Below are positions 1-64,000 of a stretch of DNA of 64,000 nucleotides, piece by piece. Positions within the stretch are counted from its first letter, which is position 1, and the number at the start of each line of letters is the position of its first letter. The notes under the pieces were generated by a model. The model had not been told where the DNA came from, searched no databases, and worked only from the letters and a program-made list of their open reading frames with translations. Both the position numbers and the translations under genes were made by a program. The DNA comes from a virus (Duplodnaviria; Caudoviricetes): positions 32,001 to 96,000 of IMG/VR virus record IMGVR_UViG_3300014039_000541. One strand, 5' to 3'.

Positions 1-264
1 TTAACACATATACAAGGAGATGTATTTCCTGATACTAGTTATAAAGATTATATTGCATCATTCGCAAGAGGTATGTATGATTCGGAACAAGATTATTATA
101 TTAATAATTTATATTAGACAACGGAATATAATGGTTCAACAATATATATATGGAATCCTGCAAATTTAATTATACATGATAATACATTTATATGTGTTGG
201 CGAGTTTTCATTAACTGGTAGTTCATCAAATTATAGACTTGGTAAATATACAATAGAATTATAA
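1..264 (+). CDS. 3' end of a TAG-recoded hypothetical protein
   Basis: Frame 1 is open from base 1 to TAA 262-264 with one in-frame TAG (115-117). Confidence 0.6.
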
Positions 265-265
265 T

Positions 266-294
266 AAGACATTTTATGTTTTTTATAGTATAAA
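266..294 (+). promoter_or_regulatory. sigma70-like phage promoter (AAGACA-N17-TATAAA)
   Basis: Member of a recurring WARACW-N17-TAWAAW motif; lies just upstream of the clamp loader gene. Confidence 0.55.
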
Positions 295-331
295 AATTAA
301 ATAAGAAAGATTTATTTAATTTTATTGTATA

Positions 332-1318
332 ATGGAAAATACATCAACGAATACAAGTAATAATACTCAACATGTAACGCAGAAATTGTTTACAGAAATG
401 TTGAGACCACAAACATTGGATCAAGCAATTATAGTTCCGAGAATTAGAGAGGTTCTTCAACACGGGTTGACAACTAATATTTTACTTTCCGGTTCCGCTG
501 GTGCTGGTAAAACTTCCCTAACTCGCATCTTAACTCGCGGATACCAAGTTCTTGAAATTAATGCATCTCTTGAAAATGGTATTGATACCATTAGAGATAA
601 AGTTATTGCATTTGCATCTCAGTCATCTCTTTTTGATGGTGAGGAAAAACTTAAGGTTGTTGTTCTTGAAGAGTGCGATGGTCTTTCTCTTGAAGCTTGG
701 AAAGCTCTTCGTGCAACAATTGAAAAATATCATAAAACTGTTAGGTTTATTGCAAACTGTAATTATATCGATAAGGTACCAGAACCTATTCAATCAAGAT
801 TTAATGTTATTATAATTGATCCACTTACAAAAGAAGAAGAAGATTATCTATTTAACGGTTATCTTGAGAGAATTAAATATATTCTTACAAAATTTAGAAT
901 TCAATTTACAGAAGAAACAGTAACATCATTTGTAAGAAGTTCATTCCCTGATATGCGTTCACTTCTTAATAAGATCCAAAATCTTTATACAAGAGGATTA
1001 AAAGAATTATCAGTTGATATGCTTGCATCTTCTTATGATTGTTCAGAGTTGTTTAAGCTTATAATTGATAAACCGGATCCTGTAAACAATTATAAGAAAC
1101 TTGTTGCAGATTGGTCAACACGCTCAGATGATGCAGTTCTTGCAATAGGTAAGGATTTTCCTGATTTCATATTGACAACATGTCCACAATATGGTTCAAA
1201 ACTTCCACTTATTCTTATAGCAACAGCAGAATATAATTCTATGCTTGCAACATCAATAGATAAGTTTGTGACATTGCTTGGACTTGTATTTAAATTGCAG
1301 TTAATTATACATCAATAA
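332..1318 (+). CDS. Sliding-clamp loader AAA+ subunit (T4 gp44 / RFC small subunit-like)
   Basis: LRPQTLD N-terminal motif, Walker A GSAGAGKT, EINAS, Walker B VVLEECD, ALRATIE, IQSRF, FPDMRSLLN. Confidence 0.92.
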   Translation: MENTSTNTSNNTQHVTQKLFTEMLRPQTLDQAIIVPRIREVLQHGLTTNILLSGSAGAGKTSLTRILTRGYQVLEINASLENGIDTIRDKVIAFASQSSLFDGEEKLKVVVLEECDGLSLEAWKALRATIEKYHKTVRFIANCNYIDKVPEPIQSRFNVIIIDPLTKEEEDYLFNGYLERIKYILTKFRIQFTEETVTSFVRSSFPDMRSLLNKIQNLYTRGLKELSVDMLASSYDCSELFKLIIDKPDPVNNYKKLVADWSTRSDDAVLAIGKDFPDFILTTCPQYGSKLPLILIATAEYNSMLATSIDKFVTLLGLVFKLQLIIHQ

Positions 1319-1342
1319 TTTTTAGAATATAAAATAAAAATG

Positions 1343-1350
1343 TATCTTTG
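1343..1350 (+). promoter_or_regulatory. Bacteroidota-type sigmaA -7 element (TAnnTTTG)
   Basis: TATCTTTG upstream of ORF 1395; the same octamer precedes TAG-free gene clusters at 45335, 46887 and 50276. Confidence 0.6.
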
Positions 1351-1394
1351 TATTATTAGTTTTATATGAAGATACATTTTTAATTTATAAATAT

Positions 1395-1595
1395 ATGGCA
1401 ACAAATAGTAGTGAAATTCTTACATTTCCTTTTAAGGTAAAGAAGAAATCAGGTAAACCATTTAAATCAATGTTAAAAATAAATACAGCAGTAGGAACAG
1501 TTAAAAATGAAAATGATCCTAATAAAAAAGATGCATTTATTTTTAAAGAAGATAATTCTGTTGTGAATGTAGATATGTGTGAAATTATTATGTAA
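1395..1595 (+). CDS. Hypothetical protein (66 aa)
   Basis: Clean ORF with an A-rich initiation region, downstream of a TAnnTTTG element. Confidence 0.7.
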   Translation: MATNSSEILTFPFKVKKKSGKPFKSMLKINTAVGTVKNENDPNKKDAFIFKEDNSVVNVDMCEIIM

Positions 1596-1613
1596 TAATA
1601 AATTATTAAAAAG

Positions 1614-1642
1614 TAGACTAACTATTAATATATAAGTATAAT
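1614..1642 (+). promoter_or_regulatory. sigma70-like phage promoter (TAGACT-N17-TATAAT)
   Basis: Exact 17-nt spacer; same hexamer pair at 41044-41072 and on the minus strand at 40756-40784. Confidence 0.65.
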
Positions 1643-1708
1643 ATATAAATTATAGTGAATATTTCATTATAAATAAATCATAAAACAAAAATTTAATTTA
1701 GAAAAAAG

Positions 1709-1888
1709 ATGAACGATATTTTGACAAGTATTAATGAGGCATTCGCTGGTTTCCAGGCAGATGCAACCGCTCAGGTAGAGAAGGGTAATAAGGCTGCAGG
1801 TCAGCGTGCACGTAAGGCATCTCTTGCAATTGAGAAGTTGCTTAAGACATTCCGTAAGGAGTCTATCGAGGCTGCTAAGACAAAGTGA
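1709..1888 (+). CDS. Histone H1-like protein, Hc1 family (59 aa; absent from the ORF track)
   Basis: Translates as MNDILTSINEAFAGFQADATAQVEKGNKAAGQRARKASLAIEKLLKTFRKESIEAAKTK; GNKAAGxRARKxSL is the Hc1/Bacteroidota histone-H1-like signature. Confidence 0.85.
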   Translation: MNDILTSINEAFAGFQADATAQVEKGNKAAGQRARKASLAIEKLLKTFRKESIEAAKTK

Positions 1889-1915
1889 TAATTAACATTG
1901 TTTAACTTAATAAAG

Positions 1916-1956
1916 AATTATCTTTACATTATTTAATTAGAAGTAAAGATAATTTT
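1916..1956 (+). terminator. Hairpin/terminator after the Hc1 gene
   Basis: Inverted repeat AATTATCTTTAC...GTAAAGATAATT followed by T residues. Confidence 0.5.
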
Positions 1957-1963
1957 ATTATAT

Positions 1964-2035
1964 GCATGATTAGCTAAGTGGTACAGCAGGAAACTTTAAA
2001 CTTCCAGATCACGGGTTCGATCCCTGTATCATGCA
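1964..2035 (+). tRNA. tRNA with UUA anticodon (ochre-suppressor type)
   Basis: Cloverleaf: acceptor GCATGAT/ATCATGC, D stem GCT/AGC with TGG in the loop, anticodon stem GGAAA/CTTCC (A31-C39 mismatch), loop CTTTAAA (anticodon TTA, 1996-1998), T arm ACGGG-TTCGATC-CCTGT, discriminator A, no encoded CCA. Confidence 0.85.
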
Positions 2036-2065
2036 CATCTAAATTTAAAATAAAAGTATAAAACT

Positions 2066-2110
2066 ATGGAACTTCAACATTGGTAAGTTACATGTGATCG
2101 TGGACCTTAA
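2066..2110 (+). promoter_or_regulatory. Putative leader peptide MELQHW*VTCDRGP* with an internal TAA
   Basis: ATG GAA CTT CAA CAT TGG TAA GTT ACA TGT GAT CGT GGA CCT TAA after an A-rich initiation region (TAAAAGTATAAAACT); locally richer in GC than the flanking spacers. Confidence 0.6.
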
Positions 2111-2182
2111 TTTTTGTATATTTTAATTTTATATATTAATCATAAAACTATTATTAAACAAAATTAAAACTATACAAAATTA
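2108..2182 (+). promoter_or_regulatory. Hairpin sequestering the initiation region of ORF 2182
   Basis: TAATTTTTGTATATTTTAATTTT (2108-2130) is the near-perfect reverse complement of AAAATTAAAACTATACAAAATTA (2160-2182); about 22 bp with one bulge per arm. Confidence 0.6.
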
Positions 2183-2565
2183 TGAAAACACAAAAAGAAA
2201 ATGTAATAAGATTTAAGAATTATCTTAAGAAAAGAATATCAGAAAGAAAACAACTTAAATTAATAGCGAACAAATCATCAAAAGATAAAGATTATAATTG
2301 GATTAAATCTAGTCATGCTAAATCAGAATTAGAAGAAACATTAGAAGATATACATGCACTGTATATTGCATATTATATTGTAAAACATGATTTAATTAGT
2401 CAAGAAAAAGAACTTGATTATATGATAGAATGTTCAAAAACATTTAAGAAACATTATACTGTATATACAACGAAACAATGTTTTTTATCACAATATGGAT
2501 ATGTAAACAAGAAAATAAATGAATATCTAAATAAGTTTGGTTATGAAAGTGAATTTATTAAGTAA
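2182..2565 (+). CDS. Hypothetical basic helical protein, first gene of the Pth2-like unit
   Basis: 127-aa ORF with HALYIAYYIVKH segment; overlaps the next gene. Confidence 0.75.
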   Translation: MKTQKENVIRFKNYLKKRISERKQLKLIANKSSKDKDYNWIKSSHAKSELEETLEDIHALYIAYYIVKHDLISQEKELDYMIECSKTFKKHYTVYTTKQCFLSQYGYVNKKINEYLNKFGYESEFIK

Positions 2566-2920
2566 ATTAAAAATATTTACTAATAAACATAAAGTTATTA
2601 ATTTTAAATTAGAAACAAATAATAAACTTTATATATTAGTAAGTAATCAATTGAATCCTATATATGGAGCAGTTCAAGGAGGTCATGCAATAGCACAGTT
2701 TTTAATTGAGCATCCTAATTCTGAATGGAAAAATAATACTGTTGTTTATCTTTCATGTGATATAGATAATTTTTTAAATAGACAAAAGAAACGTAATCAA
2801 TTATTAAAAGATGAATTACATAGTGTATTTAAGGAACCAGATTTAAATAATCAAATAACAGCAATAGCATGTTATAAGATACCTCAAAAATATGTAAAGA
2901 ATTTGAAGTTGTTGAGATAA
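2543..2920 (+). CDS. Peptidyl-tRNA hydrolase 2 (Pth2)-like protein
   Basis: KLYILV...YGAVQGGHAIAQF and FKEPDLNNQITAIA match the Pth2-family pattern (K..I.V...Q..HA; EPD...TA.A). ATG at 2543 overlaps the upstream gene. Confidence 0.72.
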   Translation: MKVNLLSKLKIFTNKHKVINFKLETNNKLYILVSNQLNPIYGAVQGGHAIAQFLIEHPNSEWKNNTVVYLSCDIDNFLNRQKKRNQLLKDELHSVFKEPDLNNQITAIACYKIPQKYVKNLKLLR

Positions 2921-2932
2921 TAAACAATATAT

Positions 2933-2974
2933 AGAGATAATAGATAAGTAAAAATATTCTATTATCTCTTTTTA
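2933..2974 (+). terminator. Intrinsic terminator
   Basis: AGAGATAATAGA...TCTATTATCTCT followed by a T run. Confidence 0.65.
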
Positions 2975-3019
2975 TTTAAATAGAAATAAATAATTAAACT
3001 ATTAATAGTATTTTTAATT

Positions 3020-4117
3020 ATGAAATTAGTTAACGAGAAAATAGGATATGTGGATGAAAAGCAGTTTAAACTTTCAACTGTAGTGAATGCGATGGTTGAA
3101 TTTTTAACATCTCCTGATATTCATTGGGATTCTAATTATGAAGTTAAAGGAAAGCCTAATGTAAAGGATATAGATGGATTTGGTTATCATACTTTTACAT
3201 TTGATTTAGATAATAATAAATTAGGATTTATAAAAATTATTATTGTTAATATAGACAAAGATAAAGTAAAGTCTACATATAAATTCCAAGGATTTTTAGA
3301 CGATGAAGAAACAGCTTTTTATTCACCTGTTGATTCTACTGTAGATAAGAAGAAAAATAATTGTGGATATATCTATATTAATTATGATATATTTAAAGAA
3401 TATATTTCAGATAAACAGAAATTAACAGATGAATTAAAGGAATATACATATCATGAGTTAAGACATTATTATGATAATATAATGGGCGTATTCGGTGGAC
3501 CATTGAAAGAACTTATACATATTACATTGATAGCTGATGAATTTGATATTAATAAACAAACATTCAAGGAGAAGAATAAAGAAGCATTAACTAAACATGA
3601 TACAACATATAAGTCATTGCAGAATCTTCTTTATGTTTCACAACCAACTGAATTAAATGCTTGGTATCATTCATTCGTTCAACATATGATGGTATATCAG
3701 AAGAAGAATCCAAATGCAACAAAAGATGATATTATAAATTATATTACAAAACCTGAATTAAACGGTAATGATTATGCATGTTTCATTTACAGTTATGCTA
3801 TTGTATATAAGACATTCGGTAATTATGCTAAAGCTATAAACGGTTTGTGTTCACAAGATCCTGTTAAGTTGTATTATTATATAATTAATACATTGAATGA
3901 ATGTCAACCATCTGATAAGACTATTAAACAGATGAATGATTTATTTGAGAAGAATTATATTGATTATTTCACAGATACTGTTGATTATAAAACATTCGGT
4001 ATAAAGTTAAGTGCATTCATTAATGATTATTACATGCATTATGTGTATAAGAAAATTGCGCCTAAGTATTTACATACATATAAGAATATGCAGAAGTTTA
4101 TTTCTACACTTGTTTAA
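3020..4117 (+). CDS. Hypothetical protein with HExxH motif (possible zincin metallopeptidase)
   Basis: YHELRHYYD plus downstream PTELNAW; N-terminus MKLVNE. Confidence 0.6.
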   Translation: MKLVNEKIGYVDEKQFKLSTVVNAMVEFLTSPDIHWDSNYEVKGKPNVKDIDGFGYHTFTFDLDNNKLGFIKIIIVNIDKDKVKSTYKFQGFLDDEETAFYSPVDSTVDKKKNNCGYIYINYDIFKEYISDKQKLTDELKEYTYHELRHYYDNIMGVFGGPLKELIHITLIADEFDINKQTFKEKNKEALTKHDTTYKSLQNLLYVSQPTELNAWYHSFVQHMMVYQKKNPNATKDDIINYITKPELNGNDYACFIYSYAIVYKTFGNYAKAINGLCSQDPVKLYYYIINTLNECQPSDKTIKQMNDLFEKNYIDYFTDTVDYKTFGIKLSAFINDYYMHYVYKKIAPKYLHTYKNMQKFISTLV

Positions 4118-4138
4118 AAATAATTTATATTTAGAAAA

Positions 4139-4849
4139 ATGAAAGCAAAAGATATAGCAAGTTAGTTAGGAAGTTTGGCAGCTGCAGCTTCGTCACAACC
4201 AGGAAATTACGATGCTAATGATATAGATACAGATATTCCTGACGAACTTCAAGAGCCGGATCCGATATTCGTTGTTGAGCATGAAGAGGTAATGTCTACA
4301 GATACAGCAAAAGCATTAAAATCCGTTAAGTAGATTGTTAATACCATTGTACCTGAAGCATATCAAAATAACCCTATTATAAAAGATAAAATATTACAGG
4401 ATGCAGATTAGTTAGGACAACTTTATTATCAATAGAGTATGAACAATGTTATGATAAAGGTAATTATGGATACTATATCTAAAGGAGATACATCCGCAAA
4501 ATTATTTGATTCATATACAAAGTTAATGTCTATCGCGAAGGATTTCAATAAGTAGATTAATGAGATGCAGAATCAATTCAGAAAATATTATATTGATACT
4601 TATCTTGATCTTCAACATAAGGAAGATGAAGATCTTATTGCAGAAGATAATGGAGTTAATAGGAAAGCTGTAACGACTTCAAAAGAAGAGCCATAGCAAG
4701 TTACATATGAAGAAGTAAAAGAGTCTCATACAGGAGACAATATGGACTTACGAGAGACTTCTACACGTGATACAACAATAAAGGTATAGGATTGGAAAAA
4801 AGAAATATATAAAAAGAGATTTGAAGAAAGTAAAAAAGCAGAAGAATAA
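4139..4849 (+). CDS. TAG-recoded protein, possibly terminase small subunit (T4 gp16-like)
   Basis: Open under code 15 from ATG 4139 to TAA 4847-4849 (236 aa). Segment DTISKGDTSAKLFDSYTKLMSIAKDFNKQINEM loosely resembles the gp16 helical core; function is tentative. Confidence 0.5.
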
Positions 4850-4868
4850 TTGGATATTCTTCTGCTTT
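4834..4868. terminator. Bidirectional terminator between convergent genes
   Basis: AAAGCAGAAGAATA...TATTCTTCTGCTTT inverted repeat. Confidence 0.6.
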
Positions 4869-4873
4869 AATTT

Positions 4874-7800
4874 TTATAATTGATAAATTGTACTCATGCC
4901 TATAGTTGTTATTTCATCTTTAATTCCATGTACATAAAACTATACAACTAATTGTAATATACCTATTTCTTTCCTACCAGAATTATTTTCTGATATATAA
5001 TCTGTTATTATACCTCGTTGATTATGTAATATCTTAAAGTCTTTTATCTTTAACATTGAATCTTCAAAATTTTCCGATGATATTTCTTCTATTTCTCCAC
5101 CAGATCTTTCCAATGTATATCTTATATTATGAATATAATCTCTAATAACATACTCTTCAATACTATCTAATCCTTCTTTAGGTAAATCTTTAACGTCAAA
5201 CATTAAGTTATATATATTAGTTGTAACAGAAGTACCATATTGTTTAATAGATAATGAATGAATCTACTCATGTTGTATAAGGTCTCTATCAGATTTCTTG
5301 TCAATTGTCAACATACATTGTAATTCACCAATTTTTGATTTATGTGATTCTGTTGCTTCCTTTGCAGTAAATTTAACTTTATTTGTTTTTGAAACATTAC
5401 CTTTCTATGTTAGAAGATTACATGTACATCCTTCTTGTTCGACAATGGTTCCGTCACTATAATAAATTTTATACTTAACAGAAACATTATTAGAGTTATC
5501 AGTAGATGCACCAGTTTCATTCATATTATAAATAACAGTTTCACCGTAAGTTGATAATGTATTTAATGGTGAGAACTATGATTCAAATCCCACAATAAAT
5601 ACATCTTTATAATATATGTCACGAGTACCTGTTTCAAATTTACCTACGGTATCTTCTCCTTTATCTACATAAACAAAACCATCTGCTTCATTTATAACTC
5701 TATTACCATATACGTCACAACAAATCATATTAGGCGATTGTGAACCTAATAATTCTGGTTTAATAGTTAATATCTTATTTGCAGATTTAAACACAACTTG
5801 CTTATCTATTAATCCTTGTTCTGTTTGCCATGTTTCCTAATCTTCTATTATATATGATTTCCAATCCCAATGAACTCTTAACGGAATATCTTTATCATTA
5901 AATTTCTATGATAATATATTCTATGAAGAATCTGGTTTTAATATAATATTTCTACCATTTGATATTGTAACAGGTTTATCTTTGAATACATAAAGATTTT
6001 CATTTGTATATTGAAGACTTGCGTCTATCCATATATTCTGTAAAAGTTTAGGATCATAATCAAATACCTAGGCGGAATATGTAGTATCGAGATAACTGTC
6101 AAATAACAATGGTTTTGGTTCATATGTCACAGAAGTTCTCTATACGACACCTTTATTATATCTGGATGTAAATTCTTCTCCATAACTATTAACACGTAAT
6201 ATATACTACGCTGCACGTAAATGTGCAGGACACATCTTTAATTTATATGGATTAAGTGTCGTTAATTTACCACCAACATTTAATGTACGTTCTGCTTTAT
6301 TATGATATAACTTATTATTGAATTTCTATAAATCAACTACACCATTTAATGTATATGTAAATGTATTATCTTCATTCTATGATATATTAATAATTCTATA
6401 TGCTGTTTCATTATCTATCGCATTATTTGTATAATCATTATGAATTTCTGTTTCATCAGTATAACAAATTTTAACAACTTGATTCTCCATGAATCTTTGT
6501 TTGGTATCATTTGTAATATGAACATAAGATAAATTATTGGATGTATCAACTGTTAATTCTTTATCTATTGTACTATTACCTTTGGAATCTTCAAACACAT
6601 ATTCATTTGCTGTATATACATATGCGTTCATGGAATTAATGAAGAATGCAGATGAGTTAATAGATGAGTTAACATTTTTATCAATAGATTTCTAATATAT
6701 ATCATCAAATGCTTTTTCATTTAACATGTTTGACTTTTTCTTTACTGTTATGTAAGAATTATTTAAGTCAAACCTATAATAAGATGAATCTATAATAGAT
6801 GAATCATGCGTATAGAATTTTTCTACCTCAAATGGATATATATCAACTAATATATCTTTTTGAATGCAATCATATATACATAAGCCAACATATGATGAAT
6901 TTGCTAATATTTCTCTACTTGGACTTTCATCAACCAATATGAATTTATATATATCATTAGTTTTCTATATACTTAAAACCTATTCAGTGAAGTTATTGAA
7001 TACTATGAAATTACCAGGTTTTGGAGTATCAATAGCATATGATATATTATCATATTCTATAGTGTTAGGTGAATCAACCAAAGGATCAATATCATATATT
7101 CTATATGTCTAAGGGTAAATAGGATAATTACCAAACTTGTCTATATCTTTAAATAACTATTCTTGCTCTGTATTTTTTAATTTATCACCTAATGAATTTC
7201 TATTATAAAAATCTTTATTATTTACAACTTCTTGTTGATTAAGAATAATATCAAGACTTATAGGCTTTGTAGTAACTGTAGTAGTATCATCACTGTTATT
7301 CACGAATATATTATTATAATAATCATATGCGTTTACCGAAACAGTATAATTACCTAATCTGTTTACAGACACATCTACATATCTGTTAGTAGAAACACAT
7401 TTATCTATTTCCGCATTTGATGTTGCAGTTTTTAATTTTGAACTATCAACAGTATAAATAGGAACTCTATCAGATAAGTAAGTATAATTTACAGTTATTG
7501 GTTGTTCACTACTTTCTAATTCTTCTCCGAATACTAATTCACATCCGCATGCCTTACCATTATTAATATTTAAATCTGATTGCTTATTCCTAAATAATAT
7601 TCTTCCTTCTATAATCTCAAGAATGTAATCACCTGGTAGTAACTCGTCATTATTACCGCATTTATAATTACGGATAATTATCTAAGGTACATTCCATTTA
7701 TTCTATGATGTATATATGAATTCTGAATCTAAACCATTATAAGTTTTTGAACTTATTTTCTTATTTGTTTTCTATGCCCAATATAATTTATACTTATCAT

Positions 7801-10357
7801 AATTTCTTTCATTTTCCATAGGATATAAGAAAACTTTCTAGAAGTCTTTATATACAGGTTCATCAGTTTCCTACTCATATAAAGCATAATATTCTTTACC
7901 ATTTTTCTGATCACTCACAACATTAATTGAATATGCAATATTAGTTTTCCAGTCACCGTGACAATACCTTAAATTACCTTGAGTTATTTCAATTATAGGC
8001 AATTCAGATTTATCGATTTTAGAAAAATTCTATGTATCATCATAAAATAATATTTCATTATCCTATATAAGAATAGGGTTCTATATATAAGAAGAATCTG
8101 TAAATTCAGCTAATGTACCAGATGAAACATCTTTATTTGTTAATACAAACTAATATTCCTATACAGGTACTAATGTTTCTAATGGAGCAGAAACATATAT
8201 TGACGAATTCAATGTTTCATTATATACTTCATTTATGATAAAATCTTCTATTTCAAAATCATCATAATCTCCTATTGTTAAAGAATCAAATTCATTTAAT
8301 GAGCATTTCAACATTGCTGACGAATCTCTAAATAAAATATCATTTATACACATATCATCAACAGATGTATCTAAATGTGAAAGAGATGCATCTAATGTAT
8401 CATTATGATATTCATTATTAGATGAATCTGTTGTTACATTTATATATGGATTATTATGAACAATCTTAGGTGTTACTTTAGCAATAGTTGTAATATCCTA
8501 CAAATGATGCTATGTAACATATGCCTAATTTTTCATTCTCTCAATGATTATTCCTTCACCACATATATCAGATATATAACAGTTGACACCCAATATATAT
8601 TTTTCTAACCATTGTTTTACAGAGAATAATTTTGCGAGAATTTCATCCGTTCTGTATTCATATATAGGTTTAGTTATAGGAAGTTGAAAAAATACATCTT
8701 GTTTTTCAGTAAATCCAGTGCTCAAATCTTGGTGATGTGTATCTTTATTATATGATGATTTATATAAACCAGATTCAGGTGAAGTTGTTGGATTATCTTT
8801 TGCTGGATTATCCAAACGTCTTGTATACATGGTGATTTTTTCACCTGTTTCATCATCTATTTCATTAAGGTGATATATCATGGATAATCTGTTTATCTTC
8901 TTATAACGTTCGAACTCACCATATGTAACACCTATTTTCTTTAACTTAGTATTTAACGATTCACCTTTCTATAAATCATATGTCTGTAAAGTTACATATC
9001 TATCTTTGTTATTCTAATCCTTTATTTTATACCATTCCTTAAATATTAAGTCGCCATATCCTAAAAATTTGATAGCTCCCATTAATGCTTTATATGTACC
9101 AACATAAGGGAATATCTGATCATAATTAATCATAAGTTCTTTAGACTTTGTATTAATTAATGTCCAGTCAACACCCTATTCATCAACATCTTGTTCCTTA
9201 AATATATTAGGATATTTAACAGGATCAGGAATTCCAAAATTTCCTAATAATGCTCTAAACCTTTCATCTTCCCCTTCAACTTCAGTTAAGAATGTAAACA
9301 AACCTAAAATATACTTTTTCTTTGTTTGTGTATTAACAAGATACATTGCCATTATATTTTGATAACATCCTTCAACCTCTGTTTGAAATCCAACAGAGAA
9401 ATATATTGGTGTATTTTCAGGTGTTTGATTAAATTGATCATAAAAATTTAATTTAGTATTAACCTCATATGAATCTTCCCATATAATGTTTGCAACAGAA
9501 TCAGATGATATGAATCTCATTTCAGAATCTTTTTGAAATTCAAATCTCAATGTATAATCAGTGTTTGAATTATCGAAAGTAGGTCTACCATTTCCATCGT
9601 TAGTATTAGTAATAATAATAAATGTACTGGCAGCTACAAATTCTGTTGAAACTTTATCCTATTGAATCTATCCAGTATATCTCACACAAGGAAATAAATC
9701 ATCATAATTAAAATTATTAACAATAAGATAATTAACAAATGTTCTCTAACCTAACATTTTATTATCTTTCTATGTCTCATCATCAAATTCTGCAATAGTT
9801 ATTAAGTTATTATCTATTTTATAATATATTGCCTTTTCATCTTTAATTTCCTCTGTATTTACATTATCAAATATATAATTAATTGGATAATCCTATGTAA
9901 TAGTTTCAGATAAAGTATGAAAAGTTAATCTTACCGTATTATATACATAATCTGTTTGTTCTTCAAATTTTTCTTCCCATCTATGCTCATTTCTATTATA
10001 TATAGTACCAGTGGATTTTGAATAATCAACTTTTTTATTAAATAATATTAATTCTTTAATATTATTTAATTCCTTTGTAATTATAGTTTGTCCTGTTTTA
10101 TGATTTACAATACTGGTATTTACTGTTATTCCAGCGTTAAATAAGAATAAACCATGTTTATCTATTACTGTTGTTAATGTATGATTACTATCTGCAATAT
10201 CATACATGAAATGTCCTGATGGTGTTTCAATAAAATACTGCTCTAACTATGCATGCGGAATTATTTCCCATTGAATACTGTATACTTTTTCAACAGGAAT
10301 TTCATATCCTTTTTCTGTAAAGAAAATTAATTTATCTCTTTCATCTATATTGTTCAT
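4874..10357 (-). CDS. Large TAG-recoded baseplate/tail structural protein (about 1827 aa; gp7-like segment)
   Basis: Nine minus-strand ORF-track fragments between 4940 and 10207 share one frame with ATG 10357 and TAA 4874; contains YVGTYKALMGAIKFLGYGDLIFKEW, resembling baseplate wedge proteins; adjacent to gp25/gp6-like genes. Confidence 0.7.
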
Positions 10358-10367
10358 CTTTCAATTA

Positions 10368-10622
10368 TCAATTTAAATTTGTAGCATTTTTAGGATATGT
10401 ATATGCGTATGCCAACTTTATCTGTTTAACCTAATCTATCAAGAATTCAAATAATCTTTCTATTTGTCTGAATATTGTATCATTCATAGGGTTAGCGAAT
10501 AATTCAGGTGAAATAACATTCTTCAATATATGATGCTTATAATCATAACCTAAATTTTTATAATCATCATACATGTGGTCTTCCTATTCGGTAAATGAAT
10601 TAATATACTTAAAACGTGGCAT
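10368..10622 (-). CDS. Small TAG-recoded protein (84 aa), baseplate cluster
   Basis: MPRFKYINSFTEQEDHMYDDY...NATNLN, ends at TGA 10368. Confidence 0.7.
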
Positions 10623-10660
10623 ATAATAAATATTCCTTTTATTTCATTATTTATTATGAA

Positions 10661-10696
10661 AAAAGAGAATAACTCATTTCTGAATTACTCTCTTTT
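10661..10696 (-). terminator. Terminator-like hairpin after the gp25-like gene
   Basis: AAAAGAGAATAA...TTACTCTCTTTT inverted repeat with A/T tracts. Confidence 0.5.
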
Positions 10697-10711
10697 AATA
10701 TTTTATATTTA

Positions 10712-11086
10712 TTATTGTTGGTTTACAATAATACCTAAACATTTCTTTTCATTTATACTAATATCTATCAATGCATATTCATATGGATCATCTGCATTCT
10801 TACCAAACATTACATCAATAGATAATTCCCATTTATTACTGTCATAATAAACATACTCTATAATTTCCTATCTGATTGCAGTTAATATTTCTTCTTTATT
10901 TAGATTCATTCTAAATAAGTATTTTTCGAGATCACAACCAAACATAGGTGTTCCTAATACTTCTCCAGGTTTTGTACCCAAAACAACTCTTATCTATTGG
11001 AGTAATTGAAATACTTCATCCTATGTTTCTACTTTTGGTTCATAATCAAGGTCAGTAGGAAGTTTACAATATAATTCTCTTGTCAT
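10712..11086 (-). CDS. Baseplate wedge subunit, gp25/GPW-like
   Basis: Code-15 translation contains QIRVVLGTKPGEVLGTPMFGCDLEKYLF, the gp25 T..GE...P.FG..L signature. Confidence 0.85.
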
Positions 11087-11091
11087 AATTA

Positions 11092-13008
11092 TTATGTAAT
11101 AGTCTTAAAGTTTTCCAATGTTAATTTATTATTCTATGTATATCCTATCAACTACATGTTAAATGCAGATAATGATTCATAAGATTGAACGTCTGAATAT
11201 TCTACACCATCTGGAGATGTAAATCCACCTCTAATCAATGGTAATATATCTCTGACTTCTTTTGAATTACCATTATAATCTGCATATGTCCGTGTTAATA
11301 TAATATCACCATAAGAATCAATACCGTAAAATCCTCGCTCACAATATATATTCTCATTTTCTACATCTGCGTCAAACCAAACTTTAACAGAATCAATTCC
11401 GTCTATTGCTTCGAATAATGCAGTAATGTCAGATAATGGAATAATATCCTTACGTGTGAAATTAATAAGATAATTTGATAAAGCAGACAAACATGCAGAA
11501 TATACACTCTATATATTATATCCTTCCCAAATCTTCACCTGTGTATTAACTGCAAATCTTGGTGTCTTTGGTTCAAGAATCTTATTTTCAACTGTAATGA
11601 TTTTCTACCCTGAATTATCAATTAAGTTAATGATATTATTCTGTTCATCCGTTGATAATGTAAATACAGATTCATCTACAGTGAAATAATTAGAAGATGA
11701 TGAAATCCGTTTACTTAAATCAGGAATCAATAAAAGATATACAGTATTATCCGCGAGATCAGTATCCTCAATTTGCTATTGCGCGAAATTTCGTTTACTT
11801 AAAATATCCTGAAGATTATTATATAATTCCTTCGCTTGATCTGATTGTTCACCATATACAGAAACTGCATCTTGCCAGTCACTGAATGTATTTTTATACA
11901 TCGTATTATATACATCGTAATTAAGCTATGCCATGTAATTAGCTTGTTTCTATGTATAGCCTTTAATTATTTCTATTGTGGAGAACATATTCATTCTCTT
12001 AAAGAAATATCTATAATTAATTTCATTCGCTAATACAAATGATCTAGATGTATGAGGCGCAATTAACTAAGTTAACATTATATCCTCTGATGCCGAACCA
12101 AATATAACGTCTGTATCACATTGAACTCTAAAATTATCAGCTAATGAAATTTCAGAACCATCTGTTGCATATCCAACACCTTGTATCTCAAAATATTGAT
12201 CTTGATCTAGTATTTGTTTTGGTAAGTTTCCACCTGCACCATCTGTTACTACATATTCTACATAAATAGTTGAGCCTTGTGAAGGTGTTTTTCCCATTGC
12301 ACCATTACCGAATATAACATCAATTCCACCGTTAATACCGGTTTTAACCATACATGCTTTCTAATCAAATCCTGCATCTATAAGAGAATCAACCATATCC
12401 CATAATTCACCGTTTACATAAACATTAATAAAATATTCATCAATATCTGCATAATTTCTTTCTGTGAAATTATAAGATTGCCATTTACCACCTGATGCAG
12501 TAGCTGCTTGATATTTAACTGTTCCTTGTATAATGGTTGCAGTTATATAATTACCTGCTGTCATTGTGATCTAAGCAGAATCTGCACCAAATAGAATAGT
12601 ATAAGTTGCACCATTAATTGCACAAAGGAGTTTTGTTCTATTAGGTATGAAACAAACTGTTCCATTCAAATCTTGATTACCGGTGTCATAATAAACTATC
12701 TTAACAGCACCACGAGCTGCAATAGCTCTACCAGCATTATGTCCCGCTAATCTTGCCAATCCTCTAATCTAATCAGGTCTATATGCTGTTTTTATATTTA
12801 AACCTGTTATAGAATCTTCTATATAATAGAAAATCATTCTACCGAGATGAAGAATTACAGAAAGTAACTATGCGAAAGGTGAAGCCATTGTAAATTGCTA
12901 CCCTGTAACATTATATGTTTTCTTCACCCATGCAACAGCATCATTCCATAATTGTTCATATTTAAGACGGTTCAGCTTGAATATTTTTATATCATAAATT
13001 GATGCCAT
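11092..13008 (-). CDS. Baseplate wedge protein, T4 gp6-like (638 aa)
   Basis: Four fragments join under code 15; motifs TAYRPDQIRGLARLAGH, INVYVNGELW, VIFGNGAMGKTP, VEYVVTDGAGGN. Confidence 0.85.
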
Positions 13009-13010
13009 TT

Positions 13011-14228
13011 TTATTTAATTTTCTCTAATTTTTCTAATCTTTTTTCAAGTTTTTCTAATGTTTTCTTTAAATCATTATTTTCAGATTCAAGTTTAGAAAT
13101 TCTCTATTCATGTATTTTCTTCGTCTTTTGAAGATCACCTAATACAAGTGAAATAGCGGCTGAATAGTTAACACGCCAATGATTAAGATCATCCTTATCC
13201 ATCAAATAAGATAAACCGTGTTTTTCAAGGTCCTGTGCGATAAATCCATATGAAAGTTCAGAAGTATCAAGCCATCGGAATTGAATAACATCCGGTATAT
13301 AAGTAGATGTATCTATTTCCTAAACATCTGTTTTCAATTCAATATCAGAAGAAGCGTAAAAAGCATTTGCGTAAACATTCTTTCTTGAAACATAAACATT
13401 AGTCTCTATATTACCGTCATCCGCGATATATTTTGTTTCGCCAATATCACGTCCATTATAAGATTCCTCTGTAATACCGAGAATATAATATTTCTTATAA
13501 TCAGCAGTTGTATATGAAAGTGAACCCGCGTTATATGTTTTCCACATTAATTGGTTATTCGCATAATTAAATACAGGGACTTTACCATTTTCCTAAATAG
13601 TAGGTTTTAACCATGTAATACCTGGTGTATTTGCACCATATTCATTAGACAGTGAACCCCAAAAAGATATATATCCTGTAGAAGGACATGAGAATACAAG
13701 ATTATTACCATTATAACCTATACCAGGAAGATCTTGTATTTTTCCAGTTCCTCCTTTCATTCCAAATACAATACCTCCTGACATTTTACCACCAATTAAA
13801 GGGAGATATGTAGATGTATTATAATCTTGAAAACTATCAATTTTCGTATTTACTTTATCTATTGAACTGTTAAGCGAATCTAAATTATCGTTTATAGTTG
13901 TCTTAATCTCATCTATAACTTCAGTCGCACGAACTGCTGTATCAATCGCATAAAGTGAAACATCCAGGCGATAAAGTCCTGATGCAGTATCAGATTCTAT
14001 TTTTGTTATATAATAAAATGGAAGTTGCGCTTTATTTAACGCGTCTGATATATTTGATTTTGAAACTGAATTTAACTTATTTCCTACTACCAATAATCTG
14101 TTATTAAGAGATGTTCGGTAAACCTGTCCATTATAAGTCTGCTCAAAATATAGAGTCTCTATACATGTCGCCAATGAAATAGGGTTACCATCTCTTGTAT
14201 ATTGTTGTCTAACCTAAGCTGTCTACAT
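13011..14228 (-). CDS. Tail fibre/spike protein with C-terminal peptidase S74 intramolecular chaperone
   Basis: Code-15 ORF of 405 aa; YLPLIGGKMSG fibre motif, SSDIELKTDVQEI cleavage motif, YGFIAQDLE, VNYSA and a C-terminal coiled coil. Confidence 0.82.
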
Positions 14229-14286
14229 TCAAATTATTTTCATTTAACTTATTTATTCATGAAAATATTAATATGTGATTATTATA

Positions 14287-15171
14287 TTATGAAATAAAAT
14301 AAAAACATGGGATAGTATTATCTTCAGATGGTAGCCAAGTTGCAATGTGTTCATATAAATAATACTTGCCTACCATAGAAGACTCATGTGCTGTATGGTC
14401 ACAATAAAATAAACTAATAGCTTTATTCCATGGTGTATGAGTTGTTTCACCGCGAACTTTATAAATATTATATTGTCCATACGTCCTATTATCATCATAA
14501 TAAATAATATTATAATTTTCTCCATATACTATAGTATGTTGATCATATGTATCAATTCTGTTGTCGTCAGGTACTTTACTAATAATCTCACCCAAATTTA
14601 TTGCGTGTTGAAGTACCATACCATTTATTATAACATCCTCGCTATATGAATTACTTGATATACAAATTAACGCTGATAAATCTACCATTTCTGGATATAA
14701 CGGTTTTAATGGATTTGTTATATTTTCTTCTGTTACTAATGATATAAAATCTTCTGGACATTGATTAAATATAAAATAATTAGATGTATAACCACTTAAT
14801 TCTACTGCATACATATACAATTCATTAGTATATTCAATACTAGCTGTTTGATTTATTTTAAATAATGGTGTATTTTTATACGTATATGTAATTATTCTTG
14901 AACTCTAACTATCATTTTTAGTTATATTACATACTATTAGTAACGCTGTTCCTTCTGTACTTCCCTATTCATTTATTGTATATGCAGAACAACCATCATA
15001 ATTAGAACTTATATCATATCTTGTTTGCTTTAAATTACCTTCATAATTTTCATCTTGATCTTCTAATCCAAAATAAAGAGAACTGTCTTGATAAGATAAT
15101 GTTATATTGGTTTGCTCAGTTTCATCCTTAATTATTGTTATAACATCATTTAATTTTTTATATTTTGACAT
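14287..15171 (-). CDS. TAG-recoded hypothetical protein (294 aa)
   Basis: Fragments 14965-15171 and 14287-14820 are in frame and joined through TAG codons. Confidence 0.7.
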
Positions 15172-15244
15172 ATTTTAATTTTTATTTTCTGTATCTATAA
15201 GTATATCTAAAATACCATATATTATTATACATAACTATTTTATT

Positions 15245-15273
15245 TAAACATAATTAACAAATTTTTGTATAAT
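15245..15273 (+). promoter_or_regulatory. sigma70-like phage promoter (TAAACA-N17-TATAAT)
   Basis: Exact 17-nt spacer upstream of the RuvC-like gene. Confidence 0.6.
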
Positions 15274-15326
15274 ATATGTGTTGTTATATTCAAATAATAA
15301 ATAACAAAAATATTATTTTTAATTTA

Positions 15327-15989
15327 ATGGATAAAGTTTTAATAGGATTTGATTTTTCAATGAATAAACCTGCAGCTACAATATATTTTAAAGGTTAGTA
15401 TTATCATTATTTCTGGCCATTGAAAGTTACCAATAAAGTATAGAAAATGTATGAAGATGTAAATGTTCATATAATTAACAGAAATATGTCTTCAGTTGAT
15501 ACAAAGAAAGTAGAAAATTCATAGTTGGTTTTGATTCATACTATAAGGTCTACAGATTTAGCAAATCTTATAATCTCTGATATAGATGATTTAATAGAAA
15601 ATACATTTAATCTTTCAGAATATGAATTATATGTATGTTCAGAAGGTTTATCATATGCATCAAAAGGTGACGCGACACTTAATCTCGCAACATATAAAGG
15701 TGTTCTTCTTTCAAAAATATATGAACATTATGGTGATCATCTGTCAAGACTTTATACATATTCACCTATTACTTTAAAGGCAACAGCCGGATGTTCATCA
15801 AAAGAGGATCGCGCTGATAAAACAAAGATGATTAAAAAATATATTGCATAGAATAATAATATTAAGTTACGTCTTTGTTTAGCAAATGGTTATATGAAAG
15901 CAAAAACAAATTATATTCCTGGTATTGATGATTTAGTCGATTCATATTGGGCATTAAAAACGATGATGTTAAAAGAAAATATATCTTAA
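15327..15989 (+). CDS. RuvC-like Holliday junction resolvase (TAG-recoded)
   Basis: IGFDFSMNKPA, CSEGLSYASKG, SPITLKATAG...ADKTKMI, DDLVDSYW reproduce the RuvC catalytic pattern. Confidence 0.8.
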
Positions 15990-15996
15990 TTTAATT

Positions 15997-18657
15997 ATGT
16001 CCGCAATATTAAATATGACAATCAATAATTCATATGATATGTTTGCTAATTAGAAAGTATCATCAGGAACTGTTGTAACAGAAGAAATGAAATCAGGACA
16101 ACATAAAACTACAACAGAAATGGTAGATATTAATGCGTATGATTATGGTATCATTGATGTTGGTATGACTTAGTTTGATGATACATTAAATTATACAGAT
16201 AAAGTTAAACAAGCATAGATAAGAATTGAATTATATAAACAACAACTTCAAGAAGCAAAAAGTTGGATAGAACCTTTATAGACAGAAATAAACAAAGTAT
16301 AGTCTGAATATGATGATTATAAATCACAATATGATACGGCAAAGAAAGAAAATACAAACGAAGCATTAATAAGTAATCTTAAAAATATTGTATCTAATTA
16401 TAAAAAACAATTAAAAGATTTATAGTCTTAGTTTGATAAGAATAAAAAAATTACATAGACTCATCCGAAACTTATTACTAATTATACAAATTTCTATAAT
16501 GATTTGATAAAGTATGGTAGTAAGAAAGCAATAACAAAAATAGATGAGTTTGGTAATGTTGAGCAAGCATAGCAAGTTGATTTAGATAATCTCGACATAA
16601 ATCAAGCACCGGGTATGTCTATATCAGGAACCATAACAGACGCAGTTACACAATATCTGGAAGTTACCGTATAGTCTTTAATTGCTGGTGGTGCTAGTAA
16701 TATAATGAGTAGTTTGGGAATTAATTAGGAAACATTAGGTATGGCTAAAACTATACTTAACCTTATGGATTCTGCATTATTCAATATTGTTGGCATCATT
16801 AAAATGGTTCCAACAAATATACATATGGTGCCAAGTGCTAAAGTAGCTATGAATAGTATATGTACATCTTTAAAAGATATGTATCAAGCTATATATATTG
16901 ATTTGGAAAATTAGTATTATGAAACTATTAATGATGCAATTACTAATTTGCCTACAATGTAGGAAATGTTAAAAGAAGCATAGGAAGTTCTCATTAATTC
17001 TATATGGTCAATGATAGATATGCAATGTGTTAAATACACAGGGCATACATTCGCTGAACTTTATTTCATGTGCTCAGATTATATTCATTTATATAAGGCA
17101 TGGAAAGAAGCACGCAAGGAACGTAAACGTTAGAAAAAAGAAAAAGAGGAAGCAGAAAAAGAATCTGGTATATAGCATACATCTGGTGGAACTATACATA
17201 AAAAGATAACAGTTGAAACTGATCCAGATCTTATTAAAGAATCTTTAATGGAACAATTAGCACAAGCTTCAGACCTAATATATAATTCATTTATTATTAT
17301 ATAGATAAAAGATGCTATAGATGATATAAAGATGTTAATAAGTTAGTTTAATAATGTTGATTTAGATGTATTATCAGAAGGAATAGATTCATTTGAAGAT
17401 TTAATGGATATGTTAGTTGAAATGGGTTTGGATAATGATGGTGCTGTTATAACATTAGAGAAAGCAATACAAGAAGGTATAAATCAATTCTCCAGTAATC
17501 TAACAAGTTTATAGAATTAGATAACAGCGCAAGCAATCTCATCTGGACTTACTATCGCGTCCACTGTCGCGTCCAGTACATCAATTAGTACAAGTATTAA
17601 GGCTGAACATTTATACGACTTTACGAACGATTTAAACACATTTACGATGACTCTTAATATTTACAATGATCCTACAACAAAGAAAGCAAAAAAAGAATTA
17701 ACAAAAGTTTTATCAAATGCGCATCAAAAAGATGAAACAAAGATCTTTGAAGCATCTGATGTATTGTCTATTATCAATGCTATAGATGAAGGATATGTAA
17801 TGCAAAAAGATTAGACTTTAAATTTAGTTAATTTTACATTTAAGATTCATTTCGAAATAAAAGGATTTAATAAAACATTAAACGAAACAATAGATGCCGT
17901 TAAAATCGCTAATGAAATTGCATAGGAAACTGCAAAGGAGAAAAAGAAAAATGATGCTATTGCATAGTTTGAATTAGGTATAGTTGAAGAAGAATATACA
18001 GGAGATCCAACTAAAGCAACGTAGAGACCTACATTCCAATTAGTTCATGAATTATTCTCAATATTAAATGAGATATTTCCATAGTTAAAAATAATAATGA
18101 AACTTATAAGGAACTATAAGATTAATAAAGCAAAAGTTGAAGCAAATGCATCTGGTAATCTGCTCGGTATGGTAAAAGTATTAGCCGCAATTAATAAATT
18201 ATTTAAGAAAGCTAATAAGAATAAAACGAATTTCTATACTGTAAGATCATTAAAATTATATAATTACATAACAAAAAGTATTGTTTATATAGGTTCTGAT
18301 ATAGAAGTTAATATAGATATACCAAATACAAGAAAACTTTATCTTTATTTAAAAAATGCTAATTTAAATTATGATGTAATTAAATAGGATTTACCTACCA
18401 TTCTTTATATAGATTAGGAGTCTATAAAGGAACAGATGGATGCAATGAAAAAAGATTTAGATAAAGCAAGTAATTATTTTGATGATGCCTCTTTATTTGT
18501 TCAATATCCTGATTCGAAATATCCAGATGGAACATTATTAGGTTTAGATAAAGTTGAAGATGCAGATCCAGAAATTTATTATAGTGATTCATCATTACCT
18601 TTATATGGAAGTTAGGTCTTAAGATGTTACGGTAAAGATTACGATATATATGAGTAA
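15997..18657 (+). CDS. Large TAG-recoded coiled-coil protein (886 aa), probably virion-associated
   Basis: ATG 15997 to TAA 18655-18657 under code 15; in frame with fragment 18097. Confidence 0.7.
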
Positions 18658-18679
18658 AATATATTTAGATTATGATTAA

Positions 18680-21565
18680 ATGACGAAAGAAGAAAAAATA
18701 TATTTGGATGATTTAATAACAAAAGCAATGACGGTCGATACAGATGAGATAGAAGGTTAGCAGACAATAAATCTTAATGATATAAATTTATGTGCTGTTG
18801 ATTATTCAAAATCTGATATTACATCTGATTATGATGATTTCATGAATATAGATGGAATAACCGATTAGTCCATATTATAGAAAATGTATGACGACAAGGA
18901 TTTATGGAAATTAATCATAACACCGCCGGAAGAAGTACCTGATATATTATCTGATATTGATACAAGTACAAGAGTTATAATTGAATTTTCAGACGCTACT
19001 GTTAAAGATCCAAATCCAGTTGAATATTCTCTTAATATAAAACCAGGAGATACAATAGACAACAATACTATAATAGGGTCTGTTATGTAGGAAGGAAAGA
19101 TGAAACCAATTAAATCCATATTTGAAAAAGGACATGTAATGAGTAAGAATGATGACACTGAATTTTTCAGATTATATCCTTCTAAATGTGACAGACATAT
19201 AGTATTGGATAATACATTAATAGGATTGAATGAAGATTATAATGTTGTTAATGATGTTTCAGAAATAAATGCTGAATTTTCAAAGGAAGGTTCATTATAT
19301 GCTCTTATAACTAATAACTTATGTTAGTCCCTTTTGCCATGCGTATTAGCAAGGAGATATAGAGGGACATATACAAGAACAAAAACCAGAGTATATACAA
19401 CAGATAGTTTAGGACATTGGGAATATGGAAATTGGTATTTAAATTCTTCTGATGCAAGTTATGATACATTAGGGTTAGATACATCATTAATAGTTGATAG
19501 CAGTTTATATAAAGAATATAAAGATAACGCAAAATATGATACATCTTTATTTGTTTTCGATATAACTAATGAGAAATTAAATACTGGTGTTACAATATAT
19601 GATACGTCCATTATGATGAATCTTCATGAATCACAAGATGTATTTGGTTCATCTATTATCGCAGAGGATGTTACAAAAGCTGACATGAAATCCTGGAGAA
19701 AACGTGCAAAGAAAAAACGTAAAAGAAAGAAAGTAAAAAAAGAAATAAAAGATAAAGCATACAGGTAGACAAACAGAATTAAAAATTCTGATAATCCATA
19801 TGAAGCAATATAGAAAGAAGGGAAACGTTTATTAGATGCAAGAACCAAATATGTTGATGATATTATAAAATTATATAAATCATTAGATACATTGCCATTA
19901 TGTAAATATGACCCTAATTATACAGATTGTAAATTCCTAGTAAACAACAATATAGACGGTAAAACATATACTGAAGCGAATAGATATGATGATGAATTCT
20001 CTTATATACCTATCGGAGATTCGGACCATTATTAGAATTATTATTATAGTTTACTTGGAAATATTAATTTATTATCCGGATCAACAGATACTTATTCATA
20101 GGAATATTATAATTTAATAACAGATATTATCAACAAAAGATTAGTAGTAGAATCAAGACATAGTGAAGATCTTATGTATGATTTCATGGATTTATTTAAT
20201 AAGAATGTTAAATAGTTATTCAATATATATGTGAAGAATTTAACAAATGATATTATAAAAAGAGAATTTAATAAGCTAAAACCATTAATTGCTACTTATG
20301 TATAGAATGAAAATAAATCATATAAGGAGTCTATAAGGAAATAGTTCACTGTTGATAATAAAGAGAAATATGGGTAGGAATTAGATGAAGAAGCAATTCA
20401 AAATGCAGGTGAAAAATATACAGGAGATAATGAATATAAACAAATATATGATTATATCTCTTCTTTATATTCATATGATTCAGATGAAGACACTGACACA
20501 CCTAATGAGATTTGTTCATAGTTGGCAACAATGTATACTTATATAAAATCATACGGTGATGGAAGTTCTAATCCATATAAGGATATTAAAGATAAAAATG
20601 AACCTTATATATATTTAAAATTAATATAGGAAGAATCAAAGAAAATAAGAGAATTTTGGGATAAAGTTCTAAAAGAATATGAAGATTGTTCATATGATAA
20701 ATGTTATAATTCACTTATAAATTTATCTGAAAAAATGGATGAATATGCATAGTGGCCAACACCTTAGGATATAACAATAGATAACATATATTATCAACAT
20801 TATTTGTTTGAGAACATATATCCAAGTGATTTAGATAGTTCAATTAATGACATAAGTATAGGCGATTATAATTTTCCTGATGAAGTTGATTTCCCTGAAA
20901 TACCAGATGATGTTTCAGTTGATGAAAATTGGGCTATTGATGAAATGAATAAGCATGAGTAGTTACCGCCAGATGACATAAACGCAATAACTTTTAAAGA
21001 TTTTCCATATTGGAAAAAATATTTTGCGCTAGCTACACTTATATGTATTGTTCCAACATTCTGGAATTGTGGTCTTGATATATTTCCATTTATATAGTGT
21101 ATACCTTTACCATGTATATTCATTGCTATTAAATCAATATATATACCGATGTTCAATATGATAATGGTATTTGGAATTGCTATACGAGGAATGTACCCAT
21201 GGCCAATTATTTTATATGTTAACACAAGTGATCAACCTATATCTATATTAACGCCGTTAATTGCTATATTAGATAGATTAAAAAATGTATTTTATGGGAA
21301 ATTAGATAAGATAGAACAAGTTCCTATATAGTCTTTAGCTAATGCGTATATAGCTAAATTAAATAAGGAAATTAATGATTTGAAAAAAGAAAATATTAAA
21401 TTAGATAATTTTAAAACAGTTATAAAATCATTGAATGTTCCAAAAGCAGAAAGTATAAAGAGATAGTTTGCGTCTATAGTAGATCCATCAATCGATATGA
21501 GACAAAGACTTACAAGATTAGAAACATTATCAAGAAAATCAAAAGCTAATTACATGGCTAAATAA
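18680..21565 (+). CDS. Large TAG-recoded protein (961 aa) with basic patch and hydrophobic C-terminal region
   Basis: Fragments 18884, 19100, 19334 and 21149 are all in frame with ATG 18680 and TAA 21563-21565. Confidence 0.72.
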
Positions 21566-21570
21566 TTATC

Positions 21571-22269
21571 ATGGCATATACAAAAGATAAATTTTTTACA
21601 GATATTAAAAAGATGAATAAAACAAATGACAAATATGAAGATAAGGCATACGAGTCTATTGTAGAAAATCTGTTTTTATTAAATAAAAGAGGTAAATGGA
21701 AAGCAATGGGATTAGATGAATATGATTCAGAATCTAATTCTAAATTAACTTTAATTCCTGGACATATCTATATGTTTAAATATATTACCGATACAGCAAC
21801 TAAATATAATGACGGACATATTAAGTTTGAATATTATGACACATTACCATTGGTATTATGTACGGGGAATAATAAGAATATTATATCGGGTATTAATCTT
21901 AATTTATGTAGTTATGAATTAAGAACATTAATATTGAATGATGTATATAATTTAGATCCTGATTTCTTTAATACTAAAGCATCGGAGCAAGCACATCAAG
22001 GTTAGTTGCCAATATCATAGAATATAAGTAAATTCTTCATAAATGATGATGGTTAGACAAAGTTATTAAATTATATTAAAAAGAAATATAACTTATAGAA
22101 TACAGGATTTATATTCAGAACATATAATATTAAGAAAATAAAAGATATTAGATTTATAGAACCATGGCAATGGCAATATATTCCTTTCTTAAAATATAAA
22201 CAATCAGTTAAAGAATCTATATTAAATATGATATAGAATATAACAGGGATTAGTAAAATTAAAATATAA
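21571..22269 (+). CDS. DNA end protector protein, T4 gp2-like
   Basis: PGHIYMFKY, YYDTLPLVL, GINLNL and (past TAG codons) FRTYNI...IEPWQW match the gp2 family pattern. Confidence 0.75.
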
Positions 22270-22277
22270 AATTAAAT

Positions 22278-22655
22278 ATGATTTATTTTATTTCAGGACA
22301 TAGAGATATAACAAGAGAAGAATTTAAGAAATATTATGAACCTAAAATTCAAAAAGTTCTTAAATACGATAAGGATGCTAAATTTGTGGTTGGTGATTAT
22401 CAAGGTGTAGATATAATGACTCAAGAATATATTGTATCTTTGGGTTTTTTAAATAGAATAACTGTATATCATATGTTTGATAAACCTAGAAATTTGGCAG
22501 ATCCATATATACAACGTTCTGGTGGATACAAAGATGATATTGATAGAGATTCTGCGATGACACGTGACAGTGATTTTGATATTGCTTTTGTTCGTGAAGG
22601 TAAAGTAAATTCAGGAACAGAACAAAATATAATGAGAAGAGTTAAATTTAGTTAA
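22278..22655 (+). CDS. SLOG-superfamily (YspA/DUF2493-like) protein
   Basis: FISGHRD, VVGDYQGVD, RDSAM, DIAF and SGTEQNI motifs. Confidence 0.6.
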   Translation: MIYFISGHRDITREEFKKYYEPKIQKVLKYDKDAKFVVGDYQGVDIMTQEYIVSLGFLNRITVYHMFDKPRNLADPYIQRSGGYKDDIDRDSAMTRDSDFDIAFVREGKVNSGTEQNIMRRVKFS

Positions 22656-22661
22656 ATAAGG

Positions 22662-22705
22662 AAAGGATGATTAACTTTATATATGGTTAATCATCCTTTA
22701 TTTTT
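22662..22705. terminator. Bidirectional terminator
   Basis: AAAGGATGATTAAC...GTTAATCATCCTTT between convergent genes. Confidence 0.75.
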
Positions 22706-25700
22706 AATTTAATGGATACAAATATTTGTTTATGCTATTTAATTGTATATTTGATAAATCATTACTATTACTATAAAAACCAATATCTTTTGGTGTTAAT
22801 TTATACTATCCTTCTTTTACAATAGATGGACGTCTTAACATTAAAACAACATTATATTGCTCTTCATCATTAAACATCATACGAGGATATATATTATAAC
22901 ATAAATTATATGGCATTTTATCAACATTATTTTTGCCATTAATAACTGATGCAAAATCAAAATCCAATTGTTTAATATATTGTTTATTCTATACAGGATA
23001 TTTTGTATTATTAGTATTATCTTTTTCGTTACCATTATTTGTGGTATAATAAGGATAGCACCAAGATAATTGATATAATAATGATCTAAATAATAATGAT
23101 GGTGTATAAGAATCTGTTTTATCAGGTTTATTTACATTATATGTTTTGACTTTGTTTTTACCTAAATCAAAAAACTATAATTCATTCTATGTTTTTACAT
23201 CGTTTAATGATAATATATCATTTAATGAATACTAACCATTATCTGATGTTTTCGGTAAATATTGATAACCATTACCATATGTTTCAAAATGTCCGTTAAA
23301 TGGATTATCTGTATCATAATGATAATCTTTTTCATATATATTATTCCATTTCATCATGGATTTCAGTAATTGTTCCGAACGTAATTGTATATCATTATAT
23401 TGATGTACATATACAGCAGAATTATTACTTAATTGACTATACTGTGACGCCAATAACCTTTTATTATTAAATATAATACTATATTGATCGTTTATTAAAC
23501 GTGGTAATAATATATTGGAATTATATATAAATCTTAAATAATTTTCTGAAATATCATCTTTATCTTCACATAACCATTTTTTACTATACAATTTATCAGG
23601 GATTAAATTATATATATTATTTATGTTCTATGTAAATATTGACATCTTCTATATATTATCCTATAAATATCTACACTTAAATGCAATAGAATTCCAATTT
23701 GGTATTCTACCTATATTTTCTTTTGTTCTATTAATTGTTTTTCCCTAAGATATTTCATCATACTTATAAGGTAGAATAGCGATATTAGTAATATCAGAAT
23801 TTCCAAACCATTTTCTTAATCGTAAATCTTGTTGTAATATTCTATTAGATAATGTACTTTGCTATGCGTATGATGCAATATATGAAATAGGTGCAATAGA
23901 GCATTTTAATATATTAGATGTATATAAATAAGACTTATTTACATTTGTATTTTCTAATGGTAATATATGTTCATCAGAAACTATTTCAATTTTATCAATA
24001 TATTCCTATAACGTAAATGAATACGGTTCAGGATTTTCAGATTCCATGTAAAATCTCAAATGCCATATTCCAGAATTAGCTTCATCTATAGTAAACTCAT
24101 AATAATCATTTATGATTTCTTTAATATTATTTTTATCTAATAAGTCTTTAGCAGATATATTGAAAATGTCTATACCTGGTTTTATTAAAGTAAATGATAT
24201 TTTATCTTTAGTCCATTTATATCCTGTTTCATTAGCTTCACTTATAGTAGATGAACCGTCTTTACTATCAATAAAATTATGATTCAAATATAAACGTATT
24301 TTTAGATTAGTGTAATATTTCTTATAAAATCCCCAATTATCATCATTAAAATTATCAATCTATATTGAAGTAAATGTTTGAAATTGATTACATAATATAC
24401 CATTATCATAATTATTAAGTCTCTCTAATGACTCCAAATCATTATATATATGTAACTTTATATCAGGAATAGTTCGTTTTTCTTGATAACCAGAGATAAT
24501 TCTATTATATGTTACAATATTACTATATACTACATTTTTTTGAGATTCACTTAAATCTGCTGTTTCATTATCAATAGTATTATATTTAAATGTGTATAAT
24601 ACTTGATTAATAGGAATTTCGATAACACTTGAATTATATAAATCTGTTAAAAATTTATTATCAGATATTTTATTAATAACATCTGTAGTTATATCCTATT
24701 TTGATGTAATAATACCAGTTATTTTATAAATGCTTGTATCATTATTTAACGTTATCTTGGTATCATTTATTAATGTATCATTTTCATATACACTGAAATT
24801 ACATACATATGTTAATTTATCTTTTAATTCAACATACATATTATTATCTTCAATATTTATGTTAAATATATCTGTATAATCATATGTTCTTGTTTTATTA
24901 ACAGCATTAATATTAACAAATGAAGAATTAATATCAAACTCAGATGTATAGTAATTAAAATCGGCTCTTGTAACATTACTAAAATATTTCATACCGGATT
25001 TATCACCTACAAATTGATATATTAAATGATGTCTATACCTCTATGAATTTAAATCTGATTTATCTAGCGATATTGTCATTACGGATGAATCATTATAATT
25101 ATATTGCTTATATTCATATCCTGAATAAAAACTTGTATCAAATAAATTAGAAAATTTATTTTCCTCTTTTGTTTTATCAACGGGACTATTATTATAATTA
25201 TATACTATTATATCATTATTTGCCGTATGATATTTTTTATAATAAAACTTTGTTTCCGGTAACTATACCTTATCATATGTTAAATATTGTTCAACATCTT
25301 CTGTTATTATAATACCTTTTATATTTGTATTAATACAATACTAGTTTAATAAATCTTTATTAACACTTGTATTTAATAATTTATTTGACACATCATTAAG
25401 AGTTTGATAATCATATGTATTAATTAATAATTGTTTTATATTTGTATCTTTAATTTCTTTATAATATAAATTATCATAATTTCTTATATAGTTACCTGTA
25501 AGGTCTAATGATGGCATTTTAAGTGTTGAAGGATTTTCATCTACAAAAGTACCTCTTATATAATTAGGACCATATTGGTAATGTACACTTGAATCTAAAT
25601 TATTCATATCATTATAATTCCAATACATATGTGTATATCCATATACATAATTTTCTTTAGATACATCTATATTATTAAAGAAATCATCTACATTCATTAT

Positions 25701-26603
25701 GAATGATAGAGTGCTTGAATCATAATTATCTTCCGTTAACGTATAGCAATTTCCATGTTCATTTAATTTTAAATCTTTATTATATAAAACATTTGAAGCC
25801 TCTATGTTACCAATGTTATCTGTTTTTATATATAAATTATCAATATATAATTTCTAATTTGTTTTAAATCCTATATAATTTGTTCCATTTGATATAACAT
25901 CTAATGAATTTCCTGATGTTTTTAAACTTAATAATTCTTTATTGCCAGCTATATTATGTGTATATTTATGAATATCCTTGCCATTATTTAAATATGTATA
26001 TGTGGTATCATTTTTTATATTACATTTAATAGGTATTTCAGAATTTTCATCTATTACAACTATATCTTCATTATAGTTATTAATATCCATTACAGATGGC
26101 TTATTCTTATTAATATCTGTTATTCTTGTTATAGTCACAGGATAATCATTATATAATTCATTAGCAATAAACATTCCATTCTTTAATTCTCGTGTTGAAC
26201 CAGAACCAACAATATTTAATTTATGATGTTTGTTTTCATCAACCATAAATGGATGAGTATATGAAATATGCTCTAATAACTATGTGGATGTACATGTTGT
26301 TAATTCATCTGTTACTTCTATTATATAATCTATAGATGAATCAACAGAATCTTTATGTCGAATATACAATAAATCTCCAACATTATATTTTGGATTTAAT
26401 CTTAATTCATCTTTAGCATATGTTATATCATACTCTTTATCATCATAATCAATAGAACTATTTTTTAATGTACTTGTATCAAGATATGTGAAGAATGATT
26501 CTAATGTTCCAAAATATATAGAATTTCCAGACTTACCTTGCTTACCTTGCTATCCTGTAACACCTATACCAGGTAATCCATGTTTATATATATAATTTTC
26601 CAT
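22704..26603 (-). CDS. Large TAG-recoded structural protein (about 1299 aa) with short N-terminal collagen-like motif
   Basis: Five fragments between 23232 and 26246 lie between ATG 26603 and TAA 22704 in a shared frame; N-terminus GLPGIGVTGQQGKQGKSG. Confidence 0.7.
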
Positions 26604-26608
26604 TTTCA

Positions 26609-27763
26609 TCAATTATTCTTTTTTAATCCTGATATTGTTCGGTCTTTAATATTTACATATGATTCCAATCCATTAATCAAAGACACGGTAACATTAGGTA
26701 AATCATTATATTTAACTTTATTGATTAAGTCATTTAATTTTACATAATCATAATTCTATACAATATTATAATCATATATTTTATCATAACATAATCGGAA
26801 ATCCTAAAATTCTTTATTCTAAAAATGCAATATAGTATTATTTGTTTTATCTTCCAGAATTTTATTAAAACTATTTAGTGAATCCTAATTTTTATAATTC
26901 TATGGTACAGATATTTTATATACAACACCATAATATATTACAGATGAATCATTATGTGTATAATTATATATTGATGCGTCTATATTACATGCAACGTTTT
27001 TACACATACTTATAAAATCTGTAATATTTTTATTATTAGTTTGTTCTACTGTATATACAGGCGAATAATCATTAGTCTTTACTGTATTTGTATTATTATA
27101 TTTTGTATAAACATTTGCATCAAGATATATTGGATAATTTGAACTTAACATAAATCCGTTATATTTTTTACTAAACTTTATATCAAGATTCATATCATGT
27201 TCGCCACTATACATTGATTTCATACTAATATAATTAACATCCTTATTACCTATATCATCTTTCTGTATTATTGATAATAAACCATTTCCTGTTGTATTAT
27301 CATTTTGGTCACATATAGTAAGTTTATTTGATCTTAATGAACCATTCGCATCACCAAATAATACTTCTTTAATTACCTTACCTTTCTCATCTGTAATATT
27401 TTTATTTTCAAACGTACCTATTTGTGTAATTATTTTTTCTATATCCTAATTGGTTACACTTGTACCGTTTTTTATTACTCTTATTAATTCATTTATATCT
27501 TGTAACATAAATACTTTTCCTTCAGGATCAAAGAACTAATCATTATTAACAAATTTTCTGTTTAATAAAATATCTTTTGTCTTTAATGGTAATAATCTTG
27601 AAGTAATTTTCTATGCAAATCCAGTGAACTCACCAGGAAGTGTGTATTCACTGAAGAATAAACTACTTCCTGGCGTTCCTTGCTCACCGTCTTTACCTTG
27701 TATACCATAAGTGGCAATACCTGGTGCATATGTATCATTATGAAATCTCTAAGAAATCTGCAT
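26609..27763 (-). CDS. TAG-recoded structural protein (384 aa) with short N-terminal collagen-like motif
   Basis: Starts MQISQRFHNDTYAPGIATYGIQGKDGEQGTPGSS; ends at TGA 26609. Confidence 0.7.
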
Positions 27764-27768
27764 ACTTT

Positions 27769-30700
27769 TTATCGCTTATAAATTTTAACTGTTGGATATA
27801 TATTCTTACCAGTTGTTTCATTAATCACAATAGTTAGAGTATTTAAATTTTCTTTTGGTTCTATATTTGTAGAATAATTTTCATACTTATAATATGTGTT
27901 TAAATTAGCTGGTTTTTCAGTTACTATATTTATATTTGAATTTGGTTCTGTGTCTTTTGCATAAAGTTCAACTTCAATATTTGACTATGCATTATAATAT
28001 ACTGATAATGTATGATTTATATAATTTTTCTAACCTGTATATTGAGAATCTTTAAAATAATTCCAATTTTCATTAAATGATTCATTATTTATAAAATGAT
28101 TAAATATTGCGGATGTTAAATTTATAGTTATAACTGTATTACCTTGATTAATATCAGAAATATTATATGAAGAATCTGAATAATTAACAGATAATATGTC
28201 ATTCGCAGTAGGATAAACAAATTTATTAATTAATATATAATCATTATGAATAACCATACAGTGTGAACCTAAGAATGATTTATCATCAATTCCTGTTTTA
28301 TGTCCATCAATACTTATATAATCATTTTCATTAAGATATTTACGATAATAATTATTATCCCATGTCGCGCTTAATAATGAACGATTATCTACTAAATAAT
28401 AATTTTTATTTAATCTCTATAAATTAGTGTCTTCAAATACTTTATTACCTGGATAATTCTGTATTCTATTAATATTTTTTATTTTTGTATTAGATTGCAA
28501 TAAATCAACATTAAGAATATCTCGTAATTCATCATCTATATAAAAATCAACCATATTATTCGTATTAGGTGTAAACCATCCGTAATTAAATTTAATCTAA
28601 TTAGGTATTGATAATGTAAATATTAATGGATTATATTCTTCTGTATTATGTATTAATTTAACATCTGCTTTTTCTGGGATAATATATACATCAATATCAT
28701 TAGTAAATGTATCAACATATCGTTTTAACTTATCCTTCGGTGTTTCTAATGATATTAATTTTGATATATACTTCTTAAAATGTGTTAAATTAGTTCCTGT
28801 TATCAATTTCGTGTTAGTTAATAAGTTTGTTTTATCATTTTTATATGATATAATAAACTAATCACTATTAAGAATATTTGATAATTTTATATTGTTAACA
28901 TTATTTACATTATTTTGTTTCTTTATAGTTAATCCTAATTTATTTTCATTTAATGTTATTAATTTCGGATTTAATACATTTGTTATATTTAAATGCTAAC
29001 TTATATTTTTTCCTATAGTTGTAGTACGTCTTATAACATTTTCAAGGATCTATTTAGCTGTATGATTATATTCACCATCTGCCTTTGTAATAATATACGC
29101 ATGACTATTACTTGATATTGAATTTACATGAGTTAATGTACCTGGATAATCAATATACTCATAATTTGTTAATACACCAATATCATTATAATTATTAACA
29201 GAAACATATTCATTACAATCAACTGAATTTTCCATATTAAATGAAACAAACTATGGTAAATTAGTTGATAATGTTGTATTTACTATCGGTACATCATACT
29301 ATGTAAATAATGAAGACCATAAATTATGTTCATCTATTAATGACATTAATTGTTTATGAAAATTATTTTTCTTATGAGCATGAATACCATTATTCATACA
29401 GTTAAGTGTCCTGAAATCAATATCATATGGTGCGTTAAGAACTGCATAATCAGCATAACTCTAATATTCATTTGTTGTAACATTCTTTATGTTAGATGTG
29501 CCTTCATGTGCATAATCAATATAGAACTAATGATTAATCAATAAGATGAACCTTTCTTTTAACGATATATAAATCTCATTAGTTTTTGATAAATCATAAT
29601 CGGTTAAAACAAATGCTTCAAACCCTGAATAATCTTCAAGATGAATATAACTATTAACAACCTTTGTATTTAACTTAATATTAAATTTAATACCAGAAAA
29701 TATAAACTCAAGACTTTTAATATTAGAATTATAATATACAGATGCTGTATCAATATTAGTATTATCTATCAATAATTTTTTAATGGAATGCTGTACAGAA
29801 CTGTTTAATATACTTTCCTTATATGTAATTGATTCATTATTAATATACAATATATTATCTACTTTATTAGTTACATATTGATTTGTATCATAATCTGCTA
29901 CATTATAAGTATTTTCACAGAAATTACCATTAAATTCATAATTTTCATTTAATGTATTAACATCTAATATGTTATTATTATCATAATATTGTCCATTAGA
30001 TTTCCATAAACATTGTACAGATGGAACAATAGGATATAATAATTCACTATTACCTGTATTATTAGGATTTGCAAAATAATTATTTGATTTTAATTCTGGA
30101 ATTACAGTATCATAATTATATTCCTAATATTTTTGTTTGTCTGCTATTTTTAATTTAGTATTTTCTATAACAGATATTGAATTCAAATTATTTACGTTTA
30201 TAGTTGTACTTATATATGCTGTTTTAGAAGGTGTTATTATAAATGTCGTTCCTTTAGACACATTTACTTTATTGAATTTAAGTTTACCATCTAAAACTTC
30301 ATACATCACTCCATGTTGTATTCTATAATCCGTTTCATCTGTTGCAATAGTTTCACCTGCCGGAATATCAATATATAAATTATCCTCATTATGTAATGTT
30401 CTGCTTAAATCAATAGTTGTATCTATATCTTTAATATTAGTAATACCCATTATAGCAACTGCGATTTCTGTAGGTTTATACAAATGAATCTTATTAGTTA
30501 TTAATAACGAAGGATTAATAGTAGAAATCATGCATGTATTTACATCATATGGATTTGTTATTACACATAAATCCTATGTTTTATTAATAAACTACTATTG
30601 ATTATCTAAACTATAATTCTTATAATTATCTGGTTCCCATACGTTATTTCTCAAATATCCATTTGTAATATTAAATACATTAACTGTATCATAAATACCA

Positions 30701-33700
30701 TTTGTGTTATAAATTAATGGATACTTAATTTTATTAACTAAGTCACTAATATCTGTATTAACAGAATATGTATAATTAAGTTCTTTTGTAGATTTAAACT
30801 TAACAACATTATTGTAACGCCAACCTAATGTTTCAAAACAATAATTGGAGAATGCACAATAATAATTATCAAAATAATCTGATTGATTTGTCAATGCATG
30901 CATTTCATAAGTTATATTACTATTAAAATATGAAATAGTATCATCTTTAATATTAACAGGATCTTCTGATTCAACATAACAATGTAAATCACTTATATTA
31001 TTTAAATAATTATGTTCAAAATTATTATCTATATTCTTTATCCAATCATTTTCATTATCATCCGGTTGTATATCATTTTCAATATATTTAATACCATTAT
31101 GTTTAATAAATGAAATACTGTTATTATATTCTTTATTTGTTGTATATAATGATGATACAAGACCATTTACTTTATCAAATCCAAAATAATCATAATGAAA
31201 ATCATCAAACTTTGGTGTTAATATATGTTGAACATACATATTATCATATGATGAAATTATAGAAATACTCTTATCATTATAAGATCCAACTTTAATTATA
31301 TTAGTATTAAATTTCTCAATACATTTTATAATACGATTAATCTGTACATCTAATGTTGCAGTTATATCATTATATTCCAAATCCTATGAATAAAATGAAA
31401 TTCTATAGAAATAAGTATTTTCAGAATATCTACATTTCTATTTGGTAACATATGGATTTATATTATAATCAGTCTCTAATAATCTATCATCATTTGATGC
31501 AATTATTTCATATACAATATGTTCAGTTGTAAACTTATTCGTTTCATATGTATTACCAGCATTAGTAACAGAAGATTTAATAGGATAATCCTATGCAATA
31601 AATTTAATATGTTCACCACATTCAATAGGTTTATTGAAATGTAATATTATAAAACTTTTATCAGTATCTTTATCTATCTTAATTTCTGATGAATCTAATG
31701 ACATTAAATTTGAGTCTGGAGTATTAGTGACATAATTCTTAAAGAAATTCTTTAAATCAATATCAGTCTAAACTCTACCCACATTATTATTTGTTATTGC
31801 GAAGAATAATCTATCATAATATTTCTTATCGAATATTACTTTATAAATATTCTCATCTCCTTTATAAATATCACCATTTTCATCATATTTAGTTAATACT
31901 GTATTTCCTGTACTATTCTTAGAAGAAACAACATAACCATAATTAATGAAATCATTTGCAGTTAAATATAATCCAAAATAACGATGCATAGAATATTCTT
32001 CCATATCATTATCATCAAACATAAACTCAAGGTTTATAATATTGGAATATATAAGATTATGTCTTTCAAAACCAGCAATAATATAATTATTAAACATTTC
32101 TTGTTTATTAGCTATATCTGAATTTAATATTTTAGATCCAAAATATGTTGTCTCTGACTAATTAACAAGAATGCCTCTATCTACTGATATACCTTTCCAT
32201 ATATTATTGCCTTGTCTATAATAAGGAGAATTCTAATTATAATCCTGTTCAATAAATTGCAAATAACATTGTCCATAATTAGACAACATATTCTTATAAT
32301 TATTAAGGTATTGTCCAATAGATGTTGTTGTTCTTAAATCAAATGTCTTTATAACCTTTGATTCTTTAATTAATTTCTTTAATTTTTCTGTATCATTAAT
32401 TCCTTCACCTGAATATGTCTCTTCATTAAATATATCATCATATCTGAATATCGCGAAGAATTCTGGTACATTATTTCCTATATGTAATGGCGCGAGAATC
32501 TTCATATTTTCAGAATAAAGACTATCTGTATTTGTTTCTGCACCATATTCATACATTGTTTCATATTGATCTTTATAATCAGTATAAACCTTATGTGCTT
32601 TCAGAGAATTTTCTGGTAATCCAAATAAATTTTTAATAGGAATTTTACTGAATACCTTTTTTATATCTCTTGGATAATTACCATCAGATGAAATAGGGTA
32701 TTTACGAACATTCTTATTATTTAATACAGCATTAGCTTTAAATGTATCAAGATATAAGTTATAATCTTTATCTACAACTAATTTAATATTTCCAGATAAC
32801 TTTGGATTTGCTCTTAATAACATTGATGAATGATGTTGTGTATTAAGTTCATAACCTTTATTATCATAATTTGTTAGATGCTTTTCATTTTCATCATTAG
32901 TAACTATTAATCGTCCGTTTATTTTATTGCTAGATTTATCAGTAATAGTTAAAACAATATCTTCTGATGAGCTAATAGGATAATCATCATCTAAACTTAT
33001 TGTAAATATACCAGGTTCTATCCTATTTTCAAATATAATATTATTATCTGTTTTATTTATGAAATCATTAATATGAACACCATTAATTCTTAAATAATTT
33101 TTCAAAGCATTATTCTATAATGTTATAATATAATTTGAAGGAGTTTCTGCTTTTGCACGAATATTACTTCCATATACAGATATTTTACTTATAACAGACT
33201 ATGTATTAATATCAGATAGTTTTTTATCTTTTAAAACTATCATATCAGGTACTTGTTCTTTTAATTTATCCTAATCAATTATCAACTAATCTGTAATTTT
33301 GTCAACATATGAAATTTCTAAATTTGCTTCAATATCTGTTAAACTTTTATCGGATACTTCTTTTTCTGTATTTGTATAATCATATACATCTGTTAAATAA
33401 ATATAATTTCCAGATAAAATAGGATATACACCATATCTAGGAATTTGTTTTGTTAAAGGATTCGCACATTCTTTTGTTTCAATACTATGTCCGTCTTCAT
33501 CTATGTCTATTTCATAATTATATAATTTTTCATTATTGTTTATATCGTCATTACCAGTTGCTATTTCATACTTAGGTTTATCTTCATCCGTATTTATTAA
33601 TACATAACGATGATATATAGCTCTATAAGAACTGTCTATACAACTTATACTCTTTTCACCTAATGTTATTAATTTTGTGTTATCAACTATATCATCATTA

Positions 33701-35100
33701 TTAGGATAATCGTTATTATCTTGGACAGGTACACTATAAATTATAGTATCTTTATTATTAATAGTAGTATCATTATACTTATTACATATACGATTACTAA
33801 AATTATACATTTCTTTATAATCATTGAAGAATTCGGTTTCATCCTAATCAAAAAACACGCTTGAATCAAATCGATTATATATTCTATATGAATTATTATG
33901 TGTACAAAAATTCTTGATTATAAAATCATTAATACTAAAGCTATAATTTTCAGCATTATTATGATATATTTTTATATTAGTTCTATATGTCTTAAAAGGC
34001 TCTTTATCATTATTAAACGTAAATGAGCCGTTAATATTAAAAGTATAAAAATCATTCTATGCATCCTTATCAACTTTAGTCGTAATATTTCTATCTTTAA
34101 TATAAGTATTATATACAGTAGGAGACCAGATAAAAACAGGTTTATAATATATAAATTTTAATGGTACTGATTTTTGTTTATATCCTAAATAAGCATTCTA
34201 AGAAACAACACATTCTGTATATGCACTAACAGACAATAATGATTTAGGATCTGTATATATTGCACTAATTTGAAACCTTAATACATTTCGGTCTTCCTAT
34301 ATAAAATTATCAGGTACATACAATAAATTGGTATGTGGTATTAATGTATTATTATCTGTATTATAATCAAATGCTGGTAATAATAATGTATTGTTATTAA
34401 GTTTATCATCTTTCCATTTTGGTAAAGTTATATCCTTAATTGCCTCTTGTAATTTCTGCTCTTCTATATTAATTTTATTATTATTATATAAAATTACGGG
34501 TTTAATAATTAATTTAAATGGAAAGTCACCTATATTTTTATCATATAAATTCCAATTAGTTAATGAATCATTAATATGTGATTTATTATCGCTCCAATAT
34601 ATTTTAACATTAATCTTATAATTTGCAACATAATGATCATCAATATAACCTCCATTAAAATTTGAATTAAATGCACTTGGTAAATCATTACCAATATTTA
34701 CAAATGTACCTTCATCATATGTAGAATCGTCAGAATGAAATAATAAATCACTAAATATATTATTTGCTATATTTTTATTAACATTAATATTATTTAATGG
34801 GAATATATTTCCATAAATTATTTTATTTGAATTTTTCTCTGAATTCTTTCCATAAAAAGGTAATTTATCAAATTTTGCTGTTAATTCCATTTTAACAGGA
34901 TATGGTAAATCACTATTTATATTTTCTTTATCTTTAAACTAAAACGAATCAGGGTCATATACATATCCTAATTTATCTGTATTCATGACAGGAATTGGAT
35001 ATTCTACATCTTCATACCCATTTATTAAAACAGATGAATTAATAACAACATCTCTCTTATTTGGTGTTAACTTAAATAAATATTTCTTTTCTTTTGCCAT
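27769..35100 (-). CDS. Giant TAG-recoded structural protein (about 2443 aa)
   Basis: Ten ORF-track fragments (28030 to 34890) are all in frame with ATG 35100 and TAA 27769. Confidence 0.72.
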
Positions 35101-35141
35101 TTGTATCCTTAAATCAAATTCGTTTCATTATTTATTAGATG

Positions 35142-35186
35142 AAAAAAGAGATATTACTTTTTATATTGAAGTAATATCTCTTTTCA
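35142..35186 (-). terminator. Terminator-like hairpin
   Basis: AAAAGAGATATTACTT...AAGTAATATCTCTTTT inverted repeat. Confidence 0.65.
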
Positions 35187-35202
35187 TTAAAATTATTTTT
35201 AT

Positions 35203-37458
35203 TTAATCATCTTCTGAAACACTAATATCATAATTAATATAATTAATACTTGCAATATCTCCAAGATAACCAACGCTATCAAACTCTTTATCGATAGTAT
35301 CAACTTTATCCTATAATGATATAGAAGTAATTACTTTTGTTCCTGATGATTCATCTGTATTCTCATACGCAATGTTCTTCGCTATATGTTTAAAATACAA
35401 ACCATTAACTGAATTACTATTAGGTATTGTATCATCAAGATGCGAAGTAACTCCAGACGAACTTAATGTATTATTAATAGCGATAGTTAACGCATCATCA
35501 TTTACATCCTTAATTAAATCTGCAATTTCATTTGTTGATGAAAGATTATCAGGAAATGATATAATAATAGAATTAGACCAATCTGATCTTAAAGGATTTG
35601 TTGGATAACCTGCTTCTGATATTGATCTTACTTTAATCTCTACACGTTCACCTTTCTAGATAGGTATATCTATTTGATTAATGTTAACTTCCGTGGAATC
35701 TGCGACATTCTCAACAACCCATTTATAGCCGTTACCATCATTTACTTTTGTCTTCATCTATGACTATGATATATTCCAATCAGAGAATGTACCTGTAACG
35801 CTTGAACCTGTATTCTAATCATTATATGTAAATGTATTTAATAATACAGGTGTATTATCTTCTTTAACATAACGATATGCAATATCAAATCCTATAATTT
35901 CTTCTTGTAATTCAGAATTTCCTATACGTGTTTTCTATACAGGGATAGAAAAGAAACCTCTGATTCTATATTTAGGATCTGTTAATAAGGCACCATTTGA
36001 ACGAACTTCAGACTAAAACGCAGAAACATTACTTGAATAACTAGACTATGCATTCTATAATTCCAATGTTTGTGTGTTTATTTGCTCCTGTTTCGCGTTA
36101 TAATCACTGATGTTAGTAATATTCTATAACTCTGATTTTAAGTCCGCTATGGCAGATTTAAGGCTATCTATCTTTGTCTTATCATCTGCAATAAGAGCTG
36201 CTGTATTCTTAATAGTTGTTGTGTCAATTGCCGCATTAATTTGTGTGTTAACCTATACGACTCTCATATCGGATTCTGATAATGTTGGTGCATTTGGTTT
36301 CTAACCACTCCAAGCGGTAACAGTTCTCTCCTTAGCCTCATCAATCATCTTTGCACCCCAATCAACTACATAATTACTGTAATATTCAGATAATGAAGTT
36401 GTTGATACATTACCATTATTATCTTCATATAAAAGATTATCAGTATCAACTCTAATCGGTGTTGACCATGTATCTCCTTGAAGATTATATGCTTCTGAAA
36501 TACCTTTTACATATATAATATCATATTCATGTGCACCAACTCTTACAGAAATAACTTTACTTCTGAATGGATCTTCATAATAATTAAGTGTCGCATAAAC
36601 ACCTGGCAAAGTCGCTCCTGTAATTCTCTTTAATCTTACCTTACTTGAATTCTGGTTAATCGCTATAATCTCAAATATTGAATCACTATATGATAACTAA
36701 TCTCTAATAGATAACACATTATTTTTCCCCTAATCTATACCTTCGTTTGATATTGTAGAATATGTTATATTATCCAATGTATACCAAACATTACCGTTAA
36801 TAATATCTGGATCCTATATAATCTAGAAAATTCCTGATTTAGTATTTCTTACTAATGGTAGTTGAACAATCTCTTCATCTTCAGAATATGAAATATTATT
36901 ATTAGCTAATAATGATTTCAATGAAAGATAATCCATACCAGATGTTATTTGATTATTATTCCACAATGTTGTAGCTGAATCATCATTAGAATTAAGAATT
37001 ACCCTTACAACCTTAACTCTATCTGCATCATCTTCTATCTATCCTGTTAAATTAATATCGACCGTTAATCCTGGAAACATTAAGTCTTCAAAGAACCAAT
37101 TAGTATCTAATTTAAATGTAGATGGATCTTGTAAACCTGCAATCTATGTCGGTGTCTAAGGAATCGAGCTCAACTTAATAGTTCTTCTTGAACCATCGTT
37201 AAGATTAATTGTTCCTTTACCGGTTGAAAGTGAATTAAGCGAATCTTCAACAGCTTTCAACCTATTAACAATCGAAGCATAACTTGGTAATTGATATTTA
37301 GAATTTGTTCCCTATGTATCTTGATATTCATAAGTTACGAATGTATCATTAGTTGTTAAAGATCTTTGCATAGCGGATAATAATGAAAGTTCATTAGTTT
37401 GCTATGCAATAGTCTTACGCATATTCTCTGCAAAACTGTTTATATTATTTGTACTCAT
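35203..37458 (-). CDS. TAG-recoded structural protein (751 aa)
   Basis: ATG 37458 to TAA 35203 under code 15, in frame with fragment 36301-36609. Confidence 0.7.
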
Positions 37459-37471
37459 CTTATATTATCCG

Positions 37472-39352
37472 TTATTTATTTTCTAATTCTTGTATTCTAT
37501 TATTTAAATCTTGTATATATTTAATCATTAATGGTATCAATGACTCATAATTGACAAATGTTGTTCCTCTCTCATTATCATTTGTTTCATCACCTGTTCT
37601 ATATACTAACTTATCAAATCCAAATCCTTGTAATATATACTATGGTAAATCAATACTTGGATATACATTATTGTTATATGTATAATAATTAACCTAAATA
37701 CCGTTTATAATATCATTTATATTACCATTATCTGTTGTCCATTCACCTAATGCAGTATCAGCTTGTGATTCAACATTAAATATAGGTTTATAAACAGAAG
37801 GAACATTATAAGTATATTCATCATTCAAAATTTTTATTGGAGGCGTATAAGATGAACCTTGATATATAGATGTATTGATAAAATCATTTTTTAAATTATT
37901 AAGTTGAATCTTAATAACATTATTGCCATCGCTTGTAGTTGAATCTGTAGACGTGTCTGTAATAGGTAATATAACATTTGTCTTTACATTCTATGCAATA
38001 ATACCAGATGTTTTTGAGCCATTAAGGTAACCATCTAATTTAGTTTCTAGTTCCTCTAATTTTTGTTTATTTTCATCTGTTAACTTAAGTGTTGTCATAT
38101 AAGCATCTTGAATAGCCATTGTTGACTAAACATTAGTATTCATCACATCAATAGCTCTGTTAAGATTACTAACAACATCAGAAAAATCAACACTATTAAT
38201 AGAAGACATTGTTGTATTATCCTATATCATCGCATCTGTATTATCATATACAGATAAAGTCTTTATATTAACACGGAATGAATAACTATTACCAAAGAAA
38301 TTTGCCTTATTAGGACCTCCAAATGATTTCTTCTTAGTTAATGTAGGAATCTTAATACCTTCTGCTGTACTTTTTGGTGAATCTAAAAATACAATACCAA
38401 AAAGATTTATTGCATATGCTGATTTCGTAGTATCATTCTAATCATAAACACTATAATAAAGAAGAATTGCATTAAAACCAAATTCACATGGTTTTGATGT
38501 AATATCACAGAATTGATCTTTAAACTAATTATTAGCATCAATATTTACATCATCATAAGAATTAATCTATATTTGATTATTTTTGTCATTACAAAAGTTT
38601 CTACAGGCAGTTTGTATCTATGTAATATCCTTTACTATTTCATATGCGTCATTCAACTGATAATTTGAATTATTAACATTATCATATCTAGGTTTTGTAT
38701 CACTTAATATTTTTAATGTATCTACATTATTTGTTCTTCCTTGTAAATGTTCATTATCACCACAATTATATGTATGCCCATATATATAATTAGTTTCTGC
38801 TGAATCCTAAACCTATTTAAAAAATACAGGACCATTACCATAACTAGTTGGAATATTAACATAAGTTTCATTAAACATACCAAATTCTGTACTTAATGAA
38901 TTACCTGCATCTATTGCTCCAAAACATTGAACAGTCCTTGTTTTATAATTGCCGTTATCTCCTTTTTCTCTATAATAAACGTCATTATTCTTTTGATTTC
39001 TCTCTAATGTTAATAAATTATTAATATGTCTATTCTCAAATGATTTTAACCAATGAAAGAAACAACGCTCAGTAACTGTATGGTATTCTTGATAATTATA
39101 CTTATCATCATTTAATAATCTTGTTTCAAGATTCATCATATAATTCTATAAATCAGTTGCAATTGCTATTGATTCCTATTTAAGATCTGTATTACCAAAC
39201 ATTCTTGGAAGATTAAGTAAAGCATAATGTGACATTGCAACACCTGTTGCTCGACTATTTAAATTCAAACCAATATCTTCATTAGCAGATGGGAAAACAT
39301 ATAATGTTGCACCGTTATCTCTCAACGGTCTTAATAAAGGTGTTCTAATCAT
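37472..39352 (-). CDS. TAG-recoded structural protein (626 aa), possible degenerate S74-type C-terminal chaperone
   Basis: Starts MIRTPLLRPLRDNGATLYVFPSANEDIG; ends VNYESLIPLMIKYIQDLNNRIQELENK. Confidence 0.7.
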
Positions 39353-39370
39353 TTTCTTTAAAAATTAATT

Positions 39371-40342
39371 TTATTTTCTCTCTATCATAATATCATCTGC
39401 TGAACGAACTGAATAATCTAATACATCCCAAGATGATCCATATTCATCATCATTGGCAATACATTTCAATGTAATTCTATTTAATTCATCCTTTGATATT
39501 CTTAAAAATTTATTTTCTTCCCTTGATAATACAACTCTATAAAATGCTTTTGATTTACTATCATTAAATCTTAATTTAACTATAGAACCAGGAATTCCAT
39601 TTATAGAAGCAGTATGTTCATCATTTATAGTAACCGTATGATTGTAATCATAATAAGTATATATAAATCCAGATTTAATATCATTGTATTGATATTTTGG
39701 TAAATTCATTCTTTTTAACTAAATAGCAGTTGCAAACAGCATACTCTAATCAAAAGTAAATGACTAAGGTTCATTCAAACTCTACTCAGATGATTTACTT
39801 GCGCCATATAAACCAATATAACCTTGTTCATCAGAATAACTATTACTAAACTATTTCTTTAAACTATCAACACTACTTATAATCTATTCTAATGTATCAG
39901 CCAATGACTAAACGGTTCCATTTCCTAATTCAACACCAATAGCGCCAGAATTATGTGCATACTTATTCATATCTGAATTAATTTTATCATATGGTACAGT
40001 TTTTAATAAGCCACCATCATTATATAAATAACGTCCATTTAATGCATCATGGTTTATACCTTCATTATTACTACCACCAGATCTAATAATCTATTCAAGA
40101 CTTTTTGTATCTTCAACTGAAAACTATTTAGCTGTTATTTTATTAAATACACCAGTATTAGCCTTTACATAAGATTTCTAATCATCTGTATTATCTATAT
40201 TAACTTTAATACATTGTTTATTACTATCATATATATTATCTATATAATCAGATATTGATTGATTATTCTCATTAATAATTCTTGGAAGCTAACCAATCAT
40301 TGTTCTTATAGATATATCATTTAATTTCTCTTTTAAACTCAT
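39371..40342 (-). CDS. TAG-recoded hypothetical protein (323 aa), first gene of the leftward structural operon
   Basis: ATG 40342 reads through TAG codons into fragment 39371-39709 in frame. Confidence 0.72.
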
Positions 40343-40727
40343 CTATATCAAATAAAGATTTTATTTACTTATTTATTTAGAGAAAATCATACATGTCAAA
40401 ATTAAATTGATTATTTAAAATAAATTAAATAAAACTTTATTATATTATATATTTTACTAAACTTTTCTAATAATGTTTATCTATATATAAAATAAAAAAA
40501 TGATATAATAAAGAAAAAATTCTAAATTACATCATCTATATTAATTTCAAAAATATTTTACATTTTCCAAGGATCTACCTTTCTAAAAATATTATTTAAT
40601 AAAAAATTGATCCTACAATATTTATCTCTATAAAAAATAACTATTAAAAAAGAAAGTAACCAAAGAAAAAATAAATTTTCACCAATATTATATTAAATTT
40701 ATAATTTTATATATTATATATAATATC

Positions 40728-41020
40728 TATCTTAACCTTAAATACTAACATATTTATTATACTCAAGTTTTCAGAAAAAGTCTACTTTTTATTTAAATAT
40801 TTTTAATAAATTTTAAAAATAATTTATAACTTACTGATAATCAATATATATTTAACTTAATTTATACAAATTCTAAATAATATTATTAATTTTATAAAAT
40901 TTTAAATAAAAATCTAACTTTCCTACTTTAAATATCTTAACCTCTCAAAATACCAGTATTTATTTTACTTACTTTTGTGAAAAAAGTCTACATTATTTTA
41001 AATTATTTTTTAATTATTTT
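40728..41020 (-). repeat. Two imperfect direct repeats about 205 bp apart, each holding a leftward sigma70-like promoter
   Basis: Both copies share TATCTTAACCT, AAATAC, TATTTATT and AAAAAGTCTAC; minus strand reads TAGACT-N17-TATAAT (40784-40756) and TAGACT-N17-TAAAAT (40990-40962). Confidence 0.6.
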
Positions 41021-41043
41021 TAATGTAATTTTAACTAATAAAA

Positions 41044-41072
41044 TAGACTTTTAATTAAGACTTTAATATAAT
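41044..41072 (+). promoter_or_regulatory. sigma70-like phage promoter (TAGACT-N17-TATAAT) for uvsW
   Basis: Exact hexamers and 17-nt spacer about 50 nt upstream of ATG 41122. Confidence 0.65.
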
Positions 41073-41121
41073 TATGCTATATAAATATAAGAAGAGAAAA
41101 TTATACATATATAAAAGTAAA

Positions 41122-42717
41122 ATGAAAGTTGATATAACATTTGACAACAAATGGTTTGTTGTCAGTTCAAATTATCTATTTGAACTTAATGTTATACGCA
41201 GAGCTTTTACAAGAGAAATTCCAAATGCGTGGATGTTAAAGAAGATTACTGACATACAAATTACTGATAGAGAATTCATGAACAAATATAATATGATTTC
41301 TACTAATTTGTGGTTAGAAATTATTAAGGTTGCTAAAAAGTTCAATATAGCAATGGAAATGACTCCAGCTGCACAGAATTATTTAAATTAGTTTACATTA
41401 AAGTTTGAAGATTTTAAGAGTTATATAGATGATATTTTTGAAGGTGCAGAAACAGATGAAGGAAAAGAATTTAGACCATATGATTATCAAATAAAAGCGG
41501 CGTATACATTATTAAAATATAAAAAATGTTGTGGAGAAATTTCTACTTCAGGTGGAAAAACATTAATTTCATTCATGATATTTAAATATTTAATTGATAC
41601 ACAAGGTATAGATAATATTCTATATATTGTTCCATCAGTTGACTTAGCTAACCAATCAGCTGAACAATATGAACGATATGAGTCTTACCTTAAGAAACAT
41701 AATCATAATTGGGAAATAGGAATTCTTAGGTCTGGTTTAACAAAGAAACAAAAAGAAAAAGTCGAATCATGTAACATATTGTTTGGAACTTTTCAAAGTC
41801 TTTGTAAACGTAAAAAAGAGTTTTTTGATAGATTTAAAGCCTGTATTTGTGATGAGTGCCATCATGCGGGTGGAGCAGTTTCTGTAAAGAATATATTATA
41901 TAATATGTCAAATCTTATATATTCTATAGGTGTAACTGGAACTTTTCCTAAAGAAAGTATGTATGAGAATTTATATATACAATCTATTATAGGACCTGTA
42001 ATATATAAGTTAACAGCAAATCAATTAATTAATACAGAGAAAAGAGGAACACCTATATATGCAGTAATTCAATATCTTAAATGGGCAGATCAAAAAACAA
42101 AGGAAACAATGTATATCTATAGAGCAAATAAAAATCCTATGAATATAGGCGCAGGTAGTAAGGTTCTGAAGATCGAAAGGAAAACGGTTAATGAATCATA
42201 TACAAGATTAAAGTATATTTGTGATCAAGTTATCAAGACAAAGAAAAATGCTTTGGTACTATTTGGCGATATTAAATATGGATATGGTAGAAAAGTATAT
42301 GATTATATAAAAGATAATTCAGATAAAAATGTTTATTATACAGATGGAAATACGCCAAATAAAACAAGAGATTATTATAAAGCAGAAATGGAAAAAGATA
42401 TTTCTGGAAATACAGTGATAGTAGCGTCTATCAATACATTTGGTGAAGGTATCGATATTAAAAATCTTTGGTCTATTTTCTTGGTTGATACAGCAAAGTC
42501 CGAAAGATTAGTAAGACAAATATGTGGTCGTGGAATTCGTTTGTATCCAGGAAAAGATAAAGTTGTTATTTTTGATTTCGTAGATGATTTGAGATATTCT
42601 GCAGATCCAAATAAGAGATATAAAGATAATTATTTATGGAAACATGGTCAAGAGAGAAAGAAAATTTATCTTGAACAACATTTCCCTGTATATGAGCAGA
42701 AGATAGATTTTAAATAA
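41122..42717 (+). CDS. uvsW: UvsW-like SF2 DNA helicase (one in-frame TAG)
   Basis: RPYDYQ, STSGGKT, DECHH, GVTGT, TFGEGIDI, RQICGRGIR, FDFVDD; the two track ORFs are joined by TAG 41389-41391. Confidence 0.88.
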
Positions 42718-42774
42718 TTTAAGAAATTATCGTTTAAAGAATAAATAATTAAACGATAATTTTAAATTTTTATT

Positions 42775-44256
42775 ATGTTGTTAAGTGAAGTCTTATATAT
42801 AGCAAAAAATATAAATAAATATAAATCTCTTAATGAATCACTTAAGTCTAATATATTATCTGATATATTTCATAAGTTTGATTATTCTAATATAACTATT
42901 GAACCTGTTAATAAAAACTATTATATTGGTTATACTGATAAGGGCGTTTCATTTTTTGATGTCAAATTTGAATATCAAAGGTTAGCAGAAAGAAATTAGT
43001 TAACACAAGATATGTGTGATACAGTGGAAGGAAGATAGAAAATTATTAATTGTGATTATAAAAAGAAAAAACGTAAGAAATTATGGAATGGAACTTATGA
43101 AGATAATGGAATAATATATATGATTATGGAAGCTATCAAAAATAAGTCAACACATAAAATCGGTTTATCTGATATAACAGATTCAGAATTAATAACTATA
43201 TCACCAATAGACGCAAAGAAAAAAATATATAAAACCGGATTACAATTTTGGGTTGATTATGATAATAATCTTAGGGCTGTAGTAATAGATAATACAATAA
43301 TATTATATATTTAGCAATTAAACCAATATAATTCATGGTTGAAACCAAATCCAGATTATCACGAGAAAACAGATTTCTCTACATTTGCTGATAATAGGAA
43401 TGATGAGTATTTAGAAAATTTTATAAATAAAGCATTTATTAAAATACCAGTTTATAATATATTAACATCTAATGTAGAATTAAAGAAAGAATTAGGTGCA
43501 AATAATGTTAAATCATTATAGAATGTTCCAGGAATATCAAAAGTATATGTGGTAAATACAGAAGGTATGGAAAATTCCAATATAGAGGAAAAACTAAAAA
43601 CAAGAAGAGATTATAAAATATTTTTAGAGAGTCAAATAGATCTTAATAAGAAAAATATTGAAAGATATTAGAATGAATTAAAAATTAGGCGTTCGCAAGG
43701 TGTTGATTCTAAAATTATAAATAAGATTTATGATTTCCTTGATGTTTGTATGGATACAACAATAGAATTATAGAATTTAGATAATGATGTATTGACAAAT
43801 AAATCCGCCGATGATTTTATAGGAGATACCTATAGGCATTCTGCACCATTAGATTATGTATATTCATCTGCTTTAAAACGAATATATCCAGATAGAAGTT
43901 TTTTTGATTCAAAAGTAAGAAATATGTATGGTAGAGGAACACATATGGAAACTAATTGGTCTTTTAATTCTATAGGAGATTGCTTGGTTGTGGCTAATTT
44001 AAAAGTTGAAAAATGTATAGAATATTCATAGTCTATAATTGATAGATATGACAAATATAATAATATAAAGAATAAAGCTGATATTTCTTAGGATGAAATA
44101 TTATATGAGTTGAATATATTAAAATCAAAGTATAAAGAATTAGAAGATTTTCTATCTTATAACTCATCTGTATATAATGAAATAAGAAGGCAATTAGATA
44201 AAGCTAATATAGATCTTGATAAGATAATGACAAAAATAGATAATTTTCAATTTTAA
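42775..44256 (+). CDS. TAG-recoded hypothetical protein (493 aa)
   Basis: Fragments 42775, 43120, 43339 and 43792 share a frame ending at TAA 44254-44256. Confidence 0.7.
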
Positions 44257-44262
44257 TATAAT

Positions 44263-44295
44263 AAAGGGATAAGAAATAAATCTTACCCCTTTTTA
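44263..44295. terminator. Bidirectional terminator
   Basis: AAAGGGATAAGA...TCTTACCCTTT between convergent genes. Confidence 0.55.
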
Positions 44296-44508
44296 TTTTT
44301 TATAAACAATTAAAGGTAATTGTTGAATACCGTTGAATGAATGTTGTACAGGAGGTTTTGAATAAATTTTCTTATTCTTATTTTTTGATTTCTTTCCTAT
44401 ACCACCATTAAATCTATCACCAGAACCAAAAGTTCCCATACCAGCAGGAACTGGATCACCTATTCCTATTGTATTCATAGGCGTATTATAAACTACTCCT
44501 TCACACAT
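44293..44508 (-). CDS. Hypothetical protein (71 aa)
   Basis: Gly/Pro-rich ORF starting two bases after the stop of the upstream gene. Confidence 0.6.
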   Translation of the reverse strand: MCEGVVYNTPMNTIGIGDPVPAGMGTFGSGDRFNGGIGKKSKNKNKKIYSKPPVQHSFNGIQQLPLIVYKK

Positions 44509-44510
44509 AA

Positions 44511-45266
44511 TTATCTTAAACCATTGTTATTTTTAGGTAATGAAACTCCTATACCATTAGGTGCTCTTCTAGATAAAGACTATAAAGCATTTATTTTATG
44601 TTTAACTGAAATACCAGGATGCTACTTACTTTCATATTTAGGACTATCTAAATCTAAGTATTCACTGTTTCCATCCTTATATGGATCATATTCCTTAGAT
44701 ATTAATTCTCTTTCACCATTAGCATTTCTTATATATACATCATAATAGTTATAAACAAAAGACCATGTAAATGTATTGAATGTACCCATCCTGGCTGCAT
44801 AAGACATTGATAAGTCTCCTATACTTGTTGGTGTTAACTATTGATAACAATAACTAACAGTTTCAAATCCACCATCATCCAATAAGGAAACAGTTATATT
44901 AGGTAGATATAAAGGTGTTAACTATCCTAACCTTAAATATAAATCATATTGATGTCTAGCGACAAAATAACTAATATAACTTTCTGCAGTTTTAACAGTC
45001 AATGTTAATGTTTTCTCTAATAACATGTCTTCCTATTTACCTGGACGTTTCTATATTTTATATTCTCTTCCTTGCTATATAACAGAACCTGAATTTAAGC
45101 CTGGAAAATTAATTGATGCAATCTAAGCGTTAAAGAAATCTTCCAATGTTACATAAGGTAAATACATCCTATTTAATATTGGCATCCACTTTTCTGTAAC
45201 ATCTGGATAAAACCAATTGAAATCCAATGCTATTACGAAATTTTGATCTAGATTATTTAATAACAT
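44511..45266 (-). CDS. TAG-recoded tail tube-like protein (gp19/gp3/gp54 fold, tentative)
   Basis: Code-15 ORF of 251 aa with SINFPGL, LTLTVKTAESY, ITVSLLD, PTSIGDLSMSY, FTWSFVYNYYD, the pattern of T4 tube-family proteins. Confidence 0.6.
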
Positions 45267-45334
45267 TTTTAATTAAACTATATGATTGTTTGTATATTTA
45301 TTGAAGATTATTTTTTATTTTCAAATATTTTATG

Positions 45335-45342
45335 TATCTTTG
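45335..45342 (+). promoter_or_regulatory. Bacteroidota-type sigmaA -7 element (TATCTTTG)
   Basis: Heads a rightward TAG-free gene cluster. Confidence 0.6.
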
Positions 45343-45386
45343 TGTTGTTAATAAAAAAAATATTGAACACTTAAAATAATAAAATT

Positions 45387-45554
45387 ATGGATATTACATT
45401 ATATAAAGTAAAAACAGATAGAGGTTTTTTCATAGTGAATGCAATTAATGAATTTAAAGCACGGTCACTTATGGCGAAGAACGGTGAATATGTTCATACA
45501 TGTGACAAAATCATAATTAAAGAAAATGATATTATACCATATAATTTATTTTAA
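45387..45554 (+). CDS. Small hypothetical protein (55 aa; absent from the ORF track)
   Basis: MDITLYKVKTDRGFFIVNAINEFKARSLM...; A-rich initiation region directly after the promoter. Confidence 0.6.
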   Translation: MDITLYKVKTDRGFFIVNAINEFKARSLMAKNGEYVHTCDKIIIKENDIIPYNLF

Positions 45555-45582
45555 TCATGTATTAAATATTAAATTATGTATT

Positions 45583-45762
45583 ATGAGTAAAAAGAAAACG
45601 TATTCAGAGAAAGTAAAAGATTTATGTGATAAATTTTGGAATGATTATCAAGTTACATGTGATATAGAATTTGTTGATAGAACAATAAAATATTATATTG
45701 GAAGATTTAAAGCTATCGCAAGGTCTGCAGATAAAGAAATAGAAAAGTTATCTCAAAAATAA
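45583..45762 (+). CDS. Hypothetical protein (59 aa)
   Basis: Likely start MSKKKTYSEK inside track ORF 45526-45762. Confidence 0.65.
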   Translation: MSKKKTYSEKVKDLCDKFWNDYQVTCDIEFVDRTIKYYIGRFKAIARSADKEIEKLSQK

Positions 45763-45862
45763 AACTTTTTATATATTTAATGTATAATACAAATATAATA
45801 GTTAACTGAGTTAATAATCCTCTAATAAAATTAACTTAATTAATAAAGAAAGGAATATTACT

Positions 45863-46708
45863 ATGGGTAAGCAAAAAAGAAGTGAAAATACGTATCAGAA
45901 GATTAATACAATCTTTAAGAGAGATGCGAATAATGTAATTATGCCTTATGATGAGTTTGCACTTCCCGAATTGGAATGGATGCGAAATTGTAAGTTTGAT
46001 GCAGAATCTAAAATCGATGGTACTAATACTCGTATTGAGGTAACTCGTGAATTTATTACATCTGATATTGGTAATAATGAAGGTATTAGATGGAGTGTTG
46101 CATATAAGGGTAAAACTGATAATGCACAAATTCCAAAGATGTTGTATACTTATCTTACTACTGTTCTTACAGAAGATAAAGTTCTTAATTCACTAGGACT
46201 TACAAAAGAGATGTATGTCAATGATGAGTTGATGAAAGAAAAAGGGTGGTCTGTATTGAATGAACAGTTTAATGTATATGAATTGGATGAAACAAAGATT
46301 CCTAAGAGATATACATTGTATGGTGAAGGTTACGGAAATGGAATACAGTCTGGTGGATACTACAGACAAGATAATTCTTTTATCGGATTTGATGTAAAAG
46401 TTGATGATATGTATCTCCTTCGAGAAAATCGTGATGAGATCTTTAATAAATTAGGTGTTGATATTGTTCCATTTGTAGGACAACTTACTATTGACGAAGC
46501 AATTGAAATGGTAAAGAAAGGATTTAGATCTAAAATTGCAAAAGATGATCATCTTGAAGAAGGATTGGTTCTTCGTACACCTATGGGTTTGAAGAATCGT
46601 AGAGGTGAAAGAATTATATTTAAAATTAAAACATGTGATTTCCAGAAATATTTTTCAAAGTATGGAACATATGATAAGGTAGATCAACCAAAGAATGAAA
46701 ACTTTTAA
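45863..46708 (+). CDS. RNA ligase (Rnl2-like nucleotidyltransferase)
   Basis: Motif I ESKIDGTN, LYGEGYG, FIGFDVK, EEGLVLR, IFKIK. Confidence 0.85.
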   Translation: MGKQKRSENTYQKINTIFKRDANNVIMPYDEFALPELEWMRNCKFDAESKIDGTNTRIEVTREFITSDIGNNEGIRWSVAYKGKTDNAQIPKMLYTYLTTVLTEDKVLNSLGLTKEMYVNDELMKEKGWSVLNEQFNVYELDETKIPKRYTLYGEGYGNGIQSGGYYRQDNSFIGFDVKVDDMYLLRENRDEIFNKLGVDIVPFVGQLTIDEAIEMVKKGFRSKIAKDDHLEEGLVLRTPMGLKNRRGERIIFKIKTCDFQKYFSKYGTYDKVDQPKNENF

Positions 46709-46711
46709 TAT

Positions 46712-46849
46712 ATGATAGAAATTATTGAAATATGGTTTCCTATTATTGCATTTATTGCATGTTCATATTTAATATATATGGATAGAAAACATTTTAAGAA
46801 AGTTGAAAAAGAATTAGATAAAATAGAAAAAGATATTCATCATGAATAA
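46712..46849 (+). CDS. Small membrane protein (45 aa)
   Basis: MIEIIEIWFPIIAFIACSYLIYMDRKHFKK..., one hydrophobic helix then a charged tail. Confidence 0.5.
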   Translation: MIEIIEIWFPIIAFIACSYLIYMDRKHFKKVEKELDKIEKDIHHE

Positions 46850-46886
46850 TTTTTTGATTTTATTTTTTTGTTTGAAATAAAATATG

Positions 46887-46894
46887 TATCTTTG
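46887..46894 (+). promoter_or_regulatory. Bacteroidota-type sigmaA -7 element (TATCTTTG)
   Basis: TTTG elements upstream; precedes ORF 46942. Confidence 0.6.
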
Positions 46895-46941
46895 TATTGT
46901 TAATAAAAATAATATTAATTAATTTTTAAATAATAAAAAAT

Positions 46942-47412
46942 ATGATTACACGTAAGGAACTTGTTGCTAAGTACAAGATTGCAGTTAAGCGAGTAAATGA
47001 GTTGGAGAACAAGAAGTATGAGTATAAGACTAATCGACCATGTGCTCCATTTGGTAATGTGAAGAATATGAATATTCCTGACATTATTAGAGCTGGCGCA
47101 AATGTGCATGATAGTGATGCTAATGTAACAGAGCGTATTAAGCAGTATGGTATTTTTCCAGAGGATTTGAAGAATGCAAATGATCATTTGTATGAGGGAT
47201 TTGCAATTTCTACATGGGACCACGATTTTAAACTTCGTGTAGAGCAAATTCACGATGAGAAGAAGTTGAAGACATATAAGGAAGTAATGAATAAGTTGTC
47301 TGCTAACTTTACTGATGAGGATCGCTTCATGATTGAGATGGGTGAGATTGATGCACTTGACATCGATTTGGATGATGATGCACCATCAGATGAAGTAAAG
47401 TCTGAAGAGTAA
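46942..47412 (+). CDS. Hypothetical protein with acidic C-terminus
   Basis: 156-aa ORF with AAG/GAG-rich codon use like dnaK and Hc1. Confidence 0.8.
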   Translation: MITRKELVAKYKIAVKRVNELENKKYEYKTNRPCAPFGNVKNMNIPDIIRAGANVHDSDANVTERIKQYGIFPEDLKNANDHLYEGFAISTWDHDFKLRVEQIHDEKKLKTYKEVMNKLSANFTDEDRFMIEMGEIDALDIDLDDDAPSDEVKSEE

Positions 47413-47438
47413 TATTTGTTACTTAAACAAATATATGT

Positions 47439-47482
47439 ATGGTTAATACTTAACCCAATGTGGTTGGGTATTAACCATTTTT
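47439..47482 (+). terminator. Intrinsic terminator
   Basis: ATGGTTAATACTTAACC...GGTTGGGTATTAACCAT followed by a T run. Confidence 0.7.
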
Positions 47483-47506
47483 CATTTTTAATTAAATTAA
47501 ACTAAT

Positions 47507-47806
47507 ATGGATGAATTTTTAAAACAACTCATATCTAAATATAAACCAAAGTTTTCTCGTGATAAACTTTTTGGTGGATATGATATTGATGTATATGATA
47601 GAGATCAGATAAAGCACGAAACAATTAATTATTTAAATGAACATTTTCAAAATCCTGATATAAAAAGTGAAGAGTATCATGATTATTATAAGAAAATGTT
47701 AATAATTAAAGAGTTCGCAGAAACATTTGAAACATATTTTGCAAATTTAAGTTTTAGATTACCAGTACCATCAGGTACAGAAGTTTATTGTTCACAACGA
47801 GATTAA
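47507..47806 (+). CDS. Hypothetical protein
   Basis: Clean 99-aa ORF in a tightly packed operon. Confidence 0.7.
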   Translation: MDEFLKQLISKYKPKFSRDKLFGGYDIDVYDRDQIKHETINYLNEHFQNPDIKSEEYHDYYKKMLIIKEFAETFETYFANLSFRLPVPSGTEVYCSQRD

Positions 47807-47809
47807 TAT

Positions 47810-48208
47810 ATGAATAGTTTTATTAAGTTAGATAATGGAATAGTTCTTAATATTTCACAAATAGAAACATTCGGACCAATTTGGCCATTTGACTTACTAG
47901 AGTTCGATGATTCACAACCTATAGGTGATAATATTGGCGATTCTGTTAAACGTTTATTTCAAGATAAAGAACATAATAATATTGCAAAAGAAATGGTTAG
48001 AACTTCATTTGCTACACCATTAAATTGCAATGATAATATGAGAAAATACGGTGAAGGCAAAATACTTAATTATACGGTTCTCTTAAAATCTGGTCATAAG
48101 TTTTTTATTACTGAAGCAGAATATAATAATATTTTGGAAGTTATGAATTTATCTGCAAATAATGTATATTCTAATGTAGATAAAAAGTATACTAAATTTG
48201 ATTTTTAA
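47810..48208 (+). CDS. Hypothetical protein
   Basis: Clean 132-aa ORF ending KFDF. Confidence 0.7.
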   Translation: MNSFIKLDNGIVLNISQIETFGPIWPFDLLEFDDSQPIGDNIGDSVKRLFQDKEHNNIAKEMVRTSFATPLNCNDNMRKYGEGKILNYTVLLKSGHKFFITEAEYNNILEVMNLSANNVYSNVDKKYTKFDF

Positions 48209-48210
48209 TT

Positions 48211-48827
48211 ATGAATTTTGAATACGAAACAACATGTTATAAATTTACAGACAATGATACATATGTCTCTATTGATGATATATTGGATGAGATTGATAAG
48301 CATGCTATAAAAATAGGTTGTAGTACTAATAGACCAAAATCCGCAAATGAAATTATAAATGATAATTTGAAACAATGGAATAATTTTGAGCCTTATTCAA
48401 ATACATTTAGAAAGAAACATATTTGTTGGTTTCCTGTATATATACAAATTGGTTTAGATAAAGATCTTGCTGATTATTTTGTATTGAAAGATATTAGTAA
48501 TGATTATCATAGAGCAATTTATTATAAGATTTCGGGTGAATATGCGTTTACATTGTGTTATGATGGTTATATATATATAAGAGAGAATCGTTCTCAGATT
48601 ATTGTGATTATCTTCCATGTTATGTATTACCGTGTACAGCAAAAGATGTATTAGCACATAATTCATGTTGTAAGTTAAAAGATACTGCATTATTGCTGAA
48701 GGAAATTTGGGAAGATGTAAAAAAGAACTATTCTGATGCAATTGAGCAAAACATATGGTTTGAAAATGGTTATTACTACCATACAGAACATTATATAAAA
48801 AATAAGTTTATTCATTTTGATTTTTAA
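48211..48827 (+). pseudogene. Hypothetical gene frameshifted at a (TA)6 tract
   Basis: Removing one TA unit from 48568-48579 gives a continuous 204-aa ORF ending HFDF at TAA 48825-48827, which fills the gap to the next gene. Confidence 0.6.
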
Positions 48828-48835
48828 TTTATTAT

Positions 48836-50218
48836 ATGTCAAAACAATACGATAAATTTAATTTGGAAGTTGAACAAGATCCACTTGTTCAACTTCATAA
48901 AACTGATTATAATAATTATAGTGATTTGTCACATTTTGTAGATGAATACTATAAAGCGCAAGCACTTATAAAGGAATGTGGTAATTTTTATAAATCTTTT
49001 CTTTTAAGTAAACTTTTAACCTATTCTAAACTTACAAATACTTCATACAAAGAAAATGAATATAATTTTTTTAATATTCATATAACAGGAATACCATATA
49101 AAGCTGAAACATATTGTCTATATGATATGTTTGATGATTTGGATAATGATTATAAAGGGTATTATAATTATAAGTCATTGAAAGGATATGAAAAACTTGC
49201 ATATTCACGTGCAGTATTTAAGTTTAAGGAATTTTGTGATAATTCTAAAGATAAGTTATTTACTATAAGAATTGAATGTAACAGAACTTCATATTTTCCA
49301 GGAGATAAAGATAAAGAAACAAATTATTATTTTACATTTAATGATTATATTTTTAAATCATGTATGTGTGAACATTATATTTCATCATATAGTTCTATAA
49401 CATATAATAATAAGTATGATGAGGTAAATAATAAAGATCTTCAATCTAAATTAAAAAAACTGGTTGATAAAGAAAAGAAATCTTTATATGATTATATGAA
49501 AGAACTTGATTTTTTATATAAAAAAGAATTTGATACATTCTATAAAGATGAATTAAAAAAATTATTTAAAACTATAAATGTTCCTATTATTTATATAAAT
49601 ATCGATAATGATTTAAAGGATTGTGCATATGCGTCATATAATTCATATAAGAAAAAAGTTAAATCAAAAGATATAGATAAAGATATTAAAGAACTTACAG
49701 AAAAGTATAATAATGATGGTGAGCGAACATCATTATATTTAAGTGAAATATTATCTGATGATGAAATTGATAATATGTTTGATTCTTTTGAATATAAAGG
49801 TTGGTATAGTATGTATGATTGGATCTTGAAATATATTAATGATAATTATTATAATAAGATTATTGAACTTGTAAAACGTAATATTGCAGATTCTACATAT
49901 GCATATAGAACTATTATAAGAACATGTTCAGAATATAATAATAATCAAAAATTATATATTATAGGTAAACATAATGAATCACATTATTTTTGTAATCAAA
50001 ATGATGTAGATAAAATTAAAATAGAACTTATAGAAAGAGAATTAGTATGTACATATATAAAAGTTAATAAACATCTTAAATACAGTTGGCCTTCGAATGC
50101 ACCAACTGTTGTAAATGAATTGACGCGAACAGTTAAGTTTAATGTAGATACAAATTCTGTAAGTTCTTTTAAAGAATCAACAGATACATATGAAATAGCA
50201 AATAAAGATAGATATTAA
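48836..50218 (+). CDS. Hypothetical protein (460 aa)
   Basis: Long TAG-free ORF, no motif recognised. Confidence 0.8.
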   Translation: MSKQYDKFNLEVEQDPLVQLHKTDYNNYSDLSHFVDEYYKAQALIKECGNFYKSFLLSKLLTYSKLTNTSYKENEYNFFNIHITGIPYKAETYCLYDMFDDLDNDYKGYYNYKSLKGYEKLAYSRAVFKFKEFCDNSKDKLFTIRIECNRTSYFPGDKDKETNYYFTFNDYIFKSCMCEHYISSYSSITYNNKYDEVNNKDLQSKLKKLVDKEKKSLYDYMKELDFLYKKEFDTFYKDELKKLFKTINVPIIYINIDNDLKDCAYASYNSYKKKVKSKDIDKDIKELTEKYNNDGERTSLYLSEILSDDEIDNMFDSFEYKGWYSMYDWILKYINDNYYNKIIELVKRNIADSTYAYRTIIRTCSEYNNNQKLYIIGKHNESHYFCNQNDVDKIKIELIERELVCTYIKVNKHLKYSWPSNAPTVVNELTRTVKFNVDTNSVSSFKESTDTYEIANKDRY

Positions 50219-50222
50219 AATT

Positions 50223-50258
50223 AATCTGTTACCTAAGTTTTAGGTAACAGATTTTTTT
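50223..50258 (+). terminator. Intrinsic terminator
   Basis: AATCTGTTACCTAA-GTT-TTAGGTAACAGATT followed by a T run. Confidence 0.8.
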
Positions 50259-50275
50259 ATTTAAAATATTTGATG

Positions 50276-50283
50276 TATCTTTG
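50276..50283 (+). promoter_or_regulatory. Bacteroidota-type sigmaA -7 element (TATCTTTG)
   Basis: Directly after a terminator and before ORF 50323. Confidence 0.6.
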
Positions 50284-50322
50284 TAATATAATAAATAAGT
50301 TAGATAATTAAAAAATAAAATT

Positions 50323-50529
50323 ATGATTAAATATATTTTTGCGTTTGTAATGTTCCTTATGGTATTTGGAATTATCTGTTTGCCATTTTATGTAATTTAT
50401 CAAGGATTCGTATTGGTTGCATCTGGTTCACTATGGGGAATTCTTTCTGTTGCCGTAGGATTGATTATACTTAGGTTGTTTAAACCTATTTCAAATTTGT
50501 ATGAAAATAAAGATTTTAAAATATTTTAA
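50323..50529 (+). CDS. Small membrane protein (two hydrophobic helices)
   Basis: 68-aa ORF dominated by two hydrophobic segments. Confidence 0.7.
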   Translation: MIKYIFAFVMFLMVFGIICLPFYVIYQGFVLVASGSLWGILSVAVGLIILRLFKPISNLYENKDFKIF

Positions 50530-50532
50530 CAT

Positions 50533-50952
50533 ATGGTTTACATTGATATTAAAACAGTTTCATATAATGAACTTAAGAATTTGATTAATTCAGAAGCATT
50601 TATGTTTGATAATGAAAATGATTCAAATGTAAATCTTACTAAATTGATTCAACCGATGTTTATTAAAATTATGTGCAGAGATACATTACGTATTAACGCA
50701 TATAAGGATAATATTGGTAAAGTTCATATTATGAATGGAGAGAATGAATTTTCAGCTATTAATGAATTGATAAGTGGAAATATTTGTATTACAGATTTTC
50801 CTGAATCATTTAAGCAGTTCAATAATCTTCCATATAATGAATGGCATTCATATAATAAGAAACAAATAGAGATTACACCTGTATTTGAACTTCATATTTT
50901 GGAATGTCCTAATGAAGATGAAAAACAGTTTTATTTAAATATGATTAAATAA
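50533..50952 (+). CDS. Hypothetical protein
   Basis: 139-aa ORF; IMNGENEFSAI only faintly recalls the DUF262/ParB DGQQR region. Confidence 0.7.
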   Translation: MVYIDIKTVSYNELKNLINSEAFMFDNENDSNVNLTKLIQPMFIKIMCRDTLRINAYKDNIGKVHIMNGENEFSAINELISGNICITDFPESFKQFNNLPYNEWHSYNKKQIEITPVFELHILECPNEDEKQFYLNMIK

Positions 50953-51014
50953 ACATTTTTATTGTTCTTCATTATAAATAGTTGTGAAAGATTAAAATAA
51001 AATAATTAATAACT

Positions 51015-51563
51015 ATGGACGATCAGAAACAATATATACAGGATGATAATGAGAATGTATATAAGGTTATGCCAACTCATTATCTTAAATTATCTCCATG
51101 GAATGATGGTGAGGATCGTCGTGTAATGGAGAAAGATATAAATGGATATAAGTATATATCATATAAAAACGCATGTATGATTATTAATAATCAATTTGCG
51201 AATAAGACAGAAAAATGGACACATAATGGTAAGGAGTACATTGCATCAAAAATAAATGAAGATAAATCTGTAGATGAATATACAGCTTTAATCAGTATGC
51301 TACCAAACCATAAAGCTATCCTTCATGATAGCAAGAATCTCATGAAACATTTTAAAGATGAAATGTCTCTTACAATTACATCTGAGGATAATAGTACAGA
51401 ATTGAAAATGGTTAAACATAAGGGAAAGATTTATTATATTCTTCTTTTAAATAAACCATGTTCTCGAGTAAAAGCATATAATCTTTTTGGAGAATTTGTT
51501 CAATGGGTAGGAATTAAAGATTGCAAACCTATTTTTTGTGAAACAACTAAAAAATATATTTAA
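51015..51563 (+). CDS. Hypothetical protein
   Basis: 182-aa ORF downstream of TAAACA-N17-TATAAA (50950-50978). Confidence 0.75.
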   Translation: MDDQKQYIQDDNENVYKVMPTHYLKLSPWNDGEDRRVMEKDINGYKYISYKNACMIINNQFANKTEKWTHNGKEYIASKINEDKSVDEYTALISMLPNHKAILHDSKNLMKHFKDEMSLTITSEDNSTELKMVKHKGKIYYILLLNKPCSRVKAYNLFGEFVQWVGIKDCKPIFCETTKKYI

Positions 51564-51565
51564 TT

Positions 51566-52051
51566 ATGAAATTACATAACGGCATTTATCATACAAGAAA
51601 TTCATATAGTAAAGACTGTAAATTTTGGAAAGAAAAGTGTATTCCTTATATTGAATGGTATAAGAAACATCGACTTAGAAATATTCAATTGAGAGAACAT
51701 AGAATTCCAGATGATTATGATAAGAGAGATGTTATGTCTCATCTTATGCATTGTTATACAGATTTATATATGCAATCACATATTGGACGTGTAAAGAAAT
51801 CTGTTATACGAAAAATATTTAATTATTGGTATAAACAACCGGGCGCATATCTTAAGAATGATGAATATCTTAATTATGATATTTTAACACCATATCCTAT
51901 GTATACAGGAGATAGAGATGATGTTAGATTCCCTGTAGGTGAACCGGGTTGTTTTATTCTCTATATTACATTATTTAAAAGAAATAAGAATGCTCTTACG
52001 AAGAAACAACAAAAATTATTGAATGAACTTCATTCATATAGAGAAAAATAA
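51566..52051 (+). CDS. Hypothetical protein
   Basis: 161-aa ORF abutting the previous gene. Confidence 0.7.
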   Translation: MKLHNGIYHTRNSYSKDCKFWKEKCIPYIEWYKKHRLRNIQLREHRIPDDYDKRDVMSHLMHCYTDLYMQSHIGRVKKSVIRKIFNYWYKQPGAYLKNDEYLNYDILTPYPMYTGDRDDVRFPVGEPGCFILYITLFKRNKNALTKKQQKLLNELHSYREK

Positions 52052-52072
52052 ATAATTAAAAATAAATTTATT

Positions 52073-52927
52073 ATGAATAATTTTGATGATGCAATAAAAA
52101 AGAAATTATTAGAAGATGTTAATAATTTCAATGATATAATTTATAATAGAAAGACTATTAATGAAAGTTCTATTAATAGAATGTTTTATTGGATTAATAC
52201 ATGTGATTGCGCATTTATTACTGCATTTAGATATGAATTAACAAATGTAGTAAATCCTGATAAAACATATTACGGACCTAATAATGATTGGAAAGATAAA
52301 AAGATATTCACTCATGAAGAGAATCGCATGAAGAATAAATTGCTTTATGGTGAATTACTTAAATTAAAATATGGTGTTATCAAGGTAAAAGGTGTATATC
52401 CAGAAGGTATGGATAAAGAATCATCTGAAGAAAGTTATTTAGTTGTAAATAGATTTAATGATCTTGAATTTTTAAATAATATTTTAAGATTAGGAGAATT
52501 TTATAATCAAGACTCTATCTATTATAAGCCGAAGAATAAAACATATGGTTATCTTATAGGCACGAATAATGCATACCCAGGTTATCATAAGAAAGGAGAT
52601 GAAAGTACATTAAAATTAGGTACTGCTTCAAATTTTATGTCACGACTTGGAAATAAAGCATTCTCATTTATTCCAAAAAATGCTATTAAATTTAATAATA
52701 AAGAAGATGCAGTAAATACAGAATCTGAATATCAAAAGTATTGGACAGATTATTCAGGAACGTCATTTAAAGATAGAAAAAAGAACAGAACAATAAATCC
52801 TAAATTACAAGAAGCTTTAGAATTTTGGAGAACTAATTTAGGTGGTATTGATATTATTGAAAAAATGCATCCAAAAACAAGATTATGTATGTTTAGTTTT
52901 TTAAGAGAAAATTTAAATAATGAATAA
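52073..52927 (+). CDS. Hypothetical phage protein
   Basis: 284-aa ORF with INESS, ITAFR, VKGVYPE, ESYLV, YNQDSI segments; function unknown. Confidence 0.75.
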   Translation: MNNFDDAIKKKLLEDVNNFNDIIYNRKTINESSINRMFYWINTCDCAFITAFRYELTNVVNPDKTYYGPNNDWKDKKIFTHEENRMKNKLLYGELLKLKYGVIKVKGVYPEGMDKESSEESYLVVNRFNDLEFLNNILRLGEFYNQDSIYYKPKNKTYGYLIGTNNAYPGYHKKGDESTLKLGTASNFMSRLGNKAFSFIPKNAIKFNNKEDAVNTESEYQKYWTDYSGTSFKDRKKNRTINPKLQEALEFWRTNLGGIDIIEKMHPKTRLCMFSFLRENLNNE

Positions 52928-53930
52928 TAAAGATAATTAGATAATTTCAAAATATATAGAAAATAATTCTATTAAAAAGAATTGTCAATATTGGAATCAT
53001 ATAGATACAGATGATCAAATTTATATTAAAGATAAATTTAAACATATCAAAGATATAAAATTATCAGAATGTCTCTATATGATTCTTCATCATTTAGATA
53101 ATAGGCCAATTTGTCCTATATGTCATAAAGAAATAAAACTAGAAAGATTCTCATTAGGATACAAAACATTTTGCTCTAATACATGTAAATATTCAGATAA
53201 AGGAAAACAACTTATTCATGAAAAACAAAAGGAGACATGTTTAGAAAAATATGGAGTTAATAATCCAATGAAAGATATTTCTATCAAAAATAAATCTATA
53301 TCTAAATGTAAAGAAACAAATAAACGAAAATACAATGTTGAATATAATTTTCAACGTGAAGATATAAGAAAACAAATTATTCAAACAGTAAAAAATAAAA
53401 CCGGTTATGAATATGCGTTTTTAAATAAAGAAAAAGTATTATATACATTACATAATAAATATGGCTCTGGTATAGATAATGTATTTCAATTAGATAGCAT
53501 TAAAGATAAATCGAATAAAACAAAAGAATTAAATAATAGTTTTAATACTTCTAAATATGAAGATTTAACATATGAAATATTAAGAGAACATTATAGTAAT
53601 GTAATAAGACAATTTAAATCAGAATTATATCCATTTAATTGTGATTTTTATATTGTAGATAAAGATACATATATAGAAATAAATGCAAGTTGGACACATG
53701 GCAAACATCCATTTAATGAGGATGATTTAAATGATGTTAAACTTTATAATGAATGGATGAATAAATCAGACTATTATAAGAATTCTGCTTATAATTGGAG
53801 ATTTAGAGATACAAAGAAAAGGAATATTGCAAAAGAAAATAATTTAAGATATTTTGAAATATTCCCTATAAATATAGAAGATTTAAAAAATAAATTGAAA
53901 AAAATTATTCAAAAAATAGACAATTTATAA
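52920..53930 (+). CDS. Free-standing homing endonuclease (Zn finger, KYGV repeats, PD-(D/E)XK/Vsr-like domain)
   Basis: CPIC...FCSNTC, TCLEKYGVNNP, CDFYIVDKDTYIEINASWTHG; start extends to ATG 52920 through one TAG. Confidence 0.75.
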
Positions 53931-53972
53931 AATTTCTTCTATAAATAGATAGAATAAAGAAAATTAGGAATA

Positions 53973-55097
53973 ATGCCTAAGAAAGTTTAGTTTGAAGAAT
54001 TTGAGTAGAGATTAAAAAATAAATTTGGTGATAAGTTTAAATATATTGATTTAAGTTTAATAGATAAAGAAAACTTTAATTATTTAGATAAGTATCCTAT
54101 TAAATGTTTAATACATAATAAAATAGCATATAAAGAGCCGAAAATCTTTTTAAGATCTACAACATTAAATATATGTAGTAAATGTCAAAGGGAATAGCAA
54201 GTTCGTGATTCACATAAAATGCATGAAGGTAAAGAAAGACATTATACATCAGTTGATGAATTTCTAGAGCGTTTATATTAGAAATATAAAGATAAAATAA
54301 CTATTGATAAAAATGATATTTTATTAAATAAAAATGGTTCAGTAAATTTTTCATAGAAAATGAAATTTATATGTCAAAAACATGGTGAATTTTATTGTAA
54401 ACCATCCGATATATTTCGTTCAACTCATGGATGCTCAAAATGTGCTAATGAATATATGAAATTAAAAAATATTCAATATGGTGAAGAACGAAGATAGTCA
54501 TTTATAAATGATGCTATTAAAATTCATGGTAATCAATATGATTATTCAAAGGTTGATATAACAGGTAAACTAAAAAAAGTTGAAATTATATGTAAAGATC
54601 ACGGTTCATTTTTTATGATGCCATCTTTACATTTAAGAGGTGAAGGTTGTAAACTTTGTAATAAAACAAATTTATTAAATTGTGAACGACGTTTATATCA
54701 AATATTAATTGATAATTTTCCTAATGAAGAAATTATTAAATAGTATCATAACTTTTTAGGAAGACAAAGTTTAGATTTTTATTTTCCTAAATATAAAATA
54801 GGAATAGAATATCAAGGTAAGCAACATTTTGTTACTAGTGAATATTTACATAATGACACAAGGCATTCATTAAAACATTAGAAAGAACTTGATGAAAAGA
54901 AGTTCAATAAATGTAAAGAACATAATGTTACACTTTTATATTTTACATTTGATAAATAGTATGAAAATATTGAATATTACTCAAAACTATATGTAAATAT
55001 AAAAGACTTAATTGAAAAAATACAATATATAATAAATAATTACAATGTTTGCGTTAATAGTAATACAGACATTGAGCAACAAAAATTAAATACATAA
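53973..55097 (+). CDS. Free-standing homing endonuclease (DUF723-like Zn-ribbon repeats plus DUF559/Vsr-like nuclease), TAG-recoded; absent from the ORF track
   Basis: Code-15 ORF of 374 aa: ICQKHGEF...GCSKC, IHGNQYDYSKV, ICKDHGSF...HLRGEGCKLC, SLDFYFPKYKIGIEYQGKQHF. Confidence 0.8.
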
Positions 55098-55103
55098 TAA
55101 ATT

Positions 55104-55697
55104 ATGAGCAACAAAAAAGTAGTTGGAATTGATTTAGGTACTGGAAACAGTGCGGTAGCCATCATTGAGAATGGCGTAGCTAAAGTAATTGAAAATGCAG
55201 ATGGTTATAAGACAACTCCATCTGTTGTGTACATCAAGGGTGATGAAACAAAAATTGGTGCAGCCGCAAAACGTGGTATGGTAATGAATCCAAAGAATAC
55301 CATTTCATTTGTAAAGCGTTTTATGGGTGCTAAATGGGATGATCCTGATGTACAGAAGATGTTAAAGATGGTAACATATGATGTTATCGATGAAAATGGA
55401 AATCCTCGTCTTAAGATTGACGATAAAACATATTCACCAGAGCAAATTTCATCTATGATTCTTAAGAATATGTATGAAGTTGCAAAGGGATTCTATGGAA
55501 CAGAAGATTGTAAAGACGCTGTTATTACTGTTCCTGCATGGTTTAATGATATTCAGCGTAATGCTACAAAGGTAGCAGGTCAGTTGGCTGGTTTGAATGT
55601 TCTTCGTATTATTAATGAGCCAACTGCAGCAGTTCTTTCTTCAAATATTGATACAAAATCAGGAGACAAGATTGTTCTTGTTAATGACCTCGGTTGT
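55104..55697 (+). CDS. dnaK: Chaperone DnaK (Hsp70), exon 1
   Basis: GIDLGTGNS, TTPSVV, AVITVPAWF, RIINEPTAA; homology breaks after VNDLGC (codon 198). Confidence 0.93.
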
Positions 55698-56044
55698 AAA
55701 CATTCTGTTACTGCATCCGCGCTTGCTGCTTAATCACTAAAGCAAGTGTAAAGTTAAAAACCCGTTAATTGCTGAGAGTCCCACGTTAGATATATACTAA
55801 TGATAAAAATGGTCTTAAATACCGCTATTAGATGGTGACATACTAATTAGCACCAACTTTAATGTGTTGGGTATGGTAAAAAGTTTAAGAATTGGGTGAC
55901 CGCCGTAAATCTTAAAATATATTAAGATAGAGCATCCAAGTATCTTGGTAACAAGATAAAGGTTCAACGACTAGAAAAAGTAATCCTATTAATTTAGGAA
56001 GAAATTTCCACGAATGCGGGTTAGTTTGGAAGTGGTACAAGTGA

Positions 56045-56080
56045 TATAAGATAAATATTAAAAAGAATGTTTATCTTATG
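56045..56080 (+). promoter_or_regulatory. Hairpin containing a late-promoter-like ATAAATA and covering the intron ORF start codon
   Basis: TAAGATAAATATT (56047-56059) pairs with AATGTTTATCTTA (56066-56078); ATG is at 56078. Confidence 0.65.
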
Positions 56081-57148
56081 ATTAATACAGAGTTCTTTGA
56101 TTTATTGATTAAACATATACTTAAATTATATGATGAAAATAATAATGAAATTAAATTTAATGAAATAACATATAAATTTGAAAAACGAAAATTTTCATCA
56201 GTTACAAGTTTAGTTATATATGTAGATAATATATCACTAACATAGAAATAGTATCGTTCATATTTTATATTATATAAATGTAGATGTGGTCGAGAACATA
56301 AAATATTATTACAAAAATATTTCTTAAAAAAGAAATTACATTGTATTAATTGCTGTTAGGATAGAAGTTTTGATGATTATGTAATAGCGTATTATAAAGG
56401 TAAAATTAAAGAAAATAAACAAATAATATTAAAAGAATTTGATGAATATGATGATTAGTTTAAAGAAAATTATAAAAGAAATCATTTATCAAATGAAGAA
56501 TTTAAAAAATATTTACCTTATATTTATAAAATTAATAATCATTTAATAACAGAAGATATATTAAATAATATAGTATATTATTATACAGAACATGTTAATA
56601 ATCAATTTAAATTTACTGTTAATATTTCTTTTGATAATGGTATTACAAAAGAACCTATAAAATAGTTATATTTAAAATGTAATACATGTGGACGTATATT
56701 TAAAATACATACAAATAATATAAGATTACAAGATTTATCAAATATTCAATGTAGAAAATGTAAATTAGTAAATACTACATATCCTATTAAAAAATATAAA
56801 AATACTAATATAACATATTAGTCAGGAATTGAAAAAGAATTTATTGATTTTTGCTTTTCTAATAATATTGAAATTGAAAATGGTAAAGAAATTATTTATG
56901 AATTTGATAATAAAGTAAGAACATATATAACAGATTTTTATTTACCATAGTTTAAATATATTATAGAACTTAAAGCTAAAAATAAGTTTTATAGAGATGA
57001 TTTAAAATCTGGTAAAATTGAAGCAAAAAATAAGGTATGTATTGATTATTGTAATAAAAATAATTTAGAATTTAAGTTTGTGTTTGATTATGAATTAAAT
57101 GAATTTAATCAATAGCTTCTAAATGAAAGAGATAGTCTTGAGGAATGA
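56078..57148 (+). CDS. Intron-encoded homing endonuclease (Zn ribbons plus TnsA-like PD-(D/E)XK domain), TAG-recoded; absent from the ORF track
   Basis: Code-15 ORF of 356 aa: CRCG, CINC, CNTCG, CRKC, YQSGIEKEF, TYITDFYLPQFKYIIELKA; the 3' end overlaps the intron S element. Confidence 0.8.
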
Positions 57149-57198
57149 AAGTTCCTCGGTAAGATAAAGAGCTTACAAAGTTAAATAGAAACAAATAG

Positions 57199-58569
57199 GG
57201 TACAGAGGATGTTTCTATTGTTGAGATTTCTGATGGTATGATTGAGGTTCTTGCATCTGATGGTGATGTGTTCCTTGGCGGTCAGAATTATGATAATGCC
57301 ATTGTTCAGTGGCTTATCGATGAGTTTAAGAAAGATACAGGTATTGATTTGAGTAAGGATAAGATGGCATATGCACGTCTTGTAGAGGCAGCAGAGAAAG
57401 CAAAGTGTGAGTTGTCAACTACTACTCAGACAGAGATTAACCTTCCTTATATTACTGTATCTGATGGTGTTCCTCAGATGTTGATTAAGACTCTTAATCG
57501 CGCTACATTTGAGAGACTTACAGAAGATCTTACAAATAAGGTTGTAGAGATTGCACATCGTGCTGTAGAGAAGGCAGGTATTACAGAGGATCAGATTAGT
57601 GAGATTCTTCTTGTTGGCGGCTCTTCACGTATTCCTTCAGTTCAGGATGCATTGGAGAAGTCATTTAACAAACCTTTGAATAAGACCTGTAATTTTGATG
57701 AGGCTGTTGCACTTGGTGCTGCTATTCAGGCAAATACACTTGCAGGTAATGCAACAGAGGATTCAGTACTTCTTTTGGATGTTACACCAATTTCACTTGG
57801 TATTGAGGTAAATGGTTGTGAGATGGCTAAGTTGATTGAAGCTAATACAACTATTCCTACACGTAAGTCACAGACATTTACAACTGCAGTAGATAATCAA
57901 CCAGCTGTAACTATTAAGGTACTTCAGGGTGAACGTCCAATGTCCGCTGATAATAAGGTAATTGGTACATTTAATTTGGAGGGTATTGCACCAGCTCCTA
58001 AGGGTGTTCCTCAGATTGAAGTAACATTTGATATTAATGCGGATGGTATTCTTGAAGTAACTGCAAAGGATAAGGGTACAAATAAGGAACAGAAGGTAAC
58101 AATTCAGTCTCCTAACGCACTTTCTGATGAAGAGATTGCACGTATTAAGGCAGATGCTGAGAAGTTTGCAGAAGCAGATAAGAAGAAGAAAGAGGAAGTT
58201 GATAAGTTGAATACTGCAGAACAATATGCAACACAGGTTCAGAAGTATATTGATGATGAGAAAACAGGTGCATCTGTTCCATCTGATAAGAAAGAAACAT
58301 TGAAGACAAAGATTACTGCAGTTCTTGATGCAGTTTCTAAGAAGGATGTATCAGCAGCAGAGACTGCACGTGCAGATCTTGAAACTGTATTTAAACCTAT
58401 TGTTGAGGAAATGTATAAGAATGCAGGTGGTGCAACAGCAGGTCAACCTCAGAATGAATCACAGGGAAATCCATTTGCTAATGCAGGATTTGGTGATGCA
58501 AATGCTTCAACTTCTGATACTAAGGCAGATGATGACGTTCAAGAGGCAGATTTTGAGGAAGTAAAGTAA
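57199..58569 (+). CDS. dnaK: Chaperone DnaK (Hsp70), exon 2
   Basis: GTEDVSIVEI, LGGQNYD, LLVGGSSRIP, DEAVALGAA, LLDVTPISLGIE, GVPQIEVTFDI, C-terminal ADFEEVK. Confidence 0.93.
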   Translation, partial: GTEDVSIVEISDGMIEVLASDGDVFLGGQNYDNAIVQWLIDEFKKDTGIDLSKDKMAYARLVEAAEKAKCELSTTTQTEINLPYITVSDGVPQMLIKTLNRATFERLTEDLTNKVVEIAHRAVEKAGITEDQISEILLVGGSSRIPSVQDALEKSFNKPLNKTCNFDEAVALGAAIQANTLAGNATEDSVLLLDVTPISLGIEVNGCEMAKLIEANTTIPTRKSQTFTTAVDNQPAVTIKVLQGERPMSADNKVIGTFNLEGIAPAPKGVPQIEVTFDINADGILEVTAKDKGTNKEQKVTIQSPNALSDEEIARIKADAEKFAEADKKKKEEVDKLNTAEQYATQVQKYIDDEKTGASVPSDKKETLKTKITAVLDAVSKKDVSAAETARADLETVFKPIVEEMYKNAGGATAGQPQNESQGNPFANAGFGDANASTSDTKADDDVQEADFEEVK

Positions 58570-58684
58570 TAAAAATATAAGGTCTTGAAATATAGACCTT
58601 ATTCTAAATAAGTTATATATATTATAACAATATACAATTTAGAAATAATGAAAACTATTAAAGGTGAGTAAAAGTATGTAAAGA

Positions 58685-58722
58685 AGGGACGTTATCATGA
58701 GAATTGTATAACGTCCCTTTTT
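58685..58722 (+). terminator. Terminator-like hairpin between dnaK and dnaJ
   Basis: AAGGGACGTTAT...ATAACGTCCCTT followed by a T run. Confidence 0.65.
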
Positions 58723-58753
58723 ATGTTTAAACATTAATTTATTTGATTTAAAT

Positions 58754-59842
58754 ATGACAAAAGACTTGTATGATATATTAGGTATTGAGAAAGGTTGTAA
58801 TGATCAGAAAAAGATTAAAACTGCATTTAGACAACTTTCTAAGAAATACCATCCAGATATGCAGAGAGGAAAATCAGATGCAGAGGTAAAGGAAGCTGAG
58901 GAAAAGTTTAAGGATGTTAACCATGCATATGAAGTTTTGAGTGATCCTCAAAAAAAAGAGAATTATGATAATTTTGGTGATGAAAATGGAAGACCAAATC
59001 CATTTGGTGGTTCCGGTGGTTTTAATCCATTTGGTGGTGATTTTGATCCATTTGGAGGATTTAATCCATTTGGAGGATTTGGTGGAAGTTCACGTCAGAA
59101 GAAAAATCAGGTTCAACCAGGTAGGGATATTCAGATGAAGATTCCTGTATCTATTGAAGATATATTTAAGGGAGTTAAGAAGAGTGTTAAATTTAAGAGA
59201 AACGTAAGGTGTTCTGTATGTCATGGTGCAGGTGGAACTGGTCAGAAGACATGTCCAAAGTGTCATGGAACTGGTAGAATTATTCATCAGCAGCAATTTG
59301 CAATGGGGTCATTCTCTATTCATGAAGAAGTTTGTCCATTGTGTCATGGAACTGGTTTTTATGTAGAGAACAAATGTGATAAGTGTGGTGGTTCTGGATT
59401 TGATAAGAAAGAAGTAAAACTTGATATTGAATTACCATCTGGAGTACAGAATGGAGAATATCGTGTATATAGTGGTGAAGGATCCGAATCAAAGAATATT
59501 TCAGGACCTAATGGTAATTTTATCGCTATTGCAGATTATACGTTTGATACAGATAGGTATCAGGTTGATGGGTTGAATGTAGTTGAACATATTCATGTCC
59601 CTTATTATAAATTGTTGCTTGGCTGTTCATATACTCTTAATATTCCTTCTGGTGTAAGTAAGGTTGTTAAGTTGAAGAGTTGTATTAAGGAAGGAACAAT
59701 TATGAGATTAACCGGCGAAGGACTTAAGAGGTCTGATGGCCAAAAGGGTGATTACTTCATTTGTGTTCATTATCAATTTCCAGAAGACCTTAGTGCGAAT
59801 GATAGAGCATTGCTTGAAGTTATAGAGAAAAACAATAAATAA
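58754..59842 (+). CDS. dnaJ: Chaperone DnaJ
   Basis: J domain with HPD, G/F-rich linker, four CxxCxGxG repeats, C-terminal domain. Confidence 0.95.
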   Translation: MTKDLYDILGIEKGCNDQKKIKTAFRQLSKKYHPDMQRGKSDAEVKEAEEKFKDVNHAYEVLSDPQKKENYDNFGDENGRPNPFGGSGGFNPFGGDFDPFGGFNPFGGFGGSSRQKKNQVQPGRDIQMKIPVSIEDIFKGVKKSVKFKRNVRCSVCHGAGGTGQKTCPKCHGTGRIIHQQQFAMGSFSIHEEVCPLCHGTGFYVENKCDKCGGSGFDKKEVKLDIELPSGVQNGEYRVYSGEGSESKNISGPNGNFIAIADYTFDTDRYQVDGLNVVEHIHVPYYKLLLGCSYTLNIPSGVSKVVKLKSCIKEGTIMRLTGEGLKRSDGQKGDYFICVHYQFPEDLSANDRALLEVIEKNNK

Positions 59843-59908
59843 TATTTATTAAAACAATTTAGCTATTTTTATATATAAATAAAAATAGCTATTTTTATTT
59901 TGTAAACC

Positions 59909-60295
59909 ATGGAAGATTTTAGTAAAGTAGAAGGTATTAAGACTAAAGGTGGAAAACCTTATGTGTAGAATAAAGAACTTATGAAAGAGATTGTACTTTC
60001 AAAGTAGAGAGATGAACTTACATATAACGCTGTTGTTATGCTTTAGTTAATTGCCGAAAATTTAGCAAAGAAAAAACATTATAAATGTCAAGAGGATAAA
60101 GAAGATTGCATACAAACAGCAATGATGGATGTTGCCATGTATTGGAGAAGCTTTGACCCTGAGAGATTTAATAATCCATTTGCTTATTATACAAGTATGT
60201 TATGTAATGGATTATCAAAAGGATGGAATAAGATATATGGTAAATTTAAAGCATCTGAGATGACAAGTCTTGACAACAATATACATTCATTTTAA
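59909..60295 (+). CDS. Late-transcription sigma factor, T4 gp55-like (three in-frame TAG; absent from the ORF track)
   Basis: Code-15 translation PYVQNKELMKEI...LIAENLA...DKEDCIQTA...SFDPERFNNPFAYYTS matches gp55 signatures YVNNKEL and FD....NP.AY.T. Confidence 0.82.
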
Positions 60296-60314
60296 AATTA
60301 AATAATATAAATTT

Positions 60315-60848
60315 ATGCCTGCATATGATAGTTATATTGCAGAACATGGAACTGCAATAAGTGATTTAACATTGAAGAAAATGTTAGTTAATAAAAAAGA
60401 TATTTAGGATAAAATTAATAATACATTTGCATATGAAGATACGCCAGCTGTAATTCCTGGTAAATCTATTGATGATACAATAGATAAACAATTAGATTCT
60501 TTGAATGAAGATACTGGTATGAATTCATTGATTACACAAGCAGCAATGATGAAAGCAAAAAGCGAGACTGATAAAAAAGAAGATTTAAAACAAAAAACAG
60601 AGCGACGTAAGAATTTCATTGAATCTATGATGTATCAGCAAGGTGAACTTTATTATCAACAACATCATTATTTTATGGATGGTAAGACAAAACGTAGAGT
60701 TCGTAAAGCAGTTGAACGTGCATATGATAAAGGTAAGTATAATAAGAGCGGAATTTATTTTGAACAACCACAAACAAAGACTATTATTAGAAAACCAAAG
60801 AATACTAATAAGGAACCAGTAAATATGCAAGATATGTTAAAGATGTAA
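60315..60848 (+). CDS. Hypothetical protein (177 aa, one TAG)
   Basis: ATG 60315 reads through one TAG into track ORF 60501-60848. Confidence 0.7.
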
Positions 60849-60905
60849 AAATAATATATATGCTCTATTAGATATTTGATTTCTGATAGAGCATTTAATT
60901 TATAT

Positions 60906-61667
60906 ATGGATAAAGATTTAGATACTATATTAAAAGAAAAGTTTGATATTTGTTATATATTAACTTTAAGTGATAGAGAAGATAGACGTAGTAGAATGCA
61001 ATATCAATTTCATAAGATGTATTTAGATGATATAGATAGAAGTGATTTTTATCATTATCATTATACTACTAAATTTCCTTATAATAAGTTAATTGCAAAT
61101 GCGTTTAATGAATCAGGTTTAGGTAGATTTACAAAACCTAATGAGTATGATTGTTCAAGGAATCATTATTCTATTGTAAAGGAATGTTATGATAGAGGAT
61201 TTAATAATATTTTAATAATGGAAGATGATTTAAAATTCTTAAATAATAATCAGACTTTTACTAATTTTATTGATAATATTCCTGTAGATTATGATATACT
61301 TCAATTTGGAGGATTTACTACAGATCCAAAAGCAAAAGGTATATTAGAAAAATATAATGAGAATATTTATTGGGTAAAACATAGAGATATTGGTTTATGG
61401 AATGCGTCTATGTATGCTTTATCACGAAAAGGTATGGAATATTACATTGCATTTATGGATAAATTCTTTTGGGTTGCAGATGGACCATTATTTAAAGCTC
61501 CGATAAATGATAAGTTGGTAAATACATACGTTTCTACTATACCTTTAGTTATTCAGGAAAATAAAAATATTGTTTTATCAGATATAAGAAATAATGTGAA
61601 TGATAAAATAGATTATCAGAATGACAATGTATATGAATCACAAGTTAAGTTATCAGACTACTATTAA
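60906..61667 (+). CDS. Glycosyltransferase, family 25-like
   Basis: YILTLSDREDRRSRM, EYDCSRNHYSI, ILIMEDDLKF, YDILQFG, YALSRKG. Confidence 0.78.
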   Translation: MDKDLDTILKEKFDICYILTLSDREDRRSRMQYQFHKMYLDDIDRSDFYHYHYTTKFPYNKLIANAFNESGLGRFTKPNEYDCSRNHYSIVKECYDRGFNNILIMEDDLKFLNNNQTFTNFIDNIPVDYDILQFGGFTTDPKAKGILEKYNENIYWVKHRDIGLWNASMYALSRKGMEYYIAFMDKFFWVADGPLFKAPINDKLVNTYVSTIPLVIQENKNIVLSDIRNNVNDKIDYQNDNVYESQVKLSDYY

Positions 61668-61722
61668 AAATTAATTTTTGATTTTTGTATAAATAAGAAA
61701 ATAATTTTATATAATAATCTAA

Positions 61723-62088
61723 ATGACTATGATTAACATGTATGACGAGGCTAATATAGATTTAGAAGAAATGATGTACCTTCAAGATGTTCAGGATGAA
61801 ATAGAAGGTGATGAAGAACAAATTGAAGACGATGATATTTATGAAGATGATTATGATTTAACTTCTTCTTTTTTAGATAAACAATCTTTATTAAAAGATG
61901 ATGAGCGTAGACATATAAAAGTTTTACATAAACCAACGGGAAAAATATTTTCTGGAAAGTTATATGGTAAATGCGCTGGTATTCCTGATAAGTATGTATT
62001 TTCTATGCGAGAGGTGATAGATAATAAGGAAGTTGAGCCATTGAAGACTAAGATCTTTAAATTGTCAGATCTTGTGAAGAAAAAATAA
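61723..62088 (+). CDS. Hypothetical protein with acidic N-terminus
   Basis: 121-aa ORF. Confidence 0.7.
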   Translation: MTMINMYDEANIDLEEMMYLQDVQDEIEGDEEQIEDDDIYEDDYDLTSSFLDKQSLLKDDERRHIKVLHKPTGKIFSGKLYGKCAGIPDKYVFSMREVIDNKEVEPLKTKIFKLSDLVKKK

Positions 62089-62121
62089 ATATCATAACTA
62101 AATTATTAATAAAGGAAACTA

Positions 62122-62304
62122 ATGGTAAAGAAAATGGCACCGCGACGGGTAAAGATTTGTCCAGGATGTCCCTCAAAAGGATTGGATTTTGATGTGACTC
62201 CACAATTTAATTTCGTTCCAGAGAAAAAACGAGATACTAAAAAAATTACAATTATCAGTGATGTAAAAAATCATATTAAAGGAAAGATTTCATCATTGTT
62301 TTAA
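62122..62304 (+). CDS. Small hypothetical protein
   Basis: 60-aa basic ORF with CPGC. Confidence 0.55.
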   Translation: MVKKMAPRRVKICPGCPSKGLDFDVTPQFNFVPEKKRDTKKITIISDVKNHIKGKISSLF

Positions 62305-62305
62305 T

Positions 62306-62351
62306 AAAATAAGAGATTATAGTTTTTTGTATACTATAATCTCTTATTTTT
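62306..62351. terminator. Bidirectional terminator
   Basis: AAAATAAGAGATTATAGT...ACTATAATCTCTTATTTT. Confidence 0.7.
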
Positions 62352-62796
62352 ATAAATCTAAATCATATGTATCTAAATTAATCATCTATAAATGTAATGT
62401 ATCATGCTCTTTATCGAATTTCTATTCTATTTTCTTTATTCTTCCTTCAATTTGTGACCAATTTTTATTTGCATGATTTATTGTATCTACCATGTGATTA
62501 ATTACATTTTTTTGTTTAACTACATCATGATGAATATGTTCTAAATCTCTATCCATATCCTATCCATTTTTGAATATAATGTTACCAGCACCTTTTAAAT
62601 TACCGAATGCAGTAATAGCATTTATACCAATTAATGAGTTTTCATCAAAATAATATGCAACAGCTTGTTCACCAGGGGATAAATGTTTTGACATTAAATT
62701 TTGATATGCTTCTTCATAACATACGAATGGATAACGGTTATATGAATTTATATTTGATTTAGCAGTAGGTAATATTTCGTATTGATTGTTATTCAT
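62350..62796 (-). CDS. TAG-recoded hypothetical protein (148 aa)
   Basis: Track ORF 62560-62796 continues through TAG codons to TAA 62350. Confidence 0.65.
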
Positions 62797-62867
62797 CTTA
62801 ATTAAAACTAAACTTTATATATTTATTGAAAATCAATAAATAGAATAAAGGTTTAATATCATAAATA

Positions 62868-63392
62868 ATGGAAAAGGATATTATATTAGCTAAAGGTAAT
62901 ATATAGAATGTGCTTAAACGAATAGGCGTATATAAAAGTAATTTATTTTGTATAGGTGAAGATGATATAACAAAATTAGGTGTTATTGTATGTAACGGTG
63001 ATATTATTTCTTCACGTATATTAGATATTACTATAAAGGCCGGTGGTGCAACTGGTAGTATGTTATCATATAATTAGAATTATATTAATCATATAGATGT
63101 AAAATATGTTGATCCTAATGATAAAGATATAAAAACAATGTCATTTAATATACTTGATAATGATGCTTTAATTGAAATTATTAAGTTTATCACAGAAAAA
63201 TAGCAAGATAAAGAAAACATCGAAAAAATTGAGAAAAACTAGCTAATTTTTGATGAAAAACTTAAAAAATTCTAGCAATTTTTAATCGAAAATAAAACAC
63301 AGATAGAATGTATTGGAGAATTGAAAAACTAGATTTTAGATATGAATAATAAACTTGATGTTTTACTTACAGAAAGAAGTTTAAGACATTAA
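62868..63392 (+). CDS. TAG-recoded hypothetical coiled-coil protein (174 aa)
   Basis: ATG 62868 to TAA 63390-63392 under code 15. Confidence 0.65.
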
Positions 63393-63490
63393 TTTAATTT
63401 TACAATATAATTTATATGATGAAGAAATAGAATAATAAATTTGTATCATTTTATGATTATAAGAAAAGTAATTCATTAAGATATAAATTA

Positions 63491-64000
63491 ATGAATGAAA
63501 ATATAAAGTATAATTATGAATATACATCCTATAAGAATGAAATGATATAGTTATATGAAGAATATATAAATAGATATTTTTTAAATACAAGTATATTTAA
63601 TCCATATGATAATTATATTGATTCATTAAATGAAGGATTAATTATGTCATATAATTATGATATATTTGCAGAATATCTTGAGAAATATTCAGGTATAACG
63701 GTATTGGATATTAATTATGTTGATAATAATGATGCAGATACAAAAATGTTATATTTTATTACATATGAAGATGAATATAATAAGTATAAAGATAAGTTAA
63801 AAACGTATATTAATAAATGCGGTTATTTTATTTCATTATTAAATAAGTATACATATCAAGGATTAAAGCTAGTAGATATATAGGTTGAACCAAAATTTAT
63901 TGTGGAAGTAACATCAGGTATATATGATAAGTATGATTTAATATATGATAAAGAAAATGATGGTATTAAAAATAAATGTAATGGTATTTTATATCATATA
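63491..64000 (+). CDS. 5' part of a TAG-recoded protein, runs off the window
   Basis: ATG 63491 is in frame with track ORF 63644-63883 and stays open through two TAG codons to the window end (ends ...GILYHI). Confidence 0.65.

Follow-up and report, generated by a model that had tools for sequence, protein, structure and literature searches.

The window analysed here is a 64,000-nt stretch of viral DNA that comprises bases 32001-96000 of a 107,373-bp contig with 25.8% G+C. Near its start, a tRNA gene lies between hc1, which encodes an Hc1 histone-H1-like protein, and three TAG-free ORFs (Table 1). ARAGORN called this gene at 1964-2036(+) as the sole tRNA in the 64-kb window and typed it as tRNA-Stop with the anticodon tta. 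The Rfam model RF00005 matched 1964-2035(+) over the full model (positions 1-71 of 71) with a score of 59.5 bits (gathering score 29; E = 2.4e-10), and this was the only gathering-level Rfam match within the window. The gene is a genuine tRNA with the anticodon UUA and is referred to below as tRNA(UUA). A preliminary description of the locus had placed TTA at positions 34-36 of a loop with the sequence CTTTAAA; this placement was exact to the base.

Table 1 Features at and around the tRNA(UUA) gene. Positions are those of the window except where the contig is named.
Feature	Position	Strand	Remarks
AAA-type ATPase gene, TAG-free	332..1318	+	Pfam PF00004, E 5e-09; upstream of the tRNA
hc1, Hc1 histone-H1-like protein, 59 aa, TAG-free	1709..1891	+	PF07432, E 2e-22; ends TGA TAA
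AU-rich hairpin	1914..1956	+	14-bp stem, 15-nt loop, then U-run; between hc1 stop and tRNA
tRNA(UUA), ochre-type suppressor	1964..2035	+	72 nt to discriminator A73 (2035); ARAGORN, Rfam, synteny, compensatory pairs
A31.C39	1993 and 2001	+	Non-Watson-Crick position that closes the anticodon stem, conserved; unpaired in 4/4 alleles
Anticodon TTA, positions 34-36	1996..1998	+	Within the 7-nt loop CTTTAAA, 1994-2000; invariant
Three ORFs, TAG-free	2182..4117	+	No Pfam match; downstream of the tRNA; ORF list under TAG=Q
CUA suppressor tRNA	contig 101731-101803	+	5.7 kb past window end; ARAGORN and RF00005

The acceptor stem of tRNA(UUA), GCATGAT/ATCATGC, begins with the pairs G1-C72 and C2-G71. The CCA end is not encoded, the C at 2036 directly after A73 being its only encoded base. 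According to the sequence and the ARAGORN drawing, the D stem has three pairs, the variable loop has five bases and the T arm is normal. In the anticodon stem, GGAA(A)/(C)TTCC, A31 faces C39 and closes a loop composed of C32, U33, U34, U35, A36, A37 and A38. The thermodynamic fold accordingly has an anticodon stem of 4 bp and a loop of 9 nt.

Several features of the neighbourhood were characterized. Homologues of Hc1 with 45-73% identity occur in Bacteroidales. The AU-rich hairpin between hc1 and the tRNA folds with -12.8 kcal/mol (z = -2.58) and its Lak-C1 counterpart with -12.0 kcal/mol (z = -2.63), and the stem changes between the window and Lak-C1 keep the pairing; on these folding predictions, it is probably a terminator or a processing structure. 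A simple terminator scan, which needs three G-C pairs, called no terminator, the AU-rich hairpin included, and promoter-like sites were found at the shuffle level (10 vs 8.3). Downstream, the TAG-rich genes start at 4139. The whole 3' flank of the tRNA, together with a mini-ORF encoding MELQHW (2067-2087), is not conserved in Lak-C1, which argues against the earlier suggestion that the tRNA regulates an adjacent leader. No HDV-like ribozyme was matched at E up to 10 within 1850-2250, that is, to ~215 nt downstream of the tRNA, with the HDV-like models of Rfam 15, among which a theta-specific model may not be included. In Lak-C1, the corresponding tRNA(UUA) is solitary and stands apart from the tRNA clusters.

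The contig DNA was ~81% identical to that of three 540-kb Prevotella megaphages, Lak-C1, Lak-A1 and Lak-A2. Once TAG was read through, the longest contig ORF grew from 465 to 2451 aa and the summed ORF length nearly doubled; recoding of TGA gave no such ORF gain on the contig. Under TAG=Q alone, the coding fraction of the contig was 91%. The contig is a fragment, ~107 kb long, from the genome of a Lak-type Prevotella megaphage in which TAG serves as a sense codon. Its label as a 'provirus' was rejected, since the contig is without any host-like flank or host-like DNA. The contig is collinear with Lak-C1 from 24.9 to 107 kb (Lak-C1 ~266.5 down to 179 kb), and its part from 1 to 24.9 kb matches Lak-C1 at ~501-526 kb. 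The break in synteny falls in a 595-nt non-coding gap (contig 24717-25311) upstream of the window; as judged by the alignment, it may represent a rearrangement, a ~234-kb deletion or a chimeric assembly join.

The tRNA in related Lak phages

The end of hc1, the hairpin and the tRNA align in synteny with Lak-C1, Lak-A1 and Lak-A2, which indicates orthology, and ARAGORN gave the syntenic tRNA the type (tta) in all three phages. Positions 6-66 of the tRNA were 96.7-98.4% identical to those of Lak-C1, A1 and A2, and the surrounding DNA was ~81% identical. Further related loci were collected by pattern scans in which the anticodon loop and positions 31 and 39 were left free, yielding 13 loci together with three GenBank loci. 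One of the 13 (L063) was a chance pattern match without a tRNA and was left out, and two of the 12 retained loci, L036 and L060, whose contigs are equally long, probably represent a single contig entered under two names. The anticodon was TTA in 12 of 12 related loci, and none of these relatives carried TTT, TTG or CTA, the anticodons that the preliminary description had named as signs of a sequence error or recent decay. The A31-C39 mismatch, also pointed out there, is real and was found in every allele. Three scans of viral contigs and one metagenome scan for wider homologues recovered close Lak relatives only; with the loosest pattern, 22 of 23 new matches had no tRNA.

With the window included, four distinct alleles of tRNA(UUA) were available, which leaves small power for covariation. 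Between the window and the other alleles, the acceptor pairs 3-70, 4-69 and 5-68 have changed on both sides with pairing kept (A-U/U-A/G-C vs U-A/C-G/U-A), and the acceptor stem remains 100% paired despite these three compensatory changes. Over the alleles, 95% of the helix cells were paired, with 31.39 as the sole exception, versus 27-56% in slid controls. Additionally, two 50-nt metagenome contig pieces covering 1980-2029, from two runs of one further study, showed 0 differences from the window. Contigs from four DNA runs of this study span the tRNA stretch with many differences in the flanks; among the 40 listed differences (44 more exist), none lies within 1929-2038. No RNA run containing the locus was listed. 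Judged by these sequence patterns, tRNA(UUA) is under purifying selection and looks like a functional gene.

Use of TAG and TAA in the phage genes

The contig's own TAG codons were compared with Lak-C1 at 247 frame-validated sites, where Lak-C1 has TAG in 130 cases, Gln in 70, Lys in 13 and Glu in 8. An admixture of Lys at TAG sites was not detectable, Lys making up 13 of the 47 non-Gln partners there versus 15 of 64 at Gln codons (p = 0.66). In the TAG-containing genes of Lak-C1, 1282 of 3318 Gln-type codons are TAG. By these codon comparisons, UAG decoding is a heavy, essential load for the phage, and it looks like decoding as Gln.

Exactly two tRNAs were found on the contig by ARAGORN and RF00005, namely the UUA and the CUA suppressors. 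The preliminary description had implied that a CUA suppressor was lacking and has to be corrected here, since one is present on the same contig. This CUA tRNA has U1-A72, G2-C71, G3-C70 and A73, which is the pattern of the phage tRNA-Gln(CUG) and tRNA-Gln(UUG) and of host tRNA-Gln. In Lak-C1, a further CUA tRNA, which differs from the first, lies ~0.9 kb away from it; neither ARAGORN nor RF00005 found one at the matching place of the contig.

Lak-C1 also encodes RF2 (TIGR00020, 404 bits vs a cut-off of 370) in an uninterrupted and TAG-free ORF; RF2 was not found on the contig fragment. The Lak-C1 gene (MK250029, L169:823-1959, at ~332.8-333.9 kb) lacks the +1 frameshift that is usual in prfB. 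Its product has GGQ and reads SPY, where RF2 usually has SPF.

Among contig ORFs of at least 70 aa under TAG=Q, 90 of 98 end in TAA and 8 in TGA, which bears out the earlier statement that nearly all genes end in TAA. The TAA/TGA ends numbered 38/3 in TAG-containing and 52/5 in TAG-free ORFs of the contig. In the complete Lak-C1 genome, 487 of 551 genes end in TAA and 64 in TGA, and the choice of stop was equal in both gene classes, with TGA in 25 of 217 TAG-containing versus 39 of 334 TAG-free genes. When the contig's own stop codons were aligned to Lak-C1 (n = 56), TAA faced TAA in 45 cases and TGA in one, and TGA faced TGA in three cases and TAA in one. The other six were TAA codons facing sense codons at shifted gene ends, and TAG occurred in none of the 56.

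Moreover, contig genes were aligned codon by codon with Lak-C1, and no genuine in-frame TAA was found in the 22,236 aligned in-frame codons. TAA or TGA was faced by 51 of these codons, 50 of them without amino-acid identity on both sides. Nearly all of these 50 apparent cases were alignment frame slips, and two of them, codons 161-162 of the gene at contig 99891-100385, lay close to its end and reflected a small shift of the stop. A looser filter yielded two TAA candidates, which were rejected as gap-placement artefacts after direct translation of Lak-C1. CAA was exchanged for TAG, which takes two changes, 35 times; the exchange of CAA for TAA, which takes one change, appeared in 1 of 436 cases and was itself an artefact. 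A code in which TAA is recoded as a sense codon, with UAR standing for an amino acid, was rejected, as the conserved genes contain no in-frame TAA. TAA is strongly excluded from the reading frames and is a real stop.

The sole real case among the 51 codons was an in-frame TGA in the Lak-C1 orthologue of the contig gene at 100946-101707(+). This gene, directly upstream of the CUA tRNA, encodes 253 aa with 8 in-frame TAG codons and is GIY-YIG-like by eye only. The Lak-C1 TGA faces TTA in the contig, with 68% and 76% amino-acid identity on its two sides, and could represent a pseudogene, an error or TGA read-through.

Isotype and the 31.39 position

The body of tRNA(UUA) was compared with phage, host and E. 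coli tRNAs. Among the 29 distinct intron-less tRNAs typed in Lak-C1 (from 32 RF00005 matches), its nearest paralogues were the Gln-like CUA suppressor and tRNA-Gln(CUG), with 50 of 73 positions identical. Host tRNAs were represented by a Prevotellamassilia isolate (42 distinct tRNAs) and a Prevotella MAG (16); the best identities to these, 51-52 of 73, were distributed among Leu, Thr, Met, Gly and Lys. No close relative of the body was found among E. coli tRNAs. Specifically, tRNA(UUA) shares 47 and 44 of 73 positions with the two tRNA-Lys of Lak-C1 and 49-50 of 73 with host tRNA-Lys, an identity no higher than that to Thr, Met or Gly. Weak neighbours among phage records were a mixture of Lys, Asn, Thr, Sup-CTA and Undet, and the weak annotated neighbours in blastn were mostly tRNA-Lys (E 9e-5 to 7), a resemblance that is inflated because the loops are alike and because many of the mycobacteriophage records are near-identical. 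On these identities, the body appears to match no sampled phage or host isotype. One Lak-C1 tRNA (MK250029, 175036-175107) is typed Lys(ttt) and has the odd loop TATTTAA, with A at position 33.

The acceptor end was compared with that of tRNA-Gln, represented by three host genes (G001), nine more Bacteroidales genes and the Lak tRNAs Gln(CUG), Gln(UUG) and Gln-like CUA. All of these have U1-A72 and G2-C71, versus G1-C72 and C2-G71 in tRNA(UUA). The preliminary description had called the body non-Gln on account of G1-C72 and A73. The first of these stands; A73 does not discriminate, since it is shared by tRNA(UUA), by host and phage tRNA-Gln and also by Lys, Leu, Tyr and Glu. The local tRNA-Gln pattern is thus excluded by the acceptor end. 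Lys would suit a tRNA that combines G1-C72, A73 and U35; in bacteria, a suppressor tRNA whose body is foreign tends to receive Gln or Lys.

A non-Watson-Crick 31.39 position was present in only 5 of 82 typed tRNAs: two UUA tRNAs, one Lak-C1 tRNA-Met, and the host tRNA-Gln(CUG) (A.C) and tRNA-Gln(UUG) (U.U). Among 12 tRNA-Gln genes from six Bacteroidales genomes, 31.39 was A.C in four, U.U in four and A-U in four, so that 8 of 12 were non-Watson-Crick. No true mismatch at 31.39 was found in the other sampled host isotypes, and the phage Gln-type tRNAs are Watson-Crick there. The mismatch had been taken as a possible sign of a deliberately weak suppressor. It need not mean this, because most Bacteroidales tRNA-Gln genes sampled are non-Watson-Crick at the same position; as a hint, A31.C39 may be a trait of a Gln-type arm rather than a deliberate weakening.

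Candidate roles and related systems

tRNA(UUA) is already known and represents the rediscovery of a published, clade-wide feature of the Lak megaphages. In their passages on tRNAs, Crisci et al. (2021, iScience; PMC8346664) report that Lak phages encode 24-56 tRNAs, that a predicted TAA-binding suppressor is present in 51 of 51 Lak genomes ('universally'), that one or two CTA suppressors are present in 38 of 51, and that there is no evidence of TAA recoding in Lak. The corresponding passages of Devoto et al. (2019; PMC6784885) mention 'multiple types of suppressor tRNAs' and state that every complete Lak genome encodes RF2, and TAA suppressors are tabulated in a figure of the preprint by Borges et al. 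(10.1101/2021.08.26.457843). A literature search for 'TAA suppressor' and phage found no paper, and the passages on suppressor tRNAs in these three sources contained no proposed function for the Lak TAA suppressor. At the level of sequence, our analysis narrows the function: it points away from TAA recoding and from an adaptation to read-through, and towards a tRNA with a non-Gln body and an anticodon arm like that of host tRNA-Gln.

Tentatively, we favour the reading that tRNA(UUA) is an auxiliary or ancestral UAG decoder that acts through U34-G wobble and is outcompeted by release factors at UAA, a possibility that we rate as somewhat less likely than not. The tRNA would be transcribed in the TAG-free region behind the hc1 hairpin and matured by host enzymes, with CCA addition and probably i6A37 on the A36-A37-A38 loop, and a host synthetase keyed on U35, most likely GlnRS or LysRS, would charge it. 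As classical ochre suppressors do, it would then read UAG by U34-G wobble, either together with the Gln-like CUA suppressor or as a substitute for it. At UAA, tRNA(UUA) would largely lose to host RF1 and RF2 and to phage RF2, because all of these recognise UAA, and TAA could therefore stay the phage stop codon. The heavy use of TAG as a Gln-like codon, the strict use of TAA as a stop, the RF2 of Lak-C1 and the A31.C39 arm, which recalls Bacteroidales tRNA-Gln, speak for this reading. With its published presence in 51 of 51 genomes, versus 38 of 51 for CTA suppressors, the UUA tRNA is the sole candidate for UAG decoding that all of them share, and in the Lak genomes reported without a CTA suppressor (a quarter) it would be the only phage-borne UAG decoder.

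Several points weigh against a UAG decoder. The acceptor stem is of a non-Gln type, the body as a whole fits no sampled isotype, and the CUA suppressors of the contig and of Lak-C1 could suffice alone. In addition, wobble reading of UAG is not automatic, because an exogenous tRNA(UUA) in E. coli, in the relevant results of PMC3592851, read UAG barely above background and read UAA ~5x less well than the CUA tRNA read UAG. Megaphage G carries a tRNA listed as Sup:UUA in the pertinent part of PMC12484599, and, since this phage is not known to recode TAG, the role of such tRNAs may be unrelated to recoding.

The evidence can also be joined in a more specific form of the UAG-decoder reading, which we regard as quite unlikely in its entirety. 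Here, the UUA tRNA rather than the CUA suppressor would be the decoder of UAG that is ancestral in Lak phages and that they cannot do without, and it would be glutaminylated, in spite of its non-Gln acceptor stem, by virtue of an A31.C39 arm that copies host tRNA-Gln(CUG). This arm, together with phage RF2 and both release factors of the host, would let it read UAR in one direction only, with effect at UAG and without harm at UAA. An indispensable UUA decoder would explain why this tRNA is present in all 51 genomes and the CUA suppressor in 38.

Read-through of UAA might itself be the function, either as a low-level or timed extension of phage proteins or as a disturbance of host termination. 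We consider this unlikely. It accords with an anticodon cognate to UAA and with the canonical loop C32-U33-UUA-A37-A38, since a C32-U33...A37-A38 context suits the reading of U-starting codons. Moreover, T follows TAA in 258 of 487 Lak-C1 genes versus 186 of 487 in each control frame, which fits selection for strong termination; such a T-after-TAA context is common in bacteria generally. However, the orthologues contain no in-frame TAA, the share of TGA stops is the same in TAG-containing and TAG-free genes, and the phage's own genes, ~88-92% of which end in TAA, would suffer most. Fusion of same-frame neighbours by read-through was rejected, as the fusable frame class was not enriched (13, 12 and 15 short same-strand spacers over the three frame classes). 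A backup stop in frame and no more than three codons away was present in 30 of 89 cases on the contig, versus 30 and 17 in the control frames. In Lak-C1, an in-frame tandem stop at +1 was in excess (69 of 487 vs 42 and 53; OR 1.53, p = 0.014), but the preference for T after TAA accounts for all of this excess, which was gone once conditioned on T at +4 (OR 1.06, p = 0.78). An adaptation through backup stops was rejected after this conditioning.

A role outside decoding, as a decoy or competitor for an anticodon nuclease or a tRNA-targeting defence, or as a regulatory or priming RNA, seems very doubtful to us. The solitary position of the gene away from the phage tRNA clusters, its orphan body and the Sup:UUA tRNA of phage G would all suit such a role, as would the tRNA-Lys records that dominate its weak annotated neighbours, tRNA-Lys being a known nuclease target. 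Against this, a Pfam scan around the tRNA revealed no defence or nuclease context, and the Lys resemblance is weak and inflated as described above. Furthermore, the conserved cloverleaf, the acceptor compensation and the canonical loop fit a translating tRNA better.

That the gene is a functionless copy of a sense tRNA (Lys UUU or Gln UUG), decaying or in error, is almost certainly wrong, because, although a single base (position 36) parts UUA from UUU, UUG and UUC, TTA is kept in all 12 loci over lineages ~19% apart in flanking DNA, the acceptor changes are compensatory, A31.C39 is invariant, the pieces over 1980-2029 from two runs of another study show no difference, the tRNA is reported in 51 of 51 Lak genomes in the passage cited above, and Lak-C1 has no parent paralogue.

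Lak megaphages rank with the largest phages known and serve as a model of stop-codon recoding, and all of them retain a tRNA cognate to the stop codon that they themselves use most. If tRNA(UUA) is the actual UAG decoder, the view of code switching in Lak phages would change. It would also show how a cell tolerates an ochre-type suppressor with UAA termination intact, which bears on suppressor-tRNA engineering. To the published feature, the present analysis adds that the acceptor stem evolved through compensatory changes and that A31.C39 is invariant and has a parallel in host tRNA-Gln, and it gives quantitative evidence against TAA recoding and against read-through adaptation.

Several known systems resemble this tRNA in part. 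In ciliate code 6, a pair of tRNA-Gln(UUA) and tRNA-Gln(CUA) reads UAR as Gln, and UUA and CUA suppressors likewise occur together in one genome. Unlike in ciliates, TAA is not a sense codon here but the stop of 88-92% of genes, and tRNA(UUA) is without a Gln-type acceptor. The E. coli ochre suppressors supB, supC and supG also have the anticodon UUA, are likewise expected to read UAA and, by wobble, UAG, and are tolerated as inefficient. These are mutant alleles of tRNA-Gln, tRNA-Tyr and tRNA-Lys, whereas tRNA(UUA) is a conserved wild-type gene without a recognisable parent isotype. Phage G, which is not known to be TAG-recoded, is another very large phage with a UUA suppressor; its host phylum differs, and the two tRNAs are likened by anticodon alone.

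The amber (CUA) suppressors of code-15 phages are likewise phage-borne suppressors in TAG-recoded genomes. The loop of the contig's CUA suppressor, C32-U33-N-U35-A36-A37-A38, is identical to that of tRNA(UUA) save for base 34. With U34 instead of C34, tRNA(UUA) is cognate to UAA, and its body is not Gln-like. Suppressors linked to theta ribozymes are 99.7% amber in the pertinent part of PMC10879173, and tRNA(UUA) has no detectable adjacent ribozyme, unlike many amber suppressors of recoded gut phages described there. The closest counterpart is the universal TTA suppressor of Lak itself, which is the same gene, in synteny, with a core identity of 96.7-98.4%, the same anticodon and no TAA recoding either. 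Relative to Lak-C1, A1 and A2, the lineage of the window differs by three compensated pairs in the acceptor stem on a contig that is ~19% diverged and appears rearranged with respect to Lak-C1.
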